The position numbers and the translations under genes are program-made. Below the pieces are notes generated by a model, which ran no database searches, was not told where the DNA came from, and was given only the letters and a program-made list of their open reading frames with translations. Shown in pieces: positions 1-64,000 of a DNA stretch of 64,000 nt. Origin of the DNA: Gammaproteobacteria bacterium (GTDB lineage Bacteria > Pseudomonadota > Gammaproteobacteria > UBA4575); NCBI GenBank assembly GCA_965221955.1, contig CBDCTA010000029.1, positions 128,001-192,000 on the forward strand, given 5' to 3'. Numbering within the stretch: position 1 is the first letter of the stretch; each line of letters opens with the position of its first letter.

Positions 1-616
1 ATTTATAAAATGTTTCATATTCATGCTTAACAATTAAACTTGTGGGCATGAAAGGATAATGTTTTGCAGATACTTCAGTCATCGAAGTAAAAGTAGACTC
101 TAGAATTAACATCGCAGGTTGCACTTCTTTGGCTAATTCTGCTGCTACACCTCCTCCAAGAGAACGTCCTGCAATAATGATTTGGTCAGGACGTAAATTT
201 TTTTCCTCAATTAAGTATTGCCAAGCGGTATCCGCATCAAGATATGTGCCTTGTTCGCTTGGTTTGCCAGTACTTTTTCCAAAACCACGATAATCAAAGA
301 TTAAAAAATTTAAACCCAAGTGGTTGAAAATTTTTATTGTTTCTAAACGATGTGAAATATTACCCGCATTGCCATGTAAAAATAATACTGTTAAAGATGT
401 TTCAGTAGATGCAGGAATGTACCAAGCATGAATTTTTTCTTTATCAGACGTTATTAAGTTTAGATTCTCATAATTAAGTCCAATATCACTAGGGCTGGCT
501 ACAATGTCTCGAGTTGGCATATGTGGTGCATAGATAAACATCGCCTGAGCAAAATAAATTGCTATCATTGCAGCCAAGTAAAATAACGTGATGGCTAAAA
601 ATAATTTAATAAACAT
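1..616 (-). CDS. Alpha/beta hydrolase (ABHD13/YfhR-like), 3' end runs off the window
   Basis: Manual minus-strand translation from ATG at 616 gives an N-terminal hydrophobic anchor, LFLHGNAGN, DYRGFGKS and the nucleophile elbow GRSLGGGVA. Not in the ORF track because it is incomplete. Confidence 0.85.
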   Translation of the reverse strand, partial: MFIKLFLAITLFYLAAMIAIYFAQAMFIYAPHMPTRDIVASPSDIGLNYENLNLITSDKEKIHAWYIPASTETSLTVLFLHGNAGNISHRLETIKIFNHLGLNFLIFDYRGFGKSTGKPSEQGTYLDADTAWQYLIEEKNLRPDQIIIAGRSLGGGVAAELAKEVQPAMLILESTFTSMTEVSAKHYPFMPTSLIVKHEYETFYK

Positions 617-753
617 AAAAATATATATGTTATTTCATCGTATACACAATTATTTGCTATAGTTGAAAAATTGCAAAACAGGATAGTTTGTTAAGTATTC
701 CTTAGCTTTATGACCGGATTTTATAGTATTAGCCAATAGAGAATAGCGAATTA

Positions 754-1344
754 GTGGATATTAAAGACAGAGTTAGAGAAATTTTTGCACAAGAGGCAAA
801 AGCAATTTCATCCATACCAGTGAATGATGAATTTGAGCGTGCAGTGCATATTCTTCAGGGTTGTAAAGGCAAGGTGCTCACTACGGGTATGGGTAAAGCG
901 GGCCATATTGCGCATAAGTTTTCTGCAACATTATGCTCCACTGGAACCCCAGCATCATTTCTTCATCCTGGCGAAGCTGCGCATGGAGATTTAGGTCTAA
1001 TTGAAGAGAATGATGCCATTGTAGCGTTTTCTACCAGCGGTAAAACGAAAGAAGTTTTAGATACTCTAGCTGCAGGACGTGGATTGGGTCTGCATACTGT
1101 AATAGGAATTACTTCACATCCCGATTCTGAATTACGTGAGCTCAGTGATGTCGTATTGGATATGGGCATTATAAAAGAGGCTTGCCAAACAGGTCTTACA
1201 CCGACTTCAAGTATGGCAGTGATGTTAGCGATGAGTGATGCACTTGCTTTACTGCTAATGGAACTGAAAGGCTTCAGCGCGGAAGACTTTGGAAAGCGCC
1301 ATCATGGTGGATATTTAGGTAAAAAAGCACGCGCAAGTAGCTAA
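754..1344 (+). CDS. SIS-domain sugar-phosphate isomerase (KdsD/GutQ-like arabinose-5-phosphate isomerase, no CBS domains)
   Basis: TGMGKAGHIA, FLHPGEAAHGDLG, PTSS and HHGGYLG motifs. The protein ends where the CBS pair would begin. Confidence 0.85.
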   Translation: MDIKDRVREIFAQEAKAISSIPVNDEFERAVHILQGCKGKVLTTGMGKAGHIAHKFSATLCSTGTPASFLHPGEAAHGDLGLIEENDAIVAFSTSGKTKEVLDTLAAGRGLGLHTVIGITSHPDSELRELSDVVLDMGIIKEACQTGLTPTSSMAVMLAMSDALALLLMELKGFSAEDFGKRHHGGYLGKKARASS

Positions 1345-1444
1345 ATTTGTGTATTCCCATCATCATAATTACTGATGATTATTCATGCTAGGATATTCTT
1401 GTCATGAGTATCGTTAGCAATCGCTGATGAGGTGGGTGTTTATC

Positions 1445-2011
1445 ATGTTGCATAGAATTCTTTTACTAATCATTTTAATTGCACTATCTAGTTTTTCGGT
1501 TTCGTTTGCAGCTGATGCAAATAAAGTAGTCATTTCGCAAACGGCTACATGTGCTGACCAAGAACTACAATTGAATGGTTTTGGTATACGAAAAAAACTA
1601 TTCATCAAGCTTTATACCGCGTCATTATATGTGCAAGAAAAAACAACGGATGCGAGCCATTTTCTTCAAATGTCCCAAGCTTCATGTATGCGCTTATATA
1701 TTACTTCTTCAAAAATCACATCGAAGAAAATGATCAAAGCCACGCGAGAAGGTTTTGAAAGCTCAACACAGGGCAATACAGCACCAATAGAAGCTGAAAT
1801 CGAAACATTTTTGTCATGGCTTAAGCAACCAATTAAAAAAGGGGACGTATTTGAATTTGCCTTTATTCCACATAATGTCACACATGTTTTAAAAAACGGT
1901 GATGAGCTTGGAGTGATTGAAAACAAAGCGTTTTCTTCTGCGTTATTTGGTATTTGGTTAGGCGATGTGCCAGTACAGCAGAACTTAAAAAATGAGTTAT
2001 TAGGGAAATAG
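1445..2011 (+). CDS. Chalcone isomerase-like exported protein
   Basis: Signal peptide, LNGFGIRKKLFIKLYTASLY, and ALFGIWLG..PVQ..LK..LLG at the C-terminus. Confidence 0.8.
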   Translation: MLHRILLLIILIALSSFSVSFAADANKVVISQTATCADQELQLNGFGIRKKLFIKLYTASLYVQEKTTDASHFLQMSQASCMRLYITSSKITSKKMIKATREGFESSTQGNTAPIEAEIETFLSWLKQPIKKGDVFEFAFIPHNVTHVLKNGDELGVIENKAFSSALFGIWLGDVPVQQNLKNELLGK

Positions 2012-2038
2012 CGCAAAGCGTAAGTGTGCTCGAGATAA

Positions 2039-2962
2039 ATGCCAAACACGATTGCACATTTTGCTATAAATGGTCTATCCACGAGGACAGTTTTTACACA
2101 TGCAGATTTTAAATGGATTTATCTAGCTTGTGTAATTCCTGATTTACCTTGGATAGTGCAACGTATTATTAAAAAGTTACCTCTCTCCATAGACTTATAT
2201 GATCTGCGTGCGTACTGCATTACACAATCATCACTTTTATTTTGCATTTTGCTATGCATGAGCTTTTCTATGTTGGCCAAACAACGTAGTAAAGTTTTTA
2301 TTATTTTGTTGATTGGGTCTTTGTTGCATTTATTATTAGATGCGACACAAATCAAATGGGCCAATGGTGCGCAATTATTGGCTCCAGTAAATTGGGAGTT
2401 ACTAAGGTTTGATCTCTTTTGGCCAGAGAGTTTTGCAACTTATGTCTTAACTATTTTAGGTTTGATTTATTTTATTTTTAATTTCAAAAAGTCAATTCAA
2501 GCAAATTGCGAAGAATTTAATATATCGATCAAAACTATTGTTTTGAGTGCCGTTTTGCTATCCGCTTGGTTAATGTCGCCAGTTGTTTTTACTCAATCTG
2601 TATATGCTGCGGACAATCACTTCATCGCAACATTAAAAGATTTGGAAAATAGAACAGGAAAAAAGATTGAAATTGATAGAAATATATATTTACAAACTTA
2701 TAACGAGCATAAAATTAAAACTTCGTACGGTGAAATCATAAACTTGCAAGGTTTTGATGCTGAAGTAGAGAGTAGTTCACTGATTTCACTACAAGGAATA
2801 TTTACTGACAATCACACCATTCAAGTTGAGCGGTATCATGTACATACTCGATTTAGAGATTTTGCTTCCATGTTTGGATTAGCTTGTGTTTTGTTCGTTT
2901 GGTTATTTTTTGTGGGGCGCTGTATGACGTTAAAATTACGCCCCAATAAGCTAGATATTTGA
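2039..2962 (+). CDS. Membrane-bound putative metal-dependent hydrolase (YdjM-like)
   Basis: MPNTIAH, IPDL and HLLLD motifs with multiple TM segments. Confidence 0.55.
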   Translation: MPNTIAHFAINGLSTRTVFTHADFKWIYLACVIPDLPWIVQRIIKKLPLSIDLYDLRAYCITQSSLLFCILLCMSFSMLAKQRSKVFIILLIGSLLHLLLDATQIKWANGAQLLAPVNWELLRFDLFWPESFATYVLTILGLIYFIFNFKKSIQANCEEFNISIKTIVLSAVLLSAWLMSPVVFTQSVYAADNHFIATLKDLENRTGKKIEIDRNIYLQTYNEHKIKTSYGEIINLQGFDAEVESSSLISLQGIFTDNHTIQVERYHVHTRFRDFASMFGLACVLFVWLFFVGRCMTLKLRPNKLDI

Positions 2963-3455
2963 AGATGAAACGTGTATTAACTTTAGTGCGCCATGCTAAG
3001 TCAAGCTGGAACGATGCGAACTTGAGCGATTTCGAGCGGCCTTTAAATAGCCGAGGGTTAAAAAATGCGCCAGAGATGGGTAAGCGCCTTGCTGATGAAA
3101 ATTATTTGGTGGACAGTATTATTTCAAGCCCTGCTGTGAGAGCGATTACCACTGCAGAATTTATTGCAAGTGAAATTGAATTTAATATTCAAAAGTTGAT
3201 CGTAATGAAAAAATTTATGAAGCAAGTTTGAATACATTAATAGACCTGGTTGCAGGTTTGGACGATAATTTACATCGTGTGATGTTAGTTGGTCATAATC
3301 CAGGCTTTACGGTTTTATGCAACTATCTATCTAACGCTGAAATAGATAATATGCCGACCTGCGCAATTGCACAGATTCAGTTTGATATAAATAGTTGGGA
3401 ATCCATAACAGAACATTCAGGTAAGCTTTTGGATTTTGATTATCCAAAAAAATAA
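2959..3455 (+). pseudogene. sixA: SixA-like phosphohistidine phosphatase split by one frameshift (likely sequencing error)
   Basis: RHAKS and SSPAVRA in ORF 2959-3231, LVGHNP in ORF 3228-3455. One extra A in the run near 3190-3194 restores ..KVDRNEKIYEASLNTL.. Confidence 0.8.
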
Positions 3456-3485
3456 CAATAAGTATGAATAAGAAAATTATAAAAA

Positions 3486-4220
3486 ATGCCTCGACCTACC
3501 AAAGCAAAATTTACTGAATTTAATTTACCTGCTGGTCGCATTATTGCAAAGAAGTATGAGGTGCTTTCTAAGCTAGGTGGCGGGTTTGAAGGTGAAGTGT
3601 ATAAAATACGTGAAATTAGCACAGGGATTGAGCGCGCAGCCAAATTATTTTATCCCAATCGCAATGAAAAGGATCGAGCGGTAAAGTTTAATGCACAAAA
3701 GCTGCATAAACTCAGACAATGTCCAATACTGATTCAGTACCACACAAAAGAGAATTTTGTTTTTAAAAGAACTCCAGTTACGGTTCTAATATCAGAATAT
3801 GTTGAGGGACAACTGCTTTCTGAATTTATTAAAAGCTTTCCTGGTAAACGTCTTACCCCTTATCAAGCATTGCATTTGCTCTATGCATTAACTCAAGGTA
3901 TCGAGTGCATACATAGCCTGAATGAATATCACGGAGATTTGCATTCCGATAATGTCATCGTCAATAAATTTGGCTTAGAATTTGATTTGAAATTAGTTGA
4001 TTTGTTTTCTGCAAAAGAACCTAAACATGAAAGCCGTAGATTTGATATTTTAACTTTGATTCAAGTGTTTCATGAGTCATTAGGTGGAGCTAAGCACTAT
4101 GCAAAGCATCCTGATCCAATCAAGTATATTTGCTGTGGCCTAAAATCAAATTTAATTTTAAAAAAATTTAAAACTGCAGGCCAATTACGAAGACATATTG
4201 AAAGCATGGAATGGTCATGA
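3486..4220 (+). CDS. Short Ser/Thr protein kinase-like protein
   Basis: LGGGFEGEVY glycine loop, AAK lysine, HGDLHSDN catalytic loop, DLF in place of DFG. Confidence 0.75.
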   Translation: MPRPTKAKFTEFNLPAGRIIAKKYEVLSKLGGGFEGEVYKIREISTGIERAAKLFYPNRNEKDRAVKFNAQKLHKLRQCPILIQYHTKENFVFKRTPVTVLISEYVEGQLLSEFIKSFPGKRLTPYQALHLLYALTQGIECIHSLNEYHGDLHSDNVIVNKFGLEFDLKLVDLFSAKEPKHESRRFDILTLIQVFHESLGGAKHYAKHPDPIKYICCGLKSNLILKKFKTAGQLRRHIESMEWS

Positions 4221-4255
4221 ATTTTGCGAAAAAATTAGAAATACCTAATTTCAAT

Positions 4256-4377
4256 ATGTCCGCTTACGACCCAAAGTGTGAGTCCATGGATGGGCGAATA
4301 TGAGGTGCAACAAGGATGTTGCTTCAGATTCAATATTTCTTTTATTAGAATGTCCGCTTACGACCCAAAGCGGACAT
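4256..4377. repeat. Palindromic repeat unit 1 (truncated B-type copy at 4256, complete B-type copy at 4350)
   Basis: ATGTCCGCTTACGACCCAAAG at 4256 and ATGTCCGCTTACGACCCAAAGCGGACAT at 4350-4377, with GATTCAAT in the spacer. Confidence 0.85.
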
Positions 4378-4461
4378 TAAGTCTTACAATATTTCATGTT
4401 ATTACATAGTAATATTTTCTAACGCTTTAACCTTCTTGCTTCTCCATCTACTTCATTTATA

Positions 4462-4475
4462 TTGATGTATATCAA
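4462..4475. promoter_or_regulatory. Canonical FNR/ANR box
   Basis: Perfect TTGAT-GTAT-ATCAA about 70 nt upstream of the ATG at 4548. Confidence 0.7.
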
Positions 4476-4547
4476 TAGACATCAGGTTTAACGTGTTATA
4501 AGAATTTAAGCATCAAGGGATAAGGGGATTGTTTATGGAGAGCAACT

Positions 4548-4807
4548 ATGAAACTCAATCCAATTATTCTGGGAATCTCGAGCGCAATCACAACCGCAAT
4601 TTTATGGGTCATCTGTAGTTTACTCGTTGTCACCTTACCAGGGTTCATGATGAAATGACAGCAGGGATGATGCATAGTGACATTACTACAATGAATTTCA
4701 CACTAACTTGGCCAGGGTTTATTTGGGGTCTTGTAGCTTGGGTTGTATGCGCAGGTATAGCTGGTTGGTTAATTGCAATAATTTATAATCGATTGTTACC
4801 AAAATAA
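4548..4807 (+). pseudogene. Small membrane protein (DUF5676-like) with one frameshift
   Basis: RBS GGAG, then MKLNPIILGISSAITTAILWVICSLLVV. Adding one A at ATGAAATGACA continues MTAGMMHSD..LTWPGFIWGLVAW..IYNRLLPK*. Confidence 0.6.
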
Positions 4808-4899
4808 CGATGTGATCAAGAGATTGTAAATCTGGATGTCTAGTTTTATTTTATGTGTTTGATGTTAATTTCAAATTTAGTATTAAGGAGAATACTGTA

Positions 4900-5037
4900 A
4901 TGCACGGTGATGGTGGATTTTTCACGCATTGGGGATTTGGGTTTGGTCATTGGTTTCTTGGTGTTTTGCTATGGTTTATTGTCATACTTGTAGTTGTACT
5001 TTTAATAAGAACGGTATTTAAGACTGATAAACATTAA
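4900..5037 (+). CDS. Small His/Gly-rich single-pass membrane protein
   Basis: AAGGAG RBS before ATG 4900, then MHGDGGFFTHWGFGFGHW followed by a TM helix. Confidence 0.6.
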   Translation: MHGDGGFFTHWGFGFGHWFLGVLLWFIVILVVVLLIRTVFKTDKH

Positions 5038-5059
5038 GTAGGCTATCAAAAACATACTC

Positions 5060-5575
5060 ATGAGAATCCCTGAGAAAAATGTAAATAAAACTGCATGGTA
5101 TTTACGTCCATTTTTTTGGAATCAACGTAGAAAATATGGGCAAGTGCTAACCCCAGCGCTGCTTTGGGCAAGGGTGCCTAAGCTTTTTATGGCAGTAGCC
5201 ATTTTATATGGTGAATTGCTATAAAAAACAGTCCATTAGACCCTGTCTGCGTTCTTTGGTAATTCACAAATAAATTGGTGTCACTGTTGAGCTTAATTCC
5301 GCCACATTAGCAGAAGCGAGCTGGTTCGAAAATATTCAGAAGCCATTGGAAAGAAAGTGAACTGTTTAATGACAAAGAAAAATGGTAAATGGAATAATGT
5401 AGAAGCGATTACATATTCATCAACAATAGTGCTTGAATTAACGAAACCGTCTGCTAGAGTTCTTCAGTGAAGATGCGGTAGTGGAGCTCACTGGCTCATC
5501 GCCTTTCAAAGTCTATCTAGTAAATTTACATTCGCTCAGGGGTTTTGTAAGCTTCCTCAAGAAAAAGTTCGGTAA
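5060..5575 (+). pseudogene. Carboxymuconolactone decarboxylase/AhpD-family gene with multiple indels
   Basis: Intact start MRIPEK..WYLRPFFWNQRRKYGQVLTPALLWARVPKLF. Later fragments (SPLDP, QINWC, HWKESELF, EDAVVELTG, QGFCKLP) lie in shifting frames. Confidence 0.7.
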
Positions 5576-5618
5576 ATAAAAGCTGCAAATAACTAGTTCA
5601 CTTCATAGATTAGATTGA

Positions 5619-5712
5619 ATGTCCGCTATTGCCGAAAACTCAAACTTAAAGGGGAATTTAAGGTTGGATCTCAAAATAACTAATATGACTGCTTACGACC
5701 CAAAGCGGGGAT
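5619..5712. repeat. Palindromic doublet unit 2 (degenerate)
   Basis: ATGTCCGCTATTGCCGAAAA at 5619, GGTTGGATCTCAA in the spacer, ATGACTGCTTACGACCCAAAGCGG at 5685. Confidence 0.75.
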
Positions 5713-5959
5713 TTAATTTCTTAATTTCTCAAGTTTTCCTGTTCTTGTTTATTCATACGATTTTAATGGAAATAAACTTGGTGATACATGTGAAAAAGCT
5801 ATTAGGATGAATTAAATTCTGGGCTTCTCAGCTTCCTAGTTATGAGAACTATCTTGGTAGAGCCATCAGGCATGTATTTTTTAACTATGAGGGCCTTGAA
5901 ACATAGCTAGATACGATTGTATAAAAACGTAATTAAGCGCCAAGATTTAACATTTTATT

Positions 5960-6247
5960 TTGATTCATTTGGCTGCCCTACCACATTTTGAAAGCTATAA
6001 AATTTCCGAGAGAATAAATAGGAAAGTTTATGATAGTCAGGAGCAAACCGATAACTTGAACAGAGATATACTTGATATGTTAGCTCCCGTAAGACGTTGG
6101 AGTATATGGGTAGAAGAAAAAGATAAAACAGATTTAATTTTATTTAGATATGAAGGTATGTGGAGACTTTTTTTGAGAACAAAAATTACATATCCACAAA
6201 TGGAAAAATCAAGGGAGCTATCGCTGGTAGTAGGTTTAGACCTTTAA
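5960..6247 (+). CDS. Hypothetical protein, probably the 3' part of a disrupted cargo gene starting near 5746
   Basis: ORF track 95 aa lying between repeat units 2 and 3. No recognisable motif. Confidence 0.3.
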   Translation: MIHLAALPHFESYKISERINRKVYDSQEQTDNLNRDILDMLAPVRRWSIWVEEKDKTDLILFRYEGMWRLFLRTKITYPQMEKSRELSLVVGLDL

Positions 6248-6266
6248 TATGTAACAACATAATGAA

Positions 6267-6367
6267 ATGTCCGCTATTGGCCGTAAGCGGACAAAAAAAG
6301 GGACGCAATGTGTTGGAATCAATAAATTACAAACATAAAATGTCTGCTAACGACCCAAAGCGGACAT
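6267..6367. repeat. Palindromic doublet unit 3
   Basis: ATGTCCGCTATTGGCCGTAAGCGGACA (6267), TGTTGGAATCAAT, ATGTCTGCTAACGACCCAAAGCGGACAT (6340). Halves start 73 nt apart. Confidence 0.9.
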
Positions 6368-6389
6368 TAGGTATATTTAAAAAATTATC

Positions 6390-6725
6390 ATGAGCATCTT
6401 AATAGTACGTATAACCTGCTTTTTTTGGGCGATTGCTTGTTTAGTAATTTTAGTTTTATCTTACGGGTCAACTCCAGTCACTAAACTTTCTACTGAAATG
6501 GCAATGACTGCAATTGAAGAAAAGTATATAAATTTTGCATCTATGTCCGATAAACAGCGAGAAAATTATAATTTTCTTTCAAATTGGGTGCGTGGGAATG
6601 ATAAAGGTTTTAAAAATTCCTCAATGTTTCGTCATAAACTTATCTTGATTGTGACTCTAGGTTCATTATTGATTTGCTTTTATATTGCTTTTTTCATGCG
6701 AAATTCAAACAAAGCTAATAATTAA
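6390..6725 (+). CDS. Hypothetical two-TM membrane protein (cassette-like cargo)
   Basis: 111-aa ORF filling almost the whole gap between units 3 and 4. Confidence 0.6.
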   Translation: MSILIVRITCFFWAIACLVILVLSYGSTPVTKLSTEMAMTAIEEKYINFASMSDKQRENYNFLSNWVRGNDKGFKNSSMFRHKLILIVTLGSLLICFYIAFFMRNSNKANN

Positions 6726-6740
6726 AATTAATTGAATTAG

Positions 6741-6841
6741 ATGTCCGCTATTGGCCGAAAGCAGTCATAAATTGAGACGAACGAGGTTGGATTCAATGCT
6801 TTATACGTTCAAAATGTCAGCTAACGACACAAAGCGGACAT
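6741..6841. repeat. Palindromic doublet unit 4
   Basis: ATGTCCGCTATTGGCCGAAAGCAGTCAT (6741), GGTTGGATTCAAT, ATGTCAGCTAACGACACAAAGCGGACAT (6814). Offset 73 nt. Confidence 0.9.
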
Positions 6842-6872
6842 TGACGTTTTTCGACATAAGATTTTAATCTTT

Positions 6873-7421
6873 GTGTTAATGAGCAAGATTATTTCTATAT
6901 GTATTTTGATTTACCTGCTTACAGGTTGCACAGTACCGTGGTCATTTGATGCATCTGATAAACCATATGCTAAAAATATGACAAATCAATGTTATCAATT
7001 AACTAATGATGCTTTTCTAATACAACCGTGTGAACCGCACCCCTCCATAGCAGATTCAACATTGATAGATCCAGAAGGTTTTGAGCCACACTGCACTCCA
7101 CCAAATATAAGTGTTTATAATAAAGACCCTAGTAAGTGGAATAATATTTGTGATGAGTCTAAACGAACTTTATGGACAATAGGTTGCCGTTACAGAGTTT
7201 CAATGGCTCTTCCTAAGGGCTCAAAATTTAAAGTTACTAGAATAATTAATATGACGGGTGGAGGTCCTAGATTTTGGAAAGTAAGTGCTACCTTAGTAAA
7301 TTCTAAAGATGAATTTGAAATTTTTGGTTCATGGCTAAATCCAAGATTTTTTGCCTCAATTAATCCCAAACAAAATTTAGAAATTCTTAATAAATATGCT
7401 AAAGCCTGTACAAACTACTGA
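6873..7421 (+). CDS. Hypothetical Cys-rich lipoprotein (cassette-like cargo)
   Basis: Lipobox LLTGC. Fills the gap between units 4 and 5, and its TGA lies inside the left arm of unit 5. Confidence 0.7.
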   Translation: MLMSKIISICILIYLLTGCTVPWSFDASDKPYAKNMTNQCYQLTNDAFLIQPCEPHPSIADSTLIDPEGFEPHCTPPNISVYNKDPSKWNNICDESKRTLWTIGCRYRVSMALPKGSKFKVTRIINMTGGGPRFWKVSATLVNSKDEFEIFGSWLNPRFFASINPKQNLEILNKYAKACTNY

Positions 7422-7518
7422 TCGCTATTGACCGAAAGCGGACATAAAATAGGATCAAATAGGTTGGATTCAATCTCATACAAGAGGAAAATGTCTGCTT
7501 ACGACCCAAAGCGGACAT
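7418..7518. repeat. Palindromic doublet unit 5
   Basis: CTGATCGCTATTGACCGAAAGCGGACAT (7418), GGTTGGATTCAAT, ATGTCTGCTTACGACCCAAAGCGGACAT (7491). Offset 73 nt. Confidence 0.9.
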
Positions 7519-7629
7519 TCAAATTAGCTAAAATTTGCTCTTTGTCAATTTTAAGAGACAATATGATCCTATTATTATAGTTATGTGGCCTTCAATTTTG
7601 AGCGGCCGATAACTAAAGGAGGTGCTAAG

Positions 7630-8012
7630 ATGAAACTTAAAATCATTTTGGTCATCAACGCTATTGTCGTAGCAATATTTGGAATTGCATTAGTGCTTAT
7701 ACCAGCACAGCTTCTGTCCTTGTATGGCATCACGGTGGACACCCATTAAAATATATGGCGCAGCTATTTGGGGCTGCTCTTATTGGATTTGCCGTGTTGA
7801 CCTGGTCGGCCAGAAACTCCAGTGATTCCGGTGCGCGTAGGGCAATTATCCTTGCATTATTTGTGACCGCTGCAATCGGCTGTATTGTGGCTGTACTTGG
7901 TGCACTTGCAGGATTTATGAATCCTCTTAGCTGGTCAACAGTAGCAATTTACTTGTTTTTTGCAGCAGTCTTTGGATATTTTCAATTTGCTCGACCAACA
8001 ACTTCGTCGTGA
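7630..8012 (+). pseudogene. Four-TM membrane protein with one frameshift near 7741
   Basis: Strong RBS AAAGGAGG, then MKLKIILVINAIVVAIFGIALVLIPAQLLSLYGITVD. A frame change leads into PLKYMAQLFGAALIG.. (track ORF 7755-8012). Confidence 0.7.
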
Positions 8013-8105
8013 TGAGATACTCAGTTTAAAAAGCACAGAGCTACAATAACATCAATTACGAAAAATGAGGTCCTAGCGGATGCTTAAATGACACGTATCA
8101 ATTAG

Positions 8106-8134
8106 GCATCCGCTATTGGCCGAATAGCAGACAA
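8106..8134 (+). repeat. Single A-type palindrome copy
   Basis: TCCGCTATTGGCCGAATAGCAGACA. Confidence 0.75.
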
Positions 8135-8389
8135 AATAGCATAATATTTTCGATTTATGTTTGCGGATTGTGGGGGCAGAGCATCCCACGAATTTGTACT
8201 TGCTTTTCTGCGTTTCCTCAATCCATGCGATCTCAACGCACTCATATTATTTGCTTTGGGTAATGTTCTGTTTCAGTCCCTCGAAATCGAACTTAGTTCC
8301 GTTTACCCCACGCACCGACTACTCTAGTAAGACATTTAAAATTGCAAAAGGTTTAGTGTATTTATTTTCTTTGAGTACAGTAATATTGC

Positions 8390-8417
8390 ATGTCCGCTTA
8401 TGGCCGAAAGCGAACCT
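8390..8417 (+). repeat. Single A-type palindrome copy
   Basis: ATGTCCGCTTATGGCCGAAAGCGAACCT. Confidence 0.75.
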
Positions 8418-8437
8418 TTTGATCCTGAGTTATATAG

Positions 8438-8776
8438 CTATCCAGTGCTCCACGATCTTGGTCTTTTCATTCCTGCAATTTTGCAAGCTTGTTTGACGTA
8501 CCCATATGGAAATAATTTAAATAACTGTTTTTTTGCTTGCTTTCCATAACTAAGCTCATCAGAAATATATTTAATTACGTAGCGAGAGTCTGGAGCGGTT
8601 AAGTGATCATTGTAATAATCACGCATGAATTGAATGATTTTCCAATGCTCAGGTGAAAGATCTAGCTCTTCCTTGCTAGCAAGAACTCTAGCGTATGCCT
8701 CATTCCACTCTTCTGGGTCAATTAGATAGCCTTCATTATCAATGTTAATAGGCATTGAGGATATCTGCTGAGACAT
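8438..8776 (-). CDS. TusE/DsrC-family protein lacking the C-terminal cysteine (RspA-like)
   Basis: DNEGYLIDPEEWN, LSPEHWKIIQFMRDYY, LFPYGYVKQACKIAGMKRPRSWSTG. Confidence 0.85.
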   Translation of the reverse strand: MSQQISSMPINIDNEGYLIDPEEWNEAYARVLASKEELDLSPEHWKIIQFMRDYYNDHLTAPDSRYVIKYISDELSYGKQAKKQLFKLFPYGYVKQACKIAGMKRPRSWSTG

Positions 8777-8962
8777 TTGAAATGCCTTTGGCTGGGATTA
8801 GTTAGAATTTAAAGTTATAAACTGATAAGAAAATTTACAAATACAGTAATAGCAGCCGCTATAATAAATACTACCCAAAATGCGGTTACTATTGGATTTG
8901 TGTGGCTATTTTCTAAATGTTTTCCACTCATGATTAATCCTTTTCAATTCAAATTGAGTTAA

Positions 8963-9331
8963 TTACCTGCAGAGCACATCATCACGATGCTTTTCGATAG
9001 CATCGATAACTTTTGTGGTCTGATTTTTACCAATATTAAGGTCAGATAAGGACTGTTTTACACATTCCATCATGGCATCAACATGTTCATCATTAAGTCC
9101 TTCTTCTACTGCCCCTTTGTGCGCTCGACGCATATCTTTTCCCAAATATAAAGACGGGCCGCCAAAAATGTAGGTTAAAAAAGCAGTCATTTTTCTTTGT
9201 TGTGATTCAACATCTGTTTTTTCAAAAAAATCCTTAATGCGGTCATCATTTAATATATGCACATATAAATAATATGCTGCCTTTTCAACAGTTTCTTTCC
9301 CGCCAAGTTCATCATAAAGGGTTTGATCCAT
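8963..9331 (-). CDS. Group I truncated haemoglobin (GlbN-like)
   Basis: TLYDELGG, DDRIKDFF, FLTYIFGGPSLYLGKDMRRAH. Confidence 0.9.
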   Translation of the reverse strand: MDQTLYDELGGKETVEKAAYYLYVHILNDDRIKDFFEKTDVESQQRKMTAFLTYIFGGPSLYLGKDMRRAHKGAVEEGLNDEHVDAMMECVKQSLSDLNIGKNQTTKVIDAIEKHRDDVLCR

Positions 9332-9415
9332 TATTCTTTTCTTTCTATAAAGTTAAATTAATAAGTCGGATTTTTGAGTTAACTTCTATCTAAAATAGAC
9401 ATAGATTGAATAGAA

Positions 9416-10090
9416 TTAAAACTTCCTACCTATGCTTACAAAAAATACCCATGGGTCGATATCGATATCCACGTCTCTGCGTACGCCATTGGTTTTCAAT
9501 GTAGCATCGGCATCAATGTCTACATACCAAAGTGCAGTGTTAAAAAACCAATTTTCATTTATAGAAATATCTGTGCCGATTTGGGCAGCTAGCCCCCAAG
9601 AGTCATCAATATCAAGTTTTGTGTCACCGCCAAGCGCGGTTTCGAGCGAGGAAGAAACGTCTTCATCTGGAAAATGTGTGTAATTAAACCCTGCTCCAAT
9701 ATAAGGATGGAATTTTGCGGATCCATTAAAATGATACTGTAGTGATAAAGTAGGTGGAAACACATCTACATCTGCAATTTTTCCTAATGCGCTTAGACCA
9801 TCCTTGCCTTTTAAATCATGTGTAGATGGGGTAACACCTAAAAGTTCAATTGCAAATCTCGAAGTCAGCATATAACCGATTGTGAAACCTAATGTGACGT
9901 CATTATCAACACCCACTTCGGTGTTAGGTATTCCATCCACATCATTACTACTGTCGTTGGGCTCTATAAATGCGGGGCCGATTCTGGCAAACCAAGTGCC
10001 TTGATCGTAGGCATAACTTGCTGGTGTGATAGAAATGAAAATTATTAACAATAAAAATTTATAATTATTTAAGTGCGCTATTTGGATCAT
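9416..10090 (-). CDS. ompW: OmpW/AlkL-family outer-membrane beta-barrel
   Basis: Signal peptide, PPTLSLQYHF, FHPYIGAGFNYT, DSWGLAAQIG, IDPWVF and a terminal Phe. Confidence 0.88.
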   Translation of the reverse strand: MIQIAHLNNYKFLLLIIFISITPASYAYDQGTWFARIGPAFIEPNDSSNDVDGIPNTEVGVDNDVTLGFTIGYMLTSRFAIELLGVTPSTHDLKGKDGLSALGKIADVDVFPPTLSLQYHFNGSAKFHPYIGAGFNYTHFPDEDVSSSLETALGGDTKLDIDDSWGLAAQIGTDISINENWFFNTALWYVDIDADATLKTNGVRRDVDIDIDPWVFFVSIGRKF

Positions 10091-10187
10091 TATTTATTTC
10101 ATGCTTTTTTGTTAAAGATTTAAAAATTAATTACTCTATGAATTTAATATTCGATTAAAAACGTAACAAAGCTAGTCATATGTTTTG

Positions 10188-10201
10188 CTGACTTGTGTCA
10201 G
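10188..10201. promoter_or_regulatory. Variant FNR-type palindrome CTGAC-N4-GTCAG upstream of ompW
   Basis: GCTGAC-TTGT-GTCAGC read directly. Confidence 0.6.
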
Positions 10202-10297
10202 CTTGAAACACTTTATGGGCTTTTATATCTAAATAGGAAGGGCGGTAGTTAGAACAATTTAATCCTAAAGAAAGTCATTACAGCAGAAAAAATTGAT

Positions 10298-10319
10298 GTA
10301 ACTGATACATATCAGTTAC
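10298..10319. promoter_or_regulatory. Variant FNR-type palindrome CTGAT-N4-ATCAG upstream of sirB2
   Basis: GTAACTGAT-ACAT-ATCAGTTAC, with perfect 9-bp arms. Confidence 0.65.
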
Positions 10320-10391
10320 GTTGATGCTATGTTGAGTAGACGATGTTTTAAGTTTGAAAAATTAAACGAATATTAAATGTAAAAAATATCG

Positions 10392-10766
10392 ATGTATGAA
10401 TTAATAAAAGCCATTCATGTTGCTACTGCTATCTTTTCGATTAGTGGATTTGTGATTAGAGGAATATGGATGATGAGCTCGTCTAGTCTATTAGAAAACA
10501 GGTGGGTAAAAGTAGTGCCCCATGTAAATGACACTATTTTATTAACAGCCGCAATAATATTAGTAATATTGAGCGGGCAATATCCGGGTCCAGCTACATG
10601 GATTAACGCAAAAATAGTTGCCTTACTAATTTATATTCTACTAGGGACTGTTGCGTTAAAGCGCGGTAAAACCATACAAATCAGAATTATTGCCTGGATA
10701 TCAGCGATTCTAATTTTTATGTATATACTGGTAGTTGCAAGCAGTAAGACGGTATTACCTTGGTAA
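10392..10766 (+). CDS. SirB2-family membrane protein
   Basis: KAIHV..SISGFVIRG, PHVNDTILL, WINAKIVALLIYILLG. Confidence 0.85.
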   Translation: MYELIKAIHVATAIFSISGFVIRGIWMMSSSSLLENRWVKVVPHVNDTILLTAAIILVILSGQYPGPATWINAKIVALLIYILLGTVALKRGKTIQIRIIAWISAILIFMYILVVASSKTVLPW

Positions 10767-10782
10767 GCGTCTAAGTACGGGC

Positions 10783-11520
10783 TTAACTCAAACTATAGTC
10801 ACCTTCAGCAACGCCACATAATTTTTCGTGATCTAGAATTGCTATCTTCTTTCGGTCTGCACTAAGTATTTTATTTTCTTTAAATTTTGAGATAAGTCTG
10901 CTGACTGTTTCATCAGCAAGACCTAAATAATTACCAATATCGTAACGGCTCATAGTGAGGTCAAATTCATCTGCAGAATAACCTCGAGCTTTAAAACGAC
11001 CAGAAAGATTAATTAAAAATGTTGCTAATTTTTGTTCTGCATTTCGTCGTGCTAGCAAAAGTAACATTGTATGGTCTTTTGTTATTTCATCACTGATTAA
11101 GCTTAATAATTGTTGTTGCAACCCAGGGATCTTTACACATAAAACGTTTAACTCATCGATGGGCAGTTCACATATTGTGGCGGTGTCAAGAGCAATGCCT
11201 GAGCAACTGTGAATCTGATTGTCTAGGCCATCTAGACCTAGAATTTCTCCTGGGAGGTGAAACCCTAAAACCTGTTCTTCACCGTTTTTTGCGGTCGTGA
11301 AAGTTTTAACTGAGCCAGAACGTACCGCATAAATACATCCTGATTTTTCACCTTGGTTAAATATAGATTCATTTTTTTGCAGTAATCTGCGCTGCTGGAT
11401 GACATCATCTAAAGAATGTAAGTCACTATTATTGAGCCCTCTTGGAAGACATAGCTCAACTAATGAGCAGTTCTTGCAAGATGCTTTCAGGGATCTAAAG
11501 TTGATTTTTTGCTCTTCCAT
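10783..11520 (-). CDS. fnr: FNR/ANR-type O2-sensing transcription factor
   Basis: CKNCSLVELC plus ICE Fe-S ligands, GFHLPGEILGLD, and HTH MSRYDIGNYLGLADETVSR. Confidence 0.9.
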   Translation of the reverse strand: MEEQKINFRSLKASCKNCSLVELCLPRGLNNSDLHSLDDVIQQRRLLQKNESIFNQGEKSGCIYAVRSGSVKTFTTAKNGEEQVLGFHLPGEILGLDGLDNQIHSCSGIALDTATICELPIDELNVLCVKIPGLQQQLLSLISDEITKDHTMLLLLARRNAEQKLATFLINLSGRFKARGYSADEFDLTMSRYDIGNYLGLADETVSRLISKFKENKILSADRKKIAILDHEKLCGVAEGDYSLS

Positions 11521-11636
11521 ACCTATTAATTAGTTTACTCCAATTCTAGGTAATTACCTTATAAATTAGATACATATGACAGAAAAATCACATAATTCAG
11601 CAAAATTAAGTAATTTTTACCAAAAAAACCTCTTTT

Positions 11637-11650
11637 CTGATATAGATCAG
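11637..11650. promoter_or_regulatory. Variant FNR-type palindrome CTGAT-N4-ATCAG
   Basis: CTGAT-ATAG-ATCAG in the divergent fnr/GST intergenic region. Confidence 0.65.
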
Positions 11651-11685
11651 GATTATTATTTTTTTAAAATGGTCCATAGTCTTTC

Positions 11686-11699
11686 CTGATGTGGATCAG
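11686..11699. promoter_or_regulatory. Variant FNR-type palindrome CTGAT-N4-ATCAG
   Basis: CTGAT-GTGG-ATCAG, 49 nt from the previous box. Confidence 0.65.
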
Positions 11700-11852
11700 A
11701 ACTTATATTTTCAGATCCTTATAATCTCCTCCTTCAAGCACTCTTGTTGAATTGCTAAAATCCTCTATAGAGTTTGGGGTATTTAAAAAAAAGAGCAAGA
11801 AACAAGTAACTATTTTAAAAAGTCACTGCAGAACTATTTACGGAGATTGATT

Positions 11853-12443
11853 ATGGGTTTATTTAGTAAGTCAAAACCACAAGCAAGCGGAAAACCGAAG
11901 CTGACATGTATGCAAGGTGATGCCGCATCGTATAAGTGCATCTTTTTAGCGTCCTATCGAAAAATACCTGTTGATATTGAATGGGGTGAGCCATCAACTT
12001 TAGACGATAAAATGTCAGAGTCTTTGAACATGTCAAATCTGAATCGCTATCCTTGTATTGAAGATGGTGATTTCACAATTTGTGGGGAGAGTGCTGTATT
12101 AACCTATCTAAATATTAAAGGCCGTACTCCTACGATCCATCCTAGAAAAGCGAGAGTACTGGCAATGCAACAATATTGGATACAAGTACTCAATACTAAA
12201 TGTACTGCAGAAGAAAATTTTCCTGCGGTATTTGAACAGCTAGACCAAGCCCTTCAGGGAAATAAATATATTGTTGGCGAACTTTCGCTTGCGGATTTTC
12301 ATTGGGCAGGCGCATTCAAAGCCATAGAAGAAAGTGGCAATGCCTTAGATATTTCTAAATATGAAAATGTCACTAATTGGCTAGCGCGAATGAAATCAGA
12401 GATTTCTGAATATGACATTAAAAGTGAAAAGGTTGCTGCATAA
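11853..12443 (+). CDS. Glutathione S-transferase-like protein
   Basis: RYPCIEDGDFTICGESAVLTYL, LDQALQGNKYIVGELSLADF, NVTNWLARM. GGAG RBS. Confidence 0.8.
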   Translation: MGLFSKSKPQASGKPKLTCMQGDAASYKCIFLASYRKIPVDIEWGEPSTLDDKMSESLNMSNLNRYPCIEDGDFTICGESAVLTYLNIKGRTPTIHPRKARVLAMQQYWIQVLNTKCTAEENFPAVFEQLDQALQGNKYIVGELSLADFHWAGAFKAIEESGNALDISKYENVTNWLARMKSEISEYDIKSEKVAA

Positions 12444-12487
12444 CAGCACTTATGAAAGTTTAAGTATTAAATTATAGGTAAAAAATT

Positions 12488-13282
12488 ATGACTGATTTAT
12501 TTGAATTGATGGCTGAAAAATCTGGAGGCCAAAGTAATTCGGGGTATGGTGCATCGGGTGAAATGAAAAAAACACAGTTTGTATTAGAACTTATTGGCTG
12601 TCCTGCTGATGCTGATACTCTTAAATGTGTAATCACTGCCGCGGAACAAGGTATGGAAATGAATTGTTATAGCATAATCACCGATGCTGTGAGTAATCTT
12701 GATGAATGTATTGCTGAACTATCCCCATTATCCATTACACCATGTTTAAAAGAAGCTGATTTTTATGCATGTGGGAGTGATGCAATCACAGCCTTTGCAG
12801 ATGCTAGAGGATTAGGGTATGCGCTGACACCACGCAATGCATCGTTAGCTGCTATGCAAAATTATTGGGTGGATATTGCAAACTCAAATGTTGCGCCTCT
12901 TGTCAATCAGATTGTTGATGAAGTGTTTGTGAAGCAATATGAAGATTCATCTCATGCTGCAAATCAAGATGTAATTAACTCTGCTGGCGATGACTTGAGG
13001 ATCTTTTATGATGCTTTGGATAAGCAACTTCAGGGTAATAAATACATTGTCTGTGACAAATATACTTGGGCAGATCTTCATTGGACTGCTTATACACATT
13101 TATTAGATGCTGCAGGATGTAGCGTATTAATAAATGAAAGGACAAACGTCAAGCAATGGTTTGATCGTATCAAAACAAGAAAAGCGCAGTGTGGGCAAGA
13201 TGAAGTTGCTTACGAAAATTTACCTAATGCTGAAGAGATTAAACAAGGGAAGCTTAAATCTGTAGTAATTGCTGATTATTAA
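12488..13282 (+). CDS. Glutathione S-transferase-like protein (paralogue of the upstream gene)
   Basis: ITPCLKEADF..GSDAI, LDKQLQGNKYIVCDKYTWADLHW, NVKQWFDRIKTR. Confidence 0.8.
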   Translation: MTDLFELMAEKSGGQSNSGYGASGEMKKTQFVLELIGCPADADTLKCVITAAEQGMEMNCYSIITDAVSNLDECIAELSPLSITPCLKEADFYACGSDAITAFADARGLGYALTPRNASLAAMQNYWVDIANSNVAPLVNQIVDEVFVKQYEDSSHAANQDVINSAGDDLRIFYDALDKQLQGNKYIVCDKYTWADLHWTAYTHLLDAAGCSVLINERTNVKQWFDRIKTRKAQCGQDEVAYENLPNAEEIKQGKLKSVVIADY

Positions 13283-13321
13283 AACAATAAAGAATTATTA
13301 ATTGTAGAAGAGGAAAATAAA

Positions 13322-14509
13322 ATGCATAAATTTTTAGTAAATATTCGGTATTTTGAAACACCGATTTTAATTTTCTTGACCTTAGTTGGTCTTGTCATTG
13401 GCGGTCCGTGGGTGTGGACGGGTGTTGTCTTATTGGTTGCATCGATCATTGTCGATTGGGCAACGAGTGCCAGCTCATTATTTCACTGTGAGCCAGCAGG
13501 TAGAGACGAAAACGGTGATTTGTATGGAATCGATTGGTTCTTGAAAGTCATGATGTGGATACAATATCCCGTGTTTGTAATGCTACAACTTGCTTTGGTA
13601 TGGCGTGTATACGAATTTTCATCAGGAAATGCATTTGGACCAAATGAGTTATTCGGTATTACGATTCACCACGGTGTTACCGGATGGGAAATGTATGGTG
13701 CAACGGTATCTGCCGGCATCTACATGGGCCTAGGCATTATGTTTGGTCATGAGCTTGCTCATACTAAAGGACCTACATTCGTTTTAGCACGTTGGATGAT
13801 GGCATTAAGTGGTATTGCCCATTTCTGCTATGCGCATGTATACAACCACCATCTAGAGCTAGGTCACCAGGACGACCCTGCTACCTCACCGCGAGGACGC
13901 AACATCTATAAGCATTACCTTCTTTCTCACTTTGGACAATCACGTTTTCTATATGTAATGGAACAACAACGTTTGAAGAAAAAAGGTGTGCCTTTTATCT
14001 CATGGCAGAATCGTTGGATACGTGGATACGCAATGAGCTTGCCCACGATATTTATGTTCTGGTTTGCTGCCGGGTGGTGGGGCCTAGGTGTAATGGTCGG
14101 TTCTTGGGTCATCTCAGCCTTTGAATTAGAAGTGCTCAATTATTTAGAGCACTATGGCTTGATTCGTGAAAAAGGTCAGCCAATTGATTACCACCATTCT
14201 TGGGATGTAGGTGAATCTCCATTTACACAATGGGGCTTCATTGAGATTGGTCGACAAGCAGACCATCATGATAGAGGCGAAACGCATTTCTGGGAGTTAG
14301 AAGATTGTGGAGCGCCTGATACGGGTTATGGATATTACGCCATGCTTGCTTTGCTTCTTGTACCACCAGCGTGGGAAGCGTTTATAAAACCACGTCTCGC
14401 AGACTGGGATGAAAATCGTGCGAGTGAAGGCGAGCGCAAAATTGCTGCAAGGATGAACTATCTTGCCGGCTGGCATGACATGCCGCTATGTGATGCAGAC
14501 CCTAAATAA
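13322..14509 (+). CDS. Membrane diiron monooxygenase, AlkB/XylM family
   Basis: His boxes HELAH, HVYNHH, NYLEHYG and QADHH, DPATSPRG, and a XylM-like C-terminus PRLADWDENRASEGERKIA..AGW. Confidence 0.85.
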   Translation: MHKFLVNIRYFETPILIFLTLVGLVIGGPWVWTGVVLLVASIIVDWATSASSLFHCEPAGRDENGDLYGIDWFLKVMMWIQYPVFVMLQLALVWRVYEFSSGNAFGPNELFGITIHHGVTGWEMYGATVSAGIYMGLGIMFGHELAHTKGPTFVLARWMMALSGIAHFCYAHVYNHHLELGHQDDPATSPRGRNIYKHYLLSHFGQSRFLYVMEQQRLKKKGVPFISWQNRWIRGYAMSLPTIFMFWFAAGWWGLGVMVGSWVISAFELEVLNYLEHYGLIREKGQPIDYHHSWDVGESPFTQWGFIEIGRQADHHDRGETHFWELEDCGAPDTGYGYYAMLALLLVPPAWEAFIKPRLADWDENRASEGERKIAARMNYLAGWHDMPLCDADPK

Positions 14510-14530
14510 ATAAAGAATTAGGAGATAAGA

Positions 14531-14743
14531 ATGTCAAAAGTACAACAAGCGTTACTGGCTATTGCAGCATTTACAGGTGTTATGGGTTTTATCCTTTATT
14601 CACTTGGAATTGGTGACCATCATTTTAATCCATTGTGGGCACTTGGAACTGCAGTCATCTTTTTAATCATTTTGTTAATTGATGTGTGGATGTTTTTTGC
14701 AATATCAGGCGAAGATGCATTTAAATGGGATCCTGATTCTTAA
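14531..14743 (+). CDS. Small two-TM membrane protein
   Basis: AGGAG RBS, two hydrophobic helices, last gene before a terminator. Confidence 0.75.
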   Translation: MSKVQQALLAIAAFTGVMGFILYSLGIGDHHFNPLWALGTAVIFLIILLIDVWMFFAISGEDAFKWDPDS

Positions 14744-14763
14744 ACACCTCATTATCCAAACTG

Positions 14764-14799
14764 AAAAAGCCGCAGCATGAATTACTGCGGCTTTTTTTT
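14764..14799 (+). terminator. Rho-independent terminator
   Basis: GCCGCAG..CTGCGGC stem followed by T8. Confidence 0.85.
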
Positions 14800-15019
14800 G
14801 CTCAATAAAAAGTACTTAATGATAAAACCAAAAGTAAATAGATTTATAAACGAATTTTTTAAAATTAGGTATTTATATGTCTTAGATCAATAACTTTATT
14901 GTTATTTAATAGCATACTGCTTGTGTATTGAGATTTACTCCTAGTTAATGGGCGAACCAAGATAGCGTGAAATTCAAGCGGTGCTTTACATATTACTTAG
15001 TAAGATAAGTTAGCCTCCT

Positions 15020-15634
15020 ATGAAAAAAGTATTGCCTTCTCGTTTACTGGTTCGTCTATTTTTTCAACCTAAACAGATATTTTCAGAGCTGGCAGAATTA
15101 GAACCCTCGGCATCGTCCGTTTTTTTTAAAGCCGCATTATGGTTAGGACTATTACCCCCAGTATTTGCATATTTTGGAGCAAGTAAATTTGGTTGGAGAT
15201 TAGGAACGGTAGAACCAATATTTTTAAGCAAAGATATCTTGCTTAGCATAAGTGTTGCATATTTCTGTGCGTTGCTAATTGGATTTTTAAGTTCTGCAAT
15301 CGTATCGCAATGGATGTCAAAGACGTATGGCGCAATAAATTCAATTGGCACTCATTTAGCCTTGATCACTATCGTAGGCGCACCTCTAGTTGTAGGAAGT
15401 ATCATCCATTTATACCCTAATGTTTTTATTAATGTTCTCGTATTTGTGCCTGCTGCACTTTGGAGTATGTACTTACTCTATCGAGGTTTGCCAATTGTGC
15501 TGCATACTACGCCTGAACGTGGCATGTTAATGGCATCTTCTTTGATTGGTTATTTGCTAGTTGCATTTGTAAGTCTATTAGGCATCACCGTTGTGCTTTG
15601 GATCTATGGTCTAGGTCCAGTCTTGGGAGTGTAG
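15020..15634 (+). CDS. Yip1-family (DUF1282-like) membrane protein
   Basis: LFFQPK.., GWRLG, YLLYRGLPIVLHTTPERG, about five TM segments. Confidence 0.75.
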   Translation: MKKVLPSRLLVRLFFQPKQIFSELAELEPSASSVFFKAALWLGLLPPVFAYFGASKFGWRLGTVEPIFLSKDILLSISVAYFCALLIGFLSSAIVSQWMSKTYGAINSIGTHLALITIVGAPLVVGSIIHLYPNVFINVLVFVPAALWSMYLLYRGLPIVLHTTPERGMLMASSLIGYLLVAFVSLLGITVVLWIYGLGPVLGV

Positions 15635-15636
15635 GT

Positions 15637-17079
15637 ATGGTAGATCCTGCAAAGAATTTATCCGTCGAAATTTACAGTGATCGTATTGTTACGGTACTAG
15701 TAATGTTTTCAATTTTTTGGTCGGTTTTGGGAATGTTGGCGGGTGTGTACGTTTCAGCAGAACTCATATGGCCAGCACTCAACTTTGATCAACCATGGTT
15801 GTCGTTTGGAAGATTAAGAACCTTTCATACCAATGTGGTGATATTCGGATTTGCTGTATCCGCATTAATGGGTACGGCTTACTATAGTGTGCAGCGCACC
15901 AGTCATGTGCGTCTTTTTTCTCCTAGCCTTGCTTGGTTTACTTGTTGGGCATGGCAATTTGTCATACTCATTGGTGGTTTATCAATTTTAGCGGGTTTTA
16001 ATACTTCAAAAGAATATGCTGAACTTGAATGGCCACTCGATATTGCTATTGCATTGGTTTGGGTTTGTTTTGGTATTGTGTTTTTTGGAACGATTGCAAA
16101 GCGACGTATAAGAGAAATTTACATTTCGAACTGGTTTTATGGTGGGCTCATTATTGTGATCGCCATGCTGCATATCGTTAATAATTTAGAAGTCCCCGTT
16201 ACCCTCACAAAATCCTATTCTCTTTATGCCGGCGCACAAGATGCGATTGTGCAGTGGTGGTATGGCCATAATGCAGTAGGATTTTTGTTAACTGGTGGGT
16301 TTTTAGGAATGATGTATTACTTTCTTCCTAAGCAAGCAGAACGTCCTATTTGGAGTTACAAACTTTCTATCGTTGCCTTTTGGGCATTTACTTATAGCTA
16401 CATCTGGGCAGGACCGCATCATCTGCATTTCAATGCTATACCTGAGTGGGTGCAAAATTTAGGCATGTTGATGAGTTTAGTTTTGCTAGCACCTTCTTGG
16501 GCATCTATGATCAATGGCATTATGACGGTGAGCACAGCATGGGAAAAACTTCGCAGTGATCCGTCATTAAAATTTATTGTATTGGCATTGGCGTTTTACG
16601 GTCTTGCAACCTTTGAAGGTCCTATGCTTGCAATTAAAAGTGTAAACATCATTAGTCATTTTACAGAATGGACGATAGGGCATGTACATTCTGGCGCATT
16701 GGGTTGGAATGCATTAATTACTTTTGGCACATTTTATTTTCTTGTGCCGAGATTAGTGGGAGCAAAACTCTACAGTGTGCGTTTAGCAAATATTCATTTT
16801 TGGTTGGCGTTGGCCGGGACGATTCTTTACATCGTTGCATTGTGGGGCGCAGGTATTTCGCAAGGAGTGCTATGGCTAAGTTTAGACGATTTAGGTGAGC
16901 TTCGTTATAGCTTTACAGAAATTATGGCAGCGATGAATCCATACTATTTATTGCGTTTTGTTGCAGGTGCAATCTTTTTGCTTGGTGCCATATTGATGTA
17001 TTACAACTTTTTTAGAACCATTTTAGGTAGACGTACCGTTGCAGTAAGGCCTCCAGCCTTAGAGGGAGCTGTCATATGA
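15637..17079 (+). CDS. ccoN: cbb3-type cytochrome c oxidase subunit I
   Basis: SFGRLRTFHTN, KEYAELEW, QWWYGHNAVGF, WAGPHHL, WTIGHVHSGALGW. Probable start is ATG 15637. Confidence 0.97.
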   Translation: MVDPAKNLSVEIYSDRIVTVLVMFSIFWSVLGMLAGVYVSAELIWPALNFDQPWLSFGRLRTFHTNVVIFGFAVSALMGTAYYSVQRTSHVRLFSPSLAWFTCWAWQFVILIGGLSILAGFNTSKEYAELEWPLDIAIALVWVCFGIVFFGTIAKRRIREIYISNWFYGGLIIVIAMLHIVNNLEVPVTLTKSYSLYAGAQDAIVQWWYGHNAVGFLLTGGFLGMMYYFLPKQAERPIWSYKLSIVAFWAFTYSYIWAGPHHLHFNAIPEWVQNLGMLMSLVLLAPSWASMINGIMTVSTAWEKLRSDPSLKFIVLALAFYGLATFEGPMLAIKSVNIISHFTEWTIGHVHSGALGWNALITFGTFYFLVPRLVGAKLYSVRLANIHFWLALAGTILYIVALWGAGISQGVLWLSLDDLGELRYSFTEIMAAMNPYYLLRFVAGAIFLLGAILMYYNFFRTILGRRTVAVRPPALEGAVI

Positions 17080-17702
17080 ATGGATTCCAATTACATCAGA
17101 TTCTTGAAAAAAATATTGGCTTATTGATTTTTGGGATATTATTTGTGTCAGCAATTGGAGGACTTGTTCAAGTGCTCCCAAGTTTATTTCAAGAATCATT
17201 AAAAACCGCGAGTCCAAATACTAAAGTTTATCAACCGCTCGAATTAGTTGGGCGCGACATATACATTCGAGAGGCATGTAGTACATGTCATTCACAACAA
17301 ATTCGTCCACTTGTTGCTGAAGTGCAACGCTATGGAACTTTTTCGCGCGCTGGAGAATTTGTTTATGACCGCCCTTTTTTATGGGGTTCAAAAAGAACCG
17401 GGCCTGATTTACATCGTATTGGTGGAAAGTATTCCGATGATTGGCAACGTATACATTTGTTAAACCCACGAGAGGTTGTACCAAATTCTATTATGCCTGC
17501 TTACCCGTGGTTAGCGGAACATGCCGCAAATCGTAGTCACGATATTGAAAAGAAATTGCGCGTATTGAAAAAATTAGGACACCCTTATTCAGAAGAAGAT
17601 ATTGAAACTGCAAGTGCTGTGCTTGAGGGAAAAACGGAATTAGATGCATTGGTTGCATATTTGCAAGTGCTTGGAACAGCCTACTCGATAGGAGAGCAGT
17701 AA
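17076..17702 (+). CDS. ccoO: cbb3-type cytochrome c oxidase subunit II
   Basis: GRDIYIREACSTCHSQQIRP, WGSKRTGPDL, SIMPAYPW. Confidence 0.97.
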   Translation: MNGFQLHQILEKNIGLLIFGILFVSAIGGLVQVLPSLFQESLKTASPNTKVYQPLELVGRDIYIREACSTCHSQQIRPLVAEVQRYGTFSRAGEFVYDRPFLWGSKRTGPDLHRIGGKYSDDWQRIHLLNPREVVPNSIMPAYPWLAEHAANRSHDIEKKLRVLKKLGHPYSEEDIETASAVLEGKTELDALVAYLQVLGTAYSIGEQ

Positions 17703-17845
17703 TGGCTTATTTTATTTTTATTGGCGACATGCTTGTGATGGCATTCATGATTGGTGTGGTGGTTTGGGTATCTATGAAATCTTCAGATAAATCTACAAAG
17801 AAAGCAGCGCGTATTCCTTTAGAAGACGAGGACATCAATGGCTGA
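17702..17845 (+). CDS. ccoQ: cbb3-type oxidase small subunit (47 aa, not in ORF track)
   Basis: MAYFIFIGDMLVMAFMIGVVVWVSMKSSDKSTKKAARIPLEDEDING, overlapping the ccoO stop and ccoP start, with a typical AA.IPL.D tail. Confidence 0.85.
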   Translation: MAYFIFIGDMLVMAFMIGVVVWVSMKSSDKSTKKAARIPLEDEDING

Positions 17846-19130
17846 TATGCCAACAGATTTCTGGGCAGGATGGATTGCTGTTCTAACCATTGTTAGTCTG
17901 CTTGGTTTGGCGTGGTTAGTTTTTAGTATTTATTTTATTGCAAATAAACAAGAGCAAAATGAATCCCCGGTGTGGGATCACACGCTAACCGAAGATAACA
18001 ACCCAGCACCGATGTGGTGGTTTTGGATGACCTTGGGTGCCTTAGTGATCACAGTCGTCTACTTAATATTATATCCAGGGTTAGGCTCATTTAGTGGAAC
18101 ATTAAAATGGTCTCAGCACGGACGTCTTGATCATAGCCTTGGTCGATATAACGAAAAATTTTCTCCCATACGAAAATATATTCTTCAACGCCCTATTGCA
18201 GAAATTAAAAAGAATCAGGCGATTATGGAATCTGCACAACGAGTATTTGTGCAGAACTGTGCGGTTTGCCACGGTGTGGATGGCAAGGGTCAGGCCTTAG
18301 CTTTTCCAAATTTAAAAGACGATGATTGGCAATGGGGAGATACAGAGAATCAAATTGCAGATTCGATTATGCAAGGTCGTCGAGCGGTAATGGTTGGATG
18401 GCAGAATGTAATAGGTGATAAGGGAGTAGAGCAAGTAAAAAACTATGTTAAGACTTTGGCTAGTAAAACAAAGTTAACATCATATAAAGAAGGTAAAGAA
18501 ATTTTTAATAAAAATTGCGCTGCATGTCATGGGTTATTGGGTGAAGGAAATGCGGCACTTGGGGCTCCAAATCTTGCAGACAATATTTGGTTGTATGGGA
18601 GTTCAGATGAGGCTATTACGCAATCCATTGCTTATGGTCGTAGCGGAATGATGCCCTCATTTTCTAGTCGTTTAGATAAAACACAAATTCGCATGCTTAC
18701 GGCTTTATTATTACCAGAGCGTGAATCAACTTTAGTGACAAATCAGATTGAACATGTAGTCAAAAATGAGGCAGAACAAACATTAACACAAGAAACAGCT
18801 TTAGAAACTGATAATTACTTAGGCGATAAAGTATATAAGCAATATTGTGCTTCCTGTCATCAAGTTAATGGAATGGGTGTGCCGGGTGTATTTCCTCCTC
18901 TGATTAATAACGAAACAGTATTAAACAATGACCCAGGTCAACATATAGATGTTGTCTTAAATGGTATTAAAGATAAAGTTATTGCAGGAGTGGCATATCC
19001 AACGCCTATGCCTGGGTTTGCTGCTCAATTAAATGATGAAGAAATTGCAGCCGTGGTAAATCATGAACGTACTAAATGGGGTAATCAAGCAGTACAAATA
19101 AAAATTATTGATGTATCTGCAAGAAGGTAA
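17838..19130 (+). CDS. ccoP: cbb3-type oxidase subunit III with an extra C-terminal cytochrome c domain
   Basis: NNPAPMWW, YLILYPGLG, and haem motifs CAVCH, CAACH plus an additional CASCH. Confidence 0.92.
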   Translation: MADMPTDFWAGWIAVLTIVSLLGLAWLVFSIYFIANKQEQNESPVWDHTLTEDNNPAPMWWFWMTLGALVITVVYLILYPGLGSFSGTLKWSQHGRLDHSLGRYNEKFSPIRKYILQRPIAEIKKNQAIMESAQRVFVQNCAVCHGVDGKGQALAFPNLKDDDWQWGDTENQIADSIMQGRRAVMVGWQNVIGDKGVEQVKNYVKTLASKTKLTSYKEGKEIFNKNCAACHGLLGEGNAALGAPNLADNIWLYGSSDEAITQSIAYGRSGMMPSFSSRLDKTQIRMLTALLLPERESTLVTNQIEHVVKNEAEQTLTQETALETDNYLGDKVYKQYCASCHQVNGMGVPGVFPPLINNETVLNNDPGQHIDVVLNGIKDKVIAGVAYPTPMPGFAAQLNDEEIAAVVNHERTKWGNQAVQIKIIDVSARR

Positions 19131-19217
19131 TTTTGATATGGGGAGTAAAGATGCTGGTTTTAATATGTATTATATTTGATTAAAGAAGCATTAGAACTAA
19201 CAAGTTGAGAAATTACT

Positions 19218-19757
19218 ATGTCACAAATTCTAGATAAGTTGCATAAAGATCATACTAACTTCATTAAACTTCTGGAATTTTTAAAACAACAGTTACAACT
19301 TCTAAAAGAATACAAACACTCAGATCTCGAACTTATTTTAGATGCGATTAGGTACATGAAGGAGTACCCAGATCTCATCCATCACCCATTGGAAAATGTG
19401 GTCTTTAAATATTATTTAAAGCACCATAATAAAGTGTATGAAGAAGTCAATGACTTACTCCACGAGCATGATGAAATGCCTCGATTAACTGAAAAACTAA
19501 TTGAAATATTACAAGCTGCTTTATCCGACATGCCTCAAGAAAGGTCTCAGCTCTGTGCGTGTTTAGAAGAGTATATTGCTAAGCAAGTTGAACACATGAA
19601 TCATGAGGAAGTGAGTGTATATCCAGAAATAGATTCTGCGCTTAGTAAGCAAGAATGGCTTGAAATAAAGAGTGAATTAAAAGATATAGAAGACCCATTG
19701 TTTGGGGCGGAAACAAAAAAAATATATAAGGCTTTGTATCAACAAATCATTGGGTGA
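19218..19757 (+). CDS. Hemerythrin/HHE cation-binding domain protein
   Basis: LHKDH, HHPLE, LLHEH, EHMNHEE..VYP. Confidence 0.85.
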   Translation: MSQILDKLHKDHTNFIKLLEFLKQQLQLLKEYKHSDLELILDAIRYMKEYPDLIHHPLENVVFKYYLKHHNKVYEEVNDLLHEHDEMPRLTEKLIEILQAALSDMPQERSQLCACLEEYIAKQVEHMNHEEVSVYPEIDSALSKQEWLEIKSELKDIEDPLFGAETKKIYKALYQQIIG

Positions 19758-19811
19758 AATAATTTATGTAAATTTCAGTTTACTGAGTAATTTATAATAA
19801 ACTATTCAACT

Positions 19812-20226
19812 GTGTTTTTTATTATCGCTTCAATGGGTTCTTCAGCGGTACTACTATTTTCAGTACCGCACAGTTCACTTACTCAACCTTGGAATTTAAT
19901 TGCAGGACATATCATCGCTGCAATTGTGGGCGTAAGTTGTGTCAAACTTTTTGGCTCTGAACTCATCGCTGCAGCAGTGAGTGTAGGCGTAACCATGACG
20001 GCATCTCATTTAGCACGCTGTGTTTCATCCTCCTGCGGGCGCAACAACTATTTATGCTGTGATTGGTGGTGCACACGTACATGAAATTGACTACCTTTAT
20101 GTTATTGCACCTGTGCTTATAAACACATTAGTTATTTTCGCAGTAGCAGTTTTATTTAATGGATTGTTTGGCTGGAGGCGATATCCAAAATATATGAGTA
20201 ACAGCAGAGAGGTTGTTTCGGATTAA
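19812..20226 (+). pseudogene. HPP-family membrane protein, apparently 5'-truncated and frameshifted
   Basis: ASMGSSAVLLFSVPHSSLTQPWN in the first ORF and HPPAGAT in the second frame. Extra base near 20020-20025. Confidence 0.75.
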
Positions 20227-20243
20227 AGTTTCTCAAACTCAAT

Positions 20244-20271
20244 ATGACTGCTTTCGGCCAATAGTGGACAT
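20244..20271 (-). repeat. A-type palindrome copy in reverse orientation
   Basis: Reverse complement ATGTCCACTATTGGCCGAAAGCAGTCAT differs by one base from the copy at 6741. Confidence 0.85.
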
Positions 20272-20448
20272 CCATATATCTAGGTTATACCGTATATCAA
20301 AAAATAACTTTTTCCTGTTTTAAATCAGAGCAATTTTGCTAGTTATATGTGTATATTCCACTTATTAAATAGTATGCATGAACATAACTAAATGGCCTGT
20401 ATTCCTCTGTAATACTTTAGGTCAAATATACTTAACAGGTTTATAAAT

Positions 20449-21402
20449 ATGGAAAATAAGGATGTGAAGCTCGTGAGTGTAGATAATGTTGTGGACAATA
20501 CACTTGAATCTTCATTAGATATGGATAGCTCAGCAGAGTTAATAATGAATACTGCTGAAGATGTGTTAACTAAAGAAGAACTACTTGAGCTGCAATCATC
20601 ACGTGACTTTTTTGGTCTACTAAAAAAGAAAGATTATAGCCTTAAAAAATTTAAAAAAGCCCTTGCATATGAAGAAGATCTACGTTTACTACAAGGTGAA
20701 CTGGTAAAACTACAGCGTTGGGCACAAGAAGAACAACGTCGTATTGCGATAATTTATGAAGGGCGTGATGCTGCTGGAAAAGGTGGAACCATACGACGTT
20801 TTGTAGAACATATGAATCCTCGCGCGATGCGAATTGTTGCATTACCTAAGCCAAGTGAAGATGAAGTGGGTCAATGGTATTTTCAGCGTTATGCAAAACA
20901 ATTGCCAAACAAAGGTGAAATCGTGTTTTTCGATCGTAGTTGGTATAACCGTGCGGTGGTGGAACCCGTCAATAAATTCTGCACAGAAAAGCAATATAAA
21001 CAGTTTATGCGTCAAGTGCCGGAATTTGAGCACATGCTCTATGAAGATGGTATAGATCTAATAAAATTCTGGTTTTCGATATCTAAAGAAGAACAGCTTA
21101 AGCGATTTAAGTCGCGTGAAACTAACCCTTTAAAAGTATGGAAACTTAGCCCAATCGATAAACGCGCACAAGAATTATGGGACGACTATACGAAATACAA
21201 GGAGAAGATGTTTAGTCATACACATACTACATTTAGCCCCTGGATTATTGTACAAGCAAATAGCAAAAAATCTGCACGACTAGAAAGTATCCGCCATGTG
21301 CTCTCGAACTTTGATTATGCTGGAAAAGATAGTGCCATCAGTCTTCTGCCTGACCCAAATATCATCATGCGTTATCATCGTTCAACTACGCATATCGACT
21401 AG
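20449..21402 (+). CDS. ppk2: Polyphosphate kinase 2
   Basis: EGRDAAGKGG, QWYFQRY, FDRSWYNRA, WKLSPID. Confidence 0.95.
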   Translation: MENKDVKLVSVDNVVDNTLESSLDMDSSAELIMNTAEDVLTKEELLELQSSRDFFGLLKKKDYSLKKFKKALAYEEDLRLLQGELVKLQRWAQEEQRRIAIIYEGRDAAGKGGTIRRFVEHMNPRAMRIVALPKPSEDEVGQWYFQRYAKQLPNKGEIVFFDRSWYNRAVVEPVNKFCTEKQYKQFMRQVPEFEHMLYEDGIDLIKFWFSISKEEQLKRFKSRETNPLKVWKLSPIDKRAQELWDDYTKYKEKMFSHTHTTFSPWIIVQANSKKSARLESIRHVLSNFDYAGKDSAISLLPDPNIIMRYHRSTTHID

Positions 21403-21448
21403 ATCCTTGAATAACTGAAATTTTATATAAAAATTTTGTTATCTTTGA

Positions 21449-21476
21449 GTGTCTGCTTTGGGTTGTAAGCAGACAT
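21449..21476 (-). repeat. B-type palindrome copy in reverse orientation
   Basis: Reverse complement ATGTCTGCTTACAACCCAAAGCAGACAC, close to the copy at 7491. Confidence 0.8.
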
Positions 21477-21539
21477 TTTAAATAAGAATTAAATCAGTTG
21501 CGGCATGAATGCTGTAACTCTTATTCGCTATCCCTATGC

Positions 21540-22283
21540 TCACCAATAACTCTCTGTAGTGATATGCCCAGGGCTGCGGCGTAAATTTTTCTTAAGTCCT
21601 TTTTCTTTTAACGCATTACGTGTATCAACCAACATGTCAGGATTACCGCACATCATCACTTGAGAAAACGTAGGTGATATTTGTAATTTAGTCTTTTCTT
21701 CTAAACTCTTATTTTCAATTGCAGCAGGTATGCGACCAGGCATTGCAAAATTAGTTTCTTCTCGACTTACAAATGAAACCATTTGGAATCGGTCTTTAAA
21801 TTCTTTCTCAAAATTTGCAATGGTATTTTTATATGTCAGTTCATTTGCAAACCGAACAGCATGCACTAAAACAATATTTTCAAAACGATGCCATACTTCT
21901 TCAGATTTAAGAATGGATAAAAAAGGTCCAAGAGCAGTGCCAGTTGCCATCATCCACATATCACGGCCTTCTGGTACTTCGTTTAATGTAAAGAAACCAT
22001 TGACCCGTTTATCAATGTAGATTAAATCACCAGCACGTAATTCTGCGAGTCTTGGTGAAAGCGGGCCTTCAGAAACTGTGATGGAGTAAAACTCTAGCAG
22101 TGATTCATGTGGTGCATTTACAAATGAGTAAGGTCGTCCAACGATTTGGTCACCAATTTCTAAGCCAAGTCTTCCGTATTGGCCCGCAGTAAACGGGTCA
22201 ATATCTGCTTCTATTTGAAGAGAATAAAGCAAATCTGTCCAATGCTTATTCTCGATAACTTTTCCTTTTACCCAATTACTCAT
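21540..22283 (-). CDS. fpr: Ferredoxin/flavodoxin-NADP+ reductase
   Basis: RPYSFVN, GPLSPRL, MATGTALGPFLS, MCGNPDM, and C-terminal ESYW. Confidence 0.93.
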   Translation of the reverse strand: MSNWVKGKVIENKHWTDLLYSLQIEADIDPFTAGQYGRLGLEIGDQIVGRPYSFVNAPHESLLEFYSITVSEGPLSPRLAELRAGDLIYIDKRVNGFFTLNEVPEGRDMWMMATGTALGPFLSILKSEEVWHRFENIVLVHAVRFANELTYKNTIANFEKEFKDRFQMVSFVSREETNFAMPGRIPAAIENKSLEEKTKLQISPTFSQVMMCGNPDMLVDTRNALKEKGLKKNLRRSPGHITTESYW

Positions 22284-22438
22284 AAAAATATTCGTGTTTG
22301 TAATAAAACGTTTTGAGAGGCAGGATCAGGCAACATAGTGCTGTAGTTGCTAAAAAGCAACTACTCATGCATAGATATAAGCTTAGTTATACTAAGCGTA
22401 AACTATGCATCAAATGTAAAAAGTGATAGCTGAGAGAA

Positions 22439-23083
22439 TTATTTACTTACGGGTAAGTTTGTCTCAGGTGCGTTGGTTTTGCCATTAAATCGGTTCACGA
22501 AGAACTGTAAAACGCGTTTAATTCCGCGCCACAGTTTTGGTAATAACCAAATCATAAGCAGGATAAACACTGCAAGTAATGCAATAAATATATAAGGATG
22601 CTCAATGGCAGCCCAGATGCCTGCAAATACTGCAATGTCTTCTACTAATGAAGCTGTCCAGTTGGTAACCGGTTCGGGTGAAGTATTTATCATCACTCGG
22701 CTTCCAGCCTTTGTGAAATGAGTACCAGCTGCTACAGAGCCTCCGACGATTGCTGCAGCTAATTCTGCAGCCGGCGTGACGTCTCCGATCATGCCGGCTG
22801 CGAGTAATGCGCCTGCAGGTATGCGCACAAATGTATGTAAAGTATCCCAGCCTGTGTCTACTCCGGGAACTTTATCGGCAAAAAATTCTACGCCGTACAT
22901 TAAACCAGCCGCTGCAATTACGAGAGGATCACCGATAATTTGCAAATCCGCAGGTAAATCAACATAACCCGTGTTCGACATAATGCCGAGTGCAAGTAAT
23001 GTTCCATATAGGTTGATACCACTGGCCCAGGCGACACCCATGGTAAGTGCAATGGTTTGTACAAGCGTTGAATATTCTTCCAT
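22439..23083 (-). CDS. DUF4126-family membrane protein
   Basis: WASGINLY, EFFADKVPGVD..WD..HTFVRIPAGA, NTSPEP. Confidence 0.85.
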   Translation of the reverse strand: MEEYSTLVQTIALTMGVAWASGINLYGTLLALGIMSNTGYVDLPADLQIIGDPLVIAAAGLMYGVEFFADKVPGVDTGWDTLHTFVRIPAGALLAAGMIGDVTPAAELAAAIVGGSVAAGTHFTKAGSRVMINTSPEPVTNWTASLVEDIAVFAGIWAAIEHPYIFIALLAVFILLMIWLLPKLWRGIKRVLQFFVNRFNGKTNAPETNLPVSK

Positions 23084-23238
23084 TTTTTGCCTTTACGTGT
23101 TCCAGGTACTAATTATGACTTCGAAAAATGTAATTAGTGCCTTAAATTACAAAAGCTTAACGTAAAATTTTGTAAGGAAAAAAGGCATGTTTTTCAAGGT
23201 TAATCTTGAAATTACTAAGTGTTGCCCCCATATTGCTA

Positions 23239-23568
23239 CTAAAGAAGTGGGATAAGACAGAGCTCAATTCGATTATTCTTTATTCTGACAGGGTAACGTT
23301 GGAGTGCTTGGGTTGCAGGTTTCTCCATGGGTTCGCCGGTGCGAACGTTAAAACGGCTACCATGTAAGGTACAGCTAACAAGCTCACTTTTTAAGCAACC
23401 TAGAGATAACGATGAATCTTCATGTGTACACATATCGTCAACGGCATATAGTTTGCCCTCAACATTGGCTAATAAGATGTCTCCTATTTCAGTAGAAACT
23501 TTTTTAGTTGTACCTATTGGTAAATGTTCTACAGACATAATGTCTATGAAGTTAATATCTTTATTCAT
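23239..23568 (-). CDS. Rieske [2Fe-2S] ferredoxin
   Basis: CTH..SLSLG..CTLHGSRFNVRTG. Confidence 0.9.
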   Translation of the reverse strand: MNKDINFIDIMSVEHLPIGTTKKVSTEIGDILLANVEGKLYAVDDMCTHEDSSLSLGCLKSELVSCTLHGSRFNVRTGEPMEKPATQALQRYPVRIKNNRIELCLIPLL

Positions 23569-23605
23569 GCCAATTTTTAAAAAGCAATTTTAAATTGATC
23601 TAATC

Positions 23606-23845
23606 ATGCCGTACTTTATATATAAAATCACTTCTGGTTCAGCAGGTGCGATTAAAAGTCTTGAGCTTGTTGATCAATATGATGAATTTAAAGTAGCTAA
23701 AAAAACGATACGAGAAAAACGCCCTGAAGTAGAACAAGATAGTCGCACAGTTTTAAAAATGATTTTTGCAGAAAACGAATTTGAGGCTGAACAACGACTA
23801 AGTGCACCTCGTGATGCACCCATCTTGCGAGAGTGGGAAAAATAA
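23606..23845 (+). CDS. Hypothetical protein
   Basis: 79-aa ORF with plausible composition, co-oriented with downstream genes. Confidence 0.65.
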   Translation: MPYFIYKITSGSAGAIKSLELVDQYDEFKVAKKTIREKRPEVEQDSRTVLKMIFAENEFEAEQRLSAPRDAPILREWEK

Positions 23846-23878
23846 ATTACCTTTATGCCACATTCATAGAAGCAAGTT

Positions 23879-24352
23879 ATGGATGAGCAACACTATCGAA
23901 ACACCTATAGCAGTATTAATCCTCAACGCTGTGTGTTTGAAAAAGCAATTAATTCACGAGTTTGTAACTGTGATAAATCACAACGTTTTAATTTAGCCGA
24001 TCGCGAAGGAGTAGCTTGTAAATCTGCGACTGCACTTGCGCGTTGTGAAGAGCTTCTTGAACGTCTACATGCTAATGCTCGTTTTACTTTGCAACGTCTT
24101 GATGTTGATCAACTTGGTCATGCGCAAGAGATTAAAATACAAAATGGAGGGTTACTGGGTCTTTACACTAATCTCACAAATACAACTCAAAGCAACGTAA
24201 ATGATATTGATTCAGTTGTATCTGCAGCAGAAAATAATTACGGCAGTATAAAAGACTTTCCATATTCGAAGATTATGCAGGTAATCAGTGCTTATCACAT
24301 CCGAGGCAAAAGAATGGCAAATAATAAAGCGAGACCTAAAAAAGAAATTTAA
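23879..24352 (+). CDS. Cys-containing hypothetical protein (paralogue of 60883-61305)
   Basis: C.F..(C)..C..AC..C pattern and KIQNGGLLGL. Confidence 0.7.
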   Translation: MDEQHYRNTYSSINPQRCVFEKAINSRVCNCDKSQRFNLADREGVACKSATALARCEELLERLHANARFTLQRLDVDQLGHAQEIKIQNGGLLGLYTNLTNTTQSNVNDIDSVVSAAENNYGSIKDFPYSKIMQVISAYHIRGKRMANNKARPKKEI

Positions 24353-24358
24353 AGCTGT

Positions 24359-24961
24359 ATGCCGCGTCTAACTAAATTAGATCAGTTGTTAACAAACGTG
24401 CGATCTTGTCGTGCATGTGAAGCACACCTGCCTTTAGGGCCAAAACCAGTTTTGCGTGCCAAGCGTAGCGCAAAAATATTAGTAATCGGACAAGCGCCTG
24501 GTACTAAGGTGCATGAAAGTGGTATCCCATGGAATGATGCAAGTGGTAAGCGTTTGCGTGAGTGGATGAAAGTATCAGACGATGTATTTTATGATCAAAG
24601 TAAGGTAGCGATTATTCCTATGGGATTTTGCTATCCTGGTAAAGGTCCATCTGGTGATTTACCTCCACGAGAGGAATGCGCAACGCTTTGGCATAAAATA
24701 CTTTTAGACCACTTGCCCAAAATCAAAGTAACATTGTTAATTGGACAATATGCTCAAAGATATTATTTAGGTAATTCAGAGTATTATAGCCATACTACCG
24801 TTACCGAGACGGTAAAAAATTGGAAAAAATTTGCACCAAATTATTTTCCATTGCCACATCCTTCGCCAAGGAATACATTATGGCTGAAGAGAAATAGTTG
24901 GTTTGAACAAAAAACCATTCCTCAGTTGCGTAAAAATATACGCATGATATTGAATGGCTAA
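24359..24961 (+). CDS. Uracil-DNA glycosylase superfamily protein
   Basis: CRAC, IGQAPG, WNDASG, GFCYPG, PLPHPSPRN. Confidence 0.88.
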   Translation: MPRLTKLDQLLTNVRSCRACEAHLPLGPKPVLRAKRSAKILVIGQAPGTKVHESGIPWNDASGKRLREWMKVSDDVFYDQSKVAIIPMGFCYPGKGPSGDLPPREECATLWHKILLDHLPKIKVTLLIGQYAQRYYLGNSEYYSHTTVTETVKNWKKFAPNYFPLPHPSPRNTLWLKRNSWFEQKTIPQLRKNIRMILNG

Positions 24962-24981
24962 TCTTGTTTTAGGAGCTATCT

Positions 24982-25368
24982 ATGTCGGAAAACGAATCAA
25001 AAGCAGAGCATTCACAAATACTCAGCACGGGTATTGAAAACTATGAAAACTTAAAAGATATCACTACGCTTGTGTATCTTTTACAAGCCATTGCTTTTGT
25101 TGGTTTCACTCCTATTATTGCTGTGATCATTAATTATTTTAAAAAGAGTGAAGTCAAAGGCTCTATTTTAGAAAGCCATTTTCGCTGGCAAATTCGTACC
25201 TTCTGGTGGGGGTTATTATGGTTTGCTCTAGCGGCTTTATTTAATTGGACCCTTATCGGAGTTGTCGTTGGTATACCCATATTTGTTGTGGCAACAGTTT
25301 GGTGGTTCTATCGCATTGTGAAAGGCTGGTTAACTTTGAATAAAGATCGACCGATATATACATCATAA
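24982..25368 (+). CDS. DUF4870-like membrane protein
   Basis: IAVIINY, SHFRWQIRTFWW, YRIVKGW. Confidence 0.8.
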   Translation: MSENESKAEHSQILSTGIENYENLKDITTLVYLLQAIAFVGFTPIIAVIINYFKKSEVKGSILESHFRWQIRTFWWGLLWFALAALFNWTLIGVVVGIPIFVVATVWWFYRIVKGWLTLNKDRPIYTS

Positions 25369-25527
25369 TTTTATTACCGCTCATCCGAGTTAGGAAAATA
25401 AAAAATTATATAAAACAATAGGTTATTATATTTTTAAGAACCTATCTATATTGGTATATTATAAATTACTTATATAGAAGTTATCCTTACCTCATTAAAA
25501 ATTTAAACCATTTGTGAGGATGAAGTG

Positions 25528-25725
25528 ATGGAAAACTTTTTCAATAAGGTAAATAAGGTAGATACCAATGCTACTTATCACAACCCCTATTCATTTTTAA
25601 CTAGAGAAGTAAACACTACTGGTAGATCTAAAAGATTAGGTGATTTTGTAACAACTCTATGGCTAGAAACAGCAGGCCTTACTGTATTTATGTCAACGGT
25701 TGCACTAATCCCTACGTTTTTTTAG
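25528..25725 (+). CDS. Small hypothetical protein with a hydrophobic C-terminus
   Basis: GAGG RBS, followed by a strong terminator. Confidence 0.5.
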   Translation: MENFFNKVNKVDTNATYHNPYSFLTREVNTTGRSKRLGDFVTTLWLETAGLTVFMSTVALIPTFF

Positions 25726-25778
25726 AAATTTAATGAGTACATAATTTAAGGAAGAAACTACATATATGGATAGTTTAG

Positions 25779-25813
25779 ACCGGCTGTGATGGAAACATCA
25801 CAGTCGGTTTTTT
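25779..25813 (+). terminator. Rho-independent terminator
   Basis: ACCGGCTGTGATG-GAAA-CATCACAGTCGGT followed by a T run. Confidence 0.8.
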
Positions 25814-25893
25814 ATTGCTTGTATGCTTTATATGCAAACTTACTCGGGAACTCGAGCGAACAGGATGACTCTAAATTTTCACACTTATGAATA

Positions 25894-26715
25894 ATGAAAA
25901 TAATGACTATTATGAAAAATATTCTTGCTCTGTTTATTTTTTTAAGTGCAACTTCATTAGTACAAGCAGATACATTGGTGTTATTACATGGTTACTTGGG
26001 CTCATCACAAGATTGGAAACATTCCGGCGTTGTTCAGCAACTCGATGAAGCAGGTTGGCGAGATGCAGGAGTGTTGTTAATTCGCCAAGAGCGTGTGGTA
26101 GCAAGTAACGAAAAAAATAAATACATTAGACGTTTATATGGTGTTGAACTAGCAAGTGAACAATCAATTGATACTCAAGCTGATCAGCTTGATCAATATA
26201 TAGAATATATTCGCCACTTACACCCTGGAGAACAAATCATATTAATTGGTCACTCTGCGGGCGGAGTGGTTGCGCGTTTATATATGGTGAAAAAACCCAG
26301 CTCGGATCTAGGAGCCTTGGTGACGATTGCTAGCCCACACCTGGGTACAGAAAAAGCGGCGTATGCACAAGCAGTTTCAGAAAACTTATTAGTGTGGGTA
26401 GAAGCACTTCCTGGAGTAGGGAAGCTATATCGGTCACAAGGATTGTTTTTTGATTTAATCCCTAATCGTTCTGATAATTTGATTGGTTGGTTAAATTATC
26501 AAGAACACCCGTCAGCTCGTTATTACTCAATCGTTAGAGAGGAAACGGATGATGCTATGCAAGATTTTGTCGTTCCAAGTTGGAGTCAAGATATGAATGA
26601 GGTATATGCGCTACGTGGGCGGTGCGATAGTTATAAAATAAAAAGTATGCATAGTTTGACATACAAAGATGGTGAACTGATCAAAAATATACTTATTGAT
26701 ATTTATACTATTTGA
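25894..26715 (+). CDS. Secreted alpha/beta hydrolase (lipase/esterase-like)
   Basis: Signal peptide, VLLHGY, GHSAGG, IASPHLGT. Confidence 0.85.
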   Translation: MKIMTIMKNILALFIFLSATSLVQADTLVLLHGYLGSSQDWKHSGVVQQLDEAGWRDAGVLLIRQERVVASNEKNKYIRRLYGVELASEQSIDTQADQLDQYIEYIRHLHPGEQIILIGHSAGGVVARLYMVKKPSSDLGALVTIASPHLGTEKAAYAQAVSENLLVWVEALPGVGKLYRSQGLFFDLIPNRSDNLIGWLNYQEHPSARYYSIVREETDDAMQDFVVPSWSQDMNEVYALRGRCDSYKIKSMHSLTYKDGELIKNILIDIYTI

Positions 26716-27246
26716 TTGGATGCAGATATTTTGAAAGTACTTTATGCATTAGTTTGTGTAATATTTTTGGTTTCTATTTCTGCATGCGCAACCCCAAGTG
26801 CTGTTGAAAAGAAAAAGACAAGTACTAAACTGTATTCGAGTCAATCAAGTCAGTTTGAGAAAAATTTCTTAATAGCCGTAAATCAAGTTAGATCAAAAGC
26901 TAGGAAGTGTGGGAAACAGTTATTTACAGTGGCGCCTGCACTGCGTTTAAGTAATGACTTAAATAAAGCAGCGCATAAGCATTCTCTAGATATGTATGAA
27001 AATCGCTTTTTAGAACACACCAGCTCAAATGGCGATACTATAGTAGAGCGTATGCAAGCGATCGATTATTCATGGAAGGCAGTTGGTGAAAATATTGCGC
27101 ATAATCAAAAAACGATAGGGCAAGTAATCGAAGATTGGTTAAGTAGCCCTGGGCATTGTAGCAACTTAATGTCTGCAGATTACACTGAAACGGGTATAGC
27201 ACAGGTGAACTGGTATTGGACGCAAGTTTACGCCCGACCTAAATAG
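26716..27246 (+). CDS. CAP/SCP-domain protein (probable lipoprotein)
   Basis: AAHKHSLDM, GENIA, WLSSPGHCSNLM, YWTQ. Confidence 0.88.
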   Translation: MDADILKVLYALVCVIFLVSISACATPSAVEKKKTSTKLYSSQSSQFEKNFLIAVNQVRSKARKCGKQLFTVAPALRLSNDLNKAAHKHSLDMYENRFLEHTSSNGDTIVERMQAIDYSWKAVGENIAHNQKTIGQVIEDWLSSPGHCSNLMSADYTETGIAQVNWYWTQVYARPK

Positions 27247-27304
27247 AAAAATGGATTAATTAAAAGATTAAAATAGTAAACATTGTGTTGAGATTAGGTG
27301 CAAT

Positions 27305-27622
27305 TTAATCGCGTGCGCGACCCATCGCATCTTTAGCAATGTCGTTCGCATAGAACTCACGAATTTGTGCAACAGGTTCAATACGATTTGCGCCTGAACC
27401 GGTTAAGCATTGATCTTTTTTGTCTACTGCCCACATTACATAAGCAGTAAATCCTACAAAGTCTTCAGGAAGCTGATCTTTATGTGGGATACCGGTGTGT
27501 TCTACTCGGTCACCCTTTAATTCTTTTTTAATACGAGCCAGTTCGTTTTTAAGATCGTTAACATCTTCGCCGTCCCATTGGCCGACTACTTCGCCTTTTC
27601 TGCTTATTATATCGTTAGACAT
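27305..27622 (-). CDS. Hypothetical protein
   Basis: 105-aa ORF with an AGGGA RBS-like sequence. Confidence 0.7.
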   Translation of the reverse strand: MSNDIISRKGEVVGQWDGEDVNDLKNELARIKKELKGDRVEHTGIPHKDQLPEDFVGFTAYVMWAVDKKDQCLTGSGANRIEPVAQIREFYANDIAKDAMGRARD

Positions 27623-27811
27623 GTTATCCCTTGTTTAGTAGTTATGAAAATTTCAGTAAATAAATTCTGTTACATGAAACTTGTTATTTCAAGTTAGGAT
27701 TAAATGGTCGTTCAAATTGATGTGGATGAAGATCTAGGCATGGTAGGTTTTGAGGCAACAATTAACACTACTTGGGCAGTATTGTAGAAATTTATTTTGA
27801 TAGATAATCTT

Positions 27812-27839
27812 AAAACGCGGTTATTAATGCCGCGTTTTT
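27812..27839 (-). terminator. Rho-independent terminator after the CbbQ-like gene
   Basis: AAAACGCGG..CCGCGTTTTT. Confidence 0.65.
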
Positions 27840-27863
27840 GTTTGTGTAGGTAAAAGTAATAAG

Positions 27864-28676
27864 TTAAAAAACTGAAGAACTTAATTCATTTACTGCGGTT
27901 AGCATTTCAGTGTCATCGGTAAGCGCTTGAGAAATACAACTTGAGCAAGCAGTAACAGGGTTTACTCCACTAACAATTAATTTTCCTGCATGTACTAGTA
28001 GACGAGTACTTGCGCCTTCATCTAAACCGCTACCTTTTAGGTTACGAGTCATTTGTGCAAACTTAACAAGCTGTTTTGCAGTGTTGTTATCTACACCAGT
28101 TTCTTTTTCTACAATTTTTTGTTCGGTAGTTGCATCAGGGTAGTCAAATTCTAAAGCGACAAAACGTTGGCGCGTACTTTGTTTTAAATCTTTTAAAACA
28201 CTTTGATAACCAGGGTTATAGGAAATTGCCATACAAAATTCGGGTGGTGCCTCGAGTAATTCACCTAATTTTTCCATCGGCAATACGCGTCGATCATCAC
28301 AAAGAGGGTGTATCACTACGGTCGTGTCTTTGCGTGCTTCGACAATTTCATCTAAATAACAAATGCTGCCTGTGCGTACGGCACGAGCAAGTGGACCATC
28401 TACCCAAACGGTTTCACCACCAGTTACTAAGTAGCGCCCTATGAGATCAGATGCAGTTAAATCATCGTGGCATGAGACGGTAATGAGCGGGCGTTTGAGT
28501 TTCCAACCCATGTATTCCATGAAACGTGTTTTCCCGCAACCAGTAGGGCCTTTTAAAAGAACAGGCAATTGGTTTTTATAGGACGACTCAAACACATTGA
28601 TTTCATCACCTATAGCCTCGTAATAAGGCTCATCTTTTACGAAGTACTCTTCGGGCTTAAAGGATTTAGCTTGCAT
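27864..28676 (-). CDS. CbbQ/NirQ/NorQ-family AAA+ ATPase
   Basis: [51 protein letters not shown]. Confidence 0.92.
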
Positions 28677-28737
28677 GATGTAAATATTTTTAAATTGTGT
28701 TTAATACTACTGTTTATGGTCGTTTTTCACACACAAT

Positions 28738-28779
28738 TATCAGTCAAATTTCTATCAGTCAAATTTCAGTAGCAAATTT
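28738..28779. repeat. Short tandem direct repeat in the divergent cbbQ-like/aprM promoter region
   Basis: TATCAGTCAAATTTC twice plus a degenerate third copy (AGTAGCAAATTT). Confidence 0.6.
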
Positions 28780-29007
28780 AACCTACTTATATACGCATAA
28801 TTGTACTCAACGTACATTACAGAAAAATCTATGCGCAATCGCTATACGCTATATAGAAATCACAAATAAGTGCTAGAAATGAACAACTTACACCACAGTG
28901 ATATAAGGGTACTTAAAAGCACTATAACTTTATTTTTATTGAATTGTTATAGATTAGCTATCAGACTTATCGACCCAAAAAAATAACTTAAGCGGAAATC
29001 CTTAATA

Positions 29008-29862
29008 ATGTTTTCAATTAATCCCTTTGCTGAGCTCTCGGCATTAATATCTCCCACTGTCATACAGGCATATATCGTCCTTATGTTTATCATGGTTGTT
29101 GTCGGTACAATTCTAGACATGATGCATAAAAAGAGTGCCCAGTACTTTTTTGAAAATGCAGAAAAAGCAAAAAAGAATGCCAAGCGAACTTTAAGTGGTG
29201 GTGAGAAGGCATCGCTTGCGGTAGCAACTGTGGCGAATGAGGTTTTAACTTCTGGTGAATTTGCTAAAAGACCCAGTCGTCGTTTTTCTCATCTGCTAAC
29301 AATGTACGGTTTCATTATTTTTGTTGTAACTACCGCATGGTTGATTTTTGGTTATCTTGCTCCTGATGCAGCAGCACCAAAAGCACTGACAGCTCTATGG
29401 CACATCGGGGCAATTATGTTGTGTTTAGGGGGTTACTGGTTCTGGTTTTTCATCCGTGTAGATGTTTCTTCTGAAGGGGTGAAGTGGTACAACTTCAATG
29501 GTCGCGGTGACATCTTCATTGTAGGACTGATTGCGATGGGTACTTTCGCGTTACTTTGGTCTGGCACACTCAATAAAGGCGGATTACTGAACATGATTTT
29601 CCTTGTGCTATTCATTGCATCAAGCACAGTTTTATTCTGCACAGTTTTTTGGTCTAAGTTTGCGCATATGTTCTTCAAGCCTGCTGCGGCGTACCAAAAG
29701 CGTTGCATCAAGGCGGATGGTTCTTATGAGAATCTACCGGAAATTGGAGACTTATCGGACCCTGAAATACATGCAAGGTATCCAGATATTCCAGAATACA
29801 TGGGTAAAAACCCAACTGATATGGGACTTGGAATTAAAGCTGAAGCTCCACGCCATTACTAA
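29008..29862 (+). CDS. aprM: APS reductase membrane anchor
   Basis: Multi-TM protein directly upstream of aprBA, with HKKSAQYFF, SHLLTMYGF, WSKFAHMFFKPAAA. Confidence 0.88.
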   Translation: MFSINPFAELSALISPTVIQAYIVLMFIMVVVGTILDMMHKKSAQYFFENAEKAKKNAKRTLSGGEKASLAVATVANEVLTSGEFAKRPSRRFSHLLTMYGFIIFVVTTAWLIFGYLAPDAAAPKALTALWHIGAIMLCLGGYWFWFFIRVDVSSEGVKWYNFNGRGDIFIVGLIAMGTFALLWSGTLNKGGLLNMIFLVLFIASSTVLFCTVFWSKFAHMFFKPAAAYQKRCIKADGSYENLPEIGDLSDPEIHARYPDIPEYMGKNPTDMGLGIKAEAPRHY

Positions 29863-29903
29863 TTCAAACTAATAACGAATTTAATTTTAGAGAGAAAAAT
29901 ATT

Positions 29904-30386
29904 ATGCCTACTTTCGTATATATGACTCGCTGTGATGGTTGTGGTCATTGCGTTGATATCTGCCCTTCAGACATCATGCACATCGATACTACAACTCGAC
30001 GTGCTTATAACATTGAACCAAACATGTGCTGGGAGTGTTACTCCTGTGTAAAGGCTTGCCCACACAATGCGATCGATGTTCGTGGTTACGCTGACTTCGC
30101 ACCCCTTGGTCACTCAGTGCGTGTAATTCGTGATGAGGAGAAAGGTGTTATCGCATGGCGTATTAAATCACGTAACGGTAAAAAAGATATGAATCTATTG
30201 GCGCCGATCACCACTAAGCCATGGGGTTCGGCAACTCCTCAGTTGAAAGACGAGCCCGCTCCAAGTGATGAGATGCGTAAAAGTCAGTTGCTATTCAACG
30301 AGCCAAAATATATTCGTTTAGATGATGGTGACATCCACACGCTTGAATCAAACGGCTTGGAGATGAAAGAAGGGGTGTACTACTAA
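29904..30386 (+). CDS. aprB: Adenylylsulfate reductase beta subunit
   Basis: MPTFVYMTRCDGCGHCVDICPSDIM, CWECYSCVKACP. Confidence 0.97.
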   Translation: MPTFVYMTRCDGCGHCVDICPSDIMHIDTTTRRAYNIEPNMCWECYSCVKACPHNAIDVRGYADFAPLGHSVRVIRDEEKGVIAWRIKSRNGKKDMNLLAPITTKPWGSATPQLKDEPAPSDEMRKSQLLFNEPKYIRLDDGDIHTLESNGLEMKEGVYY

Positions 30387-32269
30387 TGTCTTATAAAACT
30401 ATTGTTGAAGACGGTATCGATATTCTAGTTGCTGGTGCCGGTATGGCTGGTACAGGTGCCGCATTTGAAGCACGTTATTGGGGTCAAAATAAGAAAATTG
30501 TCATTGCTGAAAAAGCAAATATGGATCGCTCAGGTGCAGTTGCACAAGGGCTATATGCAATTAATACGTACATGGGAACCCGATTTGGTGAAAATAACCC
30601 AGAAGATCATGTTCGTTACGCACGCATCGATTTGATGGGCATGGTTCGTGAAGACTTGCTGTTTGATATGGCACGACACGTAGATTCTGCAGTACACCAA
30701 TTTGAAGAGTGGGGTCTGCCACTCATGCGTGACCCTAAGACAGGTGCTTATCAACGTGAAGGTCGTTGGCAAATTATGATTCACGGTGAATCCTATAAGC
30801 CCATTGTATCCAACGCTGCAAAGAAATCTGCGGACGAAGTATTTAACCGTATTTGTGTAACTCATCTATTGATGGACGAATCACAAGAAAATCGTGTTGC
30901 AGGTGCTGTTGGTTTCAACGTTCGTACTGGTAACTATCACGTATTCAAATCTAAAACGGTTATTTGTGCAGCGGGTGGCGCTTCAAATATTTATAAGCCA
31001 CGTTCAGTGGGTGAAGGTGCAGGTCGAGTTTGGTATGCACCATGGTCATCAGGTTCAGCTTATGGTTTGATGATTGGTGCGGGCGCCAAAATGACGCAGA
31101 TGGAAAACCGTATTGTATTAGCACGTTTCAAGGACGGTTATGGTCCTGTAGGTGCATATTTCTTGCATCTCAAAACCTACACGCAGAACGGTTTAGGTGA
31201 AGAGTATGAATCAAAGTGGTGGGAACAAACACAAGAAATGGTGGGTAAGGAATACTTAGACCCAGAAGTTTCGCATAGAACGCATCGTCCAATTCCAACT
31301 TGTTTACGTAATCATGCGTTTATCTCTGAAGTAAATGCTGGTCGTGGCCCGATTCACATGGTAACCATGGAAGCGTTCCAAGATCCTCATCTTGAAGAGA
31401 TCGGTTGGCACAACTTCTTAGGTATGACTGTAGGTCAGGCAGTACTTTGGGCGGCTACAGATGTAGATCCTAAATACGAAAATCCTGAACTGACCACTTC
31501 AGAACCCTATGTTATGGGTTCACATGCAACCGGTTGTGGTGCATGGGTATCTGGTCCTGAAGATTTGTCTCCACCAGAATATTTCTGGGGCTATAACCGT
31601 ATGACTACGGTTGCAGGGTTGTTTGGAGCAGGTGATGCTGCAGGTGGAACACCACATGCGTTTTCTTCTGGTTCATTCACTGAGGGTCGATTAGCTGCAA
31701 AAGCGGCTTGTCAATACATTGATGATGGTAAGGCAGAAGGCATCAAGGTTTCTCAAGATCAGATTGATCGCCGCAAAGCGGAAATCTACAAGCCGATGGA
31801 ACATTACAAAATCTATCGTAATGAGATCACTGCAGGTTCTGTTAATCCTAATTACATCAACCCACGTCAAGGTCTCGATCGCTTGCAGAAGCTAATGGAC
31901 GAGTACGGCGGTGGAGTAACAGTGAACTATATGACCAACGAAAAGTTGCTCAACATCGGTTTGAAGAAAATCAAAACGCTGGAAGAAGATCTTGAAAAGA
32001 TTGCTGCAGAAGACATCCATGAACTATTACGTGCATGGGAATTGAAGCATCGTACGCTCGCTTCCGAAGCAGTATTGCAGCACACTCTTTTCCGTAAAGA
32101 GACACGTTGGCCGGGTTACTACTACCGTGGTGACTTTATGAAAGTGGATGATCAAAACTGGCATGTTTTGACTGTTTCTCGCCGTGATCCTGAAACTGGT
32201 GAGTACACCATGGAGAAGGCGCCTTGCTATCACTTAGTTGGTGATGAAGAGAAGCAAGCTGCTGCATAA
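30386..32269 (+). CDS. aprA: Adenylylsulfate reductase alpha subunit
   Basis: RSGAVAQGL, WQIMIHGESYK, RFKDGYGPVGA, FSSGSFTEGR, ETRWPGYYYR. Confidence 0.98.
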   Translation: MSYKTIVEDGIDILVAGAGMAGTGAAFEARYWGQNKKIVIAEKANMDRSGAVAQGLYAINTYMGTRFGENNPEDHVRYARIDLMGMVREDLLFDMARHVDSAVHQFEEWGLPLMRDPKTGAYQREGRWQIMIHGESYKPIVSNAAKKSADEVFNRICVTHLLMDESQENRVAGAVGFNVRTGNYHVFKSKTVICAAGGASNIYKPRSVGEGAGRVWYAPWSSGSAYGLMIGAGAKMTQMENRIVLARFKDGYGPVGAYFLHLKTYTQNGLGEEYESKWWEQTQEMVGKEYLDPEVSHRTHRPIPTCLRNHAFISEVNAGRGPIHMVTMEAFQDPHLEEIGWHNFLGMTVGQAVLWAATDVDPKYENPELTTSEPYVMGSHATGCGAWVSGPEDLSPPEYFWGYNRMTTVAGLFGAGDAAGGTPHAFSSGSFTEGRLAAKAACQYIDDGKAEGIKVSQDQIDRRKAEIYKPMEHYKIYRNEITAGSVNPNYINPRQGLDRLQKLMDEYGGGVTVNYMTNEKLLNIGLKKIKTLEEDLEKIAAEDIHELLRAWELKHRTLASEAVLQHTLFRKETRWPGYYYRGDFMKVDDQNWHVLTVSRRDPETGEYTMEKAPCYHLVGDEEKQAAA

Positions 32270-32320
32270 AGCATGGAATCAAGAGACCACTTCTTATAGA
32301 GGTCTTAAATCTTGATTGAA

Positions 32321-32352
32321 GAAAAAAGATCAACATGTGTTGGTCTTTTTTC
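32321..32352 (+). terminator. Terminator after aprA
   Basis: GAAAAAAGATCAAC..GTTGGTCTTTTTTC hairpin. Confidence 0.7.
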
Positions 32353-32402
32353 ATTTTTAAGACTAGAAAAATTTTATCGCAATACATGTTATAGAGATTT
32401 AC

Positions 32403-32753
32403 ATGAACATTATTGAAAAAACAGACGACGAACTCTTAGAAATTGCAAATCCGATGTGGGATGACCTCATCAAGTATTCTAACGAAGGTGAATATGGAAA
32501 ATTTGTTCGAAAATTTTCTTACGACTTATTGTTTGGCCTGAATGAAGTTGAGGTAGGTAAACAGTTTGCACGCAGTGAGCTTACAAGAAACTTAAACACT
32601 GATTATGATTTTCTTGGTTTTATTCGTCGAGGTGAACATGTAACCGTTTTATATCGTGTAACCAGCACTAAAAAAGAAGGCGAGTGGCTAGGGCGCATGG
32701 TATTGGGTTATGAGAAAGATGAAGTACGAATTTTTGGCGCATCTATTTTCTAG
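32403..32753 (+). CDS. Hypothetical protein
   Basis: 116-aa ORF with RBS. No motif recognised. Confidence 0.7.
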   Translation: MNIIEKTDDELLEIANPMWDDLIKYSNEGEYGKFVRKFSYDLLFGLNEVEVGKQFARSELTRNLNTDYDFLGFIRRGEHVTVLYRVTSTKKEGEWLGRMVLGYEKDEVRIFGASIF

Positions 32754-32774
32754 CAGGTATTTCACTAATCAGAT

Positions 32775-33314
32775 ATGAATGAAATGACTAAAGAACTTAT
32801 CGCAGAGGGGAAGTATGTTGAATTAACATACAAGGTCATTGACTTAAAAACCGATGCTGTACTGACGACCGTCGAGTTTCCAATTGGTTATATTCATGGT
32901 GTAACGGAAGCACTTGCACCACAAGTGACTGCAGAACTAGAAGGTAAAGAGGTCGGGGATGAGATCAATGTGCCGATCGATTGCAATAAGTTATACGGCC
33001 CCAGGGATGAATCTTTAGTATTCATTGACGACATTAATAATGTACCTGAAGAGTATCGTGAAGTTGGTATGTCGATCCTGATGGAAAATGAAAAAGGTGA
33101 GGCAAAAAGTTTTCTTGTTACAAGGGTCGATGAAAAGTCAGTGACTATTGATGGTAATAATCCACTTTGTGGTCGAGAGGTTATTTTCAAACTCGAGATT
33201 CTCACTGTGCGTGATGCAACAGAAGAAGAAGTGGAAGCAGGCGGTCCACTTGATGCCGACCCTGATATTAGTGAGATTGTAGGTACAGACCAAAAAGTAC
33301 AACCCATCAACTAG
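32775..33314 (+). CDS. FKBP-type peptidyl-prolyl isomerase (SlyD-like, no His-rich tail)
   Basis: VELTY, YIHG, YGPRDE, VTIDGNNPLCGREVIF..VRDATEEE. Confidence 0.88.
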   Translation: MNEMTKELIAEGKYVELTYKVIDLKTDAVLTTVEFPIGYIHGVTEALAPQVTAELEGKEVGDEINVPIDCNKLYGPRDESLVFIDDINNVPEEYREVGMSILMENEKGEAKSFLVTRVDEKSVTIDGNNPLCGREVIFKLEILTVRDATEEEVEAGGPLDADPDISEIVGTDQKVQPIN

Positions 33315-33334
33315 TTTCTCAACGGAGAAACGCA

Positions 33335-34444
33335 TTGCCTCAAAACCTATACGCCGAAACCCTACTAACTCCAGGTCTTGGGGTGCCCATGGTGTGGCGC
33401 TATCAAAATGAAGCACGATACCTAATTGAATTACTAGATAGTGATTCCCCTGTTCGTGGCGCACTTTCTCAAGCAATTGATCGCTATGGCGATACTTTTT
33501 TTGAATTATCAGCAAATAAAGAAACACTTATTGAGTGGGCCAATTCACAAAATACTTTAGTCGATACCGCAGATGTTAGAGAGTTAAGACTAGGTGGTGC
33601 ACATGTTTTTCAACAAGCCATCGAACTTTTTCAAGGTTTGCAAATGGTGGTTGAAAAAGAAGATGATTCTGTTAAATGGTCTGCAATACATCACAACATT
33701 GGTGATGTGATGGGGTTTATTGGACAACGTAGTGGCAGTACACATTTTCTTGAGCAAGCTGCCATGTCTTATGAGCAAGCCTTAGAGGCACGCACCTTTG
33801 AAGAAACACCGTACGAATGGGGGCTAACACAATATAATTTGGGTGTAGTGTTACAAACACTTGGTCAACTCGAAGACGATCTAAACTTATTAAAGCAGGC
33901 AGGTGAAATTTATAAACAAGCTTCGACTGCACTGAAAAGAGAAGAACATCCGCAGGATTGGGCGACTGCTTTGTTAAGTGTCGGAAATGTGCTTTGTTTG
34001 TTGGGCGTGCATCGTCGCGGACCGCGCACTTTAGAGCAGGCTGTTGTAGTCATGCGTAATGCTATGGCGGAACGCACACCTGAAAAATCGGCTTATGGAT
34101 GGGCGATTACGCAAAACAATCTAGCCGTTGCATTGCAATCATTAGGCACGCATGAAGAAGATATTCAATCTCTTGAGGAGTCTCTTCCTATCTATGATGC
34201 AATCTTAAAGGCATTACCGAAAGAAGAAGTGCCAATGATGTGGGCGATGGTTGCAGCTAATCGCGCTTCGGCTATGTATGCTTTGGCCAGCGAGTCAGAT
34301 TATTTAGATATGGCTGAGATGGCTGCATCGGAATTTAATGCCATAGCTGAATTATTTGCAGGGGCAGAGTTGATGCACTATCAACAATTGGCTGAAGTAC
34401 GTAAAGATCGATCTGAAGAATTAGTGAAATTACTTCAGGTGTAG
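33335..34444 (+). CDS. Tetratricopeptide-repeat protein
   Basis: Repeated W..TQ.NLG.(V/A)LQ.LG units. Start codon uncertain. Confidence 0.8.
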   Translation: MPQNLYAETLLTPGLGVPMVWRYQNEARYLIELLDSDSPVRGALSQAIDRYGDTFFELSANKETLIEWANSQNTLVDTADVRELRLGGAHVFQQAIELFQGLQMVVEKEDDSVKWSAIHHNIGDVMGFIGQRSGSTHFLEQAAMSYEQALEARTFEETPYEWGLTQYNLGVVLQTLGQLEDDLNLLKQAGEIYKQASTALKREEHPQDWATALLSVGNVLCLLGVHRRGPRTLEQAVVVMRNAMAERTPEKSAYGWAITQNNLAVALQSLGTHEEDIQSLEESLPIYDAILKALPKEEVPMMWAMVAANRASAMYALASESDYLDMAEMAASEFNAIAELFAGAELMHYQQLAEVRKDRSEELVKLLQV

Positions 34445-34470
34445 TATGGGTATTAAACCGTCATTATTAC

Positions 34471-34615
34471 TAGAACCTATCTAAAAATTGTAGATTTTAT
34501 GTTTAGGTTAGGTCCGAGCTTTTCGAAAAGCACAGTGTACTCATTTGTACATAAGCATTTGAGAAAAGCGAGAACGACACATAAACTAAAAAGATTCATT
34601 TTAAGATACGCTCTA
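34471..34615. mobile_element. Putative MITE / palindromic element (~145 nt)
   Basis: Imperfect terminal inverted repeats TAGAACCTATCTAAAAAT / ATTTTAAGATACGCTCTA, TA at both ends, and nested internal palindromes (GCTTTTC..GAAAAGC, TGTAC..GTACA). Confidence 0.6.
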
Positions 34616-34616
34616 C

Positions 34617-35486
34617 ATGATTAAGACCTATTCCCAACGTTTGTTAACGCCTTATTACGGTTTAGTACAAATTGCTGAATCTGAACGAGCACGTGCATTA
34701 ACTGTAGATGGGCAAACTTGGGAAATTCAATTTCTTCGTTCTGGAAACGGCAATCAAAGTAGAAATAATATATTTAGACGTGCGGTAAGTATTTCAGATA
34801 GTGAAATTAAGCAAAAAAAACTAGATGCATTATTAGAAAATCAAACAGTAGATGAACGAATTTTAGAATTAACTGATTTTCTTGCGAATGTCACGTTACC
34901 TTTTCCAGCGGTCGATCATTTTGAATACTGGCTGTTAGATAGTTCTGACCAATCACCTTTGGCACTAATTTTTTCCTGCAAAGAATCAGAACAAATGGAA
35001 GCATATCCATCACGTCCTGAGTGGACGGCATTACCTGCTGCAGTGATGCCAATAGAAGTGACTGAAGACGAAAAGTCTTATGCTGCTGCACCTGTTAATT
35101 ATCGCTTAGAACGTTTAGTTGCTGAGCGAGCTGGTTTTAACCCAAAGGCAAAATGGTTTACCAGATTGAATGAAGAACAATCTTTTCCATCATTCATGTT
35201 GAGAGAAGACTGGAAAGAAGAAGAAAGTACTGACTTGTGCCAACGCTATCTGAAACGCCAGTCTCCACGATTACTAATGTTGAACGGCCTGAGTCAGGAA
35301 CTGCGTAGACAGTTGGAAATCAACGCACGTCCTTTTGCGCTTGAGGTTGCGCGTTTTTATTCATTGTATCCAGAAGTGGTTGATCAAACGCTGATGAATT
35401 CTATACTTGTTGAAGCAAGATTACGCAGTGCAACCGAAGATCAGCCTGCGTTGCATGAGCGGAGAGATGGGATTCACTACCTCTAG
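34617..35486 (+). CDS. Hypothetical protein
   Basis: 289-aa ORF. No motif recognised. Confidence 0.75.
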   Translation: MIKTYSQRLLTPYYGLVQIAESERARALTVDGQTWEIQFLRSGNGNQSRNNIFRRAVSISDSEIKQKKLDALLENQTVDERILELTDFLANVTLPFPAVDHFEYWLLDSSDQSPLALIFSCKESEQMEAYPSRPEWTALPAAVMPIEVTEDEKSYAAAPVNYRLERLVAERAGFNPKAKWFTRLNEEQSFPSFMLREDWKEEESTDLCQRYLKRQSPRLLMLNGLSQELRRQLEINARPFALEVARFYSLYPEVVDQTLMNSILVEARLRSATEDQPALHERRDGIHYL

Positions 35487-35553
35487 CATTAATCTAAAAC
35501 TTGATTCATAAGAACACGGTATTATTTGCAAACTTAATTATAGGAAATTCTGT

Positions 35554-35880
35554 ATGCCAAAATATATTTTTACTTATATTGGTGGGAATCACCCCGACAA
35601 TCCTGAAGAGGGTAAAAAACATTTTGAAAAATATCAGGCTTGGTTATCTGATTTAGGAGATTCAGTAGTTAGTCCTGCTATCCCTTTTAAAGATACCCAT
35701 ACTTTGCATCCTGATGGCAGAATAGATCAAGGTACGACTACATTAATTTCAGGTATGAGTATTTTAAATTTTGAATCGATGCAGAGCGCACTTAAGGCTG
35801 CAAAAAACTGTCCGTTTCTGGAAATTAACGGCACACTCGAAGTTTCTGAAATGATAGAAATGCCTAAAACGGTTAATTAG
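35554..35880 (+). CDS. YciI/DGPF-like protein
   Basis: WLSDLG, ISGMSIL..A...AKNCPFL..GTLEVSE. Confidence 0.7.
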   Translation: MPKYIFTYIGGNHPDNPEEGKKHFEKYQAWLSDLGDSVVSPAIPFKDTHTLHPDGRIDQGTTTLISGMSILNFESMQSALKAAKNCPFLEINGTLEVSEMIEMPKTVN

Positions 35881-35897
35881 GCTCACAAAAATTCACG

Positions 35898-36212
35898 ATG
35901 ACACACAAGTTAATACAAAAACATATTTTGTATGGAAAGCGAGAATTCGAGTTACGTGATGATTTTGTAAAAGTTAAAGTCAATAGCTTGCTAGACGAAA
36001 ATAAAGATTTTGAAGTTGAATTAGCAATGATTAATCCCGAGCCTATCATCAGTAAATCACGACTGGAGTTTCACAGTCGTGTGAAATGTAGACCTCTAAT
36101 TTCCTTGTATTTAAATAAACCCAATAAAAAAGACTTTAATGAGTTTGTTGATGCAATTAAATCTAAAGCTAAACAAGAGTTTGATTCTTTTGCTGGAATA
36201 AAAACCAGTTAG
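35898..36212 (+). CDS. Hypothetical protein (paralogue of the N-terminal domain of the next gene)
   Basis: KL.QKH..G..EFE..DD, NPEP.I..S.LEF.SRV and PN...FN.FV shared with 36250. Confidence 0.75.
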   Translation: MTHKLIQKHILYGKREFELRDDFVKVKVNSLLDENKDFEVELAMINPEPIISKSRLEFHSRVKCRPLISLYLNKPNKKDFNEFVDAIKSKAKQEFDSFAGIKTS

Positions 36213-36249
36213 CGTCCTTATAAATGCCATGCTTAATATTTAAAGTGAT

Positions 36250-36894
36250 ATGAGTATTAAACTCACACAAAAACATTTTTTAAAAGGTACAACCGAATTT
36301 GAGATCGTTGATGATCATGTAGAAGTCCGTGCTAAATCCAAATTTAAACAGCAAAAAGGCGAAGTACTTAGTGTTACTTTGGCAGTGCTTAATCCTGAGC
36401 CGGTGATCACTCGATCACACCTTGAGTTCGTAAGTCGTGTAAATGGGGAACCCTTATTGTCCCTAGCTTTGTCCCAACCTAATGTGGGTGAATTTAACGA
36501 CTTTGTGAGTACACTGAAACAAAAAGCACAGCAAGAATACAATGCCATTTCTGGGATGAAGGTGGCTTCTAGCGCTGCCACATTGAATGGCAATGTATAT
36601 GAAGAACCGCCCGAGTTTGATGAAGTTTCCCCAGCAAAAATTAGTAACGACAAGAAAGTGAGTGTTGAAGGGGTCGAGAATGCGATCAATATGTTAAAGA
36701 CCTATGTAAATAACGAAGAAATCCAACCTTTGATAACGGCTTTGGAGACACTCAAACAGGCACCGCAAGATCATTCTAAACTCGTTGAGTTGGCTACAGT
36801 TTTTAATGAGCTTGAATCAAGCCAAGGTGCGGTTTTAACCTATGCGCCTTATATCACTATCATGCTCTCAGATGATCCGTTTGGGTCAGGCTGA
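36250..36894 (+). CDS. Hypothetical protein
   Basis: 214 aa. N-terminal half is similar to 35898, plus a helical C-terminal domain ending DDPF. Confidence 0.75.
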   Translation: MSIKLTQKHFLKGTTEFEIVDDHVEVRAKSKFKQQKGEVLSVTLAVLNPEPVITRSHLEFVSRVNGEPLLSLALSQPNVGEFNDFVSTLKQKAQQEYNAISGMKVASSAATLNGNVYEEPPEFDEVSPAKISNDKKVSVEGVENAINMLKTYVNNEEIQPLITALETLKQAPQDHSKLVELATVFNELESSQGAVLTYAPYITIMLSDDPFGSG

Positions 36895-37061
36895 ATCAAG
36901 ATACACGGAGTACCTCTAGATTCTTCTCTGATAACCCTTTGAGAAAAGGTTATCTATAGATATATTTTTAATATAGATAAAGAGAAATAGTCATGTTGAC
37001 AGGTTAGTTTGTTAAAATTTAGCGATAGAACAATATTTACTTTATAAACGAAAGGTGACTT

Positions 37062-37223
37062 ATGAGTGAAGGAAGCAATACAAGACCCCAGGTTCCTGAG
37101 GGTGAGACTGAATATTACAAAACGCGTCAAATGCAGCCAAATGACAAGGGCTTTATTGGCTATGAAACTGAATGGGTATCCTTTCAAAAAGAAGCAGAAT
37201 ACACAACGCCGAAACGACCATAA
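37062..37223 (+). CDS. Small hypothetical protein, 53 aa (not in ORF track)
   Basis: AAAGGTGA RBS, MSEGSNTRPQVPEGETEYYKTRQMQPNDKGFIGYETEWVSFQKEAEYTTPKRP*, followed by its own terminator. Confidence 0.7.
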   Translation: MSEGSNTRPQVPEGETEYYKTRQMQPNDKGFIGYETEWVSFQKEAEYTTPKRP

Positions 37224-37255
37224 TTTTTGTGTCTAAACTGAATTTTACCAATATG

Positions 37256-37282
37256 AAAAAGGCCCTTATCAAAGGGCCTTTT
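37256..37282 (+). terminator. Rho-independent terminator
   Basis: AAAAAGGCCCTT-ATCA-AAGGGCCTTTT. Confidence 0.8.
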
Positions 37283-37471
37283 AGTTTTTGTGTGTTTCGT
37301 CCCTGATCCACATATTTGATTCGCACATCTATGTTCTCTCCCTTTTTTGAGGGTCTTTTTTGTTTTTTACGATTCATTTTTTAACAAAACTAACCTATTG
37401 AGATGGCTTGGTCTGATACAGATTTAACGTTATAGTCAATCTAAAATATGTAACGTAATACCTTGAAGATT

Positions 37472-39310
37472 ATGCAACAGGCATTGGCAAAAGAAGATGA
37501 TCATCCATTAGCGGGTACGAAGATGACCGGCTCGGACATTATTGTGCAAGTACTTGCGCAAGAAGGTACTGATGTCATTTTTGGTTATAGTGGTGGAGCC
37601 ATTCTACCCACCTATGATGCAGTGTTTCGTTTTAACGCTGAAACCAATGAATCCATGCCATTGATTGTTCCAGCGAATGAACAAGGTGCGGGGTTCATGG
37701 CGTCGGGTTATGCGCGTGCCAGTGGCAAAGTAGGTGTGGTAATGGTGACTTCTGGGCCAGGGGCAACTAATACCGTAACACCTGTGCGTGATTGCATGGC
37801 GGATTCTATTCCAATCGTTGTGATCTGTGGCCAAGTTCCTACACCTGCAATTGGCAGTGATGGTTTCCAAGAAGCGCCCATTGCCAACATCATGGGTGCG
37901 GTAGCAAAGCATATATTCTTAATTACAGATCCTGAGAAACTTGAAGCGACTATACGTACGGCTTTTGAAATTGCACGCACGGGTCGACCTGGACCCGTCG
38001 TCATTGATATACCTAAAGATGTGCAAAATTGGGAAGGTGCTTTTCAAGGCAAAGGGCAGCTTCCTATACGTGGTTATCGTGAGCGTATTGAAGAAGTCGC
38101 TGAAAATGTACTTTCTGATGAAGACTGTAAATCCTTTTATGCAGCCTTTGAAAAATCTAAACGTCCATTAATTTATGCTGGTGGCGGAGTAATCAACGGC
38201 AACGCTTCGCAAGAACTACGTGCGTTAGCGGATAAATTTGAAATTCCTGTAGTCACCACCTTGATGGGGATTGGCGCATACGATACCACCAAAGAGCGTT
38301 CTCTACATATGTTAGGTATGCACGGTACTGCATTTGCAAACTATGCGGTCGATGATTGTGACTTCTTAATTGCAGTGGGTGCACGTTTTGATGATCGTGT
38401 TGCTGCGGTACCCGATAAATTTGCACCAAAGGCAAAGTTTATTGCGCACTTTGATGTTGATCCTTCTGAGATCCATAAAGTAAAAGTAGTTGATTGGCAC
38501 CACATAGGATTATTGCCGCAGGCAATGAATAAATTATTGGATTATGGTGTGAAAAAAAATCACTCTTCATATGATTATTCTAGTTGGCATCAGCACATTG
38601 CTGAACTTAAAAGTACTTATGCAATGAACTACGATAAACAAAGTACATATATTCAGCCTTATGCTGTAATTGAGGAATTAAACAAACATGCAAAGGGTAA
38701 AGCGGTCATCAGTACTGGTGTAGGGCAACATCAAATGTGGGCCGCGCAGTATTTTGATTTTAAGTCGCCTCGACTTTGGTTAACTTCAGGAAGTATGGGG
38801 ACTATGGGTTTTGGATTGCCTGCTGCGATTGGCGCTCAATTTGCAAAGCCTGATTTGGTAGTGATTGACATCGATGGTGATGCCAGCATGCGTATGAATT
38901 TGGGTGAGTTGGAAACGGTAACTACTTATAAATTGCCAATTAAAGTTGTGGTATTAAATAACTTAGGCGATGGAATGGTTAAGCAATGGCAAAAATTGTT
39001 TTTCAAAGGCCGACTATCTGCGAGTGACAAATCATTACACAGAAAAGACTTTGTAAAAGCTGCCGAAGCGGATGGTTATGAATACGCTGTACGACTCGAA
39101 GATAAAACGCAATTAGCAAAAATCATTAAAGAGTTTATAGAATTTGATGGTCCTGCATTTATTGAGGTCATGATTGATCCTGATGCAGGTGTATATCCAA
39201 TGGTAGGTCCAGGTATGTGTTATGAGCAAATGATTACTGGAGATCATATCCCCACGCGTAATGCCGAAGTAGATGCTAAAACAGAAGTAGATTCCTCAGA
39301 AATGTTTTAG
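37472..39310 (+). CDS. ilvB: Acetolactate synthase large subunit
   Basis: FGYSGGAILP, EQGAGFMA, TSGPGATN, GMHG, GQHQMWAAQ, SGSMGTMGFGLPAA, DGDAS..N. Confidence 0.92.
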   Translation: MQQALAKEDDHPLAGTKMTGSDIIVQVLAQEGTDVIFGYSGGAILPTYDAVFRFNAETNESMPLIVPANEQGAGFMASGYARASGKVGVVMVTSGPGATNTVTPVRDCMADSIPIVVICGQVPTPAIGSDGFQEAPIANIMGAVAKHIFLITDPEKLEATIRTAFEIARTGRPGPVVIDIPKDVQNWEGAFQGKGQLPIRGYRERIEEVAENVLSDEDCKSFYAAFEKSKRPLIYAGGGVINGNASQELRALADKFEIPVVTTLMGIGAYDTTKERSLHMLGMHGTAFANYAVDDCDFLIAVGARFDDRVAAVPDKFAPKAKFIAHFDVDPSEIHKVKVVDWHHIGLLPQAMNKLLDYGVKKNHSSYDYSSWHQHIAELKSTYAMNYDKQSTYIQPYAVIEELNKHAKGKAVISTGVGQHQMWAAQYFDFKSPRLWLTSGSMGTMGFGLPAAIGAQFAKPDLVVIDIDGDASMRMNLGELETVTTYKLPIKVVVLNNLGDGMVKQWQKLFFKGRLSASDKSLHRKDFVKAAEADGYEYAVRLEDKTQLAKIIKEFIEFDGPAFIEVMIDPDAGVYPMVGPGMCYEQMITGDHIPTRNAEVDAKTEVDSSEMF

Positions 39311-39329
39311 CTCGCTTAATTAGAAAGCC

Positions 39330-39836
39330 TTAGTGCTTTTTCTGAAAAGCAATTTTATCCAATATTGCTAGTAACAAGGCAGATACTACAAACGCCATGT
39401 GAATAATGGTGTACCACATTAGTTTAGTGTTATCGATGCTCTGTGCTTCCATAAAAATGCGTAGCAGATGAATAGAGGATATCGCAACAATGGAGGCTGC
39501 GACTTTTAATTTAAGTGTATTTGCATCAAGTTTTCCTAACCAGTCAAGTTTGTCAGTATCTTCGTCAAGGTCAATTTTAGATACAAAGCTTTCATAGCTA
39601 CTGAACATTACCATTACAATTAAGCTAGCCACAAGTGACATATCTATCAGTGCAAGAATATGTAGTACTAGATCAGATTCTTTCATGGTGACAATATGCC
39701 CAAATATATTTATGACTTCTTGAAAGAACTTAATCCCGAGAGCAAAAACTGCTAGCGATAAACCTACATAAATAGGTGCAAGTAACCAACGACTCGCATA
39801 CAGAGTTTTTTCTAGCAATAATTCTAGTGATTTCAT
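39330..39836 (-). CDS. UPF0114/YqhA-family membrane protein
   Basis: [36 protein letters not shown]. Confidence 0.9.
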
Positions 39837-40098
39837 TTGCCGAATAACCTTGATGATTGGGTGATGTTAATGAATTGGGAAAATATAAACTGGTTTATGA
39901 CTTAAAGACAAGCTAAGTTTTATTATTGATTGTGCTGCATGCGTTATGCTTATTAGCGTAATAATGCAAATGACTAGAAAGTAAGTGATTACTAAGTTTA
40001 ATAATTTATTCAAGGGGCGCTGTTTGATTATTAAGGCGATGAAACACTTATTATAAATGGGGTTGTACTGGTCTGTAAAAGAACACAATAATCATTTT

Positions 40099-42735
40099 AT
40101 GAAAAAAGCAATACACATACTCTTATTTATTTTACTTTTTCTATTCTTAGCAGCCGGAATTGCGTTGGCTGTAGGGGTATATAACCCACGCGCATATGAG
40201 GGGGTGTTGAATAAGCTTGTGCACAAAAAAACCGGTTACCAATACTCTACCCAAGATCTTGCAATTCAATTATCACCGGCCAAGATTACTATTCAGGGGC
40301 TTGAGCTTAATAACCCTGAATGGACTCAAAACCCAAAGTTATTAACGGTTCAAAATGCTGAGATTGCTTTAAACATTAAGCAATTAATTGACAAAAAACT
40401 ACCTTTTTGGAATGCAGTAGTCAGCGGTGCAGATTTTCAATTAATAGAGAATAAAGATGGAGAATTAAATTGGAACACTTCTATATTAGCTAATCAGCCG
40501 AAATCTGAAGAAGAAGAGCCATTAAATCTAAAGAATTTGCTTAGCTTTTCGGAACTCAATGTAAACCAAGCAAAATTACGTCAACAAAAACAAGATACAA
40601 TAGAAGAAGTAGATATATCGTCATTAAAACTAATACGTACTAGCGATAGTTCAGTAGAATTGCACGGTGTTGGAGTATATCAGGAACAACAAGTTGATAT
40701 TGAGGGTTCAGTGGATATAGAGGGAGATCATCCGCCTGAGCAGCTTTTGCAGTTTGCTATGGAAGCAAAGGGCTTAGGGGTTGATTTACAAACCAATGGT
40801 TCTGTTAATCCGCTGAATATAGATGGGACAAAGTTTTCCTTAAAAGCAAATTCTGGAAATTTAGCTGAATTAGAAAAGTTTTTAGAAACAACTTTCCCGG
40901 CAGTAGCACCAGTCGATGTGTCGCTTGATTTTTTATCTTCACAAGGTAGTTATGAGCTTTCCAAGATTGATTTAAAACTTGGAAGTAATCATCTTTCGGG
41001 AGACGTTCTATTTAACTCAAATGACTCTTTTGTTCGCGCTAATTTAAGTTCAGAAAAAATTGATCTAAGTCCTTTTGTATCGGCTGAATCTTCACAGGAC
41101 GTGGCTGGTGAAGTGAATCAAGAAAATAAAAGCTCCGAAAATAAAGAGATAGAGATAGACTGGTCATGGATGAAAACATTAAATTCAGAAATTAATGTAA
41201 AGATCGGCGAGATATTGGTAAATCAACAGCGGTTAGAAGATGTAAGTGCACAGTTAAAATTGGTAGATGGTGTTATTGATATAGATTCAATAAAAGCACG
41301 TTTTGAATTAGAAGATGAAGAAAATCCCGAGAGATCATTTGCAACTGATTTGATCGAGATAATGGGCAGATTGCAACCTTTAGGTGAAAAAACCCAAGGC
41401 AAAGATATTCAATTAGCTTTAACCATAAATGATAGCAATGCGAAATTGATTCTAGAAGGTGAGGCGAATGTTAATGGTATAGCGGGTAATAATTTAAAAA
41501 TTGAAGCAGATGCTAAAAACCTTGATGCACTGTCAAAATATCTACAGACTGATCTTTCACCACATCTTCCGGCTAACGTTAGCACTAATGTTGAAACATC
41601 TGAGCATGGTTTGTTGCTTCAGAAGCTTACCGCCAAATTCAAAGATAGCGATGTGGCAGTAGATATTAAGGTAGACTGGTCTAGTGACATTATAAAAATT
41701 GATGGAGACGTTGATTCAAAATTGCTTGATCTAACTCCTTTAATGTCCAAATCAAATAATACAAGTGAAAAAACTGAAGCTAAAAAAGAAAAAATTTTCA
41801 GTGACGAAGCAATAGATTGGAGTTGGTTAGAAGCCTATGATGTAAATGCCGATGTAAGTATCAAAAAATTAGTAGCTGATAAAAATATTTTCCATAAAGT
41901 TAAAACGAAAATCGATCTTGGTGGTGGAAAGTTAAATATCAAACCTTTGCAAGCATTTTTTGCAGATGGAAATATTAAAAGTTTTTTTTCACTTACAAAA
42001 ACTGGAGAGTCTGTAGAACTTGATACACGGTTGGATGCTATTAATTTGAGCTTAGCGGCTTTAGGTGCGACAGATGGGAGTGTGCTTGAAGGTGGAATAA
42101 CTGATGTAGTGATGAACTTCAGTGGTGAAGGTAAATCATCACATCAAATTATGTCTAGTTTAAATGGAGAAATAGTAGCAGAGGTGCAAAAAGGCATTAT
42201 TACCAATGATGCATTCGAAATTATTGGTTCCGATATCATTTTAGAATTATTAACTATGCTAAATCCATTCATGAAAGAAGATGAAACTACTGAGCTAGAA
42301 TGTGCAGCAGTTAAATTCATCGCAAAAGATGGAGTGTTAATAAGTGATAATAAAATGGCAGTAGAAACGTCGAAAATGAAAATTGTAGGTGGTGGAATTA
42401 TTGATATGAGCACCGAAGAACTGGAAATTGGGTTTAGCCCTTCTGCAAAAAAAGGTGTTGGCGTGAATGTTGGGAGTCTAGTTAAATTTGTAAGGTTAGG
42501 AGGAACACTAGCAAATCCTCATCCGGAAGCGGATCCAGTTGGTATTTTAAAAAGTGGGGCAGCTATTGGTGCTGCTCTTTCAACTGGAGGGCTTTCGTTA
42601 TTAGTAGAGGGTCTTTTTAAGCGTGCGGCAAATTCTGGTTCAGCTTGTAACCAAGCCTTACAGGAATCTGAAGTTGCTAATGATGACTCTATTTCAGAAA
42701 AAGAAACCTCGACAGATGCATCAGAAGCTAATTAG
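40099..42735 (+). CDS. AsmA-family protein
   Basis: N-terminal anchor, repetitive beta-rich body, C-terminal LECAAVKF..DG, VRLGGTLANP. Confidence 0.85.
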   Translation: MKKAIHILLFILLFLFLAAGIALAVGVYNPRAYEGVLNKLVHKKTGYQYSTQDLAIQLSPAKITIQGLELNNPEWTQNPKLLTVQNAEIALNIKQLIDKKLPFWNAVVSGADFQLIENKDGELNWNTSILANQPKSEEEEPLNLKNLLSFSELNVNQAKLRQQKQDTIEEVDISSLKLIRTSDSSVELHGVGVYQEQQVDIEGSVDIEGDHPPEQLLQFAMEAKGLGVDLQTNGSVNPLNIDGTKFSLKANSGNLAELEKFLETTFPAVAPVDVSLDFLSSQGSYELSKIDLKLGSNHLSGDVLFNSNDSFVRANLSSEKIDLSPFVSAESSQDVAGEVNQENKSSENKEIEIDWSWMKTLNSEINVKIGEILVNQQRLEDVSAQLKLVDGVIDIDSIKARFELEDEENPERSFATDLIEIMGRLQPLGEKTQGKDIQLALTINDSNAKLILEGEANVNGIAGNNLKIEADAKNLDALSKYLQTDLSPHLPANVSTNVETSEHGLLLQKLTAKFKDSDVAVDIKVDWSSDIIKIDGDVDSKLLDLTPLMSKSNNTSEKTEAKKEKIFSDEAIDWSWLEAYDVNADVSIKKLVADKNIFHKVKTKIDLGGGKLNIKPLQAFFADGNIKSFFSLTKTGESVELDTRLDAINLSLAALGATDGSVLEGGITDVVMNFSGEGKSSHQIMSSLNGEIVAEVQKGIITNDAFEIIGSDIILELLTMLNPFMKEDETTELECAAVKFIAKDGVLISDNKMAVETSKMKIVGGGIIDMSTEELEIGFSPSAKKGVGVNVGSLVKFVRLGGTLANPHPEADPVGILKSGAAIGAALSTGGLSLLVEGLFKRAANSGSACNQALQESEVANDDSISEKETSTDASEAN

Positions 42736-42880
42736 TTGATTCATTTGGTAATAATAGGTCATAGAGTATTTATTTAATTGCAAACCAATGTAAATCTCCC
42801 AGCCAAAAACTATTAAGTTTTTAAAATACGCGCTATGTTGTAATGCACTAAGAGCAACAATATAAATACGAGGGGGAGAT

Positions 42881-43624
42881 ATGTCGTTATCAAAAAGTCT
42901 TGTGGCTGAATTTATCGGAACGTTTTGGCTTGTACTCGGTGGCTGTGGAAGCGCAATACTTGCCGCAACATTTATTTCAAATGGAGCAGAGATTGGGGGG
43001 AGCGTTTACTTTCCATTAGGAATTGGTCTGGTTGGGGTTTCGCTTGCTTTTGGATTAACAGTACTCACTATGGCCTTTGCTATTGGACATATTTCAGGGT
43101 GTCACTTGAATCCGGCTGTTTCCTTTGGGCTGATGGTTGCCGGAAGATTTCCTGCTGCAAATCTTGTGCCTTATATTATTTCACAAGTACTAGGAGCTAT
43201 TAGTGCTGCTGTAATTTTATATATTATTGCGAGTGGTGATGGTAGTTATGCAGGATTAGCATCAAATGGGTATGCTGCTCATTCACCAGGTGGGTATTCC
43301 ATGGCGGCTGCACTAGTAACAGAAATAGTGATGACCTTTTTCTTTTTGATGGTAATTATTGGTGCAACAGATCGGCGTGCACCAGCAGGATTTGCGCCAA
43401 TTGCGATTGGGTTGTGTCTTACCTTAATACACTTAATTTCTATACCCGTTACTAATACATCGGTAAACCCTGCTAGAAGTACCGGTCCTGCTTTAGTAGA
43501 GATGTTTACTGGAGTTGGTAGTGTAGCAATGGGTCAGTTGTGGCTATTTTGGGCAGCACCTATCGTAGGTGCAATTTTGGCAGGGATTGTCTATAAAGCC
43601 GTATTTGAAACTTCTGAGAGTTAG
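42881..43624 (+). CDS. aqpZ: Aquaporin Z
   Basis: [37 protein letters not shown]. Confidence 0.95.
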
Positions 43625-43645
43625 TTACTTTTTATATTGAGTAGT

Positions 43646-43672
43646 AAAAAAGGCGCTATTAGCGCCTTTTTT
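43646..43672 (+). terminator. Rho-independent terminator
   Basis: AAAAAAGGCGCT-ATT-AGCGCCTTTTTT. Confidence 0.85.
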
Positions 43673-43737
43673 GCATTCTGCACATTCATTAGTAGCCATT
43701 CTGATATGATGAAATTCGATAATTAAAGGAAATTATT

Positions 43738-44208
43738 ATGCATATTAGGAACAGCATATATGTATTCATATTAGTTTTTATTTGCTCTGGGTGCTTAGAA
43801 AATAAAAATGATTCAGCTGTATTAACTCCTGAAGAAATTCAGCAAAGACAACTACTTGCATATGATGAGGCGGCTGCAGATCCACGACAGTTTAAAGCTG
43901 ATTTAAAGGAAAGCTGCCCTCATTTTGGAAATGCACTTTTAACTACTGCTGAAACTATTCAACTCGGAACCCGTGTATTCAATGCTGGAGGAGTAAGTCT
44001 TACAAAACGAATCTATGAAGGTACAGTCTATAAGTTACTATTTACTATAAAAGATGATTGTATGAATTTAAGTGATGCATTACAGGCAGGTTTGGCGAAA
44101 GCTGCTGAGTCAAACGATCATCATGATCAAGCATGGGCATTGCGTAATACATTGGATCTAGTTATGGGCGGCCCACCTCGTCAGCCACCTGGCGCACAAA
44201 ATAGATAG
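43738..44208 (+). CDS. Hypothetical lipoprotein
   Basis: Lipobox-like CSGC after a hydrophobic stretch. Confidence 0.65.
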   Translation: MHIRNSIYVFILVFICSGCLENKNDSAVLTPEEIQQRQLLAYDEAAADPRQFKADLKESCPHFGNALLTTAETIQLGTRVFNAGGVSLTKRIYEGTVYKLLFTIKDDCMNLSDALQAGLAKAAESNDHHDQAWALRNTLDLVMGGPPRQPPGAQNR

Positions 44209-44221
44209 TTTATATTCGATT

Positions 44222-44611
44222 ATGTATGCAAAAATAATAATAATATATTTAAACATATTATTTGTTTTGCCTCTTTATGCTGGTGAAAATATCGTTACGG
44301 ATAGAGAAAGCTTTGCAAAAGAATACGCAACACTTAAAAGTTTATTACAAAAAGTTAAGACTAAAGAATTAGCAATTTTATATAAACCACAAATACAGCA
44401 AGAACTAGACCGTCTAAAATCCTCTCAAATTAGTGGTGGCGAAGAATTTAGTCGTTTATCTGAGCATGAACAACAAGTGTTTATTAAAAAATATCAAAAT
44501 AACCATTTTCATTGTGGAGAAGTCACGCAAGTGATGAAGGAACGCAGAAGGATATTATTAGATCCTCATCTCTTTAAAATCATTGGGCCTTTAGTGCAAA
44601 ATATCCCGTAG
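44222..44611 (+). CDS. Hypothetical exported protein
   Basis: Signal peptide ending LYA. Confidence 0.6.
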   Translation: MYAKIIIIYLNILFVLPLYAGENIVTDRESFAKEYATLKSLLQKVKTKELAILYKPQIQQELDRLKSSQISGGEEFSRLSEHEQQVFIKKYQNNHFHCGEVTQVMKERRRILLDPHLFKIIGPLVQNIP

Positions 44612-44637
44612 TCAAACTCATTCTCTTCAATGTAAAA

Positions 44638-45267
44638 ATGTCTAATCTATGCAAGGTAGTGTTCTGCAGTTTGAAGTTTTTTTTGCATAAGTCATTTCTC
44701 ATTTTCTTTTTAACCATATCCTTATCAGGTTGTGTTGCACTTTTGCTCAGTGGCCACCTTAGTTTCAGTCACTATGAATCGAAGAGCAGAACATTTAAAT
44801 GCAAACTCCCTGGTGGGGCTTTAAATGGCCGTTTAGAAGTAACCGATCGAAGTAACGAGATCGGCGAGACCGCCACCTTTAGTTTGGACTTAGGTTTGTT
44901 ATGGCGTATAGATCATTTACGTATAGGTAAGCATAAGCTTGCGATGTTAAATCAATCTGCAATTAAACCTGAGGCAAAAAGGTTACAGTTAGATAAAGCA
45001 AAAGAGGATTATTTTAACCTGTATCTAAGGAAGAATACGGATAATGTTGAGGTTAAATGGGAACAATTTGATCAGGTGAATGGTGTAGAAGTGTTAATCG
45101 CCAACACTTATATCAAGTGGGGGGATAAAGAAGAAGTGCGTGAAATCTTATTTTCAATCGATGGTGACTACTTGAATATTATTCACTTTGCACAAAATCT
45201 ATCGAATGAATTACAAACGTTTACTACAGGTGCGAAAGGTTTTTATAAAAGTTGTGAGTTCTATTGA
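44638..45267 (+). CDS. Hypothetical lipoprotein
   Basis: Lipobox LSGC. Confidence 0.6.
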   Translation: MSNLCKVVFCSLKFFLHKSFLIFFLTISLSGCVALLLSGHLSFSHYESKSRTFKCKLPGGALNGRLEVTDRSNEIGETATFSLDLGLLWRIDHLRIGKHKLAMLNQSAIKPEAKRLQLDKAKEDYFNLYLRKNTDNVEVKWEQFDQVNGVEVLIANTYIKWGDKEEVREILFSIDGDYLNIIHFAQNLSNELQTFTTGAKGFYKSCEFY

Positions 45268-45285
45268 TCGGGGTTGGTTAGGTTA

Positions 45286-46768
45286 TCAATTAGCGCTCAC
45301 AGTACGTGTGCTTGCCCAATGTCTTAATTGTTCTACTTTTTCCGCCATGACTACTGATAAGGGCTTAGTATTCAGCAACTCTTCTAATAACTGAATTTGC
45401 TTAAGCGGAGAATTTTCAGCATGCGCAGCATATAGCGCTGAAACCACGGCTTGTTCAATTTCAGCACCCGAAAATCCATCACTAATTTGTGCCAGTCTGC
45501 CTAAATCAAATCTATCCTCAGGAATATCTCGCTTAGTTAAATGAATGCGAAAAATTTCTTGTCGGGTTTCATTATCAGGAAGATCAACAAAAAAGATTTC
45601 GTCCAGCCGTCCTTTGCGAATTAGTTCTGGGGGTAGTGCTTCGATATTATTAGCAGTAATAGCAAGAAATACAGGTTGTTTGCGTTCCGCCATCCAGGTC
45701 AAAATTGTACCGAGCACACGATCACTAGTGCCAGTTGTATCATCCCCACTGCTAATACCTTTTTCGATTTCATCGATCCACAATACACAAGGCGACATCA
45801 CCTCGGCAGTTTTGATAGCAGCACGCAGATTCTTCTCGGTCTCTCCGATAAACTTATTGAACAAACTCCCCATGTCTAAACGCAATAATGGTAAACCCCA
45901 TACGCCCGCGATTGCTTTGGCAGTTAAACTTTTACCACTGCCTTGAACGCCAATCAATAATACTCCCTTAGGTCGGTCTAAACCTTTCGGAGGATTGTCA
46001 GAAATAAAGATCTCTTTGCGGTGATCTAACCACTTTTTTAATTTTTTCATGCCGGCAACATCAGAAAATTTTGCAGTGTCATATTCAAACGACAGACCAT
46101 TATCACGACTTAATAAACGATATTTAGCTGCCATGATTTCAGGTAAATCCGATGTGCAGAGCGCGCCCATCTTCAGCAATAGCCTGGCGTGCAAGTCTGC
46201 GAACATCTTGTTCGGGCAGGCCGGTTAAATTACGTGCGAGTAAGTCAACGACATTATCATCTTGAATTACATGTTTGGATTGGTTTTTACCCTGCCATCG
46301 TATTGCCTCTTGTACAACGATGTTGCGTAGTTCTTTGATTGTAGGTAAACGTAATTCAAAATGTGCTACAAACTTTTCTAGCTCTGCAGGAATTTTTAAA
46401 TTATGACTAACAAAAACAAGCGTGTTGGGTTTGTCATCATACTGAAGCGCAATTTCTTTAATAGTACGAACATTAAATGGATCTTCCATATAAGGATGGA
46501 AATCCATAAATAAATAAATACCCGATTTTGGGCCGCTACGTATATGCCGCAATGCTTCTATGGGCTCTTTGTTGAAAGCTTGTGGCCGCATATCCTCCAT
46601 GTCGATTCTCTGTAGACCCTCTGTGACAGCCCATTTATATAGCTGTGCAGGGAACTCAATGACTAATTGAGTAAATAATTTCAATACATGCGCTTCATCG
46701 TGGGTTTCGATGACGATGATAGGAGTTTTGGATTTGATTAAGACCTTGAGGTCATTTAACTCATACAT
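45286..46768 (-). pseudogene. Ycf46-like AAA+ ATPase split by one frameshift (likely sequencing error)
   Basis: N-part 46139-46768 (FMDFHPY) and C-part with GVQGSGKS, LWIDEIEK, PPELIRKGRLDEIFFVDLP. Removing one base from the C3 run at 46166-46168 joins ..AIAEDG-ALCTSDLPEI.. Confidence 0.85.
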
Positions 46769-47061
46769 AGAGAGTTGCCCAGCCTCAGAAAGGAAGAATT
46801 TTTATCATTAAGTATGTTTTAGCATTGAACACATTCGCTATGCAAGATATTGCATACTAAAGTGTGCAATACAATGGATTATCCGTTGTGCAAATAAAAC
46901 TTAAATTGGGGTTGTAAAAAGTTATCTTGCATTCATAAGACATATGACTGAATCAATAGAAACTGTTGGAGAATCAATGAATGGGGTTGTACTATTCGTG
47001 GCGCTTAGTTTCATTATCAGTTAAAGAAATTACTCATTCTTAAATTTTTTGAATATTATTT

Positions 47062-47445
47062 ATGTCTTCTGATTGTATTTTTTGCCGTAAAGTCGATCTG
47101 ATATATCAAGGTGAGTTGACATTTATTAGTCAGGATAAATATCCTGCATCTCCAGGTCATTTGCTCATTGTTCCAAATCGACATGTACCCAACTATTTCG
47201 ACTGCACCCAAGAAGAAGTTACTGAGTTATGGCAAGAAGTTCATCATGCTAAACAATTAGTTGAAGAGAATCATAAGCCGGATTCATATAATATTGGAAT
47301 CAACGTGAGCAAGGCCGCAGGTCAATCAGTTCCACATACGCACATTCACTTAATACCCAGATATGAAGGTGATGTGCCAGACCCAAGAGGTGGGGTAAGA
47401 AGTGTGATTCCAAAAAAACGAACTTACACTAAAACGACAGAATAA
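47062..47445 (+). CDS. HIT-family hydrolase
   Basis: CIFC, PASPGHLL, AGQSVPHTHIHLIPR. Confidence 0.92.
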   Translation: MSSDCIFCRKVDLIYQGELTFISQDKYPASPGHLLIVPNRHVPNYFDCTQEEVTELWQEVHHAKQLVEENHKPDSYNIGINVSKAAGQSVPHTHIHLIPRYEGDVPDPRGGVRSVIPKKRTYTKTTE

Positions 47446-47464
47446 ATTTTAAGTAGTCAGAATA

Positions 47465-48553
47465 ATGTCGCAATCATCTAGGCAAAACGAATTGAGAGAA
47501 ATTCGTATTAATCCAATTGTCCCTACAGAATCCGTTTTGGTTTCTACTGCACGAGGATTGCGTCCCCGTAAAGCTGAAAAACCACAAGAATTAAGTACTG
47601 AGTCGAAAGTCGAGACCTGTCCATTCTGTAAAGGCAATGAAGATAAGACACCACCTACTCTAAGCAGTTGGCCGAATGAAGAAAGTTGGGCGATTCGTAT
47701 TGTCGAAAATTTATTTCCTGTATTGAGTGATCGGCAGCAAATACAAAGTTTAAGTTTTGGTTTGCAACAAGTGATCGATGGATATGGCCGACACGAAGTG
47801 GTCATTGACCATAATAATCACTCGATTCATGTAGATCATATGTCTCAAGAACATCTACATGCATTGTTTAAAATTTATCGTGATCGTATGCAAGTGCTGT
47901 ATGACAGCGATCCCCGTATTAAGTATGTACTGGTATTTAAAAATTTTGGTCCTGCTGCAGGTGCAAGTATTGCACACACTCATAGCCAGATTGTTGCTAT
48001 GCCTGTAGTACCCGAGAATGTTGCAAATGAACTGCAACATTCCTATATACATTTTCAAAAATTTAATCAGAATATTTTTTCGCATTTAGTAGACGAGGCG
48101 CTGACATTTGAGGCTACGATTTATGATCGTGAATCAGGGGAAGTGCGTCGCAAGATAGATGTTGGACAATATGTAATCGAAAAAACCAAACGATTCATCG
48201 CCATAAAACCTTTTGCCAGTCGTTTTGAATGGGAAGTGCAAATATTTCCGCTCTTCCCCCAGGCTGACTACCTAGAATGCTGTAATGAAGACCTAGAAGA
48301 TTTTGCTTTATTAGTTAAACGCACAATGTCTAGGCTTAATGAAGTGATTGGCGGTGCACAGTACAATTATTTTTTACATTCCATTCCACATGGTGAAGAA
48401 TTTAAAAAATATCATAATAGTTATCAATGGCACCTAGAGATTTGCCCTAGAACCAGCATACCCACGGGCTTTGAGCTTGGGTCTGGGCTATTTGTAAGCA
48501 CAGTGAGCCCGGAAGATGCGGCTAAAAAGTTACGCGAGGTGAATATAGAATAA
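47465..48553 (+). CDS. GalT-family nucleotidyltransferase (candidate APS:phosphate adenylyltransferase)
   Basis: CPFC.GNE..TPP, GYGRHEVVI, FKNFGPAAGASIAHTHSQ, WHLEICPR..GFELGSG. Confidence 0.85.
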   Translation: MSQSSRQNELREIRINPIVPTESVLVSTARGLRPRKAEKPQELSTESKVETCPFCKGNEDKTPPTLSSWPNEESWAIRIVENLFPVLSDRQQIQSLSFGLQQVIDGYGRHEVVIDHNNHSIHVDHMSQEHLHALFKIYRDRMQVLYDSDPRIKYVLVFKNFGPAAGASIAHTHSQIVAMPVVPENVANELQHSYIHFQKFNQNIFSHLVDEALTFEATIYDRESGEVRRKIDVGQYVIEKTKRFIAIKPFASRFEWEVQIFPLFPQADYLECCNEDLEDFALLVKRTMSRLNEVIGGAQYNYFLHSIPHGEEFKKYHNSYQWHLEICPRTSIPTGFELGSGLFVSTVSPEDAAKKLREVNIE

Positions 48554-48657
48554 GAAAATTAAGTGTCTAGCCATGTGTTTTCTATAGTAAAATACTAGGC
48601 AATAACAAATAACAAAATGAATCACTCAAGATTCTAAATTAAAACTCATAGCGACTT

Positions 48658-50229
48658 ATGTGGTACAACTTTCCACAATCAAGATTAATCCAAATCTATA
48701 AAATTCTCACACTGACAGTTCTTCTGTTATTTGTTTGTGTGTCATGTACGACACTTGGTCCAGATTTTGAAACTCCAAAAGCGGATGTGTCTGATAGCTG
48801 GATTGACAGCACTTCTTCTAATATAAATACAAAAGAAAATAATCTAGAAAACTGGTGGAAAGTATTCAATGACCCTATCCTCGATTCTTTAATTTCTTCT
48901 GCATATAAGCAAAATTTAAGTTTACAAGTTGCTGGTTTACGCGTGCTTGAGGCACGTGCACAGTTAGGTATTGCAGTGGGTAATTTATATCCACAAAAAC
49001 AACAAGCAAGAGGGGGTGCAACTTATAACACCCTTAGTGAAAATGCGGCTAACACTGTCCAAGGTGACTTGGATTATTGGAATTATGATTCTGGTTTTGA
49101 TATTGCTTGGGAATTAGATTTTTGGGGAAAGTTCAAGCGCGGAATAGAGTCTGCAGATGCGAGCTTATTAGCAAGTATGGCAGATTATGATGACTTTTTA
49201 GTAAGTCTACTTGCAGAAGTGGCAAATGCTTATGTTGCGATTCGCACTTTTGAAAAACGTATCCAACTTGCCGAAGAAAATGTGGAGCTGCAACAACATA
49301 GCTTGCGTATTACTGAAGTACGTTTTGAGAATGGGGCAACAACTGAGCTAGATGTGCAACAAGCGAAAACATTACTACGCAACACCCAAGCGTCAATTCC
49401 TCAGTTAAGAGCAGGAAATCGACAAGCCCGCCATGCCCTAAGTACTTTATTAGGGAAACCTCCTGAAGAGCTGAATGTAATTTTAGATGGCGCGATTGAA
49501 ATTCCTGCAGCGCCTCTCGAAGTTGCGGCTGGAATACCTGCAGAATTATTACGTAGGCGGCCCGACATTCGAAGAGCAGAATTTGAAACCGCAGCGCAAA
49601 GTGCATTAATTGGAGTGGCAAAGGCGGACCTTTATCCAAGTTTTTCTTTGGTGGGTTCACTAGGCCTGAAATCAAGTAGTAAAACCAATACAACGCGCAG
49701 CGGTGAAGATGGTGCTGATGAGTTATTTGATAGTGATAGCATAGAGTTTTTTGGTGGACCGTCTTTTAGTTGGAATATTTTCAACTATGGCCGCATTAAA
49801 AACCAAGTACGTGTACAAGATGCACGTTTTCAGCAGTTGCTTATCAACTATCAAGATACTGTATTACGCGCTGCTCGTGAGGTTGAAGATTCTATGGTAG
49901 GTTTTTTACAAGCGAGGCAAGCTGAAGAATACTTAAGTGAAAGTGTTGCAGCTGCATCACGTTCGGTTGAGCTAGCACTTATTCAATATCGAGATGGCGT
50001 TGAAAATTATCAACGTGTAATTGATACACAGACTTCACTTGTAAGTCAGCAAGATATATGGACTCAAACGCGTGGAAGTATCGCAACGAATCTAATCGAG
50101 ATGTATAGAGCCTTAGGCGGGGGTTGGCAAATTCGCCAAGCCAAAGGAAAGAATGAAAATTATGTGCCAGAAAATATAAAAAACAAAATGCGTGAAAGAA
50201 CAGATTGGGGAAAGTATTTAGACCAATAA
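48658..50229 (+). CDS. Efflux outer-membrane factor lipoprotein (NodT/OprM family)
   Basis: Lipobox VSC, WWKVFNDPIL, WELDFWG, LLRRRPDIR, YRALGGGW. Confidence 0.92.
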   Translation: MWYNFPQSRLIQIYKILTLTVLLLFVCVSCTTLGPDFETPKADVSDSWIDSTSSNINTKENNLENWWKVFNDPILDSLISSAYKQNLSLQVAGLRVLEARAQLGIAVGNLYPQKQQARGGATYNTLSENAANTVQGDLDYWNYDSGFDIAWELDFWGKFKRGIESADASLLASMADYDDFLVSLLAEVANAYVAIRTFEKRIQLAEENVELQQHSLRITEVRFENGATTELDVQQAKTLLRNTQASIPQLRAGNRQARHALSTLLGKPPEELNVILDGAIEIPAAPLEVAAGIPAELLRRRPDIRRAEFETAAQSALIGVAKADLYPSFSLVGSLGLKSSSKTNTTRSGEDGADELFDSDSIEFFGGPSFSWNIFNYGRIKNQVRVQDARFQQLLINYQDTVLRAAREVEDSMVGFLQARQAEEYLSESVAAASRSVELALIQYRDGVENYQRVIDTQTSLVSQQDIWTQTRGSIATNLIEMYRALGGGWQIRQAKGKNENYVPENIKNKMRERTDWGKYLDQ

Positions 50230-50254
50230 TAGTTTTTCTGTAGAGGAAGTTAAT

Positions 50255-51397
50255 ATGAATATGACAATAATAAAAAAACATATACTTACTGCAGAAAAAA
50301 TTACAATATTTCTAATTTTTGTCTCCTTGCTTGTTGCATGTTCTAAAGAAGAAGTTGTAGAAGAAGAGCCGATACGTCCAGTGCGTGCTATGCAAGTATC
50401 TGATGTCTCACAACTAGGATCACGCACATTTCCTGGCCGAGCACAGCCCACACAAGAAGTAGATTTGGCCTTTCGAGTATCCGGACCATTGATTGACTTC
50501 CCAGTAAAAATCGGGGATCAAGTAAAAGTGGGTGATGTCGTCGCTAGAATAGATCCCAGAGATTTCCAAGTCAGCGCAGAAGCGGTAAAAGGTAATTTAC
50601 AAGAAGCACAAGCTGCATTTAGAAGAGCAGCGAATGATTATCAGCGCGAATTAAATATTTTAAAACAAGAACCCGGTGCAACGAGTAAAGCTGCTGTAGA
50701 CCGTAAGCGTGAAGAACGCGATCGTGCTGCTGCTAATATTAAGTCCTTACAGGCTTCACTTACTTCAGCACAGGATCAATTGGAATACACATTTTTAAAA
50801 GCACCATTTGATGGTGTCGTCGTATCTACTTTTGTAGAAAATTTTGAGGATGTCAATGCTAGACAAGCTATTTTAAGAATATTAGATGACTCGCGTATCG
50901 AAATGATCGTGAATATTCCCGAAAATTTAATCTCATATGCACAATATGTGAAAAAAGTGTTTGTGAGTTTTGATGCATTCCCTGAAAACGAGCTTGAGGC
51001 AACCATAAAAGAAATCGGCACTGAAGCCTCTTCTACTACGCGCACATATCCGGTTACCTTGATTATGGATCAACCTAGGGAGTTTAAGATTTTGCCTGGC
51101 ATGGCAGGCAAAACATTGCGTGCAGAAATGACTTCGCCTGATATTTTAAAAGAGGTTGGGCAAGAGGGAATTGAAATTCCAATCAGTGCTACTTTTACTT
51201 CAAGTGAGGCAGATCAAACTTACGTTTGGATCATCGATGAAGCAAAAAATAGTGTTTCAAAAAGAGCTATTGTAACGGGTGCGCTAACAGATAGCGGTAT
51301 CCGTGTAACTGAAGGTCTTTCGCCGGGTGAATGGATCGCGATAGCAGGCGTGAACTATTTAAGTGAAGGTCAAAAAATAACTATTCTAGAAGAATAA
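50255..51397 (+). CDS. RND efflux periplasmic adaptor (MFP)
   Basis: LAFRVSG, LKAPFDGVV, TRTYPV, ILPGM. Confidence 0.92.
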   Translation: MNMTIIKKHILTAEKITIFLIFVSLLVACSKEEVVEEEPIRPVRAMQVSDVSQLGSRTFPGRAQPTQEVDLAFRVSGPLIDFPVKIGDQVKVGDVVARIDPRDFQVSAEAVKGNLQEAQAAFRRAANDYQRELNILKQEPGATSKAAVDRKREERDRAAANIKSLQASLTSAQDQLEYTFLKAPFDGVVVSTFVENFEDVNARQAILRILDDSRIEMIVNIPENLISYAQYVKKVFVSFDAFPENELEATIKEIGTEASSTTRTYPVTLIMDQPREFKILPGMAGKTLRAEMTSPDILKEVGQEGIEIPISATFTSSEADQTYVWIIDEAKNSVSKRAIVTGALTDSGIRVTEGLSPGEWIAIAGVNYLSEGQKITILEE

Positions 51398-51409
51398 AAA
51401 GGCAATCAA

Positions 51410-54400
51410 GTGGTTCTTGCTGAGTTTGCGGTAAAAAATAAAGTTGTAACGTACTTTGCAGCGTTTATCATTTTAGTTGCAGGTATTGCTAGCTTTTTTA
51501 AGCTAGGACAATTAGAAGATCCTGATTTTTCTATCAAAGTTGCGGTTATCTCCACTGCATATCCTGGCGCAAGTCCTGAAGAAGTAGAGAAAGAAGTCAC
51601 AGACCGAATTGAACTGGCGATACAACAGCTCGAACAAATTGATTTCATCGAATCCAAATCGACCGCTGGATTATCGATTGTATTTGCAAACGTACAAGAA
51701 AAATATTGGGCGGATCGTTTACCTCAAGTATGGGATGAATTGCGTAGAAAAGTTCGTGACGTCGAAGCGTATCTACCACCTGGAGCACAAAAACCTAATG
51801 TAAATGATGATTTTGGAGATGTGTATGGACACTTGCTTGCGATTGTCGGTGACGGCTTTAATTATGCCGAAATGGAAAAGTATGCCAAGGAGTTAAAGAA
51901 AGAATTAAGCCTCGTTGAAGGGGTCGCACGCGTAGATTTATGGGGGGTTCAAGAAAAAGTTATTTACCTTGATGCCTCAGAATCACAACTTGCCTCACTT
52001 GGAATAAGTGATGAAAGTTTAGAGAATACTTTGAGATTGCAAAACGAGGTCGTGGATGCAGGAAATGTAAATGTTCAAAATAGACGCTTACGAATTGCGC
52101 CTACAGGTGAATTTCAAACACCGGAAGACATTGCCGATTTAATCATTCAACCTTCTACACTTGATTTACTGCAAAATTCTTCAAGTAATAACGTTTCTCA
52201 GCAATCAACTGAACTCATTCGAATTCAGGATATTGGTACGGTTCGAAGAGGATATCGAGAACCTGCAACTCAACAGATGAGATTTAATGGTGAACCCGCA
52301 ATTGGATTGGCTATCAGCAATCAACCAGGCGTAAATGTAGTCGAAATGGGTAGAGCGGTTGCTACGCGATTACAAGAATTAAATAAACAATTACCTATTG
52401 GTATTGAAGTTAAGCGTGTGCACTGGCAAGGAGATGTGGTTGCTGAAGCAGTAAATGGATTTCTTATAAATTTTGTAGAGGCCGTTCTTATTGTATTAGT
52501 TGTGCTCACAGTAGGGATGGGATGGCGGCTAGCATTTATTATAGGAGTTGCTCTAGTCGCTACTATTCTTGGTAGTTTTGTTTTAATGGCATTGTTCAAC
52601 ATTGATTTACAACGCATGTCTTTGGGTGCATTAATAATCGCGTTGGGTATGATGGTGGATAACGCCATTGTTGTAGCGGATGGATTTGTCACTCGGTTAC
52701 AACGAGGTATGGATCGGGCTAAAGCTGCAATTGAAGCCGCTGCTCAACCTGCTATGCCTTTACTTGGTGCAACAATTGTTGCAGTAATGGCTTTTTATCC
52801 AATCTTTTCCTCTGTGGAAAGTGCTGGGGAATATTGCCGTACCTTATTTACCGTAGTTGCAATATCTTTATTAGTGAGTTGGATTATTTCAATGACACTC
52901 ACGCCTTTGCAATGTATCGATATGTTGCCTGCACCAAAAAATGGTGTTAATAGTGAAGATCCTTATTCAAGCGGTTTATTTCTAAAATTCAGAAGAATAT
53001 TAGAAAAAGCAATTCGTTTTCGTTTTTTTACGATTATTGCGATGGTAGGTTTGCTCGTAATCGCAATCATTGGGTTTGGGAATGTTAAACAATTATTTTT
53101 TCCAGATTCATCAATGGAGAAATTTATAATTGATTATTGGGCGCCGCAAGGTTCAAGAATTTCTCAAACCTCAAATGACCTAAAAAATATTGAAACAAAA
53201 TTACTCAAAGACGAACGTATCGCCGCAGTAACAAGTTTCATTGGATCAGGTCCACCCCGTTTTTACTTACCGGTAGAGTCCGAGCAGCCCAATCCTGCTT
53301 ATGGTCAATTAATCATCAATGTACATGACTTTAAAGATATTGATGATTTAGTTGCAGAGTACGATCGCTATTTATCCTCTGCATATCCTGAAGCTGTCAT
53401 GCCGGTACGCAAGTTTGGTGTGGGGCCATCAAATACTTGGCGATTTCAATTACGTATAAGTGGGCCAAGTGATGCGAGCTCAGAAAAATTACGCAGCATT
53501 TCAGATCATGTAGAACAGATAATAGAAAATTCTCCTGTAGGAGGTTTGCATCAGACAGATTGGCGGCAACGTATTCAGAAGGTCGTCCCAAGTTATAATG
53601 AAGAGCGAGGCAGATACGCAGGAATTCAGCGCGATGATATCGCTCGTGCAACCAAGCGAGCTTATGATGGCCGCCGTGTAGGGTTATATCGTGAAGATGA
53701 TGACCTCATTCCTATTATTCTTCGTCATGTTGAAGAAGATCGAAGAAATGTTAGTGGTCTTGATGTTTTACAAATACAACCAGCAAATAGTACTCAAACA
53801 ATCCCTCTATCGCAGGTAACCAATGGTGTAAAAGTAGAATGGGAAGACCCCATTATTTGGCGGCGTGATCGTAGTAGAACGATTACTGTGCAAGCAAATC
53901 CTATTTATGGTGAAAGTTTAGTGAACTTAACCTCGTTTATAAAAAATGAAATCAATTCTATTCAGCTTCCGCCTGGCTATAAAATTGAATGGGGTGGTGA
54001 GCTAGAAGACTCCACCGATGCACAAGCCTCGCTTATTCCAGGTGTTATTCCAGCGGTAGCAATTATGTTATTTATCGTGGTTGCATTGTTTAATGCATTT
54101 CGCCCACCAGTCATTATATTTTTAACGATTCCATTTGTAGTGATTGGTATGACTATAGGTCTATTATCAACTGGTGCAGCGTTTGGTTTTGTTGCCTTAT
54201 TGGGTGCAATGAGCTTGTCAGGCATGATGATTAAAAATGCTGTGGTGTTGCTCGATCAAGTAAAAATCAATGTGGAAGAAGGCATGAATCAATATGAAGC
54301 AGTTATTCAGGCTGCACTTTCTCGTTTACGCCCCGTTGTACTAGCTGCGGCAACCACCGTATTAGGTGTTATCCCACTGATTCAAGATGTATTTTGGATT

Positions 54401-54520
54401 GGTCTGGCTGTAACGGTAATGGCAGGGCTTACCTTCGGTACTCTTTTAACTATGATACTTGTACCTGTTTTCTATGCAACTTTTTATAAAGTGCCTGCAC
54501 CAAAAAGTAGCTTAGTGTAA
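51410..54520 (+). CDS. RND efflux permease (AcrB/AcrD/AcrF family)
   Basis: 1036 aa, with YPGASPEEVE, LGMMVDNAIVV, KNAVVLLD, SRLRPVVL. Confidence 0.95.
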   Translation: MVLAEFAVKNKVVTYFAAFIILVAGIASFFKLGQLEDPDFSIKVAVISTAYPGASPEEVEKEVTDRIELAIQQLEQIDFIESKSTAGLSIVFANVQEKYWADRLPQVWDELRRKVRDVEAYLPPGAQKPNVNDDFGDVYGHLLAIVGDGFNYAEMEKYAKELKKELSLVEGVARVDLWGVQEKVIYLDASESQLASLGISDESLENTLRLQNEVVDAGNVNVQNRRLRIAPTGEFQTPEDIADLIIQPSTLDLLQNSSSNNVSQQSTELIRIQDIGTVRRGYREPATQQMRFNGEPAIGLAISNQPGVNVVEMGRAVATRLQELNKQLPIGIEVKRVHWQGDVVAEAVNGFLINFVEAVLIVLVVLTVGMGWRLAFIIGVALVATILGSFVLMALFNIDLQRMSLGALIIALGMMVDNAIVVADGFVTRLQRGMDRAKAAIEAAAQPAMPLLGATIVAVMAFYPIFSSVESAGEYCRTLFTVVAISLLVSWIISMTLTPLQCIDMLPAPKNGVNSEDPYSSGLFLKFRRILEKAIRFRFFTIIAMVGLLVIAIIGFGNVKQLFFPDSSMEKFIIDYWAPQGSRISQTSNDLKNIETKLLKDERIAAVTSFIGSGPPRFYLPVESEQPNPAYGQLIINVHDFKDIDDLVAEYDRYLSSAYPEAVMPVRKFGVGPSNTWRFQLRISGPSDASSEKLRSISDHVEQIIENSPVGGLHQTDWRQRIQKVVPSYNEERGRYAGIQRDDIARATKRAYDGRRVGLYREDDDLIPIILRHVEEDRRNVSGLDVLQIQPANSTQTIPLSQVTNGVKVEWEDPIIWRRDRSRTITVQANPIYGESLVNLTSFIKNEINSIQLPPGYKIEWGGELEDSTDAQASLIPGVIPAVAIMLFIVVALFNAFRPPVIIFLTIPFVVIGMTIGLLSTGAAFGFVALLGAMSLSGMMIKNAVVLLDQVKINVEEGMNQYEAVIQAALSRLRPVVLAAATTVLGVIPLIQDVFWIGLAVTVMAGLTFGTLLTMILVPVFYATFYKVPAPKSSLV

Positions 54521-54657
54521 TGCTTGGTAGGGCGGTTTTTTTCTGTGATCATTGAACGCCTTATAAGTTTTAAGCAAACTCTATTTGTAATCCTAAAACG
54601 AATCAAAATACAGACCTATAGCATTTAATCTAATGCTTGATACATTAGAATTGAATC

Positions 54658-55182
54658 ATGGACGATATTCCTCCAGAAGATCAAAACAAGCAGATTGGCA
54701 AAGGCATGATCATTATTGCCTGGATTTTGATTTTTGGTATGTTTGTGTGGTTTTTTGGAATATTAGAAACCAATAAACGCAATCCAAACCAGAATGTCAG
54801 TACTAAAATTTCTGATAATGGTAAAAAAGAGATCGTGTTAAAAAGCAGTAGTTATGGTCACTATGTAGCTACAGGAAAAATCAATAATCAAAAAGTCACT
54901 TTTCTAGTGGATACCGGTGCAAGTTATGTCTCAATCCCTGAAGGTGTTGCAACTAAATTGAACTTGAAAAAAGGTGCACCTTTTCTTGTATCAACTGCAA
55001 ACGGAACGGTTACAGTCTATGCAACAAAAATAGATGAAATCAGCATAGGTGAGATTAGGCTCCACGATATTAAAGCAGATATTAACCCACACATGGAAGG
55101 TGAAGAAATTCTATTGGGCATGTCTTTTTTGAGAAATTTATCTTATACCCACGAAGGTGAGCAACTCACTATTTGGCAGTAA
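54658..55182 (+). CDS. Retropepsin-like (clan AA) aspartic protease
   Basis: FLVDTGAS, TANG, ILLGMSFL. Confidence 0.9.
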   Translation: MDDIPPEDQNKQIGKGMIIIAWILIFGMFVWFFGILETNKRNPNQNVSTKISDNGKKEIVLKSSSYGHYVATGKINNQKVTFLVDTGASYVSIPEGVATKLNLKKGAPFLVSTANGTVTVYATKIDEISIGEIRLHDIKADINPHMEGEEILLGMSFLRNLSYTHEGEQLTIWQ

Positions 55183-55364
55183 AAACCACTTCTTTTTATT
55201 TGCTAAATCTTCATTGTTTAGTTGACTAGATCATTTATATTTTGTTGAATTCCTCCGGATTTAGCTATTTATGAAAACGATTATTATAGTAATAATAATT
55301 CAATTTACATAAAATAACCGATAGCGCATATTTACTCCTATACAGATTTTTAAGGAGTTTAGCT

Positions 55365-55835
55365 ATGAGCACAATAGACATTGGTATTGAAGAACAAGAT
55401 AGGCAAAAAGTCGCAGAAGGACTTAAGCATTTGCTTGCTGATTCGTATACTTTATATCTACAAACACATAACTTTCATTGGAATGTAACCGGTCCTCAAT
55501 TTACTGAATTGCATGTCATGTTTGAACAGCATTACACAGAATTGGCTACAGCTGTAGATGAAATTGCAGAAAGAATTCGCACTCTTGATGTGGCAGCGCC
55601 TGGTACGTATAAAGAGTTTGCAGCATTAAGTAGCATTAGCGAAGTTGACGGTGTGCCTGCTGCGAAGCAAATGGTTGAGTTGTTAAAAAATGCACATGAA
55701 AAAGTAGTTAAAACCTGCCGTAAGGTGATAGCGGTTGCCCAGCAAGCAAATGATGAATCTACACTTGCTCTAGTATCTGATCGTATGCGAATTCATGAGA
55801 AAACGGCATGGATGCTACGTGCGATTAACACGTAG
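55365..55835 (+). CDS. dps: Dps-family ferritin-like DNA protection protein
   Basis: [29 protein letters not shown]. Confidence 0.95.
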
Positions 55836-55851
55836 CATTCAGGTTAGAAAA

Positions 55852-57114
55852 TTAAATTTGAAATTCAGTATTGAGAATTTTGGGTACTTGAATATTTTTT
55901 AGCTGAATATATCGGGGTAGACCTGCTCGATAAGGCGGATAGGCCTCGCCTTTAATAAGAGGGGCAAGGTAGGTGCGACAGCGTTGTGTAATTCCAAATC
56001 CGTCTTTTGAGATGTAATTACGTGGCATCATCTTTTCTACATTCGCAACTTTTGCTAATGAAGTGCTACCAATTTTCCATCGATAAGGTTTATTAGATGT
56101 ACGCACGATAATAGGCATGATTGCAGTTTTACCTTGTAAGGCAAATTGTACTGCGGCTTTACCCATTGCGTAAGCATGATCTACATCGGTTTTCGAGGCA
56201 ATATGACGTGCGGCGCGTTGTAAGTAATCGGCAACGGCCCAGTGATATTTATAACCGTGTTCTTGTTTAACCATATCCGCAATTACAGGTGCAACGCCAC
56301 CCAATTGCTTATGCCCAAAAGCATCCACACTGCCCGCATCGGCTAAAAATGTACCATCTTCATAACGGGCACCTTCGGAAACACAAATTACACAAAAACC
56401 ATAATCGTCTACGCATTGTTTAACACGTTTTAAAAAGGCTTTTTGATCAAATGCAATTTCTGGAAAAAGAATAATATGTGGCGCATCGCCTTTTTGTTCT
56501 GCAGCTAGACCGCTGGATGCAGCGATCCACCCCGCGTGGCGGCCCATTACTTCCATGACGAATACTTTTGTCGAGGTTTCAGCCATAGACTTGACATCAA
56601 AAGCGGCTTCCTTAATGGATACCGCAACATATTTTGCGACTGATCCAAATCCAGGACAGTTATCTGTAATTGGCAAATCGTTATCCACCGTTTTAGGAAT
56701 CCCAATACATTGGATCGGATAACCCATTTTTTTACTTAATTGCGAGACTTTATGGGAGGTATCTTGCGAATCCCCTCCACCATTGTAGAAGAAGTAACCA
56801 ATATTGTGCGCTTTAAAGACATCGATCAGTCTTTCATATTGTGCACGGTTCTCTTCAATGCTTTTTAGCTTATATCGACAAGACCCAAATGCACCGGAAG
56901 GAGTGTGCTTTAGAGCTGCGATTGCACTTGCAGATTCTTTAGAGGTATCAATGAGATCTTCGGTTAGTGCGCCGATAATTCCATTTCTACCTGCATAAAC
57001 TTTGCCTATTTTATTTTTATGTTTACGTGCGGTTTCGATGACACCACACGCAGTGGCATTGATGACAGCAGTTACACCGCCGGACTGTGCATAAAATGCA
57101 TTACGTTTTTCCAT
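55852..57114 (-). CDS. pfp: 6-phosphofructokinase, pyrophosphate-dependent type
   Basis: QSGGVTAVIN, NGGGDS and PKTVDND (Asp and Lys at the PPi-specificity positions), EVMGRHAGW. Confidence 0.88.
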   Translation of the reverse strand: MEKRNAFYAQSGGVTAVINATACGVIETARKHKNKIGKVYAGRNGIIGALTEDLIDTSKESASAIAALKHTPSGAFGSCRYKLKSIEENRAQYERLIDVFKAHNIGYFFYNGGGDSQDTSHKVSQLSKKMGYPIQCIGIPKTVDNDLPITDNCPGFGSVAKYVAVSIKEAAFDVKSMAETSTKVFVMEVMGRHAGWIAASSGLAAEQKGDAPHIILFPEIAFDQKAFLKRVKQCVDDYGFCVICVSEGARYEDGTFLADAGSVDAFGHKQLGGVAPVIADMVKQEHGYKYHWAVADYLQRAARHIASKTDVDHAYAMGKAAVQFALQGKTAIMPIIVRTSNKPYRWKIGSTSLAKVANVEKMMPRNYISKDGFGITQRCRTYLAPLIKGEAYPPYRAGLPRYIQLKNIQVPKILNTEFQI

Positions 57115-57263
57115 GATTTGTATTCTATAAAGTTATTGTTAAGAATTAATTTCTTATGGGCTCATCAATTATTCATTCACTCGTTTAGCTAATTAGAGTA
57201 GTAGGCGCAGTCTTTTTTCTCGATTATGGTGTTCTAAGGAATTTACTAAATGGAGCGATTATT

Positions 57264-57917
57264 ATGCGAGTAATCTTATTAGGTGGACCGGGTGCAGGTA
57301 AAGGCACTCGTGCTAAATTCATTGAAGAATTGTTTAACATTCCACAAATTTCAACTGGAGATATGCTCAGAGCGGCAGTTAAAGCCGGCACTCCTTTAGG
57401 ACTCGAGGCTAAAAAAGTGATGGAATCTGGTGGGTTGGTGTCCGATGAAATTATTTTGGGTTTAGTGAAAGACCGCGTCGCTGAAAGCGACTGCGCGAGC
57501 GGATATATATTTGATGGCTTTCCGCGCACACTTGCTCAGGCAGAGAGCTTGAAGAAGCAAGGTGTAGAAATTGATTATATTGTAGAAATTGATGTGTGTG
57601 ATGAAGAGGTCCTGAGACGCTTGACAGGACGTCGTGTACATCCTGGCTCAGGTAGGACGTATCATATTATTTTCAATCCACCTGAAGTTGAAGGTAAGGA
57701 TGATGAAACAGGTGAAGACTTAATTCAAAGAGACGATGATAAAGAAAAGACTGTGAAGGAACGCTTGAAAGTCTATCACGATCAAACAGAGCCACTTATT
57801 AACTATTACAAAACTTGGTCAAGCAGCGGTGAAAGTGATGCGCCTAAATATAGGAAGATTGGTGGCGTCGATACAGTAGATGAAATCCGCGATCAAATTA
57901 AACAAGCACTAAGTTGA
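57264..57917 (+). CDS. adk: Adenylate kinase
   Basis: [26 protein letters not shown] region GRTYH..QRDDD. Confidence 0.96.
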
Positions 57918-57936
57918 ACGTTATCAAACTTCTAAT

Positions 57937-58272
57937 TTGAAGATTATCCTCGCCATAGCTGCCTTGTTTGCAGTGGTATGGTATTGGCAAGATAGTCTTC
58001 GCAGTCGTGAGTTTACGCTTAAGCACTGCCGCCGTTTATGTAAGGAACATAATGTTCAGTTTCTAGATCAAACCGTGCATGTAGCACGAGTACGCATCGC
58101 AAAAAATCAGAGACATCATTTTTTCTTGCGTAGATTTTACGCTTTTGAGTTCAGTATTGGTGGTGTTGATCGACACAACGGTGTGGCTGTGGTCTCAAAA
58201 GAAAAAATTGAATACCTTTCTTTATTGCATCCAGATGGTGAAATTATTGAAGGCAGTCCGCCTGTAGATTAA
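57937..58272 (+). CDS. DUF3301-like protein
   Basis: N-terminal TM, C...NVQFLDQTV, YAFEFS..G..R..G. Confidence 0.75.
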   Translation: MKIILAIAALFAVVWYWQDSLRSREFTLKHCRRLCKEHNVQFLDQTVHVARVRIAKNQRHHFFLRRFYAFEFSIGGVDRHNGVAVVSKEKIEYLSLLHPDGEIIEGSPPVD

Positions 58273-58329
58273 TAAAATAATACCTATAGTTTTGGTGTGT
58301 GCAAAAACTTAATATGTATATATATAAAA

Positions 58330-58887
58330 TCAAGCTCTAAATTTTTCTACATTCCAATGTTTCGAATTTGCGTGTATACATAAACAGGAAACGCCATGTT
58401 TTTGTATACGTGTTTCGCCAGCTGCACCAGGATTAAGTACCCATGGATCTTCGTTTTGGTCACACACAAGACGATGACTATGACCATATACGATAGCTTT
58501 AGCCGCAGGGAAGCAAGCACGTAGTTTTTTGTGCCACATATCATATTCCGAATAGTATTCGTCTCCGTGGGTAATTGTGATGTTACCTCCAGGCAAATTG
58601 ATTTCGGCAATTTGTGGAATTTTCTCTAATTCATTATGTTCCGTGCTTTCCCATTGCCAAGTAGTATCATTATTTCCACAAACGGATACGACGTCATCGC
58701 AAATTTCATTGAGTTGTTCAATAACATTTAAACAACCAATATCACCAGCATGCAGAATTAAATTGCTGCCATTTAAATGATTAATAATAGACGGATTGAT
58801 ATAGCAATGTGTGTCGGATAACACGCCAACTTTCATATCGTCTGCGTTGCTAAAATCAAATTGTTGCTTGTCTAACAGTTTATTCAT
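58330..58887 (-). CDS. YfcE-like metallophosphoesterase
   Basis: SDTH, HAGD, GNND, THG, GHSH, NPG. Confidence 0.9.
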   Translation of the reverse strand: MNKLLDKQQFDFSNADDMKVGVLSDTHCYINPSIINHLNGSNLILHAGDIGCLNVIEQLNEICDDVVSVCGNNDTTWQWESTEHNELEKIPQIAEINLPGGNITITHGDEYYSEYDMWHKKLRACFPAAKAIVYGHSHRLVCDQNEDPWVLNPGAAGETRIQKHGVSCLCIHANSKHWNVEKFRA

Positions 58888-58948
58888 GATAAGACTTTAG
58901 ACGATTCTGAAGGCAGTCAGCAATATTGCAATGCAGATATAGAATAGA

Positions 58949-59734
58949 CTAGTTCCTGATCCAACCAATTTCGACAGCTGTTTTTTCGCCTACTACACAG
59001 GATTTAAGACTACTTGCCATTCTCGATAGCTGAGAAGTTTCTGCAATGGTGCCAGCCATGATTTCAGCGCGTCGTTGCGGATAAACAGGCTTTCGATTGG
59101 GTTCAGCTAAACCATCGGGTGGGATAGGATTACCTGCCACATCATATTTATCAACTGCGCCTACGGTATGTAGCAGTTCGTGCGCAATCACAATATTATT
59201 TTGTTTAGCTTGCGTATGACTTGCAAATGCATGCACGATACCTAATAAACCTTTTTGTAGACCTAAAGAATGCTCAAGCTTTTGATTAGGTATGTCTTCA
59301 TGGTAGAGAACAAAAATACGTATACGATGTTTATTAGATTTATCGTCAGGAGTATTTTGCATTGCCCACCAGCGTAATTTCATACTCCATAATGCGATGG
59401 TTATAGGATTGGCATCAGCTTTTGGAGGTTTTGGGGGTAGAGCGCTTACTGCTTTTCCCAAAGTGGTAGAGGTGGGAGTAGAACTAACCACGTCATATTT
59501 TTTACTTTCTCGTTTTATAAATTCATCAATATCTGAAAAATTTTTAGTGCTAAGTTTTTTAATATATTGATCAACCTTGTTATTGGAGTCAGCATTGATT
59601 GGAAATATCACAACTTCCAGCGGTTTGTACCAGCCTTGAGTAACTAAACGCTGGTCCTGGGTGTATAACAAGACCGCAGCCAATAAGAAAATTAATAGTA
59701 AGATTCTGAAATTTTTAAAAGTAAATATGCGCAT
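58949..59734 (-). CDS. Membrane-anchored hypothetical protein with a zincin-like HExxH
   Basis: IAHELLHTVGAVDKY and EIMAG. Confidence 0.7.
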   Translation of the reverse strand: MRIFTFKNFRILLLIFLLAAVLLYTQDQRLVTQGWYKPLEVVIFPINADSNNKVDQYIKKLSTKNFSDIDEFIKRESKKYDVVSSTPTSTTLGKAVSALPPKPPKADANPITIALWSMKLRWWAMQNTPDDKSNKHRIRIFVLYHEDIPNQKLEHSLGLQKGLLGIVHAFASHTQAKQNNIVIAHELLHTVGAVDKYDVAGNPIPPDGLAEPNRKPVYPQRRAEIMAGTIAETSQLSRMASSLKSCVVGEKTAVEIGWIRN

Positions 59735-59822
59735 TCGTAAAGCATAAGATTTATACTTGTAAGCTCAATTAAACTTAGATTATCGGTTATAAATCAGAGC
59801 CATTTGGTAGCTACTGTATGTC

Positions 59823-60890
59823 ATGACACATCAAGTTAACCTTAAATCTGGAAAATACAAATTCATGGCTGATGAACATGAATCGATATTAGATGCTGCA
59901 ATTCGTGCAGGTGTTCCGTTGAATTACGGGTGCAGTAATGGAAATTGTGGTTTGTGTAAAGCAAAGATAGTGTCAGGAAAAACTTTGCAGCTACGCAAGC
60001 ACGATTTTGTGATAGGTGACGCTGATAAAATTCAGGGTCACGCGTTAATGTGTTCGACAACCTGTCAAAGTGATCTGGTAATTGAGGCTGAGGTTGCAGC
60101 AACTGCAAGTGATATCCCAATACAAGAGCTTCGCGTCAAAGTACGTAAAATTGACCGTATTAGTGATGATTTGGTGATCATTACCTTGCAAGTACCTAGA
60201 AGTATGCGATTGCGTTTTATGGCAGGCCAATATATGCGCGTTTATGATGATCAACAACGCTCACATGAGTATGCGATTGCTAGTTGCCCATGCGATGAAA
60301 AACGTATTGAATTTCATGTTCGTAAGCTTGAAGAGGATACTTTTTCTCACATGGTCTTTAAGCAACTCAGTGTGGGTGATTGGTTAAATTTACAAGGTCC
60401 ATATGGCGACTTTGTAGTTGATGACAGTAGTGATGTTCCCATTGTAATGATTGCATTTGATACTGGGTTTGCAGCAATAAAAAGCTTATTAGAACATGTT
60501 ACTGCACAAGAAAAAGAGCGAGCCATTTTTCTATACTGGCTAGCTTGTGGGGCAGAGGGTTTGTATTTAAATAATTTGTGTCGTTCTTGGGCGGACGCAC
60601 TAGATGAATTGCATTATATTCCTTTGCACATAGACAGGAATGTTGATCAATTATTAGATAGCGAATACGAAGGTCTAGGTATTATTGAAGATAAGCTTGT
60701 CTCGTCATTACATCATATACAGAGCTTACAAAATGCAGAGGTCTTTCTAGTATCGCCCGAACCGATTTCTAAGCTGGTTAAGCAAATGCTTATGGCAGAA
60801 GGATTTCAATCCAGCCACATTCATCATGAAATCATTCGTGGTAATCCAAATTTACAATGCATTCATCCATCGGGTGTAGTTTATGATTGA
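59823..60890 (+). CDS. 2Fe-2S/FAD/NAD(P)-binding oxidoreductase (AscD/XylA-like)
   Basis: YGCSNGNCGLCK..MC, FMAGQY, IASCP, GPYGDF, DTGFAAIKS. Confidence 0.85.
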   Translation: MTHQVNLKSGKYKFMADEHESILDAAIRAGVPLNYGCSNGNCGLCKAKIVSGKTLQLRKHDFVIGDADKIQGHALMCSTTCQSDLVIEAEVAATASDIPIQELRVKVRKIDRISDDLVIITLQVPRSMRLRFMAGQYMRVYDDQQRSHEYAIASCPCDEKRIEFHVRKLEEDTFSHMVFKQLSVGDWLNLQGPYGDFVVDDSSDVPIVMIAFDTGFAAIKSLLEHVTAQEKERAIFLYWLACGAEGLYLNNLCRSWADALDELHYIPLHIDRNVDQLLDSEYEGLGIIEDKLVSSLHHIQSLQNAEVFLVSPEPISKLVKQMLMAEGFQSSHIHHEIIRGNPNLQCIHPSGVVYD

Positions 60891-61305
60891 CTGCAAATGT
60901 AGTTTTGTCGCAACACTAATAACTGAAGATTATGCTTGTGAAAAAGCACAATTAGTCACGCGGCGTGCAGGTCCTGACATTGCTTGTACTTCTGAAGCAG
61001 GAAGTCAATGTTGTGTGCAACTCTATAATCAGTTTAAGGCGGTTAGTTTACCTGCATTTGGTGCGGAAGATGATTTATTAAAAACTCCTGCCAGTGTTTA
61101 CAATAAAATTCAGTACGGTGGTTTACTAGCCTTAAAAAAGGCAGTTGTAATGGATGATAATACGCAAGATAGGAAAGTAGATAATATTTTTGACTTAGTC
61201 CAGCACGCAGAGATAAAGTTTAAAAGCATAGAGAATATTCCATTTGATCAATTTGTAGAGAATATGAAAGAATTCAAAATTAAGAGAAAGAAATCGAAAA
61301 GATAA
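60883..61305 (+). CDS. Cys-containing hypothetical protein (paralogue of 23879-24352)
   Basis: C.F..C..IAC..C pattern and KIQYGGLLAL. Overlaps the reductase stop. Confidence 0.7.
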   Translation: MIDCKCSFVATLITEDYACEKAQLVTRRAGPDIACTSEAGSQCCVQLYNQFKAVSLPAFGAEDDLLKTPASVYNKIQYGGLLALKKAVVMDDNTQDRKVDNIFDLVQHAEIKFKSIENIPFDQFVENMKEFKIKRKKSKR

Positions 61306-61326
61306 TTACTATAGGTGGGATGTTAT

Positions 61327-62178
61327 ATGGCATATCAAACAATTATTTCCGTTGATGAATTAAATAAAAATATAAACAATCCAGACTGGATTATTTTTGA
61401 CTGTAGATTTTCTCTCAAAGATCCTACCTATGGGCTGAATAATTATAATCAAGGACATATATCAGGTGCACAGTTTGCAGATATGGATAAAAATTTATCC
61501 TCTGCAATGACTTCAGCATCAGGTCGTCATCCATTACCTGATCCAGCTGTGTTTATCGATAAGTTGCAAAGTTGGGGGGTTAATAATTCTTCACAAATTA
61601 TTTGTTATGACGATGTGTCGGGTGCTTATGCTGCACGTATGTGGTGGTTGCTAAAATGGCTAGGGCATAATGATGTTGCAGTGTTAGATGGAGGAGTTAA
61701 CAAGTGGACAGAGAGCGGTTTAAAGCTTGAAACAGAAACACAAACTAAGCCTAAAGGTGCCTTTAGTGGTCAAGCAAATAATGACATGTGGGTTGATATA
61801 GATTTTGTACAACAACAATTAGAGCAAAATAAAATTAGTTTGTTAGATGCACGTACAAGCGAAAGATTTAATGCACAGGATTCCAAAACAGATCCTATTC
61901 CGGGTCATGTGCCAGGTGCACTTAGTTTTCCGTTTGCAGGGAATCTAAACAAACAGGGCTTGTTTTTATCAGCAGATGAGTTGAAACAGCGTTTTGAAAA
62001 TACGTTTGCTGAACAAGAAAAAAAAGAAGTAATCAATATGTGTGGTTCTGGCGTAACAGCATGTCATAATCTGTTAGCAATGAGTATTGCAGGCTTGCCC
62101 ATGTCGCGTTTATATGTGGGTTCTTGGAGTGAATGGATTAAAGAAAAAAGCCGACCAGTGGCTACTGGTGAACACTGA
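61327..62178 (+). CDS. sseA: Tandem-domain rhodanese / mercaptopyruvate sulfurtransferase
   Basis: GHISGA, GRHPLP, AARMWW, VLDGG, CGSGVTAC, LYVGSWSEW. Confidence 0.9.
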   Translation: MAYQTIISVDELNKNINNPDWIIFDCRFSLKDPTYGLNNYNQGHISGAQFADMDKNLSSAMTSASGRHPLPDPAVFIDKLQSWGVNNSSQIICYDDVSGAYAARMWWLLKWLGHNDVAVLDGGVNKWTESGLKLETETQTKPKGAFSGQANNDMWVDIDFVQQQLEQNKISLLDARTSERFNAQDSKTDPIPGHVPGALSFPFAGNLNKQGLFLSADELKQRFENTFAEQEKKEVINMCGSGVTACHNLLAMSIAGLPMSRLYVGSWSEWIKEKSRPVATGEH

Positions 62179-62397
62179 TATTTTTTTGTTAAAAATGCGA
62201 TATCGCATTGAAATATAGTCACTTTAACGACTTTATCGCATTAGTTATCCCGTCTGTGAGCTAAATTCTAGAGATCCCTCACAAAGCAAACTACTATTTT
62301 AAGGGTATATATAAGAGTTCAGCATAAGAGTCTGTGTTGGATTGTTTTATACACTCTTAACAAATAGGCAAATAATATCTCTCAAGCAAGCTCCAAT

Positions 62398-64000
62398 ATG
62401 GCTGCCTCCTCAGTCGTGGAAATGAAAAGTAATGTGGCTGCATCATTACTCGATGCAGGGTCATTACCTTTTGCTATTGCATTGTTAAATGCAAGCGATG
62501 GCAATGTTATTTTTGCTAATCATCTTATGAGATTAATTTTGCGCGGCAAGGCTGAGGACATCAAAGGTAAAACTATTTCTGGTTTATTCGATGATGCTCA
62601 ACAAAGAAGTAACGCTATTCAGCGGTTACAAAAAAATAGTTTTGTTCCGCCAAAAAAAATAAAAATTAAAAACTTTGATAATAAAGATCTAGTCGTAGTC
62701 GCCGCGACATCTTTAATTCAATATGAAAGTCAATTATGTATCTTAGTTGCTTTTCAAACACCACAAACTGATTCTTCAGAACAAGTAAAGCGCTTACGTA
62801 TAGCAATTGAGCGCCATAATATGGCGTTGAATGCTGCAAAAATTGGAATATGGAGCTGGGATTTAATGTCGAATCAAATTGCATGGGACGACAACATGCA
62901 TAGTTTATTTGGAATTGCGCCAGGAAGTTTTTCTGGGAAGCAGAGAGATTTTATAGAATATATGTTACCGGAAGATAGACAAGAGCAACTTGAAATTGGA
63001 AAGCATTATTATCAGGAAGGCGGAAACTTTGATACCAAATTTAGAATTTTACGTCCTGATGGGGAAACGCGCGTGATTATTAATCGTGGTGAGGCTACTA
63101 AAAATGATCAAGGTGTCGTCACCAATGTGGTTGGGGTTTGTTGGGATGTAACAGAAAACTTTGCTCTTAGCGCTAAAATTGAGCATCAAGCTGTACATGA
63201 TCCATTAACAGGTCTTCTGAATCGATTTGAAATGCAAAAAAGAATTCAGAATGTTTTAGACACTTTAGAGAGTGAGCCAACGGAAAACACATTTTGTTAT
63301 TTTAATTTAGATCGTTTTAAAGTCATAAATGATACTTGTGGTCACGAGGCGGGTGATGAATTACTAAGAAAAATTTCTGAGCATATGAAGCCTTACATTA
63401 CGGAGAAAGATCCTTTTGCACGCATGGGTAGTGATGAATTTGCATTAATCATCACAAATTGTTCGGGCGATGAGGCAAGAAAGGTTGCCGAAACATTATT
63501 ACAAACCATTCAAAATTTTCATTTTGAATGGACAGGCAAGGTATTTGATGTTAGCGCTAGTATGGCGCTTGTACCAATCTCGGTAGAAAAAAGTGTTAGT
63601 GAGATTCTTGGAACAGCAGACGTGTCTTTGGCTGCTGCTAAAGATAGTGGACGAGGACGTATTCATGAGTATAGACCTCATGACTCAACTGTAATCCGTC
63701 GTCATGATGAAATGCATTGGGTATTGCAGTTAGAAGATGCTTTGCGTTCCGAACGCTTTCAGCTAAATTTTCAACCGATCATGCCATTACAAGATGTAAC
63801 AGAAGAAGGCTTGCATTATGAAGTCTTATTAAGAGTACTGGATGAATCGGGAAATGTAATGTCACCACATGAATTGCTTAATGCAGCTGAACAGTTTGAC
63901 ATGGCTACGCGAGTGGATACATGGGTGGTAAATGCATTGTTCGATTGGCTTAAGAAGCATCCAGATCATGTTAACAAATTAAGCTTATGCTCAATAAATC
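62398..64000 (+). CDS. PAS-GGDEF-EAL signalling protein, 3' end runs off the window
   Basis: Manual translation: PAS (IGIWSWD..), HDPLTGLLNR, LDRFKVINDTCGHEAGDELL, degenerate RMGSDEF, FQPI..HYEVLLR. Confidence 0.88.
   Translation, partial: MAASSVVEMKSNVAASLLDAGSLPFAIALLNASDGNVIFANHLMRLILRGKAEDIKGKTISGLFDDAQQRSNAIQRLQKNSFVPPKKIKIKNFDNKDLVVVAATSLIQYESQLCILVAFQTPQTDSSEQVKRLRIAIERHNMALNAAKIGIWSWDLMSNQIAWDDNMHSLFGIAPGSFSGKQRDFIEYMLPEDRQEQLEIGKHYYQEGGNFDTKFRILRPDGETRVIINRGEATKNDQGVVTNVVGVCWDVTENFALSAKIEHQAVHDPLTGLLNRFEMQKRIQNVLDTLESEPTENTFCYFNLDRFKVINDTCGHEAGDELLRKISEHMKPYITEKDPFARMGSDEFALIITNCSGDEARKVAETLLQTIQNFHFEWTGKVFDVSASMALVPISVEKSVSEILGTADVSLAAAKDSGRGRIHEYRPHDSTVIRRHDEMHWVLQLEDALRSERFQLNFQPIMPLQDVTEEGLHYEVLLRVLDESGNVMSPHELLNAAEQFDMATRVDTWVVNALFDWLKKHPDHVNKLSLCSIN

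Follow-up and report, generated by a model that had tools for sequence, protein, structure and literature searches.

Integron gene cassettes (IntI, attI and attC; sedentary chromosomal integrons and CALINs) are among the described systems closest to the locus analysed here. The window, a stretch of 64,000 nucleotides, contains between positions 4256 and 8417 an array of six cassettes, bordered by 28-nt palindromes that come with two kinds of loop, A and B. As in integrons, the cassettes are co-oriented, mostly single-ORF, promoterless and a few hundred bases long, and between them lies a ~100-nt imperfect palindrome that folds as one bulged single-stranded stem. The repeat contains stop codons, the function of the cargo is largely not known, and the content varies between strains while the flanks stay put. 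In contrast to integrons, the carriers here are without an integron integrase, the units lack AAC..GTT (R''/R') ends, and each half of a unit is a 28-nt palindrome by itself. An integron array runs from attI to a full attC; here B comes first and A last. A third repeat, O, encloses the arrays as an inverted pair, and instead of one platform per genome there are many small ones (46 clusters).

In the dif modules of Acinetobacter plasmids (PMC7399989, PMC6449649, PMC13141974), genes lie between inversely oriented 28-bp pdif sites and XerC/XerD are used. The likeness to these extends to 28-bp sites of two arms and a centre, a geometry of roughly inverse neighbouring sites and alternating modules, the lack of a dedicated recombinase gene in or beside the modules, and reshuffling between replicons. 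The A/B arms, however, are not dif-like, the elements are found on the chromosomes of marine Gammaproteobacteria, a conserved spacer of 45-55 nt takes the place of every second "module", and each module holds one ORF in strict orientation. REPINs and BIMEs with their RAYT (PMC3337134) also consist of two inverted short palindromes and a spacer, ~100 nt in all, with many copies per genome and single palindromes as remnants. Most carriers here have no RAYT, and the Y1 genes that do exist have no adjoining hairpin; REPINs and BIMEs lie between conserved genes, whereas A/B copies bound variable genes, and the same A/B sequence occurs across very different taxa and GC contents. The O repeats, inverted pairs of ~65-70 nt around a short or long interior, resemble MITEs and other TIR-bounded carrier elements, although no target duplication is evident in 16 O pairs, no transposase of the families tested was found, and the interior is a cassette stack.

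Architecture of the array

The arms of the palindromes are ATGTCCGCT and AGCGGACAT; the A loop is ATTGGCCGAA and the B loop WACGACCCAA. Read from the sequence, the B loop and the reverse-complemented A loop agree at 6 of 10 positions. The 28-nt palindromes start at 4350, 5685, 6267, 6340, 6741, 6814, 7418, 7491 and 8390, with degenerate copies at 4256, 5619 and 8106. Ten matches with at most three mismatches are found in the window against 0.03 expected by chance (0 of 100 shuffles reached ten); eight of them fall within 4350-8417, the other two at 20244 and 21449. The features are as follows.

4256..4276, + strand: truncated B that keeps the 5' arm, the loop and AAG and runs straight into O'; the same junction occurs at C10 3756, C14 4192 and C29 609 kb
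4277..4349, + strand: O' bracket repeat of the array's left end, two short hairpins with a GGA loop (nhmmer match C29 132277-132338)
4350..4377, + strand: first B site, forming the left limit of the block that varies between strains; directly behind it the sequences of the two strain variants part
4378..5618, + strand: cassette 1, several small ORFs
5619..5712, + strand: degraded A-B doublet, 66-nt spacing (nhmmer match C29 133614-133720)
5713..6266, + strand: cassette 2 (ORF 5960-6247; no Pfam family)
6267..6367, + strand: A-45 nt-B doublet, which in single-stranded form makes one long imperfect stem (-20.7 kcal/mol, z -5.6)
6368..6740, + strand: cassette 3 (ORF 6390-6725, 111 aa; no Pfam family)
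6741..6841, + strand: A-45 nt-B doublet
6842..7417, + strand: cassette 4 (ORF 6873-7421; stop codon within the next A site)
7418..7518, + strand: A-45 nt-B doublet
7519..8105, + strand: cassette 5 (ORF 7631-8012, split by a frameshift near 7741)
8106..8133, + strand: degenerate A site, where homology with the G004 cassette ends
8134..8389, + strand: cassette 6, without a convincing ORF (82% identity to G004:C21)
8390..8417, + strand: terminal lone A site, right limit of the strain-variable block
20192..21543, - strand: second window locus, a lone O-bracketed cassette (O 20192-20233, A 20244-20271, B 21449-21476, O 21485-21543) with a 317-aa ORF on the + strand between A and B

The predicted extent of the array stands, with the addition of the truncated B fused to the ~70-nt O' at its left end, which had been overlooked; the lone A at its right end and the second lone cassette were likewise missing from the earlier account. 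The fixed spacing of the A/B units was confirmed, the two halves starting 73 nt apart in each of the three clean doublets and 66 nt apart at 5619/5685. Also as predicted, cargo ORFs nearly fill their gaps (ORF 6390-6725 in the gap 6368-6740), and the TGA of ORF 6873-7421 (7419-7421) lies in the arm of the hairpin starting at 7418. The product of this last ORF matched only itself among 5.8 billion proteins. A frameshift near 4650 breaks the DUF5676 ORF of cassette 1. At the frameshift places of cassettes 1 and 5, a contig of run X2 has one extra C after 4650 and one of run X5 an extra C after 7741.

The genome (G000) contains 167 hairpins (85 B and 82 A) in its 46 clusters. Eleven arrays hold 109 of them (65%) in 49.7 kb of 2.69 Mb, 1.8% of the DNA, and eight of the eleven keep a single orientation throughout; arrays start with B and end with A, and lone cassettes occur at many loci besides. 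The motif is thus clustered, with neighbours that vary, rather than scattered genome-wide between invariant genes. There are 29 doublets in this genome and 45 when the complete genome G010 is added. In the two genomes together, the longest ORF is co-oriented and runs from B to A in 56 of 59 B..A cassettes (median 480 nt, coding fraction 0.9), starting ~30 nt past B and stopping ~10 nt ahead of A or inside it; 14 of these 56 have a stop codon that overlaps A. The A/B borders exist, and ORF orientation and packing are strongly biased. Segments other than B..A (A..A, B..B and others) make up 36 of the 95 between hairpins, which counts against a cassette system.

Convergent O pairs number 17, of which two are "empty", enclosing 54 and 92 nt. 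The O' variant is present in five copies and its hairpin 1 shows compensatory changes. The O hairpins, with GGA in the loop, are 82.5% paired as compared to 66% in shuffles (0 of 500 shuffles as high).

Cassette exchange between strains and species

The strain comparison is between two variants co-assembled in the same assembly, at two loci (C10/C29 and C14/C23). Outside the window interval 4378-8415, C10 and C29 are 98.7-99.7% identical; within it they have 1.4 kb versus 4.0 kb of unrelated cassettes. The right border of this block lies 9-24 nt beyond A and not within it, again an observation against a cassette system. At the xerD locus, C14 and C23 have ~99% identical flanks around different cassettes (4 kb versus 12.4 kb), and a C14 block of 1.03 kb lies between two A sites where C23 has a single A.

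Across species the same pattern is seen. Past the stop codon of the kinase, G014 and G011 have orthologous O-bracketed platforms, which hold one and two cassettes respectively, with other cargo in each case. Another species, G004, has a copy of cassette 5 with 94% identity that extends from within B as far as the final base of A; the copy has other flanks, with unrelated DNA directly adjoining, and the core kinase gene of the two genomes is only 79% identical. A cassette of the C5 array matches a lone O-bracketed cassette on C17 (77%), a C5 cassette matches C26 (86%), and further cassettes recur in other species adjoining B sites. Species share cassettes that are more alike than their core genes, and from strain to strain as well as from species to species one set of cassettes gives way to another at the terminal sites. 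The prediction that cargo would differ while the flanks stay syntenic therefore proved correct at two loci of this assembly and again across species. Since this comparison was positive, the motif is clustered, its neighbours vary and attC-type ends are missing, the locus is a cassette array and not an integron.

The A and B sites and their possible roles

We favour an integron-like cassette system with a recombinase supplied in trans, in which the A/B palindromes would be the borders of mobile single-gene cassettes, and give this reading a probability of about 0.5. A cassette would consist of a conserved leader (GGTTGGAATCAAT..AAA), B, ~30 nt with a ribosome site, one ORF, A and a short variable tail. 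Head-to-tail stacking would generate the A-spacer-B doublets, and the stack would sit between the inverted O pair at fixed chromosomal places. A and B are putative core sites of the trans-supplied recombinase, each with two ~10-bp inverted arms and an asymmetric 8-10-bp centre. As the centres of A and B differ, only like sites could recombine: A with A and B with B, and not the B and A around one gene. Such recombination would permit a cassette to be excised or inserted along with one doublet, and anything that lies between a B and an A to be exchanged by double crossover. The doublet may instead work in the manner of attC, folded from a single strand into one hairpin. Swappable single-gene arrays that have neither the enzyme nor the sites of integrons point to an undescribed way of gene capture.

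The arms of A and B are nearly invariant, while copies within one genome are overall ~75-90% alike. Their stems have systematic mismatches and show no covariation in either fold, so that neither the single long stem nor the two separate hairpins is favoured by it; near-invariant arms that do not covary are as expected of putative protein-binding sites. Half-sites break at both loop edges, and since these junctions sit in end modules copied to several loci, they do not represent independent recombination events.

The main rival, possible though doubtful, is that hairpins, doublets and O are passive REP/BIME-like repeats piling up in flexible islands. Cassettes would then be swapped by RecA-dependent homologous recombination, for example after DNA uptake, with the ~100-bp doublets and 70-bp O as portable homology, and half-sites would come from hairpin processing by host nucleases. 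The doublet is indeed built like a REPIN or BIME, a dedicated enzyme was found in no genome searched, the borders of the variable blocks are not exactly at one base, and the A..A indel between C14 and C23 fits recombination between direct repeats as well as site-specific recombination. Random insertion between genes would not be expected to yield one ORF per unit, the co-orientation seen in 56 of 59 cassettes or stops in A, and the G004 homology, bounded inside B and at the last base of A by unrelated DNA, also speaks against it. The likeness of copies within a genome is poor homology over 28-100 bp. Identical 25-mers of the hairpin occur in contigs from 32 to 66% GC, whereas REP families are usually lineage-specific and vertically inherited (10.1101/2022.05.22.493013).

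A role in RNA is improbable. B and A would be 5' and 3' stem-loops that stabilise or separate the cistrons of a long transcript, O would be a leader whose GGA-loop hairpins bind CsrA, and the variability would be ordinary island turnover. The positions of B ahead of the start codon and A past the stop codon, the paired O hairpins with their compensatory changes and the presence of a csrA gene are consistent with it. Against it are the mismatched, non-covarying stems of A and B and the absence of any Rfam match in 3500-9500. A T run follows only one hairpin in 4000-8800, the degraded copy at 5689 (among six terminator-like sites), and for this reason intrinsic terminators (GC-rich stem and T run) were rejected. 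Strain and species differences that start and end at the sites would also go unexplained; an RNA role could coexist with one in DNA.

Candidate enzymes and taxonomic distribution

In line with the predicted lack of an integrase, RAYT or transposase, neither a tyrosine recombinase nor a Y1 transposase was found in the window, and the only match on C29 (C29:3369) lies outside it. The recombinases of this genome are limited to XerC, XerD (in two copies, one for each strain variant), a P4-like integrase and, next to a terminase gene, a large serine recombinase. In G010, a complete genome, the set consists of XerC, XerD and a single integrase. Across all carriers checked, no recombinases other than XerC and XerD are shared. 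The genome carries a canonical dif of its own at C4 59807, with which, by inspection, A and B have neither arm in common, and dif identity was rejected for these sites. None of seven transposase families tested was found. At 79 metagenome loci, 4 of 66 motif-adjoining ORFs of at least 200 aa encode mobile-element enzymes, of four different families. In the contigs covered, neither an excised circle nor a hybrid site was seen, and hairpin-to-hairpin joints there are repeat artefacts. No recombinase tracks the motif in the genomes or metagenome loci searched, which counts against the favoured cassette system. Of the predicted gene-capture array with a trans-acting recombinase, the array has held up, while the expected recombinase or HUH/RAYT gene co-occurring with the motif was found in none of the genomes searched.

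Single-strand transposition is an unlikely explanation. Leader, B, cargo, A and tail would form a non-autonomous IS200/IS605 or PATE element with subterminal hairpins, inserted beside existing copies by an HUH enzyme from elsewhere or from an unbinned replicon. Both ends have the same subterminal stem, ~30-45 nt in from the left and ~10-25 nt in from the right. Many loci hold lone units, the doublet is well folded in single-stranded form, and the lack of evident target duplication around 16 O-bracketed units agrees with this mode. The Y1/RAYT model PF01797, however, has no match in this genome and matches in only 6 of 31 family genomes, leaving 25 without Y1, including the hairpin-rich complete genomes G010, G014 and G019. 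None of nine family Y1 genes has an A or B hairpin within ~2 kb, and lone units are always within O brackets at orthologous sites and not at scattered targets. Assignment to IS200/IS605-type PATE mini-elements is not supported, the subterminal hairpins being present and the Y1 transposase absent from most carriers; nor is REPIN/RAYT identity, where the inverted palindromes and spacer fit and the missing RAYT, clustering, variable neighbours and 32-66% GC range do not. The array may alternatively be, as the original prediction also offered, a stack of mini-elements with hairpin ends.

A divergent integron, with unusual attC clusters served by a canonical integrase missing from the assemblies, is very improbable. 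Chromosomal integrons are similar in how the array is built, in cassette size, in orientation bias and in their orphan cargo, and in five of six doublets the single strand forms a long, imperfect stem that contains bulged bases (-14.9 to -22.2 kcal/mol, z -2.4 to -6.4). The integron integrase model TIGR02249 has no match above the cut-off in this genome and exceeds it in only 4 of 31 family genomes, none of them the hairpin-rich complete G010, G001, G014 or G019. No A or B hairpin lies in the 12-15 kb around two of these integrase loci, nor in 3.9 kb around all four. The predicted lack of attC ends was borne out: none of 45 doublets, read on either strand, combines AAC close to its 5' end with GTT close to its 3' end. 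The tested marks of integron integrase/attC, RAYT and dif are absent.

The A site is present in 14 of 14 genomes of the genus, in 4 of 10 from other genera of the family and in 1 of 16 from other families, and a reversed control pattern gave 0 matches in all genomes searched. Metagenome contigs of 32-66% GC contain A and B sites, including doublets 70-84 nt apart. The carriers are uncultured marine bacteria.

Sites and cassettes of the array

Ten copies of the 28-nt palindrome are located within window 4256-8418, as found from the sequence and with a repeat finder. The arms, ATGTCCGCT and AGCGGACAT, enclose a 10-nt loop of type A (ATTGGCCGAA) or type B (WACGACCCAA), and 6 of the 10 positions of the B loop agree with the reverse-complemented A loop. 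At up to three mismatches, the window has 10 copies where 0.03 would be expected, and none of 100 shuffles held as many. Three 108-nt units (window 6261, 6735 and 7412) are doublets of A, spacer and B with halves that start 73 nt apart; a degraded unit (5619/5685) has a spacing of 66 nt. The gaps are filled by ORF 6390-6725 and ORF 6873-7421, the latter stopping inside the next hairpin. Ends of the attC type (with AAC close to one terminus and GTT close to the opposite one) occur in 0 of 45 doublets, and window 3500-9500 has no Rfam match at E up to 1. The original prediction of doublets with these two spacings, of two gap-filling ORFs, one with its stop codon inside the repeat, and of units devoid of attC ends is therefore correct. 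It had missed the following features, two of which involve a third repeat, O, or its variant O' at the left end of the array.

Window 4256-4276 / O' 4277-4349: truncated B fused to O', ahead of the first B
Window 8390: lone terminal A, closing the array
Window 20192-21543, reverse orientation: second lone O-bracketed unit, comprising O, A (20244), a 1.2-kb interior, B (21449) and O

The lone unit carries a 317-aa ORF (20449-21402) opposed to the usual B-to-A direction. In the array, frameshifts split two cassette ORFs, the DUF5676 gene 4549-4807 (at 4650) and ORF 7631-8012 (at 7741). A contig of sequencing run X2 has one extra C at the first of these places and a contig of run X5 has one at the second, and the frameshifts may be assembly errors or strain-specific pseudogenes.

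The window corresponds to C29:128001-192000 of the assembly. The assembly (2.69 Mb, 29 contigs, 96.6% complete) contains 153 hairpins at up to three arm mismatches and 167 (85 B, 82 A) at up to four with a typed loop; the 167 form 46 clusters. Eleven arrays hold 109 hairpins in 49.7 kb, or 1.8% of the genome, and are uniformly oriented throughout in eight cases; outside the arrays, 42 hairpins stand in pairs or triples and 16 are solitary. Clean doublets (n = 29) can be aligned over their full length. The right half of the spacer is conserved (GGTTGGAATCAAT...AAA) and the left half is variable, with a 10-nt insert whose presence or absence gives spacings of 59, 72-73 or 82-83 nt. In a profile search, lone B sites bring the right spacer half along, and lone A sites just a few bases past the hairpin. 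An IHF site in the spacer was rejected, as the consensus is present in just 3 of 45 doublets. The idea of an uptake sequence was rejected as well, with 131 of 139 exact 9-mer arms lying inside hairpins.

Folding of single-stranded DNA gives one long bulged stem in five of six doublets. In the alignment, 87.5% of cells are paired in the two-hairpin fold and 88.9% in the long-stem fold; neither fold shows covariation above shuffles in the A and B stems, and systematic mismatches are present. The A and B stems are not constrained as a folded strand, unlike O. The O repeat is about 65 nt long, surrounds lone B..A pairs as an inverted pair, and forms two short GGA-loop hairpins. Pairing in hairpin 1 is 82.5% (32 copies) versus 66% with partners shuffled (0 of 500 shuffles as high), and one pair position is A-T 12 times, G-C nine times and C-G six times. 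This pairing excess and these compensatory changes place O under constraint as a folded strand. A profile search located 61 copies of O in the genome, including 17 convergent pairs. Their interiors measure between 54 nt and 12.5 kb; two 'empty' pairs stand at the short end, single cassettes come next, and the 12-kb array on contig C23 stands at the long end. No target duplication is evident around the 16 pairs examined. An insert of about 105 nt within the loop of some B sites likewise consists of short hairpins with GGA in every loop. GGA hairpins of O or of the B-loop insert are located at:

Window 4277-4349
Contig C17, 40200-40500
Contig C22, 41200-41500
Contig C22, 168190-168450
Contig C3, 17920-18140

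We take these hairpins to have the look of CsrA/RsmA binding sites, and a csrA gene is present at C2:164402. The O bracket may double as a regulated leader. An RNA-level role for the repeats is possible, and it could coexist with a role at the DNA level.

Cassettes were surveyed in 14 loci of this genome and of G010, a complete genome with many hairpins, which gave 95 segments between hairpins (120-3000 nt), 59 of them B..A and 36 with other combinations. The longest ORF runs in the B-to-A direction in 56 of the 59 B..A segments, which have a median length of 480 nt and a coding fraction of 0.9. The cassette ORF starts 30 nt past B and stops 10 nt ahead of A, and 14 of the 56 co-oriented cassettes have a stop codon that reaches into the opening bases of A. 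Among the 42 cassette ORFs of three arrays, 14 have a Pfam family and 28 have none; the families are M23 and M48 peptidases, GNAT, OsmC, HSP20, globin, Na/H exchanger, HAD, Macro, Rieske, Sel1, TPR, DUF2314 and DUF5676. No recombinase is found among these 42 ORFs. The cassette 4 protein matched itself only among 5.8 billion proteins in a word-based search of limited reach.

Turnover within and between species

The assembly contains two variants of several regions. The contig pairs C10/C29, C14/C23, C1/C25, C3/C19, C6/C24, C8/C18, C11/C26 and C12/C13 are 94-99.8% identical over kilobases, which indicates that two strains were binned together. Contig breaks frequently coincide with arrays. At the kinase locus, C10 and C29 (the contig of the window) are 99.7% identical up to window 4378 and 98.7% from window 8415 on; between these positions C10 has 1.4 kb with four different cassettes and C29 has 4.0 kb with six. 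The two are alike on the left through O' and B, beyond which they diverge at once; on the right, both A and the tail (9 versus 24 nt) differ. The C10-type variant exists in another data set as well: in a contig of run X3, the right flank is joined to an A site and the C10-type tail. Hairpin-to-hairpin joints in run contigs were regarded as repeat artefacts, and the lack of cover of cassette interiors in runs X1 and X3 as no evidence. At the xerD locus, the flanks of C14 and C23 are 99.0% and 99.5% identical, and the cassettes occupy 4 kb versus 12.4 kb with one 1.5-kb block common to both. Here a 1.03-kb block lies between two A sites in C14, and C23 has a single A in its place. The comparisons show that the cassette architecture is sharply bordered and that turnover at its borders is real.

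All 14 other genomes of the genus carry the kinase gene that adjoins the array (70-80% identity). In two of them (G014 and G011), the same O-bracketed platform again comes after the kinase stop codon, and the DNA beyond the right O is also the same; the platform holds one cassette in G014 and two in G011, both unlike the cargo in the window. The DsrC/TusE-like gene at window 8438-8776 adjoins the terminal A. G014 and G011 lack a counterpart and have the right O at the orthologous place; the gene may be cargo itself or a later arrival. Cassette 5 is 94% identical to a cassette of another relative, G004, and the kinase genes of the two genomes are 79% identical. The likeness runs from inside B at CGACCCAAAG to the final base of A; beyond it, G004 continues with an O repeat and the window with cassette 6. 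A cassette of the array on contig C5 recurs on C26 (86%), and one recurs as a lone O-bracketed unit on C17 (77%). C5 cassettes also recur in G006, G004, G002, G013, G011 and G014 (70-87%), with an A or B site directly adjoining in three loci.

Candidate enzymes and the mode of exchange

The genome, at 96.6% completeness, contains no integron integrase above the cut-off, no Y1 transposase, and no match to the IS110, Transposase_31, rve, TnpB-type, DDE_Tnp_1 or reverse transcriptase families (PF01548, PF04754, PF00665, PF07282, PF01609 and PF00078). Its recombinases are XerC, XerD (once per strain variant), a P4-like integrase accompanied by island genes, and a large serine recombinase that adjoins a terminase gene. 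Each xerD gene adjoins dsbC about 1 kb from an array. Integron integrases are present in 4 of 31 genomes of the family, none of them a hairpin-rich complete one, and no A or B site lies near these integrases. Y1 genes are present in 6 of the 31, with hairpins near 0 of 9 such genes. G010 has just XerC, XerD and one integrase. Metagenome loci have 66 large ORFs adjoining the motif, four of which encode mobile-element enzymes, each from a different family. From the family searches, the relatives and the metagenome neighbours, no candidate enzyme emerges.

Membership among XerCD/dif-like sites was rejected; the canonical dif (C4 59807) is unlike A and B. A small hairpin cluster (C4 63577-65790) is located some 4-6 kb away from this dif. 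Insertion sequences were rejected as drivers, since the two repeats of more than 1 kb between C26 and C29 encode no transposase; their products are a membrane hydroxylase-like protein and a solute-binding protein. The hydroxylase-like stretch (1.16 kb; C26 24490-25645 and C29 202067-203222) is 99.7% identical in its two copies, one of which has an O repeat some 0.8 kb away. Self-comparison also located tandem repeats at C22 1-1926 and C29 662144-663592, with periods of about 339 and 294 nt.

From the near-invariant arms, the asymmetric centre in two kinds, the geometry resembling tyrosine-recombinase core sites, the half-sites broken at both loop edges, and the retention of the site in hosts that differ widely in base composition, we infer site-specific recombination at A and B. 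The heterospecific B and A around each gene would forbid simple excision; exchange of like with like would be allowed, which fits the replacement of whole blocks from the first B to the last A. Site-specific recombination is weakened by the half-site junctions being part of end modules copied as wholes, and by A..A and B..B neighbours being common. It is weakened further by the finding of no enzyme in the genomes searched and by the inexact right border of the variable block, both of which speak for the main rival, that passive repeats are reshuffled through homologous recombination. A model of single-strand transposition is possible too.

The site-specific reading may extend to an undescribed gene-capture system widespread in Proteobacteria. 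Single-gene cassettes between heterospecific 28-bp A and B sites, in many O-bracketed chromosomal platforms, would be swapped both within a species and across species, through the action of either a recombinase from a family so far unconnected with cassettes or a co-opted host enzyme. We put the probability of this at roughly one in three (0.35). If true, it would be a natural machine for two-site cassette exchange that works independently of integron integrases, and a new recombinase with two heterospecific sites would be a useful genetic tool.

Relation to known systems and distribution

The array behaves most like an integron array, and the geometry of the sites is like that of dif modules; the system lacks tested defining features of integrons, REPIN/RAYT and dif modules. 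It is filed among the site-bounded gene cassette arrays, with a fair chance of being a new system in its own right. Papers on cassette arrays bounded by such palindromes were not found in the accessible parts of the literature searched. To our knowledge, integrons are the sole well-understood bacterial device for collecting and reshuffling single promoterless genes; dif modules are a second case, still puzzling. The system would stand beside them as a third architecture that has sites of its own, lacks an integrase and occupies dozens of small platforms in each genome. It occurs throughout a genus of uncultured marine Gammaproteobacteria and on contigs of widely differing GC. With base-level borders around strain-variable genes, turnover of the flexible genome becomes directly measurable in metagenomes.

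The A site (up to three mismatches) is present in 14 of 14 genus genomes, 4 of 10 from other genera of the family and 1 of 16 from other families; the reversed A pattern, used as a control, gave 0 in all 41. Named records with the site are uncultured marine Gammaproteobacteria, some labelled Thiotrichales, and a few of quite different taxa. An exact 25-mer is present in at least 128 metagenome stretches, and the 79 readable loci among the matches listed have a GC content of 32-66%, which poses the question of the protein that reads a 28-bp palindrome conserved over this range. GC-rich metagenome contigs have B-type sites too, with doublets 70-84 nt apart. Viral contigs gave the A pattern at two loci, both GC-rich and no lead, and the B pattern at none.

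Look-alike hairpins, which share the arms and have a similar loop, are present in 33 enterobacterial plasmid records, and a GNAT gene of a Klebsiella plasmid stands between a pair of them. In E. coli, look-alikes also follow an orphan gene of a prophage region (280 of 5426 genomes). The loci of these look-alike hairpins are:

L161, 4001-4780
L162, 4001-4065
L171, 5018-5046

Follow-up and report, generated by a model that had tools for sequence, protein, structure and literature searches.

In the window (the whole 64 kb stretch of DNA analysed here) we found fnrA (10783..11520, minus strand), which by ORF call encodes a 245-residue FNR-type regulator with the recognition helix GLADETVSR. On one side of it lie ompW (9416..10090, minus strand; NF008202 OmpW, E 5e-58), which codes for an outer membrane protein and is a proposed target, a truncated (bacterial-like) globin gene downstream of ompW on the same strand (8963..9331, minus strand; Pfam Bac_globin, E 7.7e-18) and a gene for a sirB2-like membrane protein (10392..10766, plus strand; Pfam SirB, E 1.9e-38), a possible target. 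Judging by the 84 bp gap alone, ompW and the globin gene are probably co-transcribed. On the other side stands a divergent operon of three genes (11853..14509, plus strand), also a proposed target, which encodes two GST-C-domain proteins (11853-12443 and 12488-13282; Pfam GST_C, 8e-07 and 1e-07) and a membrane fatty-acid-desaturase/alkB-type di-iron protein (13322-14509; Pfam FA_desaturase, 6e-26). The synteny of fnr and ompW is kept in the sister genus and in the GC-rich relatives described below.

The C boxes and their promoters

The pattern CTGAYNNNNRTCAG has exactly four matches in the window (at 10188, 10302, 11637 and 11686), all of them beside fnrA, where 100 dinucleotide-preserving shuffles gave a mean of 0.13 and never reached four; the CTGAY-N4-RTCAG palindromes that an earlier note on this DNA had described next to fnr are thus confirmed. 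The note was also right about the missing canonical boxes: TTGAY-N4-RTCAA does not occur between 10000 and 12000, and the only two examples in the window are at 4462 and 24099. Naming the boxes by the outer base of each half-site, the promoters of fnrA, ompW and the GST operon carry, at the level of sequence, C/C boxes and no T/T box of the FNR type TTGAT-N4-ATCAA.

From the fnrA-distal box CTGATGTGGATCAG (11686..11699), a candidate class II site, FnrA would activate the divergent GST-GST-desaturase operon; a C/C box is present at the aligned position of this box in all 17 orthologous intergenic regions, within unconserved flanks. The fnrA-proximal box CTGATATAGATCAG (11637..11650), which starts 117 bp from the ATG and is proposed as an autoregulatory or second site, keeps its first half-site ACTGATCTAG across the 17-locus alignment, the second half being weaker. 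Besides these two boxes, the conserved islands of the fnrA-GST alignment are a -10-like TAnnCT element (the columns A-G-n-n-T-A in the fnr orientation) and, as the only further ones, the GST start codon and ribosome-binding region. In the window this element reads TAATCT (11722..11727, plus strand), the putative -10 of the GST operon, and lies 29.5 bp from the centre of the distal box (11692.5).

A similar arrangement is seen at ompW, where the box CTGACTTGTGTCAG (10188..10201), a candidate class II site for ompW(-glbN), is accompanied by a putative extended -10 (10160..10168, minus strand; TG at 10168-10167, hexamer TACGTT at 10165-10160), a TGnTAnnnT-like element recurring at a constant offset from the box in most of 15 box-anchored ompW promoters. 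In both promoters the box centre is about 28.5-29.5 bp away from the start of the -10 hexamer (29.5 bp at ompW), a distance that would fit a class II site centred at -41.5. A sigma-70 consensus scan found no -35/-10 pair at the proposed promoters, as expected if they are activator-dependent, a result that is evidence neither way. The fourth box, CTGATACATATCAG (10302..10315), is the core of a perfect 22 nt palindrome (10298-10319), located 77 bp upstream of sirB2 and 212 bp upstream of ompW; no convincing -10 for sirB2 was found at the expected spacing from it, and relatives often have only a degenerate second box upstream of ompW. The regulon claimed in the note can therefore be kept for ompW(-glbN), fnr itself and the GST operon, all with conserved boxes (and with class-II-like spacing at ompW and the GST operon), and becomes doubtful for sirB2. 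In relatives, the promoter of a gene for SBP56 (methanethiol-oxidase-like) also has boxes, 9 of 11 being C/A and not C/C. Regulation of ompW, autoregulation and a class II site centred at -41.5 are all classical traits of FNR, and the E. coli fnr promoter has TTGATATTTGTCAA 20 bp before the ATG.

The recognition helix of FnrA

FnrA scores 269.5 bits against the NCBIfam Fnr model NF008365 (cut-off 228), and a genome scan with this model recovers it at 269 bits. When aligned with E. coli K-12 FNR (from NC_000913.3, used also for numbering), its Cys15, Cys18, Cys24 and Cys117 fall on Cys20, Cys23, Cys29 and Cys122, the four ligand positions of the [4Fe-4S] cluster, so that the cysteines are retained as had been reported. 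The altered helix is equally present: Asp203 aligns with Val208 of E. coli FNR (ADETVSR against TVETISR), and the E--SR motif (E209, S212, R213) is kept. We take Val208 of FNR to be the position of Arg180 in CRP, that is, the residue reading the outermost base of each half-site; since the Glu, Ser and Arg of E--SR are unchanged, Asp is the sole change at a known base-contacting position. Considering the curated model above its cut-off, the four cysteines and the motif, FnrA is by its sequence a full FNR. It shares family, cluster ligands and E--SR motif with the E. coli and A. fischeri proteins, the latter being its closest solved structure (5cvr, E 3.3e-66), and differs from both in having Asp and outer C where they have Val208 and outer T in both half-sites.

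Val at position 208, which the note had called usual, is not a general rule. Among the best 150 representatives of 50%-identity clusters, a regex tally in which part of the matches fall off the helix gave V 33, L 33, I 20, T 14, P 12, A 7, D 4, E 1, others 20 and unparsed 6; it is acidic residues that are rare in this set, not departures from Val as such. Within the close group, P0086 (73% identical) has Glu in place of Asp.

Covariation of residue and box among relatives

All 17 Asp-type fnr promoters carry a C/C box and none has an upstream T/T box, whereas in the sister genus with Val208 (g9) TTGAY-N4-RTCAA is found about 60 bp upstream of fnr in eight of nine promoters and C/C in none. The ompW loci follow the same division, with a C/C box at 15 of 15 loci from Asp genomes; in g9 the nine loci have T/T (five), mixed C/T (three) or no box (one), and never C/C. 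The C boxes are thus conserved beside Asp homologues, as had been anticipated for the promoters neighbouring fnr. Counting every NTGAY-N4-RTCAN site, Asp genomes (22 loci, 79.7 kb) gave C/C 40, A/C 6, C/T 4, T/T 1, A/T 1 and G/T 1, and Val genomes (17 loci, 61 kb) gave T/T 16, A/T 7, C/T 2, G/T 1 and C/C 0, counts that are not independent because the related genomes are kin. To sample the class beyond these relatives, we took 30 fnr loci from a set of 151 genomes as a control; the 28 that could be parsed have Val in 26 cases and Met and Leu in one each, and upstream of fnr T/T boxes were present in nine, A/T in three and C/C in none.

Asp FNRs are also present in a GC-rich group (Acidiferrobacteraceae, Sulfuricaulis and 'Muproteobacteria' MAGs), where 42.7 kb contained 8 C/C boxes, the expectation being 0.13 and the highest count in 500 shuffles 2. 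L050 has such boxes upstream of both fnr and ompW, L053 upstream of fnr and L052 upstream of ompW, with the identity of ompW confirmed by Pfam in both genomes. Additionally, L050 and L053 have a T/T box 29 bp from the C/C box, and the Asp-FNR promoter of L042 has two T/T boxes and no C/C box. Canonical T boxes beside Asp homologues, which the note had named as evidence against its own reading, are mostly absent from the 22 loci of Asp genomes counted above (C/C 40 against T/T 1); they do occur at L042, L050 and L053. Genus g10 has an Asp-type FNR, yet its own fnr promoter carries TTGATCTAGGTCAT (a T/A box); its ompW carries CTGATCGAAGTCAG. For a third Asp group (P0225, P0265), a helix-pattern scan gave a single contig of 1.6 kb that lacks boxes altogether, and a profile scan of metagenome contigs gave no confirmed relative.

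Across relatives and promoters, these data support a link between Asp at the Val208 position and an outer C. The proposal that Val to Asp shifts the preference from T to C is borne out as covariation, at both fnr and ompW; that the protein itself discriminates T from C is what we infer from it, and the g10 fnr promoter counts on the other side.

Regulators and boxes across the genome

The scan for the variant box that had been suggested found 19 C boxes in the whole genome (2.69 Mb, 11.4% of it intergenic by our ORF calls), 11 of them intergenic against a mean of 0.45 in a Markov-1 simulation (maximum 2 in 60 runs). Whole-genome counts in five relatives, with intergenic and coding sites pooled, were, against control, 7/4 (G008), 13/3 (G019), 16/1 (G006), 12/4 (G026) and 24/10 (G037), and do not separate Asp from Val genomes, since the coding-sequence background swamps the signal.

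Other Crp/Fnr proteins are encoded in the genome, namely a second Asp-type FNR (FnrB, 54% identical to FnrA), a third FNR-type paralogue (C22:395811-396476) that has Met at 208 and adjoins fixL/fixJ-like genes, and two further Crp-family proteins with Arg at the 180 position (REMAGR and RETVSR), from which an outer G is predicted. Genome-wide there are 26 intergenic T/T boxes against 2.5 expected, and this set does not overlap with the C-box promoters. A 45 kb island beside the Met208 FNR gene has 14 T/T boxes in all (11 intergenic), and this T-box-dense region contains fixLJ, usp, hsp20, cbpA/cbpM, ftsH, a P-type ATPase gene, focA and dsrE2/tusA. On this gene content, a denitrification island as the T-box target was rejected. 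The description of a FixK/FnrL-type regulator (adjoining or under fixLJ, with a T-box regulon) fits the Met208 paralogue and does not fit fnrA.

The FnrA ortholog is the sole FNR-type match (E <= 1e-20) in 6 of 16 related Asp-type genomes, three of these six being complete (G008, G019 and G006), with C/C boxes at fnr and, in G019, also at ompW. On this distribution, FnrA is the main FNR of its lineage and not a recent paralogue beside a housekeeping FNR. The earlier picture of a paralogue insulated from the housekeeping FNR has to be changed accordingly, given also the sister relationship of FnrA with a Val208 FNR (see below) and the kept synteny. Part of the insulation idea survives: the separate T-box regulon makes it plausible in this genome, although it cannot explain the switch in general, and with FnrB in the same genome there is no insulation among the Asp-type proteins themselves.

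Origin of the aspartate

The sister group of FnrA is the FNR of the neighbouring genus, which has Val208. In FastTree and IQ-TREE trees the three Asp groups are placed apart, and the best tree has three changes for Asp; nevertheless, a single clade of Asp groups I and II is not rejected by the AU test (p-AU 0.48), and independent origins of Asp are for this reason not claimed. The covariation may consequently rest on as few as one or two events.

Discussion

Based on the boxes and on their covariation with the residue, we consider it likely that FnrA is an O2-responsive regulator that reads CTGAY-N4-RTCAG through Asp at 208, and that this residue and the boxes of its regulon changed together. 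In the mechanism that we propose, the fnrA product would be an O2-responsive FNR of the [4Fe-4S] type, with Asp sitting where the outermost base of the half-site is read. Its site CTGAY-N4-RTCAG would replace TTGAT-N4-ATCAA, the remaining features of the site (the TGA-N6-TCA core, the T/A preference of the spacer and the position of the centre, about 41.5 bp before the start) staying unchanged. The outer cytosine could donate a hydrogen bond from its N4 amino group to the Asp carboxylate, the same chemistry by which the neighbouring invariant Glu would contact the cytosine paired to the G of TGA. At low O2, FnrA as a dimer would use class II sites to activate ompW-glbN and the GST-GST-desaturase operon; it would also act on its own promoter and, in some relatives, on the methanethiol-oxidase-like SBP56 gene. 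With Asp in the regulator and CTGAT in the target promoters, one recognition letter appears to have changed together in both, and in this lineage the whole of a small regulon would have had its boxes changed jointly with the residue.

In two papers on the CRP/FNR recognition code (PMC1274295, PMC2677863), CRP positions 180, 181 and 185 are specificity determinants of the family, R180 correlating with an outer G, and engineered variants at these positions can gain new operators. In HcpR, Arg at residue 180 is replaced by Ser/Pro, a change that is accompanied by T for G as the outer base (Rodionov et al. 2005, PMC1274295; Desai et al. 2009, PMC2677863). The helix position and the DNA position are the same as in FnrA; the pairs found in those texts are Arg with G and Ser/Pro/Val/Ala with T, whereas in FnrA Asp is paired with C, in a natural switch inside the FNR subfamily proper that involves a whole regulon. 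No Asp-with-C pair was found in the passages of running text searched in PMC2677863, PMC12531629, PMC3590769 and PMC1274295. Cmr and CRP of M. tuberculosis (PMC5758884) are likewise two Crp/Fnr-family regulators of one cell, told apart by 'discriminator' nucleotides that occupy a single symmetric pair of positions in the motif; unlike FnrA, this case involves another discriminator position, an extra Arg-loop and a protein that is not an Fe-S FNR. Searches of the running text of the literature for an FNR site CTGA-N6-TCAG (including the spellings CTGAT-N4-ATCAG, CTGATNNNNATCAG, CTGAN6TCAG and CTGANNNNNNTCAG) found none. The FNR-like protein FLP of lactic acid bacteria has the site CCTGA-N4-TCAGG, with the spacing CTGA-N4-TCAG against CTGA-N6-TCAG at the FnrA boxes, and FLP is not known to have the cysteine cluster arrangement of FNR.

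The exceptions among the boxes could also be understood if the specificity had been relaxed and not switched, with the Asp-type FNR binding C, T (and A) and the C boxes reflecting drift or a fine-tuning of affinity. The T/A box of g10, the A/C (6) and C/T (4) sites in Asp genomes, the mostly C/A boxes of the SBP56 promoters and the T/T boxes adjoining Asp-FNR genes in L042, L050 and L053 agree with this, and ChIP tables in PMC2908626 place canonical FnrL at CTGAT-N4-ATCAA sites, so that the outer position is soft in the family. However, drift in AT-rich genomes (38.6% GC) should favour T, yet C/C outnumbers T/T by 40 to 1; moreover, C occupies both half-sites, the same pattern is seen at 64% GC, and the enriched T/T set of the genome stays apart from the C-box promoters. 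We therefore regard relaxation as unlikely.

It seems to us quite improbable that the C boxes are FNR sites in which the change from T to C was set by other residues, by DNA shape or by a partner, Asp being a passenger. Many residues are tolerated at 208 across the family, and Asp and Val orthologues do differ elsewhere near the helix (RYDIGNYL against RQDIANYL, SRLISKF against SRILTKF); still, no other known base-contact position has changed, Asp and C boxes recur in the GC-rich group despite different flanking residues (RIDIGNYLGLADETVSRLFTRF), and the Glu of P0086 suggests selection for an acidic side chain. Even less credible is that the boxes belong to another regulator and are linked with the Asp-type FNR by coincidence: the genome does encode two further Crp-family proteins, but these have Arg at 180 and a predicted outer G, while the boxes keep the FNR architecture (TGA-N6-TCA core, T/A bias of the spacer and class II spacing), stand in for T boxes at the same orthologous promoters and are found in the regulator's own promoter at 17 of 17 loci.

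If FnrA does recognise the outer C through Asp, a broader reading becomes possible, which we put forward only tentatively. Asp208 might be a natural third letter of the code (Arg with G, Val or other aliphatics with T, Asp with C), having arisen more than once, with the boxes of the regulon rewritten each time. Such a code would allow three channels in one cell without cross-talk, a single base pair per half-site apart: CRP on GTGA, the FixLJ-linked FNR on TTGA and the Asp-type FNR on CTGA.

FNR is a textbook global regulator, and TTGAT-N4-ATCAA is used for the prediction of anaerobic regulons in many bacteria. If Asp208 reads C, the standard matrix would miss the FNR regulon in these sulfur-oxidising gammaproteobacterial lineages, and the residue-to-base code at this helix position would gain a new entry that makes chemical sense, with an acidic side chain on cytosine N4. 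It would also be a rare natural case of a regulator and all its sites changing specificity jointly and, as related genera keep the old state at the same promoters, the path of this change can be tested. Finally, the pairing suggests a ready-made orthogonal FNR/operator pair for O2-responsive circuits.

Results

An Asp-type FNR flanked by variant boxes

In the window, fnrA occupies 10783-11520 on the minus strand; its product, FnrA (245 aa), scores 269.5 bits against the NCBI Fnr model (cut-off 228). When aligned with E. coli FNR (K-12 fnr, taken from NC_000913.3), its Cys15, Cys18, Cys24 and Cys117 match Cys20, Cys23, Cys29 and Cys122, and its Asp203, Glu204, Ser207 and Arg208 match Val208, Glu209, Ser212 and Arg213. 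Exactly four CTGAY-N4-RTCAG palindromes (C/C boxes, after the outer bases of the half-sites) are present, at 10188, 10302, 11637 and 11686, all within the two divergent intergenic regions flanking fnrA; 100 shuffled windows hold a mean of 0.13 and never as many as four. The canonical TTGAY-N4-RTCAA palindrome (T/T box) is found only at 4462 and 24099. Based on these counts and on the alignment, the observation of the earlier note (four palindromes beside fnr, no canonical box there, all four cysteines kept and Asp in the recognition helix) is therefore correct in every particular.

The two T/T boxes (4462-4475 and 24099-24112) are the sole TTGAT-N4-ATCAA sites of the window, and the first (C29:132462 on the contig) is intergenic by crude ORF calls, without a nearby downstream gene. 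A perfect 22 nt palindrome, GTAACTGATATGTATCAGTTAC (10298-10319), is built around the C/C box at 10302 and was also flagged by a terminator scan, as a minus-strand stem-loop with a T-run after it. A DsrC/TusE-family gene (8438-8776, minus strand; TIGR03342, E 1e-30) lies downstream of the globin gene on the same strand.

Two box sets in the genome

The assembly (2.69 Mb, 38.6% GC) encodes three Fe-S-type FNR proteins: FnrA, FnrB (C29:471709-472422; 54% identical to FnrA; helix GLADETISR, hence also Asp) and a Met-type protein (C22:395811-396476; 38% identical; helix SAAMETVSR), in addition to CRP and one further Crp-like protein, each with Arg at the 180 position. The genome scan for the variant box, proposed in the earlier note, yielded 19 C/C boxes, 11 of them intergenic (11.4% of the DNA, by our own crude ORF calls) against 0.45 expected (Markov-1 simulation, 60 runs, maximum 2); T/T boxes are likewise enriched (26 intergenic against 2.5 expected). 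The C/C boxes lie upstream of ompW-globin and sirB2, of fnrA and the GST-GST-desaturase operon, of an SBP56 (methanethiol-oxidase-like)-SCO1 pair, of a small uncharacterised gene followed by a luciferase-like monooxygenase gene on the upstream side of fnrB, of a gene for an uncharacterised 471 aa protein, and of isochorismatase and a small uncharacterised gene near soxYZ; one is located where the 3' ends of fnrB and a DUF3501 gene face each other.

Next to the gene for the Met-type FNR, which adjoins fixL/fixJ-like genes, 14 T/T boxes (11 of them intergenic) are grouped within 45 kb (C22:389000-434000), so that there are two separate box sets in this genome. These T/T boxes precede usp, hsp20, cbpA/cbpM, ftsH, a P-type ATPase gene, focA, dsrE2/tusA and many uncharacterised genes, and the island resembles a hypoxia or stress regulon of the FixLJ-FixK type.

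A second ompW-globin-dsrC/tusE region with both C boxes starts a 12 kb contig (C10:1-2258, corresponding to 8415-10671 of the window; 98.7% identical, 27 mismatches, 3 gaps), and could reflect either recent duplication or the presence of a second strain (estimated contamination of the assembly 4.3%). SBP56 is also present twice, the other copy (C28:134098-135477, minus strand; 76% identical, interrupted by one in-frame TAG) lying directly upstream of the C-box-preceded one.

Orthologous promoters in Asp and Val genomes

From a search of 56 genomes in this family, 16 that carry an FnrA ortholog (82-93% identical) were set beside the locus of the window, and the ADET helix is present in all 17. 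Every one of these fnr genes has at least one upstream C/C box and none an upstream T/T box. In the alignment of the 17 fnrA-GST intergenic regions, the distal box is a full C/C box throughout, and in the proximal box the first half-site is conserved and the second weaker; apart from the two boxes, the sole conserved islands are a -10-like TAnnCT and the start codon and ribosome-binding region of GST. The best FNR of the sister genus g9 is 56-60% identical to FnrA, with the canonical helix GLAVETVSR, and at its nine fnr loci (the unparsed L022 is left out) TTGAY-N4-RTCAA stands about 60 bp before the gene in eight and a C/C box in none. Since ompW is near fnr in g9 too, the same loci are being compared. 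The ompW promoters have a C/C box in 15 of 15 Asp-type cases (including the C10 copy and genus g10), whereas in g9 they show T/T in five, mixed C/T in three and no box in one of nine, and never C/C.

Counting all NTGAY-N4-RTCAN sites, the Asp-genome loci hold 40 C/C, 6 A/C, 4 C/T and one each of T/T, A/T and G/T, versus 16 T/T, 7 A/T, 2 C/T, 1 G/T and no C/C for the Val-genome loci; the inner motif, including the T/A preference of the spacer, does not differ between the two. As an external control, 30 fnr loci were taken from 151 genomes sampled across the class: the 28 parsed have 26 Val, one Met and one Leu at position 208, and the upstream boxes are T/T in nine, A/T in three and C/C in none. 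In the E. coli fnr promoter the known box, TTGATATTTGTCAA, is present.

Promoter geometry

Anchored on the box, the 15 ompW promoters reveal an extended -10 element (TGnTAnnnT-like) at a fixed offset in most, the hexamer starting 29.5 bp from the box centre. At the GST promoter, TAATCT stands equally far from box 11686, and the spacing is 28.5-29.5 bp at other loci. With the -10 element at -12 to -7, a spacing of 29.5 bp predicts a box at -41.5, the class II position, a geometry that we infer from the promoter sequences.

Distribution and phylogeny of the Asp state

Among the 120 closest database proteins (two unparsed), all parsed ones of at least 71% identity have Asp, except for one Glu, and those of 56-61% identity have mostly Val. 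The earlier note had called Val usual at this position, which proved too narrow: the best 150 representatives of 50% clusters have V 33, L 33, I 20, T 14, P 12, A 7, D 4 and E 1, so Asp is rare, yet Val is not the standard.

A scan for YLGLADET[VI]SR, with one genome per species, gave 23 loci, many from the window's family (uncultured Thiotrichales or Gammaproteobacteria MAGs) and six of high GC content (59-71%), from Acidiferrobacteraceae, Sulfuricaulis and 'Muproteobacteria' MAGs. The variant box that the earlier note expected in neighbouring promoters is within 250 bp upstream of the Asp-FNR gene in 15 loci and anywhere in the locus in 19; L039, L043, L044 and L055 have none, and T/T boxes adjoin the Asp-FNR genes of L042, L050 and L053. 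Five of the six GC-rich loci hold eight C/C boxes in 42.7 kb (0.13 expected; maximum 2 in 500 shuffles), which precede the fusion gene in L050 and L053 and a Pfam-confirmed ompW in L050 and L052, about 28.5 bp from a GAnAAT -10 element.

In five of these six loci (the sixth, L039, runs off the contig end) the Asp-FNR carries a hemerythrin domain fused to its C terminus, joining an Fe-S O2 sensor to a di-iron O2-binding domain. The fusions, of about 400 aa, are in L050 (2583-3809, plus strand), L053, L036, L042, L052 and protein P0130 (PF01814, E 3e-13); the titles and abstracts matching FNR and hemerythrin describe no such fusion. In an Acidiferrobacteraceae MAG (L042:1171-3443, minus strand), two FNR genes stand in tandem, one encoding an Asp208 hemerythrin fusion and the other a Glu form (GMAEETISR), with two T/T boxes between them.

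In an IQ-TREE tree built without the helix columns, FnrA, FnrB and the g10 protein cluster together (SH-aLRT 99), with the g9 Val form as their sister (95); a second Asp group consists of the hemerythrin fusions and adjoins Glu and Lys forms, and proteins P0225 and P0265 make up a third. FastTree agrees with this grouping, on which Asp represents three changes. An AU test does not reject a tree with the first two groups together (p 0.48), and the Asp/C-box pairing may therefore have arisen once or several times.

Discussion

The earlier note took FnrA for a paralogue insulated from a housekeeping FNR. This genome combines two Asp-type FNRs with a Met-type FNR that is linked to FixLJ and has a T-box island of its own, and here it is plausible that the C and T channels are insulated from each other. 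As a general explanation insulation is rejected: the lineage has inherited FnrA vertically as its FNR, and FnrA is the only FNR-type match in six of the 16 related Asp-type genomes (G008, G019, G010, G013, G017 and G006; three complete).

The preference of Asp for C, also put forward in that note, agrees with the fnr and ompW promoters of Asp genomes when set against g9, and less well with the exceptions, which keep alive the rival that the specificity of Asp-type FNRs is relaxed and not switched. Genus g10 has an Asp-type FNR, yet its own promoter carries TTGATCTAGGTCAT; mixed and A-type half-sites occur in Asp genomes, T/T boxes adjoin some Asp-FNR genes, and every count is drawn from related genomes. 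SBP56 homologues occur in 54 of the 56 genomes, and in genera g1, g2, g5, g7 and g8 boxes stand in their promoters at 11 of 19 loci (none of six in FNR-less genera, none of five in g9), only two of the 11 being C/C and nine C/A. Nevertheless, we consider mere relaxation unlikely.

That residue 180/208 reads the outer base is an already known principle: according to two studies (PMC1274295, PMC2677863), Arg180, Glu181 and Arg185 of CRP are the base contacts, and the outer base is correlated with residue 180, G going with Arg and, in HcpR, T with Ser/Pro. FnrA uses the same helix position and the same base, but differs in combining Asp with C. In CRP, the Glu next to residue 180 accepts a hydrogen bond from cytosine N4; the acidic side chain of Asp could likewise accept one from N4 of the outer cytosine. 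A literature search limited to running text did not find the C-box spellings tried, nor did a term search of selected family-wide Crp/Fnr papers find the Asp/C pair; an Asp-C state within FNRs proper, together with a regulon that changed alongside, appears undescribed so far. Whatever the number of origins, the pairing is kept across a GC range of 38% to 64%. Judged from these sequences, the switch is the probable reading, that is, a natural one-letter change of specificity to which the boxes of a small regulon were adapted.

Follow-up and report, generated by a model that had tools for sequence, protein, structure and literature searches.

The operon and its surroundings

The window, that is, the whole 64,000-nucleotide stretch of gammaproteobacterial DNA that was analysed, contains four genes on the plus strand that encode two GST-fold paralogues (GSTa and GSTb), an AlkB/XylM-like di-iron membrane monooxygenase (MO) and a two-helix membrane protein of 70 amino acids (Table 1). 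The open reading frames, their tight spacing (gaps of 44, 39 and 21 nt), the two variant FNR-type boxes on the 5' side and the single terminator on the 3' side confirm the four-gene operon proposed in a preliminary description of this DNA. The start of GSTa was placed at the ATG at 11853; the longest ORF would begin at a TTG at 11847, and the orthologues start with MGLF. The terminator (GCCGCAG, a loop of 9 nt, CTGCGGC and T8) is absent from the automated scan because that scan allows loops of at most 8 nt. In Pfam searches, both GST-fold proteins matched GST_C (GSTa, E 8e-7; GSTb, E 1.4e-7) and the MO matched FA_desaturase (PF00487, E 6e-26, 92 bits against a gathering cut-off of 29.7) with its His boxes in order, while the small protein matched no Pfam or NCBIfam family.

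Table 1. Positions of the operon genes and of the neighbouring genes and regulatory elements in the window
Feature	Position	Strand	Basis
Truncated (bacterial-like) globin gene	8963..9331	-	Pfam Bac_globin, 7.7e-18
OmpW-family outer-membrane channel gene	9416..10090	-	Pfam OmpW, 4e-52
FNR-type palindrome CTGATACATATCAG, OmpW-SirB intergenic region, upstream of OmpW	10302..10315	.	Motif scan
FNR-family oxygen-sensing regulator gene, divergent from the operon	10783..11520	-	NCBIfam NF008365 Fnr, 269.5 bits (cut-off 228)
Distal FNR-type box CTGATATAGATCAG	11637..11650	.	Motif scan
Proximal FNR-type box CTGATGTGGATCAG	11686..11699	.	Motif scan
-10 hexamer TATAAT, perfect, no -35 match	11720..11725	+	Sequence; the promoter scan demands a -35 match
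GSTa, GST-fold protein 1, fast-evolving, always encoded first of the pair	11853-12443	+	ORF, Pfam, orthologue alignment
GSTb, GST-fold protein 2, with conserved N- and C-terminal extensions, always second of the pair	12488-13282	+	ORF, Pfam, model
MO, Q-family membrane di-iron monooxygenase, AlkB/XylM superfamily, clade A	13322-14509	+	Pfam, structure match, tree
Small protein, 70 aa, two-helix membrane protein, conserved oxygenase partner	14531-14743	+	Synteny
Intrinsic terminator, 7-bp GC-rich stem, 9-nt loop, T8	14764-14799	+	Read by eye

The translation of the divergent regulator gene contains a C-x2-C-x5-C motif near the N-terminus and a later cysteine in ICELP, which we take to be the counterparts of the cluster ligands of E. 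coli FNR. Measured from its centre, the proximal box is about 40 nt 5' of the transcription start implied by the TATAAT hexamer (the spacing was read from the sequence), close to the position of about 41 nt typical of TTGAT-N4-ATCAA-like boxes in the FNR regulon and presumably a class II FNR architecture, and the operon promoter would be activator-dependent. The variant box CTGAT-N4-ATCAG occurs three times in the window, compared with 0.06 occurrences expected from shuffles, and nine times in the whole 2.69-Mb genome; the palindrome [CT]TGAT-N4-ATCA[AG] was found in 14 of 17 orthologous intergenic regions between fnr and the GST genes. The divergent FNR gene and the boxes make the FNR control suggested earlier plausible, and the regulator would most likely switch the operon on at low oxygen. 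The operon adjoins fnr and cbb3 oxidase genes.

Two further genes near the operon might be relevant for its function. The truncated globin gene lies three genes upstream on the opposite strand, and the OmpW-family channel could be the route by which a small hydrophobic substrate enters; in a sister subclade (L013-L017, L036; L324, L325, L332, L336) the OmpW gene lies immediately 5' of MO on the same strand. The window also encodes DsrC, AprBA and CbbQ, which renders the sulfur-oxidiser setting of the preliminary description plausible, though soxB was searched for and not found.

The monooxygenase family and its partners

The orthologous loci were defined by an MO at least 65% identical to that of the operon. 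In 36 of these 37 loci the small protein is encoded downstream of MO, the exception (L029) stopping at a contig edge, and the GST pair is present in 32, the remaining five being cut by the contig end on the GST side. The combination of MO, small protein and GST pair is therefore kept in all 32 informative orthologous loci, in spite of differences in gene order: MO-small-GSTa-GSTb (15 loci), GSTa-GSTb-MO-small (11 loci) and MO-small/fnr/GSTa-GSTb (6 loci). In the reciprocal search, which started from GSTb, 56 loci had a relative with an identity of 38% or more; each of them has a GSTa-like gene directly upstream, and MO lies within 8 kb in 38, while 13 GST-pair loci with full flanks have no MO within 8 kb. 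The eight loci L340-L347, with 20-25% identity and from Sphingomonadales and Caulobacterales, were regarded as generic GSTs and excluded. The small protein is also conserved in distant clades of the wider MO family, described below as the Q-family, in which relatives additionally have in cis a reductase with Fer2, FAD and NAD domains, a truncated globin and a third GST-fold protein (GST0). In one genome (G145) the order MO-globin-GST0-reductase-small-GSTa-GSTb is found on a single strand. Truncated globins of the same family as that in the window are encoded next to MO in many related loci, so that the globin is likely to be an accessory of the oxygenase system in the relatives.

The solved AlkB structures 8sbb and 8f6t match the MO (E 1e-25 and 9e-24, respectively). 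Its last iron box, QADHH, aligns with HSDHH of these references, with Gln in place of the first His, exactly as the preliminary description had it, and no exception to Q-x-D-H-H occurs among the 36 aligned rows of clade A, the 38 of clade B/C or 19 additional members of the family. Phylogenetic analysis placed the MO family in a separate clade, named the Q-family, outside both AlkB and XylM (SH-aLRT 98 for the Q-family, 99-100 for clade A and 100 for the branch that separates the MO from the AlkB clade). Among characterised enzymes, the tree puts XylM closest (SH-aLRT 89-92, with long branches). The first tree left out L018, which is partial, and L035, L038, L043, L063, L064, L066, L067 and L073, which have a stop inside the translated match; the second was built from a chosen subset of 48 rows, leaving out V_L204 (a stop). 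None of the NCBIfam models for AlkB or alkane hydroxylases matched the MO. Some sources label MO relatives 'alkane 1-monooxygenase'.

Since the MO lies outside the characterised clades and its linkage to the GST genes is conserved in other genomes, the earlier proposal of an undescribed pathway stands, and literature searches found no paper describing the Q-family or a GST-MO operon. Judged by these comparisons, the Q-family is an as yet uncharacterised relative of the membrane oxygenases for alkanes and xylene. The genome under study has four Q-family paralogues, each with different neighbours.

The system that resembles the Q-family most closely is XylM/XylA of the TOL plasmid pWW0. XylM is likewise a membrane hydroxylase with the FA_desaturase fold, the reductase of Q-family relatives has the XylA architecture (N-terminal 2Fe-2S plus FAD/NAD), both gene clusters include an outer-membrane channel for hydrophobic compounds (the xyl operon ends with a FadL-type channel gene), and the second His box of the MO is A-H-V as in XylM, as opposed to E-H-N in AlkB. 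Nevertheless, the two proteins are only 27% identical, the last box is H-I-N-H-H in XylM, and the MO belongs not inside the XylM clade but to a sister or neighbouring lineage with long branches. The Q-family system also differs in its extra components (a small protein with two helices, which is obligatory, a truncated globin and as many as three GST-fold proteins), in having no genes for benzyl-alcohol or benzaldehyde dehydrogenases, and in its association with the methanethiol oxidase MtoX instead of aromatic catabolism. AlkB of Fontimonas thermophila (8f6t, 8sbb) shares the fold and the motif order HELxH, H-x3-HH, NYxEHYG, x-x-D-H-H, but it is 29% identical over about 270 aa and has His where the MO has the Gln of the last box. 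In addition, AlkB reference loci have adjacent rubredoxin genes, whereas the MO has neither an adjacent nor a fused rubredoxin. A further parallel is the OmpW-family channel gene near MO, as AlkL, the alkane importer of the alk operon, is an OmpW-family protein.

ORF calls and Pfam searches revealed no reductase or rubredoxin gene within the operon, in agreement with the preliminary description; the system as a whole does not lack a reductase, since many relatives encode an XylA-type reductase (2Fe-2S ferredoxin, FAD and NAD) and a truncated globin in cis. No rubredoxin gene was found beside MO in the operon or in the Pfam-annotated related loci, the remaining related loci having been covered by a tblastn screen with queries that did not include rubredoxin. 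The single rubredoxin gene of this genome is located about 455 kb from the operon, and the only XylA-type reductase gene found in it is at a paralogous locus (contig C26), where it reads as two overlapping ORFs. Most likely, the MO would receive its electrons from such an XylA-type NADH:ferredoxin reductase encoded elsewhere in the genome.

GSTa and GSTb are 26% identical over 194 aa. The GSTb model has a full GST fold (pLDDT 89) and its best Foldseek matches are plant Phi-class GSTs (5f06_A, E 3e-11, TM 0.81 by target length); further matches include two non-catalytic examples of the GST fold, FzlA (5nr1) and the heterodimer MglA-SspA (5u51). The thioredoxin-like N-domain and the helical C-domain (GST_C here, GST_N in the orthologues) are shared with Phi-class and insect Delta-class GSTs. 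However, canonical GSTs have a catalytic Ser, Cys or Tyr at the start of helix 1, and the position aligned with the Ser of the Phi class is Asp or variable in the operon-type GSTs; a further difference from these classes is that the genes of the Q-family-linked proteins invariably come as an a-b pair. Of the three groups, GSTa alone retains the Glu-Ser pair that binds the gamma-glutamyl group of glutathione, its counterparts being Ser-Asp in GSTb and Thr-Gly in GST0; the latter two have conserved N- and C-terminal extensions, and a cysteine in helix 1 is conserved across all three groups. As the canonical catalytic residue is not conserved and Glu-Ser is present in one of three groups, the handling of the oxygenase product by glutathione transferases, as envisaged earlier, is unproven, and the pair may be a heterodimeric accessory or product-handling unit rather than a classical conjugating GST. 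The genome (96.6% complete) contains a glutathione synthetase gene, but S-(hydroxymethyl)glutathione dehydrogenase (FrmA) and S-formylglutathione hydrolase (FGH) were not found in it; therefore, a glutathione-linked formaldehyde route was rejected as the reason for the GSTs in this organism.

Co-occurrence with methanethiol oxidase

In an even set of 401 Gammaproteobacteria, an SBP56 gene was found in 15 of 16 Q-family-positive genomes and in 30 of 384 family-negative genomes. MtoX above the NCBIfam equivalog cut-off is encoded in 31 of the 36 genomes with a clade A MO, and in pieces in two more. In the genus of Methylophaga sulfidovorans, both genes are present in the same 3 of 37 genomes and neither is present in the other 34. 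These co-occurrence counts lack phylogenetic independence. In the genome under study, MtoX (764 bits, cut-off 650) is clustered with genes for SCO1, MauG and peroxiredoxins; of 80 loci centred on MtoX in the lineage of the window, none has an MO within 10 kb.

Physical linkage is found in other lineages, several genomes having MO, globin, reductase and MtoX genes in a single row. The order MO-globin-reductase-MtoX-SCO1/MauG-SCO1-FrmA-FGH occurs on a single strand in one genome (G012) and MO-GST0-reductase-small-x-MtoX-MauG in another (G187), and a true MtoX gene lies within 10 kb in four of seven loci of the clade to which Thiobacillus sp. 63-78 belongs. A contig search with GSTb reached M. 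sulfidovorans and an uncultured Methylophaga; three other contig searches gave no Methylophaga. In M. sulfidovorans DSM 11578, an island of about 25 kb begins with MO-globin-GST0-reductase-small-FadL/TodX channel, followed by PAS kinase-LuxR-GSTa-GSTb and then by genes for an SQR-like protein, a PDO-rhodanese, a peroxiredoxin, MauG and MtoX.

This island matches, item by item, the gene set that was published as induced by dimethylsulfide (DMS) in M. thiooxydans (PMC6548844). The induced gene MDMS009_226 may thus be a Q-family member, judging from the matching annotations and the sister species; its sequence was not found in the supplements of that study with locus tags and five short motifs. 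[quoted passage not shown] The study also quotes Boden et al. (2010), who found no activity of a DMS monooxygenase when M. thiooxydans was grown on DMS and suggested that a methyltransferase acts instead. Among the substrates considered in the preliminary description, the organosulfur option gains support.

Candidate substrates and mechanism

The operon could encode a low-oxygen isoform of a monooxygenase for DMS or another methyl thioether, a reading to which we give about an even chance on the basis of gene content and context. The MO, the two-helix partner and the GST-fold accessory pair would then be parts of a multi-component membrane monooxygenase, which would obtain electrons from the XylA-type reductase encoded elsewhere and would probably be helped by the truncated globin and the OmpW-type channel. 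The adjacent FNR would turn transcription on when oxygen is low, and such an activation would make the operon copy the low-oxygen isoform among the four paralogues. With DMS or a close methyl thioether as the likeliest substrate, hydroxylation adjacent to the sulfur would yield an unstable hemithioacetal, which would decay to methanethiol and an aldehyde (formaldehyde in the case of DMS), and the methanethiol would be consumed by the MtoX of the genome. The net reaction proposed here, from DMS, O2 and NADH to methanethiol and formaldehyde with MtoX as the next step, would make DmoAB of Hyphomicrobium sulfonivorans a functional analogue. DmoA is a soluble flavin-dependent enzyme, and therefore any likeness to the Q-family is one of function and not of descent.

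A different role has to be considered in view of the Pfam family of the MO, FA_desaturase: it might hydroxylate or desaturate a membrane lipid or fatty acyl chain for membrane adjustment or repair when oxygen is low or when sulfide, methanethiol or peroxide causes stress, with the GST-fold proteins clearing lipid peroxidation products. A copy with an identical MO protein sequence (L088) is divergent from genes for a MerR-type regulator and FabA, two of three annotated viral loci have class-3 lipase (Lipase_3) genes near the MO copy, and the position beside fnr and cbb3 oxidase genes would fit as well; furthermore, a lipid role is the interpretation that the induced gene received in the M. thiooxydans study itself (PMC6548844). 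Nevertheless, we regard this role as unlikely, because XylM and AlkB, whose substrates are free hydrophobic molecules, are closer to the MO than any acyl-lipid desaturase that the searches returned, the partners of the MO are of the uptake or catabolic kind (XylA-type reductase, FadL/TodX or OmpW channel), and an enzyme of membrane housekeeping would hardly be expected to show such tight co-occurrence and co-linearity with MtoX and formaldehyde-oxidation genes or to be present in only 3 of the 37 genomes of a genus. Oxygenation of the sulfur atom itself, yielding a sulfoxide or sulfenate from DMS or methanethiol, or the use of another thioether such as methylmercaptopropionate would leave room for the four paralogues with their different neighbours, as those of clades A, B/C and D could differ in substrate, and for GST-fold proteins acting as thiol-disulfide or persulfide carriers, in line with the conserved helix 1 cysteine and with the PDO-rhodanese and SQR-like genes of the Methylophaga island. 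AlkB-type enzymes are capable of sulfoxidation. However, S-oxygenation would give no methanethiol and would leave the association with MtoX unexplained, so that this chemistry appears rather improbable.

Membership in the AlkB/XylM superfamily, the linked OmpW-family channel and the 'alkane 1-monooxygenase' labels would be compatible with an oxygenase for a hydrocarbon, an alkene or isoprene, coupled to glutathione-dependent detoxification of an epoxide or aldehyde in the manner of IsoI/IsoJ, all the more since isoprene clusters carry paired GSTs. We consider this very unlikely, and the analogy with isoprene and styrene pathways drawn in the preliminary description gained no support: the related loci, whether Pfam-annotated or screened by tblastn with cluster queries, contain no genes for alcohol or aldehyde dehydrogenases, CoA-transferases or beta-oxidation, the alkane-hydroxylase models of NCBIfam are unmatched, the GSTs do not conserve the catalytic residue, and it is MtoX, rather than hydrocarbon genes, that accompanies the family.

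The DMS reading can tentatively be extended to the family as a whole, with a likelihood somewhat short of even. [quoted passage not shown] The operon in the window would be its FNR-switched isoform for low oxygen, and marine phages would carry the hydroxylase alone, as an auxiliary gene. The co-occurrence with MtoX, the gene rows shared with MtoX and formaldehyde-oxidation genes and the match to the DMS-induced gene set make the Q-family a concrete and testable candidate for the enzyme that starts the breakdown of DMS, the main biogenic sulfur gas leaving the ocean, in many marine bacteria. If this is true, the labels 'alkane monooxygenase' and 'fatty acid desaturase' on thousands of genes in marine metagenomes would have to be re-read as markers of a DMS sink, and both the Gln ligand and the partnership of a membrane di-iron oxygenase with GST-fold and globin proteins would be of interest to enzymology. 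The sulfur-oxidising bacterium of the window would then keep an oxygen-regulated extra copy for micro-oxic conditions. A 'multicomponent DMS monooxygenase' is named for Thiodiazotropha genomes in a lucinid preprint (10.64898/2025.12.05.692423), which may bear on the DMS claim.

Operon structure and setting

The preliminary description had placed the genes of two GST-fold proteins (GSTa and GSTb), of an AlkB/XylM-like di-iron membrane oxygenase (MO) and of a small membrane protein in one operon with a single terminator, and this arrangement is confirmed by the open reading frames and by the hairpin at its end. The gaps between the four genes measure 44, 39 and 21 nt. The small protein has no Pfam match, and neither it nor MO has an NCBIfam model. 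The terminator was read by eye; the consensus terminator scan, which covered loops of at most 8 nt, did not list it.

Features of the operon and its surroundings in the window
Feature	Position	Strand	Basis or remark
DsrC-like gene	8438-8776	-
OmpW-family outer-membrane gene	9416-10090	-	three genes from the operon
Divergent regulator gene (fnr)	10783-11520	-	matches Fnr subfamily model above cut-off
GSTa (GST-fold 1)	11853-12443	+	ORF; Pfam: C-terminal GST domain only
GSTb (GST-fold 2)	12488-13282	+	ORF; Pfam: C-terminal GST domain only
MO (oxygenase)	13322-14509	+	ORF; Pfam FA_desaturase
Small protein, 70 aa	14531-14743	+	ORF; two hydrophobic stretches
Terminator	14764-14799		GCCGCAG, 9-nt loop, CTGCGGC, T8; read by eye
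Hemerythrin-domain gene	19218-19757	+	after ccoP
CbbQ	27864-28676	-
AprB/AprA	29904-32269	+

The 326-nt region between fnr and the GST genes contains two perfect CTGAT-N4-ATCAG palindromes, at 11637 and 11686; the space between the OmpW and SirB genes holds a third, at 10302. The window has three exact copies where 0.06 are expected, and the whole 2.69-Mb genome only nine. A perfect TATAAT at 11720-11725 implies a start site, and the centre of the proximal box precedes this site by about 40 nt, the spacing of FNR-activated class II promoters. Of 17 orthologous fnr-GST intergenic regions, 14 contain a palindrome of the form [CT]TGAT-N4-ATCA[AG]. On a 12-kb contig of the same genome (C10), a globin gene (C10:1341-1706) is 100% identical to window positions 8963-9331 and a CTGAT-N4-ATCAG box lies at C10:357; this contig probably represents part of the globin/box region of the window, assembled a second time.

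The DsrC, AprBA, CbbQ and hemerythrin-domain genes, together with a rhodanese gene in the window, fit an autotroph that oxidises sulfur and is adapted to low oxygen; no soxB was found in the genome.

The oxygenase family and its partners

MO matches two solved AlkB structures (E 1e-25 and 9e-24) and is 29% identical to a Pseudomonas AlkB and 27% to XylM of pWW0. It keeps the iron-binding motifs HELxH, AHxxxHH and NYLEHYG, but its last iron box reads Q-A-D-H-H, in contrast to H-S-D-H-H in AlkB and H-I-N-H-H in XylM. The glutamine, Gln312 of the window MO, is found in all 36 aligned members of clade A, which holds the window MO, in all 38 of clades B/C and in all 19 further relatives, including viral ones. 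In two maximum-likelihood trees (IQ-TREE quick search with SH-aLRT support only, some rows dropped beforehand), the proteins with this glutamine, here called the Q-family, form a clade with support of 98 outside XylM and AlkB, and within it the window MO belongs to subclade A (99-100); as long branches are involved, a placement as exact sister of XylM is insecure. The module belongs to the AlkB/XylM superfamily, but one iron ligand has changed and the partners are new. The family is common: the scored candidates included 939 database proteins with E<=1e-3, and species-representative genomes contain 201 loci, the hosts being mostly uncultured marine Gammaproteobacteria (Thiotrichales, Thiodiazotropha, Chromatiaceae, Arenicellales, 'Piscirickettsiaceae' and sponge-associated lineages), and no published description was found in the literature searched.

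Among 37 orthologous loci (L001-L037; MO at least 65% identical), the small gene lies 3' of MO in 36, the exception (L029) ending at a contig edge. The GST pair accompanies them in 32 of the loci; in the remaining five (L006, L009, L018, L023 and L029), the contig breaks off on the side on which the GSTs are expected. The gene order is MO-small-GSTa-GSTb in 15 cases, GSTa-GSTb-MO-small in 11, and MO-small followed by fnr and then GSTa-GSTb in six. The linkage between MO and the GSTs thus survives rearrangement, which argues for a functional connection.

A tree of 94 GST-like proteins from the loci contains three orthogroups: GSTa, always the first of the pair; GSTb, always the second; and GST0, which adjoins a reductase. 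In a reciprocal search with the GSTb alignment as query, a GSTa-like gene lay just upstream of GSTb in all 56 loci found at 38% identity or more, and MO lay within 8 kb of GSTb in 38, while five loci were truncated and 13 with full flanks had no MO nearby; therefore, GSTa-GSTb is a fixed unit that usually, but not always, accompanies MO. The two proteins may constitute an obligate a-b unit, possibly a heterodimer, which would dock on the oxygenase system or handle a reactive thiol or aldehyde product.

The model of GSTb has a full GST fold (pLDDT 89.2, pTM 0.89; residues 15-29 disordered) and is closest to plant Phi-class GSTs, with the non-catalytic FzlA and the MglA-SspA heterodimer also among its matches. 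In the GST-fold proteins, the residue that corresponds to the catalytic serine of the Phi class is Asp or varies. The Glu-Ser pair that holds glutathione in GSTs is kept only in GSTa and is replaced by Ser-Asp in GSTb and Thr-Gly in GST0; GSTb and GST0 have a conserved C-terminal tail in common. The genes of the organism indicate that it makes glutathione. Glutathione-dependent formaldehyde dehydrogenase and hydrolase were not found in its genome, and thus a role of the GSTs in trapping formaldehyde as S-hydroxymethylglutathione is unsupported there.

The window operon lacks components that its relatives have, and the module does not do without a reductase: in Arenicellales, Thiodiazotropha and many others, the genes beside MO encode a truncated globin, GST0 and a reductase of XylA architecture (2Fe-2S ferredoxin, FAD and NAD domains), and in one genome (G145) the row MO-globin-GST0-reductase-small-GSTa-GSTb occupies a single strand. 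Distant relatives (Kangiella, SAR86, OCS116 and Acidimicrobiales; L194-L202) have a minimal set of MO, a 2Fe-2S ferredoxin of about 100 residues and the small protein, with neither GST nor globin. As the small protein is kept even there, it is probably a core subunit. In a sister subclade (L013-L017, L036, L324, L325, L332 and L336), a gene of the OmpW family, to which the alkane importer AlkL also belongs, is directly upstream of and co-directional with MO-small, and in four of the six first-scan loci of this subclade (L013-L017, L036) an FNR-type box precedes it.

Paralogues and phage copies

The genome encodes four MO paralogues. Paralogue A is that of the window operon, B lies on contig C26 in the row pnp-msrB-MO-GST0-reductase-small, and C is a solitary MO gene, with a MerR-type regulator and fabA in divergent orientation. 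Paralogue D (C14:51375-52514; L089:6376-7587), 48% identical and outside the Q-family, is flanked by the genes of an ArsR-type regulator and a SAM methyltransferase and has kept the last box H-S-D-H-H, which is ancestral. The C26 reductase (L087:9823-10903), the only XylA-type gene of the genome, reads as two ORFs that overlap in different frames, the small gene behind it gives split matches, and a second copy of mtoX, the methanethiol oxidase gene (C28:134161-135372), has an in-frame TAG; these three are either pseudogenes or assembly errors. The electron donor of the window operon is probably supplied in trans. A gene for another Fer2+FAD protein lies at window positions 59823-60890, and the genome has a lone rubredoxin gene.

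In five genomes (pairs L087/L088, L041/L042, L047/L048, L071/L074 and L057/L069), two clade B/C copies of MO whose loci are unrelated share 99.6-100% DNA identity, confined to the ORF (about 1.15-1.25 kb); those of the present genome lie at C26:24500-25636 and, outside the window, C29:202077-203213. One copy of each pair is accompanied by GST0-reductase-small and the other is alone beside MerR-fabA. Because the copies are nearly identical within a genome and differ between genomes, their sequences point to ongoing gene conversion.

A Q-family oxygenase (54-59% identity) is also encoded on 201 IMG/VR contigs of up to 109 kb. In all 80 viral loci kept (L204-L283), MO is alone, without small protein, ferredoxin, GST or globin, and the viral sequences are scattered at several places within the clade B part of the tree. 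Three annotated loci resemble phage auxiliary-gene islands and contain PRPP synthase, class-3 lipase, haem synthesis genes, an HNH endonuclease and a cyanophage outer-membrane-like protein.

Methanethiol oxidase and the possible substrate

In an even sample of 401 Gammaproteobacteria (family membership at E<=1e-60), SBP56, the family of methanethiol oxidase (MtoX), was scored in 400 and found in 45. It is present in 15 of the 16 genomes with a Q-family member, the miss (G099) being 80% complete, versus 30 of 384 without one (28 of 382 when two unpublished genomes are left out); the co-occurrence counts given here involve related genomes and overstate independence. Less open to this objection is the pattern within the genus of Methylophaga sulfidovorans, in which the same three of 37 genomes have both MO and MtoX and the other 34 have neither. 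Of 36 genomes with a clade A MO, 31 have MtoX above the NCBIfam equivalog cut-off, two have it in several parts, one retains a fragment and two lack it.

In several relatives the genes are also neighbours. One strand of G012 carries a PAS kinase, LuxR, MO, globin, reductase, MtoX (783 bits, cut-off 650), SCO1/MauG and SCO1, followed by S-(hydroxymethyl)glutathione dehydrogenase (643 bits, cut-off 544) and S-formylglutathione hydrolase (417 bits, cut-off 282), two genes of formaldehyde oxidation. G187 has the row MO-GST0-reductase-small-x-MtoX-MauG, and in a clade including Thiobacillus sp. 63-78 a true MtoX lies within 10 kb in four of seven loci. The island of M. sulfidovorans DSM 11578 (about 25 kb) starts with MO-globin-GST0-reductase-small-FadL/TodX channel-globin and continues with PAS kinase-LuxR-GSTa-GSTb, then SulP, an SQR-like protein, PDO-rhodanese, peroxiredoxin, SCO1/MauG and MtoX; the MO row recurs in a third genome of the genus (G475), at a distance of 7.7 kb from MtoX. 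In the lineage of the window, MO and MtoX are neighbours in none of 80 loci; the MtoX cluster of its genome (764 bits) includes SCO1, MauG and peroxiredoxins, with an H4MPT formyltransferase gene nearby.

Transcripts of M. thiooxydans that are higher on dimethylsulfide (DMS) than on methanol include mtoX (17350 versus 37 and 4064 versus 20), a 'membrane protein, aromatic hydrocarbon degradation' (1469 versus 18), PDO-rhodanese (1097 versus 17), an 'oxidoreductase, NAD-binding domain' (618 versus 12), glbN (601 versus 21) and sqrA (388 versus 11) (PMC6548844 Table S6). By annotation this list mirrors the M. sulfidovorans island, and the induced gene MDMS009_226 is a candidate Q-family member. 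The authors take an induced desaturase for membrane repair, regard the first enzyme of DMS degradation as still missing and quote Boden et al. 2010 as finding no DMS monooxygenase activity in M. thiooxydans extracts (PMC6548844).

The interpretation in the preliminary description is supported in part. The genes form a conserved, hitherto undescribed module of a membrane oxygenase and GST-fold partners that is probably under oxygen control, but the isoprene-like chemistry that it suggested finds no support. The best explanation, to which we give an even chance, is that the window operon encodes a monooxygenase of DMS or methyl thioethers, as the isoform for low oxygen, whose product would feed MtoX. 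The separation of MO and MtoX in the lineage of the window and the negative result of Boden et al. 2010 speak against it. A role of MO in lipid metabolism, with which the identical paralogue C beside fabA and the phage copies near lipase genes would agree, seems unlikely, other sulfur chemistry somewhat more so, and the oxidation of a hydrocarbon or alkene is improbable.

It should be added that in one locus (L184, genome G271) a MEDS/DcmR-type sensor with an HTH domain (9882-10826, minus strand) adjoins an MO-globin-reductase row; regulators of this type are known from the C1-halide metabolism of methylotrophs.
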